The notes beneath the pieces were generated by a model, which worked only from the letters and a program-made list of their open reading frames with translations, made no database searches and was not told where the DNA came from. Below, in pieces: positions 1-10,240 of a DNA stretch of 10,240 nucleotides. The DNA comes from an uncultured Deinococcales bacterium (lineage in GTDB: Bacteria; Deinococcota; Deinococci; Deinococcales; JAAFIG01). How positions within the stretch are numbered: position 1 is the stretch's first letter; every line of letters starts with the position of its first letter. The stretch covers positions 4,877-15,116 of the forward strand of contig CAXTTL010000119.1 of assembly GCA_964247135.1 (NCBI GenBank), written 5' to 3'. The translations under genes were made by a program, and so were the position numbers.

Positions 1-49
1 TGACTGCGACGTTAGGTTAGTTCGTTTACAAAAATCAAACATATGAGCT

Positions 50-1060
50 TCACCCACCTATCGCAACCATCGTGCGTTCCCGAATCTTGGGCAAAATATC
101 TCCCATGCGTTCTTTTCGGTGCGCCGCCTCGAGCAGCACGTCAATAATGCCTTCAATCGGGTTTTGGGAATCGAACGCCGCGCCAGCGTCCAGTTCGCGG
201 TCGGTCAGCAGGCAAGCCCGCACTTTGCGGTCTGCGGTCAGGCGCATTCTCGAGCACGCGCCGCAGAACGGTTCTGAGATCGGGTTGATGAAGCCAATGC
301 TGCCGGAAGACCCCGCAATTTTAAAAACTCGAGCGGGACTGCTTGGGTCGGTGGGGACAACCTCGAGCGTGCCAAATTCGCGTTCGATCATGGCTTTGGT
401 CTCACTTCCTGGCAGGAAAGCGTTTTTGTAGACGTCCAGTTGCGAGTTATTCAGGTGCATGTACTCAATAAACCGCACGTGCAAGGGCTTCTCGAGGCTT
501 AACCTTGCCATGTTGATGATCTCGAGGTCGTTGATGCCGCGAATGCTGACGGCGTTGATTTTGACGGGGTGCAGGTTTAACTCGAGCGCGAGGTCGATGG
601 CGTCAAGCACCACTTTCACGTCTCCTCCACCGGTGGCTTTGGCGAACACGGTTTGGTCGATGGCGTCCAGTGAAATGTTGACGCGGTTTAGTCCAGCCTC
701 GAGCAATTCCTTGTGACGGCGACGAAACAGGGTGCCGTTGGTGGTGATCGCAATGTCTTTGATGCCTGGGGTGGCGGCGGCGTTCGCCATCATTTCGGGC
801 AGTTCTTTGCGCAGCAAGGGTTCGCCGCCCGTAAAGCGTGCGGCGTCCAGACCCAGCAACGCGGAGGCGCGAACAAAATTGTCCACGTCGCGCACGCTGA
901 GCGTTCCGACGGGTTCGGGGTGCGTGTGACCGAGCGGGTCGCAGTAGGTGCAGTGGTAATTGCAACGCGGCGTGACCGAAATCCGCAGATCACGAATGAT
1001 GCGACCAAAACGGTCGATCAGGGCGGTGGGACGGTCAATCGTGGGCGTGGCAAGATTCAT
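50..1060 (-). CDS. moaA: GTP 3',8-cyclase (molybdenum cofactor biosynthesis radical SAM enzyme)
   Basis: N-terminal LIDRFGR..DLRISVT, radical SAM CxxxCxxC (CNYHCTYC), RFTGGEP, TTNG, NISLD, second cluster motif FCGACSRMRLTADRKVRACL, and the C-terminal M..IGG typical of MoaA. Confidence 0.96.
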   Translation of the reverse strand: MNLATPTIDRPTALIDRFGRIIRDLRISVTPRCNYHCTYCDPLGHTHPEPVGTLSVRDVDNFVRASALLGLDAARFTGGEPLLRKELPEMMANAAATPGIKDIAITTNGTLFRRRHKELLEAGLNRVNISLDAIDQTVFAKATGGGDVKVVLDAIDLALELNLHPVKINAVSIRGINDLEIINMARLSLEKPLHVRFIEYMHLNNSQLDVYKNAFLPGSETKAMIEREFGTLEVVPTDPSSPARVFKIAGSSGSIGFINPISEPFCGACSRMRLTADRKVRACLLTDRELDAGAAFDSQNPIEGIIDVLLEAAHRKERMGDILPKIRERTMVAIGG

Positions 1061-1069
1061 GAATGCGTT

Positions 1070-1075
1070 ATTCTA
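1070..1075 (-). promoter_or_regulatory. Putative -10 box (TAGAAT) 9 nt upstream of the moaA ATG; leaderless or very short leader
   Basis: Minus strand reads TAGAAT-AACGCATTC-ATG, with no Shine-Dalgarno before the ATG. Confidence 0.5.
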
Positions 1076-1114
1076 TGCGATCAAACCACTGGTGCGAGTT
1101 GTGCGGGTGACATT

Positions 1115-2269
1115 TCAAACATTCACAGCTTGCTCGAGATTCTTTGCCACCATCGGTTCGGCTTGCTCGAGTTTGGCTTTGACATCTGGGTATTTGATGA
1201 TGTTGAACCTCGAGTCGCGTTGGGCTGGGGTGAACCCTGCATCGTTGATGTGACGGATGATCTCGCGCTCGGTCACGCGCACGCGGTCGTGACCGCCGGC
1301 TTGACTGACCACATTTTCTTCCATCATGGTGCTGCCAAAATCGTTCGCGCCGTAAAACAAACCGACCTGCCCAACTTTAAAACCCAACGTGGGCCACGAC
1401 ACTTGAATGTTGGAAATGTTGTCCAGCGCCAGCCTCGAGACTGCCAAATTGCGCAAATATTCGTGGGCGGTTGCGCCTGGGGCTTTGCCGTGAAGGCGGG
1501 TGTGTTCGGTTTGCAGCGTCCACATGGCAAAACCAGAAAAACCATTGCCGCCGTGTACCGCATTGGCGCGGTCTTGTTGATCCCGAATTTTGATCATGTG
1601 CCTTGCGCGTTGGGTCAGGGTTTCACCAAAACCAATGACCATTGTGGAAATGGTGTACAAGCCCAAACCTTGGGCGACATCAAGAATTCTGAACCAGTCC
1701 GCGCTCGGAATTCGGGCGGGCGCAGCCTCGAGCCGTACCTCATCCTCGAGAATCTCGCCGCCGGCACCAGGCAAGCCGTCCAAGCCAGCGTCTTTCATGC
1801 GGCTGATAATCTCGAGCGCGTCAAGACCTGTGATGTGCTCGAGTCCAAGAATTTCTTCTGGGCTGAAAGCATCAATTTTAATGCTGGGATGGTGCTTTTT
1901 TAGGAATTCAAGCATCTCGAGATACCAGGAAAACGGCAGGGCTGGATTCACACCGCCTTGCAATAAAATGCGTGTCCCGCCAATTTCCTCGAGTTCCCTC
2001 ACTTTTTGCGAGATTTGCTCGAAGCTGAGGGTGTAGGCGTCATGTTGGCGCGGTGTGCGGTAAAAGGCGCAGAAGTTGCAACCGACGTTGCAAATGTTGG
2101 TGTAATTGATGTTGCGGTCAATCAGGTACGTGACGACATCGGGGCGCGTTTTGCTCAGGCGCATTTGATGTGCGGCACTTGCCAGGTCAGGCAGTGGCAA
2201 ATGGTACAACGCAACGATTTCTTCGAGGTTCAGCCTCGAGCCTGATAAAGCCCTATCAAGTAAATCCAT
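1115..2269 (-). CDS. mqnC: Cyclic dehypoxanthinyl futalosine synthase (futalosine menaquinone pathway, CofH/MqnC radical SAM family)
   Basis: VTYLIDRNINYTNICNVGCNFCAFYR, ILLQGG, LPGAGGEIL, TMVIGFGET, NIQVSW and GANDFGSTMMEENVVSQAG match the MqnC subfamily. Confidence 0.9.
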   Translation of the reverse strand: MDLLDRALSGSRLNLEEIVALYHLPLPDLASAAHQMRLSKTRPDVVTYLIDRNINYTNICNVGCNFCAFYRTPRQHDAYTLSFEQISQKVRELEEIGGTRILLQGGVNPALPFSWYLEMLEFLKKHHPSIKIDAFSPEEILGLEHITGLDALEIISRMKDAGLDGLPGAGGEILEDEVRLEAAPARIPSADWFRILDVAQGLGLYTISTMVIGFGETLTQRARHMIKIRDQQDRANAVHGGNGFSGFAMWTLQTEHTRLHGKAPGATAHEYLRNLAVSRLALDNISNIQVSWPTLGFKVGQVGLFYGANDFGSTMMEENVVSQAGGHDRVRVTEREIIRHINDAGFTPAQRDSRFNIIKYPDVKAKLEQAEPMVAKNLEQAVNV

Positions 2270-2275
2270 AACAGA

Positions 2276-2281
2276 ATGTTA
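2276..2281 (-). promoter_or_regulatory. Putative -10 box (TAACAT) 6 nt upstream of the mqnC ATG; leaderless mRNA
   Basis: Minus strand reads TAACAT-TCTGTT-ATG with no SD. It also lies in the small inverted repeat TAACA-GAA-TGTTA (2269-2281). Confidence 0.5.
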
Positions 2282-2375
2282 CGCCTCTTGACTTGGGTAC
2301 AACAGGTACACAACACCCGAAATTTCATTTTATCTTTACCTGTTCGGTTAAGATTGAGGCTCAAGGGGTGAAAAC

Positions 2376-2684
2376 ATGAAAAGATTTGGAATTGCGGTTC
2401 TTTTATTGTTGTCGTGTGTGGCGTTGGCGCAAACCGAAAAGAAAGTGATTGCGGTTGGCTACGCTTGTCAAACCAAAAGTATTTTTAAGATGTTGTACGC
2501 CATGAAGGACGCCAAAGCTCGAGCCAGCAAATTGGCACCGAACCTCAAAAGTGGTAATTGCGTCAACCTCAAAAAAGGCGACGCGGTCACGCAGACAGGC
2601 ACCAGTTTTGTCGATGATCTGGTGAAGGTCAAATACGCCAACAAACTGACCGAGTATTGGACTGCCAGCGAATTCTTGAATTGA
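2376..2684 (+). CDS. Small secreted hypothetical protein, basic, possibly with an SH3b-like C-terminal half
   Basis: SD-like AAGGGG upstream, a clear Sec signal peptide (MKRFGIAVLLLLSCVALA|Q), and two Cys in the mature part. It fills the gap between mqnC and the SDR. Confidence 0.8.
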   Translation: MKRFGIAVLLLLSCVALAQTEKKVIAVGYACQTKSIFKMLYAMKDAKARASKLAPNLKSGNCVNLKKGDAVTQTGTSFVDDLVKVKYANKLTEYWTASEFLN

Positions 2685-2687
2685 GCT

Positions 2688-3371
2688 TTAAACTTGCCGG
2701 TCGAACATGGCTGGCAAGTCAATTTCTTTGACGACCGTGCGCCTTGAAGTCTCGAGCACCGCCCGAACGAGGCGCACAATATCGGTTGGTGGAATCAGGT
2801 CTTCTCGCTCGAGATTGCCGTCCCAGGCAATGCTGCCAGGATTGATGACCGTCACGCCGATTTGTTGATCGCGCAAGTGCTCACGCAGGGCGTGGGCAAC
2901 GCCGCGCAAACCAAATTTACTGGCGGAGTATGCCACTTCGGGCATGGCCGTATTTTCCAGACCGTTGATGCTGCCGATCAAAATGATTTTCGGGTTGCTC
3001 GAGGTTTTGAGTTTGGGCAGCAAAGCTTGGGTTAACAAAATTGGTGCGATCAGGTTCACCTCGAGCACGGCGCGGGTTTCGGCTTCAGGAATCTGTTCAA
3101 AATCGTACTGACTCGAGAAAGCCCCGCTTTCCCAGATGCCAGCGTTGTGAATCACAACATCCAAACCCGTCTCGAGCTTGGCGGCAATCTGGGCATGAAC
3201 CCCAGCGCTCGAGAGGTCGGCTTGAATCCAGTGACGCCTCACACCGTCCTCGAGTTGCAAACTTGGGGGTGAATTCCTCGAGACCAGCCAGAGGGTGTCT
3301 GAAGGCTCTCCCAAGCCGCGTGAGAAGGCATCGCCCAAACCTCGAGATGCGCCTGTGATCAGGATGTTCAT
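2688..3371 (-). CDS. Short-chain dehydrogenase/reductase (SDR)
   Basis: ILITGASRGLG (TGxxxGxG), HNAG and the catalytic YSASK. Confidence 0.93.
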   Translation of the reverse strand: MNILITGASRGLGDAFSRGLGEPSDTLWLVSRNSPPSLQLEDGVRRHWIQADLSSAGVHAQIAAKLETGLDVVIHNAGIWESGAFSSQYDFEQIPEAETRAVLEVNLIAPILLTQALLPKLKTSSNPKIILIGSINGLENTAMPEVAYSASKFGLRGVAHALREHLRDQQIGVTVINPGSIAWDGNLEREDLIPPTDIVRLVRAVLETSRRTVVKEIDLPAMFDRQV

Positions 3372-3377
3372 GGCTGG

Positions 3378-3383
3378 AGTTTA
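3378..3383 (-). promoter_or_regulatory. Putative -10 box (TAAACT) 6 nt upstream of the SDR ATG; leaderless mRNA
   Basis: Minus strand reads TAAACT-CCAGCC-ATG with no SD. Confidence 0.55.
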
Positions 3384-3521
3384 AAGCGTTTTGAAACTTG
3401 AGGATGAGGGGTCTGAATTGCTGTGATTTTGGATTGGTGAGCACAAAGGATACGAGCGCCTGCTTCGCGCTCAATAAAGACTTAAATTTTGTATCCCCTC
3501 GAGTGACAACAAACAACCATA

Positions 3522-3540
3522 CCCAAGCCTCGAGCTTGGG
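3522..3540. repeat. Inverted repeat CCCAAGC-CTCGA-GCTTGGG upstream of acnA (possible operator or hairpin)
   Basis: Perfect 7-bp arms around a CTCGAG, immediately 5' of a TAAAAT (3542-3547) candidate -10 box. Confidence 0.5.
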
Positions 3541-3603
3541 CTAAAATGCCAAAGCTGCGGGTCTAAACGGACTCGAGATTCTAAAACCCAAGGACGGTCT
3601 GAC

Positions 3604-6324
3604 ATGGAACTCAAGAAGAACACTTTCGGCGCTAGAGACACCCTGCACGTGAACGGCAAAACCGTCAATTATTACCGTCTGGGCAAACTCGAGGAACACG
3701 GTTTTGACATTGCCAAACTGCCGTTCAGCATCAAAGTCATGCTCGAGAGCGTGTTGCGAAACTGCAACGGTTACGACGTGACCGAAGATGACGTGAAAAA
3801 CCTGGCGAATTACAACGCTGCCAAACCGCTCGAGGTTGAAATTCCGTTTAAACTGGCACGCGTGATCTTGCAAGACTTTACGGGCGTTCCTGCCGTGGTG
3901 GACTTGGCAAGTATGCGCACCGCCATGACCAAACTTGGCGGCGACCCACAAAAAATTAACCCATTAATTCCCGTGGATTTGGTGATTGATCACAGCGTTC
4001 AAGTCGATTTTTACGGCTCGAGCGACGCACTCCTTAAAAACTCCGAGATCGAATTTGACCGCAACCGCGAACGCTACGAATTTTTGCGTTGGGGGCAGCA
4101 GGCACTCGATAATTTCGGCGTTGTGCCACCTGCCAGCGGCATCGTTCACCAGGTCAACCTCGAGTATTTGGCAAAAGGCGTGATGAGCAAACTCGAGGAC
4201 GGCGCTACAGTGGTTTACCCAGATACGCTCGTCGGCACGGATTCGCACACCACCATGATTAACGGGCTTGGCATTGTCGGTTGGGGCGTCGGTGGTATCG
4301 AAGCCGAAGCCGTGATGCTCGGGCAACCCCTGTACATGCTGACCCCAGAGGTCGTGGGCTTTAAAATCACTGGCAAACTGCCCGAAGGTTCTACCGCCAC
4401 CGACCTTGCGCTGGTGGTCACGCAAATGCTGCGCAAAGCCAGCGTGGTTGGCAAATTCGTCGAATTTTACGGTTCTGGACTCTCGAGCATGACCCTGCCA
4501 GACCGCGCCACCATTGCCAACATGGCTCCAGAGTACGGCGCGACGATGGGTTTCTTCCCGATGGACGACGAAGCCATGCGTTACATGCGGCGCACAGGCA
4601 GGCTCGAGGATGAAGTTGAACTGGTCGCCGAGTACATGAAAGCCCAAGGCTTGTACCGCACCGATGCCACGCCAGACCCCGTGTTCTCGAGCATCATTGA
4701 ACTTGATTTGAGCACGGTCAAGCCGAGCCTGGCGGGTCCAGCCCGTCCGCAAGACCGCGTGCTCCTGGAGGACATGCAAAAAGTCTTCAAGCAAGCGCTG
4801 GTCGAGCCAAAAGACAAACGCGGTTATGCCTTAACACCCGCGCAACTCGAGGCACAAGGCACGATCAAAGATTTCAAGGGTTGGAGCGGCGAGATCACCC
4901 ACGGCAACGTTGTGATTGCCTCGATCACCAGTTGCACCAACACCAGCAACCCCAGCGTGATGCTTGGCGCAGGCATCTTGGCGAAAAAAGCGGTTGAACG
5001 TGGACTCTCGAGCAAGCCTTGGGTCAAGACTTCACTTGCCCCAGGCTCGAGGGTCGTGACCGAATATTTCAATGACGCGGGACTGACACCGTACTTGGAT
5101 CAACTTGGCTTCCAGACCGTCGGCTACGGTTGCACCACCTGCATTGGCAACTCTGGACCGCTCGACGAACCCGTGATTGCGGCGATCAACGAGGGCGATT
5201 TGGTCGCCGCCAGCGTGCTCTCGGGCAACAGGAATTTTGAAGGTCGCGTCAACCCGCACGTTCGCGCCAACTACCTGGCATCACCGCCGCTGGTGGTGGC
5301 TTACGCTTTGGCTGGAACGGTGGATATTAATCTCGAGACCGACCCAATTGGGCAAGACAAAGACGGCAACGACGTGTACTTGCGCGACATTTGGGCGAGC
5401 ACCGAAGAAATCGCGCAGCACCTCGACAACGCCACCAGCCCAGATACCTTCAGAAAAATCTATGACGGCATTGAGCAAAGTAACGCCCAATGGAACGCGA
5501 TTCCAGTCGCCGGCGGCGCGTTGTTCGACTGGCAAACGGACAGCACCTACATTCAAAACCCGCCGTACTTTGACGGACTCGAGCGCGAACCAGGCACAAT
5601 TCAGGCGGTTCACGGCGCTCGAGTCTTGCTATCACTGGGCGATTCGGTCACCACCGATCACATCTCCCCTGCTGGCGCGTTCAGCGCAAAATCGCCCGCC
5701 GGACAATTCCTAATTAACAGCGGCGTCAAGCTCGAGGATTTCAACAGCTACGGCTCGAGGCGCGGCAATGACCGTGTGATGACGCGAGGCACGTTTGCGA
5801 ATATTCGCATCAAGAACAAACTCGCTCCAGGCACGGAGGGCGGTGTGACCACACACTTCCCAACAAACGAGGTCGTCAGCGTCTACGAGGCGTCCTTGCG
5901 TTACAAAGCCGCAGGCACGCCGCTGGTGGTGCTGGGCGGCAAAGATTACGGCATGGGAAGCTCGAGGGACTGGGCGGCAAAAGGCACGATGCTGCTGGGC
6001 GTCAAAGCCGTGATTGTCGAATCGTTTGAACGCATTCACCGCAGCAACCTGGTTGGCATGGGCGTGCTGCCGCTGATGTTCAAAAATGGTCAGACCGCCG
6101 AAAGCCTGGGCTTGACCGGACGCGAAAGCTTTGATTTCCTGATTGACGACCACATCAAACCCCGCCAAGACGTGACCGTGCGCGTGACCGACGAGAACGG
6201 TGCGACTCGAGAATTTATTGCCTGGTTGCGCATTGATACCCCAGTCGAGGTGGATTACTACCGCAACGGTGGCATCTTGCAAACCGTATTGCGTCAGTTG
6301 CTCAAAGAATCCGTCACCGCTTAA
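3604..6324 (+). CDS. acnA: Aconitate hydratase A
   Basis: 906 aa with [80 protein letters not shown] and [17 protein letters not shown] upstream. Confidence 0.98.
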
Positions 6325-6345
6325 ATCGGAAAACAGTTTTAGCGA

Positions 6346-6377
6346 AATGCGGTGCTTTGATTCTCGAGCACCGCATT
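6346..6377. other. Intergenic stem-loop after acnA (11-bp perfect stem, 10-nt loop)
   Basis: AATGCGGTGCT (6346-6356) pairs with AGCACCGCATT (6367-6377). No U-tract follows, so it is not a canonical intrinsic terminator. Confidence 0.65.
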
Positions 6378-6396
6378 CAGCATTCAAGGAGCTTCT

Positions 6397-7173
6397 ATGG
6401 ACACGCTCGAGTTTGCCGGAAAAGTTGGCATTGTCACAGGTGCAAGCAAGGGAATTGGACGCGCCATCGCTCAGAGCCTTTCCACTCAAGGTATGAAGCT
6501 CGTTCTGGTGGCTCGAAGCCAAAACTTGCTCGAGCAACTGGCGAAAGATTTACCAAATGATGCTTTGGTGCTTGCCAAAGACTTGCGCGACCCAGCCGCA
6601 CCCGCGCAAATGGTTGCGGCGACGCTCGAGCATTTTGGACGTTTGGATACCGTGGTCAACAATGCTGGCGCAACCAAACGCGGCGACTTCCTCGAGTTGA
6701 CGGATTCGGATTGGGAAGATGGTTTCGCGCTGAAATTCTTTGGCGCAATGCGTTTGTGCCGCGCCGCCTGGAGTTTCTTGCAAGAATCTCAAGGGGCAAT
6801 CGTCAACATTGCTGGCGTCGGCGGGCGCACGGCGAGCGCGGAATTTACAATTGGCGGTTCGGTGAATGCAGCCACGTTAAACCTGACCAAAGCCCTGGCG
6901 GAGCGCGGCATTGCTGACGGCGTGCGCGTGAACGCCATTAACCCTGGTTCAATCGCCACCGAACGCTTGCAAACCCGAGTGCAAAGTGTTGCCAAAAACA
7001 AAGGCTTGACTCCAGAAATCGCCGCGCTCGAGATGGCGGCATCTCTGGGCATCTCGAGGTTTGGACAACCTGAAGAAATAGCGAACGTGGTCGCGTTTTT
7101 GCTTTCCAGCCGCTCGAGTTACATGCAGGGTGCAATTGTGGATGTGGACGGGGGACAGATTCGCACGCTTTAA
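6397..7173 (+). CDS. SDR family oxidoreductase with an atypical catalytic motif
   Basis: IVTGASKGIG, VNNAG, VRVNAINPG and C-terminal VDGG. SD AAGGAG upstream. The usual YxxxK position reads GSVNAA. Confidence 0.92.
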   Translation: MDTLEFAGKVGIVTGASKGIGRAIAQSLSTQGMKLVLVARSQNLLEQLAKDLPNDALVLAKDLRDPAAPAQMVAATLEHFGRLDTVVNNAGATKRGDFLELTDSDWEDGFALKFFGAMRLCRAAWSFLQESQGAIVNIAGVGGRTASAEFTIGGSVNAATLNLTKALAERGIADGVRVNAINPGSIATERLQTRVQSVAKNKGLTPEIAALEMAASLGISRFGQPEEIANVVAFLLSSRSSYMQGAIVDVDGGQIRTL

Positions 7174-7694
7174 TTTGTACCGCTCGAGACAGTTTTGACC
7201 AAGCCTTCGATTCTGGAAGTGACTTCCGCACCGTGCAAGTCTTCGTTTTTCACCACATACACAAATTTCACCACATACACAAACCTCGGCGCAACCCAAG
7301 CCCGAAAATCCAGCATGAGTGAATTGGCGAATCCCATCACGCTCATGTACGAATTCTTACCGCCAGCCGTGCAAATAAACCCGACCACCGCACCCTCGAG
7401 CCAGGTGTCGCCAACAAGTTCAATAAAGTTTTTCGCAGCGGCGGAAACATCGTAATTGTAAATCGCCACCGTAAAAATGATTTTGCGGTACTTGGAAACT
7501 CGAGCCGTGAGTTCGGTCACGATGCTCGAGTCAAACGAGTTGGCTGCACCCGCCATCGGCAGGTCGTAATCGCGCAGGTCGAGCACTTCGGCGTTGATGT
7601 TTTGAGTGTTGCAAACCTCGAGCGCCACCCTTGCCAAAACTTGCGAGCGGCTGTCGGGGTCAAGGCTTGTACCGATAATCAAGATGTCATTCAT
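7170..7694 (-). CDS. NADPH-dependent FMN reductase (flavodoxin-like)
   Basis: IIGTSLDPDSRS phosphate loop, IYNYDVSAAAKNFIE and AGGKNSY. Start moved from 7712 to 7694 because AGGAG lies 4 nt before that ATG. Confidence 0.85.
   Translation of the reverse strand: MNDILIIGTSLDPDSRSQVLARVALEVCNTQNINAEVLDLRDYDLPMAGAANSFDSSIVTELTARVSKYRKIIFTVAIYNYDVSAAAKNFIELVGDTWLEGAVVGFICTAGGKNSYMSVMGFANSLMLDFRAWVAPRFVYVVKFVYVVKNEDLHGAEVTSRIEGLVKTVSSGTN
7248..7283. repeat. Perfect 18-bp tandem duplication (TTTCACCACATACACAAA x2), in frame, giving FVYVVK-FVYVVK
   Basis: 7248-7265 and 7266-7283 are identical. Confidence 0.97.
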
Positions 7695-7778
7695 GGTGCT
7701 CCTGAAATGCACTAAATTTCAAACTCGAGCGAAAGTTTCTCGAGCAAAATACTGCGGACCGTATAGGCTTGATGTTGG

Positions 7779-8093
7779 TCAATACACAAATCGTTCGTAC
7801 ACAGCTCGTTCGGTTTTGATTTTAAGTCTGGTCATCATTTCTTGTGGGTTAAAACCAAGCCTTTGAAATTCGGCTTTGACCTCATTTCGTGCGTTTTCAA
7901 TGGCGGTTTCATTTTCCCAAACGGCTGTTGTGATGATGTCATATTGCCCATTTCCATCTGTTTTTTCGTACAGATAACCTTCCACAAAACCTGGTAAGAA
8001 TTTAAGAAAACCTTGTACTTTGCGGGTGTTTTCCAGGAATTCAACTCGAGATTCTTCGGGAACGCTAAAGAGATCAACTAAAACTTTTTGCAT
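7779..8093 (-). CDS. Antibiotic biosynthesis monooxygenase (ABM)-like dimeric alpha+beta barrel protein
   Basis: About 104 aa with F.VP....EF, LPGFVEGYLYE and TTAVWEN. Start placed at ATG 8093 behind AAGGGG. AT-rich. Confidence 0.75.
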   Translation of the reverse strand: MQKVLVDLFSVPEESRVEFLENTRKVQGFLKFLPGFVEGYLYEKTDGNGQYDIITTAVWENETAIENARNEVKAEFQRLGFNPQEMMTRLKIKTERAVYERFVY

Positions 8094-8175
8094 TTTTTGC
8101 CCCTTTGTTTGATCGACGCTCAATTGCGTTTACAACATGCGATTTGAGTCTCCAATAGCCCTCGAGTAATGTTTT

Positions 8176-8856
8176 TCATGGCGTTTTCCTTTGAATTTGA
8201 TACGGATAATTTGGTATCTCGAGCGTTTGATTTTGACTGCCTTCAATCACCAGATTCACAGCTTGAGACACGGCGAAAACACCCGTGCTGGGAAACCATT
8301 CTCGAGCATTTTGAACCAAAATCAGCAAACCGTGAGCGTCACCAACTGGTGCGAATGTGTCGCTCGAGGATTTGTACCTCTCGAGATTCAGATTCTCTTT
8401 GAACCATTTGACAAGCCCTGGCACGTTGTCACAAGCCAAACCAATTTCGGAAATGTTCAAAAAATTGGCGCTCGAGAATTCAGTTTGGCTGGTATTCTCG
8501 AGATCGTGTCTGGCGATGAGTTCAAGAATGTTTCCATGCGAATCAAAAAAATACACGGCATCCGAATTCCAATCTCCGCCACCAAAGACCAAATCGCCAT
8601 TCGTATCTGCAATCAATCCCACTCGAGCTTGAAGCCATTTTTTTGCCACCTCGAGTTGATTTTCTGGAATGTCGAACGCGAAGTGATAGCGCCCTGAAAA
8701 ACCAGTTTGCAAGGTAAATTTCAGACGACTCGAGCCAACTTGTACCATCAAAAAATCCTGAGTGAATTCGAGCACTGTTAGCCCTAGCAAATCAACATAA
8801 AACCGATGCTGAGCCTCGAGATTGCTTGTCAAAAGTTCTAACTCGAGAATATTCAT
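8176..8856 (-). CDS. VOC (glyoxalase/ring-cleaving dioxygenase) family protein with two VOC-like halves
   Basis: LEAQHRFYVDLLGL, YHFAFDIP, VYFFDSHGNILELIAR, ISEIGL and VGDAHGLLIL. SD AAGGA upstream, 10 nt after the QueA-like stop. Confidence 0.85.
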   Translation of the reverse strand: MNILELELLTSNLEAQHRFYVDLLGLTVLEFTQDFLMVQVGSSRLKFTLQTGFSGRYHFAFDIPENQLEVAKKWLQARVGLIADTNGDLVFGGGDWNSDAVYFFDSHGNILELIARHDLENTSQTEFSSANFLNISEIGLACDNVPGLVKWFKENLNLERYKSSSDTFAPVGDAHGLLILVQNAREWFPSTGVFAVSQAVNLVIEGSQNQTLEIPNYPYQIQRKTP

Positions 8857-8866
8857 GGGCGTCCTT

Positions 8867-9955
8867 TTACGGCAGTATCAAATGCAGATCGCCAAACTCG
8901 TGCCACAAATAGCCGTTCTCGAGCGCGGTAAGGTAGGCAAGCTCGAGGTGACGCTTGCCCGCGATTGCCTCGAGCATGGCGAGGTGCGTGGCTTTGGGTT
9001 CGTGCCAACCGGTTAACATGCCATTCACGGCGCGAACGCCGCGTTGGGGCGTGATGATGAGCCGCGTCCAACCCTCGCCAGGGTGTGTGATCGCCTGGCT
9101 ATCCGTGACCGTCTCGAGGGCGCGAACGACGGTTGTGCCGACGGCAATCACCCGTCGTCCGTCGGCTCGAGCCTGATTAACCGTGCGTGCCGTCTCGAGT
9201 GGCACGCGGTAGAATTCTTCAAATGGCGGTTCGTGATCCTCGAGCGAGGCGACGCCGGTGTGCAAAATCAGTGGCGCGATTTGCACACCCTTGGCGATCA
9301 GGCGCGTCAACAATTCTGGCGTGAACGCCCGTCCCGCGCTGGGCATTTCGGCGCTGCCATCTTCGGTGGCGTAAACGGTCTGGTAGTGCTCGAGCGACCA
9401 GTCGTGATTTACATAACCGTAACGAATCGGTTTGCCGTGACGGTGCAAGTACGCCATCAAAGTTTCTGGCAACTCGAGGCTGGCGACCCACAACCTCGAG
9501 CTTGCGGGGGTCGGCGCATTGGTTCTGTCCATCAGGTAGGGTGCAAGAATTTGTGCGCTAGCGCCACCTGGCAAGGTCAATGTCTCCCCCGCTCGAGCGT
9601 CACGAAAGGGAGTGGTCGCTCGAGTGCTCGGGGTGCGGAGTTCGATCACCCAAAGGTCGGCGGGCAGGTGCGTGGACAGGTGGAGCATCAACGGCGTGCC
9701 GTCTTGCCTGGTGGCACTCAGAGCCGCAGGCAGCGTGCCAGAGGTGTTGATGACCAGCACATCCCCAGCCTCGAGAAAATCTGGGAGCTTGCAAAACTGA
9801 GTGTGAACCAAACGGTCATCGTGCTTGCTCGAGATCAGCAAACGCACCTCATCACGCCGCAAGCCTCGAGCCTCCGGCGGTTCAAACGCCTCGAGTTCGG
9901 GCGGCAAGCTAAACTCGAGTGTTTCGAGATGAAAACTATTTGGCAATTGAAGCAT
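8867..9955 (-). CDS. QueA-family (SAM:tRNA ribosyltransferase-isomerase-like) protein, divergent paralog
   Basis: F.LPPEL, RD.VRLL, GDVLVINTS, YQTVYA, GSAEMPSAG, RVIAVGTTVVRALET and EFGD. The QueA fold is clear but several motifs are non-canonical, so the symbol is withheld. Confidence 0.85.
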   Translation of the reverse strand: MLQLPNSFHLETLEFSLPPELEAFEPPEARGLRRDEVRLLISSKHDDRLVHTQFCKLPDFLEAGDVLVINTSGTLPAALSATRQDGTPLMLHLSTHLPADLWVIELRTPSTRATTPFRDARAGETLTLPGGASAQILAPYLMDRTNAPTPASSRLWVASLELPETLMAYLHRHGKPIRYGYVNHDWSLEHYQTVYATEDGSAEMPSAGRAFTPELLTRLIAKGVQIAPLILHTGVASLEDHEPPFEEFYRVPLETARTVNQARADGRRVIAVGTTVVRALETVTDSQAITHPGEGWTRLIITPQRGVRAVNGMLTGWHEPKATHLAMLEAIAGKRHLELAYLTALENGYLWHEFGDLHLILP

Positions 9956-10240
9956 TCAGATCACCTCTGGCTTGATAGCGCCCACTGGGTAAATTTTGCT
10001 CGAGCAGGGTGAGTAATCCTGGAACACTTTCTTCTGGCGGTGGACGGTCCGAAATGTCCTCGCCAGGGAAAGCATCCTGGTGCATTTGGGTGTTCATGTC
10101 GCCAGGGTCAACGCTGTAAACGCGCAAGTTTGGGTGCTCGAGCGCCAGCACGTTGGTCAGTTGATCGAGGGCGGCTTTGCTCGAGCCGTACCCGCCCCAT
10201 CCCTCGTAAGCCTGGGTGCCCGCGTCGGAACTGACCAACG
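9936..10240 (-). CDS. SDR family oxidoreductase, 3' part only (5' end outside the window)
   Basis: VSSDAG, catalytic YGSSK and VDPGDMNTQM. Its end overlaps the QueA-like start by 20 nt. Confidence 0.88.
   Translation of the reverse strand, partial: LVSSDAGTQAYEGWGGYGSSKAALDQLTNVLALEHPNLRVYSVDPGDMNTQMHQDAFPGEDISDRPPPEESVPGLLTLLEQNLPSGRYQARGDLNASIAK

Follow-up and report, generated by a model that had tools for sequence, protein, structure and literature searches.

Hyper-Abundance of the Palindrome CTCGAG in a Family of Deinococcales and Its Resemblance to the Highly Iterated Palindromes of Cyanobacteria

For three decades, highly iterated palindromes (HIPs) have puzzled those who study cyanobacterial genomes. 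In other bacteria, the uptake sequences of Pasteurellaceae (USS) and Neisseriaceae (DUS) are over-represented, lineage-specific words, 9-12 nt long, non-palindromic and recurring about once per kb, which are rare in foreign DNA and lie inside genes at some protein cost, distorting proteomes; their link with competence has been shown experimentally. Enterobacteria offer a further precedent in Dcm/Vsr very-short-patch repair, which enriches CCWGG and illustrates how word frequencies change across a genome when repair is biased at a short palindromic site of methylation. The portions of the HIP papers used here treat highly iterated palindromes as a cyanobacterial matter (PMC4390886; PMC5861425), other palindromes standing in for HIP1 (GCGATCGC) in some lineages (Elhai, PMC4390886).

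The word CTCGAG resembles HIP1 and the alternate HIPs in being a GC-rich palindrome that is hyper-abundant throughout a lineage, in coding and non-coding DNA alike, while differing from HIP1 in its letters, in being a hexamer and not an octamer, and in belonging to Deinococcota. It represents an independent case in another phylum, shorter and several times denser, whose mark on the proteome can be measured; our literature search found no earlier report of CTCGAG hyper-abundance in the family of Deinococcales concerned. With USS and DUS it shares the character of a short lineage-specific word in genome-wide excess, rare in foreign DNA and tolerated within genes at some cost in protein sequence, but it is a 6-bp palindrome occurring once every 150 bp.

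The window that we have analysed, 10,240 nucleotides from an uncultured member of this family, contains exactly 100 CTCGAG sites between positions 128 and 10185, whereas 200 dinucleotide-preserving shuffles average 2.08 and never exceed 6. The sites are dispersed, being neither tandem nor members of longer repeats, and the twelve one-off variants counted have 1-4 copies apiece. A first-pass annotation of the window had estimated about 100 sites, with at least one in every gene, seven in spacers and far fewer one-off variants, and all of this is confirmed, the first and last points by the counts just given and the placement by allotting the sites by hand to open reading frames; the gene families are taken from Pfam matches. 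Per-gene counts are 8, 11, 1, 10, 19, 7, 5, 1, 11, 17 and 3. On the minus strand lie a MoaA-like radical-SAM gene with Radical_SAM and Mob_synth_C matches (50-1060, 8 sites), a CofH/MqnC-like radical-SAM gene (1115-2269, 11 sites) and a short-chain dehydrogenase (SDR) gene (2688-3371, 10 sites), which is followed by a 232-bp gap holding three spacer sites (3498, 3529 and 3572, spanning 3498-3577). The aconitase gene on the plus strand (3604-6324, match at 3.9e-163) has 19 sites; a spacer site (6363-6368) separates it from a short-chain dehydrogenase/enoyl-ACP reductase-like gene, also on the plus strand (6397-7173, 7 sites). The remaining matches are on the minus strand: an NADPH-dependent FMN reductase gene (7170-7712, 5 sites), an ABM-type monooxygenase gene (7779-8123, 1 site), a glyoxalase-fold gene with a weak match (8176-8856, 11 sites) and the queuosine biosynthesis gene QueA (8867-9955, 17 sites), with two spacer sites 15 bp apart (7724 and 7739, spanning 7724-7744) and another at 8161-8166. 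The window genes are all housekeeping, in agreement with the earlier view that the responsible gene lies elsewhere, and the nearest named records, entitled 'MAG: Deinococcales bacterium', bear out the placement in Deinococcota.

The source genome, a metagenome bin of 386 contigs that is 84% complete with an N50 of 18 kb, contains 33,925 CTCGAG in 5,091,702 bases, namely one every 150 bp, about 6,700 per Mb or 4% of all bases; for HIP1, the range given in the portions of PMC4390886 used here is 300-2,700 per Mb. CTCGAG is the commonest hexamer of the genome, the expectation being 963-2,351 under Markov models of order 0-2, so that the genome-average excess lies between 25 times, for base composition, and 35 times, for a dinucleotide model. 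Confinement of the enrichment to the window or its contig, named beforehand as fatal to the idea of a genome-wide HIP1-like phenomenon with another motif, is ruled out, since the word occurs in every one of the 297 contigs that measure 5 kb or more, at 2.6-10.5 sites per kb. Across 318 non-overlapping 10-kb windows the mean is 66 sites (SD 12) and the maximum 100; in density our window stands at the very top, and its approximately 48-fold excess overstates the genome average.

Restriction-site avoidance goes in the direction opposite to that of CTCGAG in the family, and the source genome provides clear examples of it: GGCC has 380 copies against 24,474 expected, CCGCGG has 11 and GAGCTC none, in the presence of restriction-modification pairs of the NgoPII, Eco29kI and SacI families, whose recognition sites we take to be these three words, respectively. 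The absence of GAGCTC, which had been noted together with that of GTCGAC as a counterpart to the abundance of CTCGAG, is real in the window, where both words have 0 copies; for GAGCTC, it is due to the SacI-family pair and is separate from the CTCGAG phenomenon.

CTCGAG is the top hexamer at all 16 family aconitase loci sampled and in all 11 larger samples, encompassing five genera; every family genome sampled carries the trait, at GC contents of 45-63%. In the sister families the excess is weak, and one sister genus avoids the word (0.02-0.23 sites/kb in 6/6 genomes). An artefact of assembly, binning or library might be suspected from the fragmented and incomplete state of the source bin, but we attach virtually no probability to it. 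All 16 family genomes sampled have the same signature, one of them assembled as a single contig of 5.09 Mb, and so do named records carrying three different isolate names; the sites lie in frame within conserved genes, and their positions are orthologous. The sites recur in independent assemblies, which speaks against the concern that other data might fail to support them: contigs from four other public runs, belonging to four studies, cover parts of the window with 90-99% identity, and in one overlap of 606 bases with 49 differences, none of the differences listed falls in its seven CTCGAG sites. The aconitase gene, for which we compiled a site-by-genome matrix across the order, also gives the history of the word. 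Some sites are common to all genera of the family, and the process is therefore old; some gains are specific to a genus or unique to one genome, which indicates that it is ongoing. Several aconitase sites arose in single clades, with LE replacing VA, RE or GT.

Could the word simply follow from codon usage, from codon-pair preference or from selection for Leu-Glu in proteins? The CTC|GAG phase does hold 61% of the genic sites, and GC-rich relatives, as well as some GC-rich viral contigs, reach 1-7 sites/kb largely via CTC and GAG codons. Nevertheless, this explanation has hardly any chance of being correct, and we consider it refuted by the synonymous-codon shuffle and by the density in non-coding DNA. 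With the proteins and the codon usage of each gene preserved, genic sites number 29,001 against 4,104 ± 52 (7.1 times), on crude longest-ORF gene calls made for the present analysis, and the excess in the three phases is 5.6, 13 and 11 times, the values of 11-13 pertaining to the two phases other than CTC|GAG. The same shuffle gives an excess of 4.0-9.5 times in all five family genomes tested; hence, the disappearance of the signal under a codon- and dipeptide-preserving null, foreseen as a possible outcome, did not happen. Genome-wide, the densest compartment is non-coding DNA, with 7.6 sites/kb versus 6.5 in coding DNA. CTC makes up 82% of Leu codons preceding Glu and only 15% elsewhere. The imprint on the proteins is considerable: Leu-Glu is the most over-represented dipeptide (22,995 against 9,567 expected, 2.40), 76.6% of these pairs being spelled CTCGAG, and Ser-Ser stands at 1.64, whereas the reverse pair Glu-Leu is not enriched (1.01) and GAGCTC is absent altogether.

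Like HIP1, CTCGAG is conserved between genomes beyond what codons require, in tests that repeat those described in the portions of PMC5861425 used here. Over 248 kb aligned with one genome of the same genus at 85.7% identity, 1,382 of 1,764 sites (78%) are conserved, compared with 43-47% for other hexamers in the same phase, and for non-coding sites the figure is 116 of 158 against a background of 42.5%. Synonymous change is 2-4.6 times lower inside the motif than outside for all four constituent codons: 8.6% versus 38.8% at CTC, 5.5% versus 25.5% at GAG, 5.7% versus 25.3% at TCG and 19.1% versus 38.0% at CGA. Loss is suppressed and gain is raised, for among transitions, compared without polarisation, motif-to-neighbour differences are 2.5-4.5 times below matched controls and neighbour-to-motif pairings are 5-8 times above them. 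The protection covers exactly the six bases: over 1,239 sites, each of the six positions shows 5.7-7.4% mismatches, as against 14-18% directly outside. This even protection contrasts with HIP1, the one-off variants of which are biased to the outer bases in the data of PMC4390886 used here. Flank preferences are weak genome-wide (39% of sites have G at -1 and 37% have A at -3), and the flank and footprint analyses agree with the earlier proposal that the hexamer itself is the unit. Dispersed repeats of the REP/MITE type were considered and rejected, since around 4,068 non-coding sites the complementarity of the flanks at distances 1-10 is 0.22-0.30 against 0.25 expected, revealing no longer repeat or hairpin core, and flank divergence is normal.

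Of the features by which HIPs are recognised, an excess over Markov expectation, independence from codons, presence in non-coding DNA, conservation and sharing throughout a lineage are found in CTCGAG, and we read it as a HIP-like element maintained by fixation bias. It is close to certain, in our judgment, that CTCGAG is a true highly iterated palindrome: a DNA word, genome-wide and lineage-wide, that is created and preserved by a fixation bias on exactly six bases, acting in all three phases and in non-coding DNA, overriding synonymous drift, replacing amino acids, old and ongoing, and affecting resident DNA but not yet imported low-GC islands.

HIP1 and its alternates generally occur with a cognate methyltransferase, according to the portions of PMC4390886 used here; none was found for CTCGAG. 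Our search for such an enzyme, usually an orphan one, covered seven Pfam families or domains, 17 of the 19 family genomes being fragmented drafts, 57-94% complete, so that the absence of a gene is weak evidence. The XhoI endonuclease family (PF04555) was found in 0/19 family genomes, while it is present in the sister-family genomes G021, G033 and, in broken form, G031. For the methylases adjoining these genes, no orthologue was found among the family genomes: the best match in the source genome is 28% identical, and G006 has one partial match of 86 residues. In sister families, moreover, owning an XhoI-type methylase does not predict enrichment (ratios of 0.75, 1.27, 1.81, 1.96 and 4.88). An XhoI-type restriction-modification system is accordingly unsupported, in the genomes searched, as the source of the word. 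None of the methyltransferases traced is common to the whole family: four in the source genome adjoin endonucleases or sit in a type I operon, while a solitary one, on contig C36, is sporadic in distribution; in the complete genome G011 eight methyltransferase genes were found, two of them resident-looking and either confined to one genus or sporadic. Altogether, the solitary-looking candidates number three, two with a sporadic distribution and one restricted to a single genus. Vsr (PF03852) was found in 0/19 family genomes, against 2/22 sister-family genomes searched, while neither MutH nor the TaqI-type recognition domain turned up in any of five. Genome-wide, no position-specific depletion of one-off neighbours was seen. 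The deamination-product neighbours CTTGAG and CTCAAG stand at 1.16 and 1.17 of expectation (TTCGAG at 1.76, CTCGAA at 1.72), leaving no Vsr-type footprint nor any sign of deamination at the central CpG, and on these grounds a Vsr/Dcm-type repair bias is likewise unsupported. Indeed, the effect of Dcm/Vsr is small and accompanied by specific depleted neighbours, in contrast to an excess of 25-35 times with undepleted ones. The mechanism that the first-pass annotation had favored, an orphan methyltransferase coupled to Vsr-like repair, is therefore not supported so far.

What, then, maintains the word? The answer we favor, at somewhat less than even chances, is that repair or recombination is biased by one protein, or by a pair of them, recognising CTCGAG with the exactness of a Type II enzyme. 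Wherever alleles with and without CTCGAG met as a mismatch or heteroduplex, as might happen after replication errors, between genome copies or upon recombination with relatives, the CTCGAG strand would tend to win. Such a process would amount to biased gene conversion, as in Elhai's model for cyanobacterial HIP1, and if methylation takes part, the reader would be none of the known XhoI-type enzymes. We infer both the existence of a reader protein and its action via repair or conversion instead of selection at the level of the organism; fitness selection and biased conversion leave an identical signature in the tests used. The more specific proposal of a putative CTCGAG-reading system, unrelated to XhoI-type enzymes, Vsr and MutH and perhaps independent of methylation, that drives site-autonomous biased gene conversion in the family is offered tentatively. 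If correct, this system would have written about 34,000 CTCGAG per genome and some 13,000 extra Leu-Glu per proteome, and the phenomenon of HIPs would have had a second independent origin.

A different possibility is that CTCGAG serves as a self-DNA tag for natural transformation, a competence receptor or processing step preferring DNA that carries the word, methylated or not; uptake and recombination would then raise its density by molecular drive, as proposed for USS and DUS and recently for HIP1. This is a rather unlikely explanation, albeit one with several points in its favor: all five genera have one word, imported islands lack it, and sites occur throughout core genes and spacers; uptake sequences, as mentioned, distort proteomes. 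The ComEC channel is present in 5/5 family genomes tested, though it is near-universal and appears also in 10 of 14 control genomes. HIP1 has been proposed as an uptake sequence, and a methylation-dependent boost to transformation is reported in the portions of the relevant papers used here (PMC13756078; bioRxiv 2024.09.10.611283). With regard to form, the exact 6-bp palindrome, at 6.7 per kb and with weak flanks, departs from the asymmetric words of 9-12 nt at about one per kb that typify known uptake signals. Furthermore, at one site every 150 bp a typical fragment would hold dozens of them, an extra site would add little, and the drive should saturate well below the observed density.

The distribution of distances bears on this possibility and on another. 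Spacing is near-Poisson (CV 0.96), the short range covered showing the 3-bp coding period alone and no periodicity of 10-11 bp or longer, which fits a per-site process such as the biased conversion suggested above. It is nonetheless slightly more even than random, as might suit an uptake tag, with gaps of 400-800 bp at 0.73 of expectation and those of 50-200 bp at 1.2-1.26. The depletion of close neighbours (0.26 of expectation at 6-12 bp, 0.72 at 12-24 bp), along with that of long gaps, could instead be expected of binding sites for an abundant architectural protein, involved in nucleoid organisation, condensin loading or protection and kept by weak selection per site. An exact palindromic footprint of six bases is what one would expect of a dimeric reader, and a non-coding density that is equal or higher is in keeping with this. 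We regard such a role as improbable: it comes with no known candidate protein, no helical or longer periodicity is seen at short range in an almost Poisson spacing, the avoidance of GAGCTC accounts for the lack of sites 6 bp apart, the footprint stops at the hexamer with unprotected flanks, and each of approximately 34,000 sites would need to be visible to selection.

In evolutionary terms, a single order displays the trait by degrees, from extreme in one family through mild in several to inverted in one genus; consequently, phylogenetic profiling could identify the responsible gene, which has so far not been possible for HIP1. Under biased conversion by a CTCGAG-reading system, the order would constitute a natural laboratory for opposite drives on one and the same word, purged in the sister genus and mildly enriched in others, and the first case of a HIP whose causal gene may come to light from a comparison of closely related lineages with and without the trait. 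There are practical consequences too. The density of CTCGAG is a sharp signature for binning, and digestion with XhoI or TaqI is predicted to be extreme in its pattern or, should the sites be modified, to fail completely; in this lineage, a force acting at the DNA level confounds any analysis of codons, dipeptides or substitution rates.

The density of the motif also gauges the residence time of DNA in these genomes and flags imported islands. Among 1,999 genes that encode 300 aa or more, just 15 have no CTCGAG at all. The longest gaps free of the word are mostly low-GC islands, with 27-40% GC, encoding a reverse transcriptase-protease fusion, STAND NTPases and an O-antigen ligase.

The window contains exactly 100 copies of CTCGAG, which bears out both the estimate of about 100 and the site positions of the first-pass annotation; in dinucleotide-preserving shuffles of the same sequence the word turns up 2.08 times on average and never more than 6 times. 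Assignment of the sites to open reading frames by hand likewise upheld the claim that every gene carries the word (at least one copy each) and that 7 copies are intergenic. GAGCTC and GTCGAC, which had not been noticed earlier, are indeed absent (0 copies of both), and the twelve one-off neighbours counted, that is, CTCGAG with a single base changed, are as scarce as had been claimed, with 1-4 copies each. The gene set is entirely of the housekeeping kind: MoaA-like and CofH/MqnC-like proteins, two short-chain dehydrogenases (SDR), aconitase, an FMN reductase, an ABM monooxygenase, a glyoxalase-fold protein and QueA. A 102-aa ORF at 2376-2684 (+), which has no Pfam match and one CTCGAG inside, is an additional putative gene.

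The inference that the word is iterated genome-wide holds for the metagenome-assembled genome containing the window, G000 (5,091,702 bases in 386 contigs, 84% complete, 1.8% contamination, 52.7% GC; a search for its 16S rRNA gene found none). CTCGAG is its top hexamer with 33,925 copies, against expectations of 1,371 (base composition), 963 (dinucleotides) and 2,351 (trinucleotides); the runners-up are words overlapping CTCGAG, and the second palindrome, TTTAAA, has 3,272 copies. The word is present on every one of the 297 contigs of 5 kb or more, at 2.6-10.5 copies per kb (median 6.8), and its sites cover 4.0% of all bases. Non-overlapping 10-kb windows hold 66 sites on average (sd 12, range 26-100), so that the window under study is the extreme of the distribution. 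Only slight preferences exist in the flanks, where about 37% of sites have G at -1 and C at +1 and 37-43% have A at -3 and T at +3. Neither TCGA nor CYCGRG can be taken as the true unit, since 62% of TCGA copies are part of a CTCGAG, the remaining 15 NTCGAN contexts being ordinary or depleted, and CCCGGG is rare (124 copies).

Could such an excess be a by-product of coding? Codon usage as the cause is excluded, as the word is denser outside ORFs than inside them (7.6 vs 6.5 per kb) and far exceeds a codon-shuffle null. For this null we used longest-ORF calls (4,742 ORFs, 87% of the genome), a crude gene set whose main phase is nonetheless symmetric between the strands, and permuted synonymous codons within each gene in 20 shuffles, keeping the proteins and per-gene codon usage. 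The first-pass annotation had proposed a codon- and dipeptide-preserving null as a check, and the excess remains under it: 29,001 sites are observed in ORFs and 4,104 +/- 52 (maximum 4,234) are expected, a conservative expectation because CTCGAG itself inflates codon usage. The genic sites are distributed over the phases CTC|GAG (17,604), xCT|CGA|Gxx (4,674) and xxC|TCG|AGx (6,723), with excesses over the null of 5.6, 13 and 11 times, respectively. Codons and proteins bear the imprint. CTC makes up 82% of the Leu codons preceding Glu and 15% of those elsewhere, and 44% of CTC codons, like 44% of GAG codons, lie inside a site. Leu-Glu is the top dipeptide (22,995 vs 9,567 expected, ratio 2.40, or about 13,400 surplus pairs), with 76.6% of the pairs written CTCGAG; the ratio of Glu-Leu is 1.01, and Ser-Ser, the third-phase reading of the word, ranks third at 1.64.

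The signature extends well beyond one genome. The nearest aconitase records, labelled 'MAG: Deinococcales bacterium' and 98%, 81% and 80% identical, have 5.4-6.0 sites per kb, and 77 aconitase loci of other groups have 0-1.7. In the enriched Deinococcales family, which comprises 19 genomes of five genera including G000, larger samples place CTCGAG as top hexamer in 11 of 11 cases, at 4.7-6.6 per kb and 9-56 times the dinucleotide expectation, over a GC range of 45-63% and with Leu-Glu ratios of 1.95-2.42; the five genomes tested exceed the codon-shuffle null 7.1, 7.4, 5.4, 4.0 and 9.5 times. That the excess is an artefact is excluded by several observations: CTCGAG is the top hexamer in all 16 aconitase loci sampled from the family; the signature is present in 20 evenly spread pieces of G011, a complete single-contig genome of 5.09 Mb from a different genus; and contigs of four other public runs align with parts of the window, the stretches they leave bare carrying no information, and one overlap of 606 bases has 49 differences, with none of those listed falling in its 7 CTCGAG sites. 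Window-like sequence occurs at shares of at most 0.09 in seven public runs from four studies, and no RNA run is among the matches listed.

In the sister families, of which all 22 genomes were sampled at 40-60 kb each, the picture changes by group. The excess over the shuffle null is 1.4-1.6 in f2 (six genomes, one at 4.9), 1.5-2.2 in f4 (five genomes) and 0.75-1.5 in f5 (five genomes, one at 3.2 with CTCGAG as top hexamer and Leu-Glu at 1.61), and the six genomes of f3, all of genus g7, show 0.06-0.58 of the null and 0.02-0.23 sites per kb. One family is enriched to an extreme and even degree, its sisters show the trait weakly or in scattered genomes, and one genus shows the reverse. The two outliers, of intermediate enrichment, are G030 of f5 (genus g13; L385-L387), with 2.5 sites per kb, and G027 of f2 (L370-L372), which reaches its value at 1.25 per kb; a second g13 genome, G034, stands at just 1.5 times the null. 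In g7 (L208-L210, L382-L384, L400-L407) the word is nearly absent from 6/6 sampled genomes, which may point to an enzyme of different fold that restricts CTCGAG, a search for the XhoI endonuclease family having given 0/6. Within the enriched family, the aconitase of G011 (L087) has 7 sites vs 14-22 in its relatives and retains 11 Leu-Glu pairs; in samples L165-L184 of this genome 50% of Leu-Glu is written CTCGAG, vs 63-82% in relatives, with a Leu-Glu excess of 2.18 that may be a fossil left where the word decays.

The behaviour of the sites between close relatives indicates how they are maintained. We aligned 248 kb of G000 with G005, a member of the same genus, at 85.7% identity, and applied codon-inside/outside-motif and conservation tests of the kind used for HIP1, the highly iterated palindrome of cyanobacteria, as described in the parts of that work available to us (PMC5861425). 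CTCGAG is intact in the partner at 1,382 of 1,764 sites (78%) vs 43-47% of other same-phase hexamers, and in non-coding DNA at 116 of 158 vs 42.5%. Synonymous change is reduced inside vs outside sites for CTC (8.6% vs 38.8%), GAG (5.5% vs 25.5%), TCG (5.7% vs 25.3%) and CGA (19.1% vs 38.0%). Over 1,239 aligned sites the mismatch is 5.7-7.4% at all six bases and 14-18% from the adjacent base on, no footprint being found in the flanks; a longer motif or hairpin was accordingly rejected, the sites not being centres of longer inverted repeats either. Among transitions, the pairing of the motif with a given one-off neighbour in the partner is 2.5-4.5 times less frequent than in matched controls, and the pairing of a neighbour with the motif in the partner 5-8 times more frequent, so that loss is suppressed and gain raised. 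These gain/loss ratios fit a directional fixation bias of roughly S = 3 and do not fit mutation bias alone; the comparison is unpolarised, and selection and biased conversion look alike in it.

In G000 the sites are spaced at a mean of 148 bp with a CV of 0.96. Pairs less than 24 bp apart are under-represented, as are spacings of 400-800 bp (0.73 of expectation), and spacings of 50-200 bp reach 1.2-1.26 of expectation; the check for periodicity called for earlier revealed a 3-bp period alone. There are zero pairs 6 bp apart, because such a pair would make GAGCTC, which this genome avoids.

We consider it established that CTCGAG is an element of HIP type maintained by a fixation bias that operates at the DNA level on the exact six-base word. 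The driver is quite possibly biased repair or gene conversion by a putative CTCGAG reader, which would act site by site; such site-autonomous conversion fits the sharp footprint, the near-Poisson spacing and the very high density. A role of the word as a self-DNA tag for transformation appears rather unlikely, even if ComEC is present in 5/5 genomes of the family and the HIP1 field is moving in this direction, judging from what is accessible of a recent paper (PMC13756078). That the sites serve to bind an abundant architectural protein is more doubtful still.

The first-pass annotation had suggested, as one option, an orphan methyltransferase coupled to biased repair and had called for a search for Vsr-like genes; no fitting gene emerged: Vsr was found in 0/19 genomes of the family, and the methylases traced are paired, sporadic or genus-bound. 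DNA methyltransferases are numerous in the family. In G000 a C5 methylase on contig C14 (L195:3041-4937) adjoins an NgoPII-family endonuclease, a second C5 methylase an Eco29kI-family one, an N4/N6 methylase an MvaI/BcnI-family one and a D12 methylase on C320 (L200:1061-2985) a SacI-family one, and a further methyltransferase belongs to a type I operon. The sites of the NgoPII, Eco29kI and SacI families, which we take to be GGCC, CCGCGG and GAGCTC, coincide with the strongest avoidances of the genome (GGCC 380 vs 24,474 expected, CCGCGG 11 copies, GAGCTC 0 vs about 1,371 expected). The avoidance of GGCC, which G011 lacks, also shows in the proteins, where the most depleted dipeptides are Trp-Pro (0.19) and Gly-Pro (0.43). 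The D12 methylase on C320 was rejected as the CTCGAG factor: with its SacI-family partner it accounts for the avoidance of GAGCTC, not for CTCGAG, and homologues occur in 7/19 genomes of the family.

Other candidates fared no better. The XhoI endonuclease family was found in three sister-family genomes and in 0/19 of the enriched family; probing with the XhoI-linked methylases gave a best match in G000 of 28% identity, the member of the MvaI/BcnI pair, and no orthologue among the 19 genomes, and an XhoI-type methylase in the sister families does not predict enrichment. A solitary PF01555 methylase by alaS (G000 C36) is sporadic, with close homologues in G002 and G007 only and a fragment in G010. 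Eight methyltransferase genes were found in G011, at least four of them within restriction-type operons or islands of low GC; of the two resident-looking ones, a 527-aa N6 methylase has close homologues only as fragments in G003 and G016, with relatives of 43-50% identity in non-enriched families, and a D12 orphan is confined to genus g3. In searches of 5 genomes each, neither MutH nor the TaqI-type recognition domain turned up, and MT-A70 did so in 1. Neither position-specific depletion of one-off neighbours nor a signature of CpG deamination was seen. As these are gene searches in a family represented mostly by incomplete drafts, the negatives amount to absence of support and not to disproof.

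The finding is real and strong, and apparently unreported: a search of the full-text literature, with subscription journals and supplementary tables outside its reach, found no report of CTCGAG hyper-abundance, and the matches listed for the word together with Deinococc* are, by title, mostly cloning primers. The portions of the HIP1 papers seen (PMC4390886, PMC5861425) mention neither CTCGAG nor Deinococcus or Thermus. Two other studies, in their accessible parts, list CTCGAG among methylated motifs, one for hot-spring community genomes (bioRxiv 10.64898/2026.06.24.734251) and the other for a Halorubrum strain (PMC8112702), abundance not being treated there, and over-representation of certain restriction sites is described as merely mild in the sections available of another (PMC4687349). 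CTCGAG iteration is a new variant of the HIP phenomenon, and the Deinococcales offer an unusually favourable comparative setting for solving its mechanism.

A scan of viral contigs for clusters of three CTCGAG gave at least 120 stretches, the densest among the matches listed being on GC-rich contigs (64-70%), mostly with many GAGCTC too; 9 of the 11 contigs tested had no match to the Deinococcales DNA compared and 2 had one local match, and we rejected them as evidence on phages of the family. In the IMG/VR contigs L308, L339, L356 and L271/L348 (64-70% GC) CTCGAG is the top hexamer at 4.3-6.8 per kb. For most of these five, abundant GAGCTC together with a high Glu-Leu ratio suggests a codon effect; in L339 the counts are 27 CTCGAG and 0 GAGCTC, and L348 and L356 have one local Deinococcales match each, the other three none.

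As to the history of individual sites, the aconitases of 13 genomes of the family have 50 distinct site positions, of which 2 are common to all 13, many are clade-specific and 16 are singletons; several arose by replacement of VA, RE or GT with LE, other residues being present in other members or in sister families. The longest site-free gaps of G000 (1.3-2.6 kb) are mostly low-GC islands (27-40% GC), and the word is missing from just 15 of the 1,999 genes that are 300 aa or longer; sites therefore accumulate with residence time. Ten motif-poor genes scanned for domains comprise a reverse transcriptase-protease fusion, three with AAA or STAND-type NTPase matches (two below the family cut-off), an O-antigen ligase, three with no match or a sub-cut-off match to a domain of unknown function, and two ordinary solute-binding proteins. 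CTCGAG-free islands of 27-35% GC lie at C13:4757-14536, C70:14167-16418, C4:51524-53437 and C20:7985-9673; their products include a fusion of reverse transcriptase and trypsin-like protease, TPR-containing STAND/AAA NTPases and proteins without Pfam match, and they are probably imported defence islands. The window itself has a variable spot in the SDR-aconitase spacer (3385-3490), where two genomes of the same genus, at the orthologous places G004 C71:70776-78729 and G005 C57, have several additional kb including a gene for an N6-adenine methylase of about 504 aa, and where the contig of an independent run has 32 different letters instead of 103 bases.
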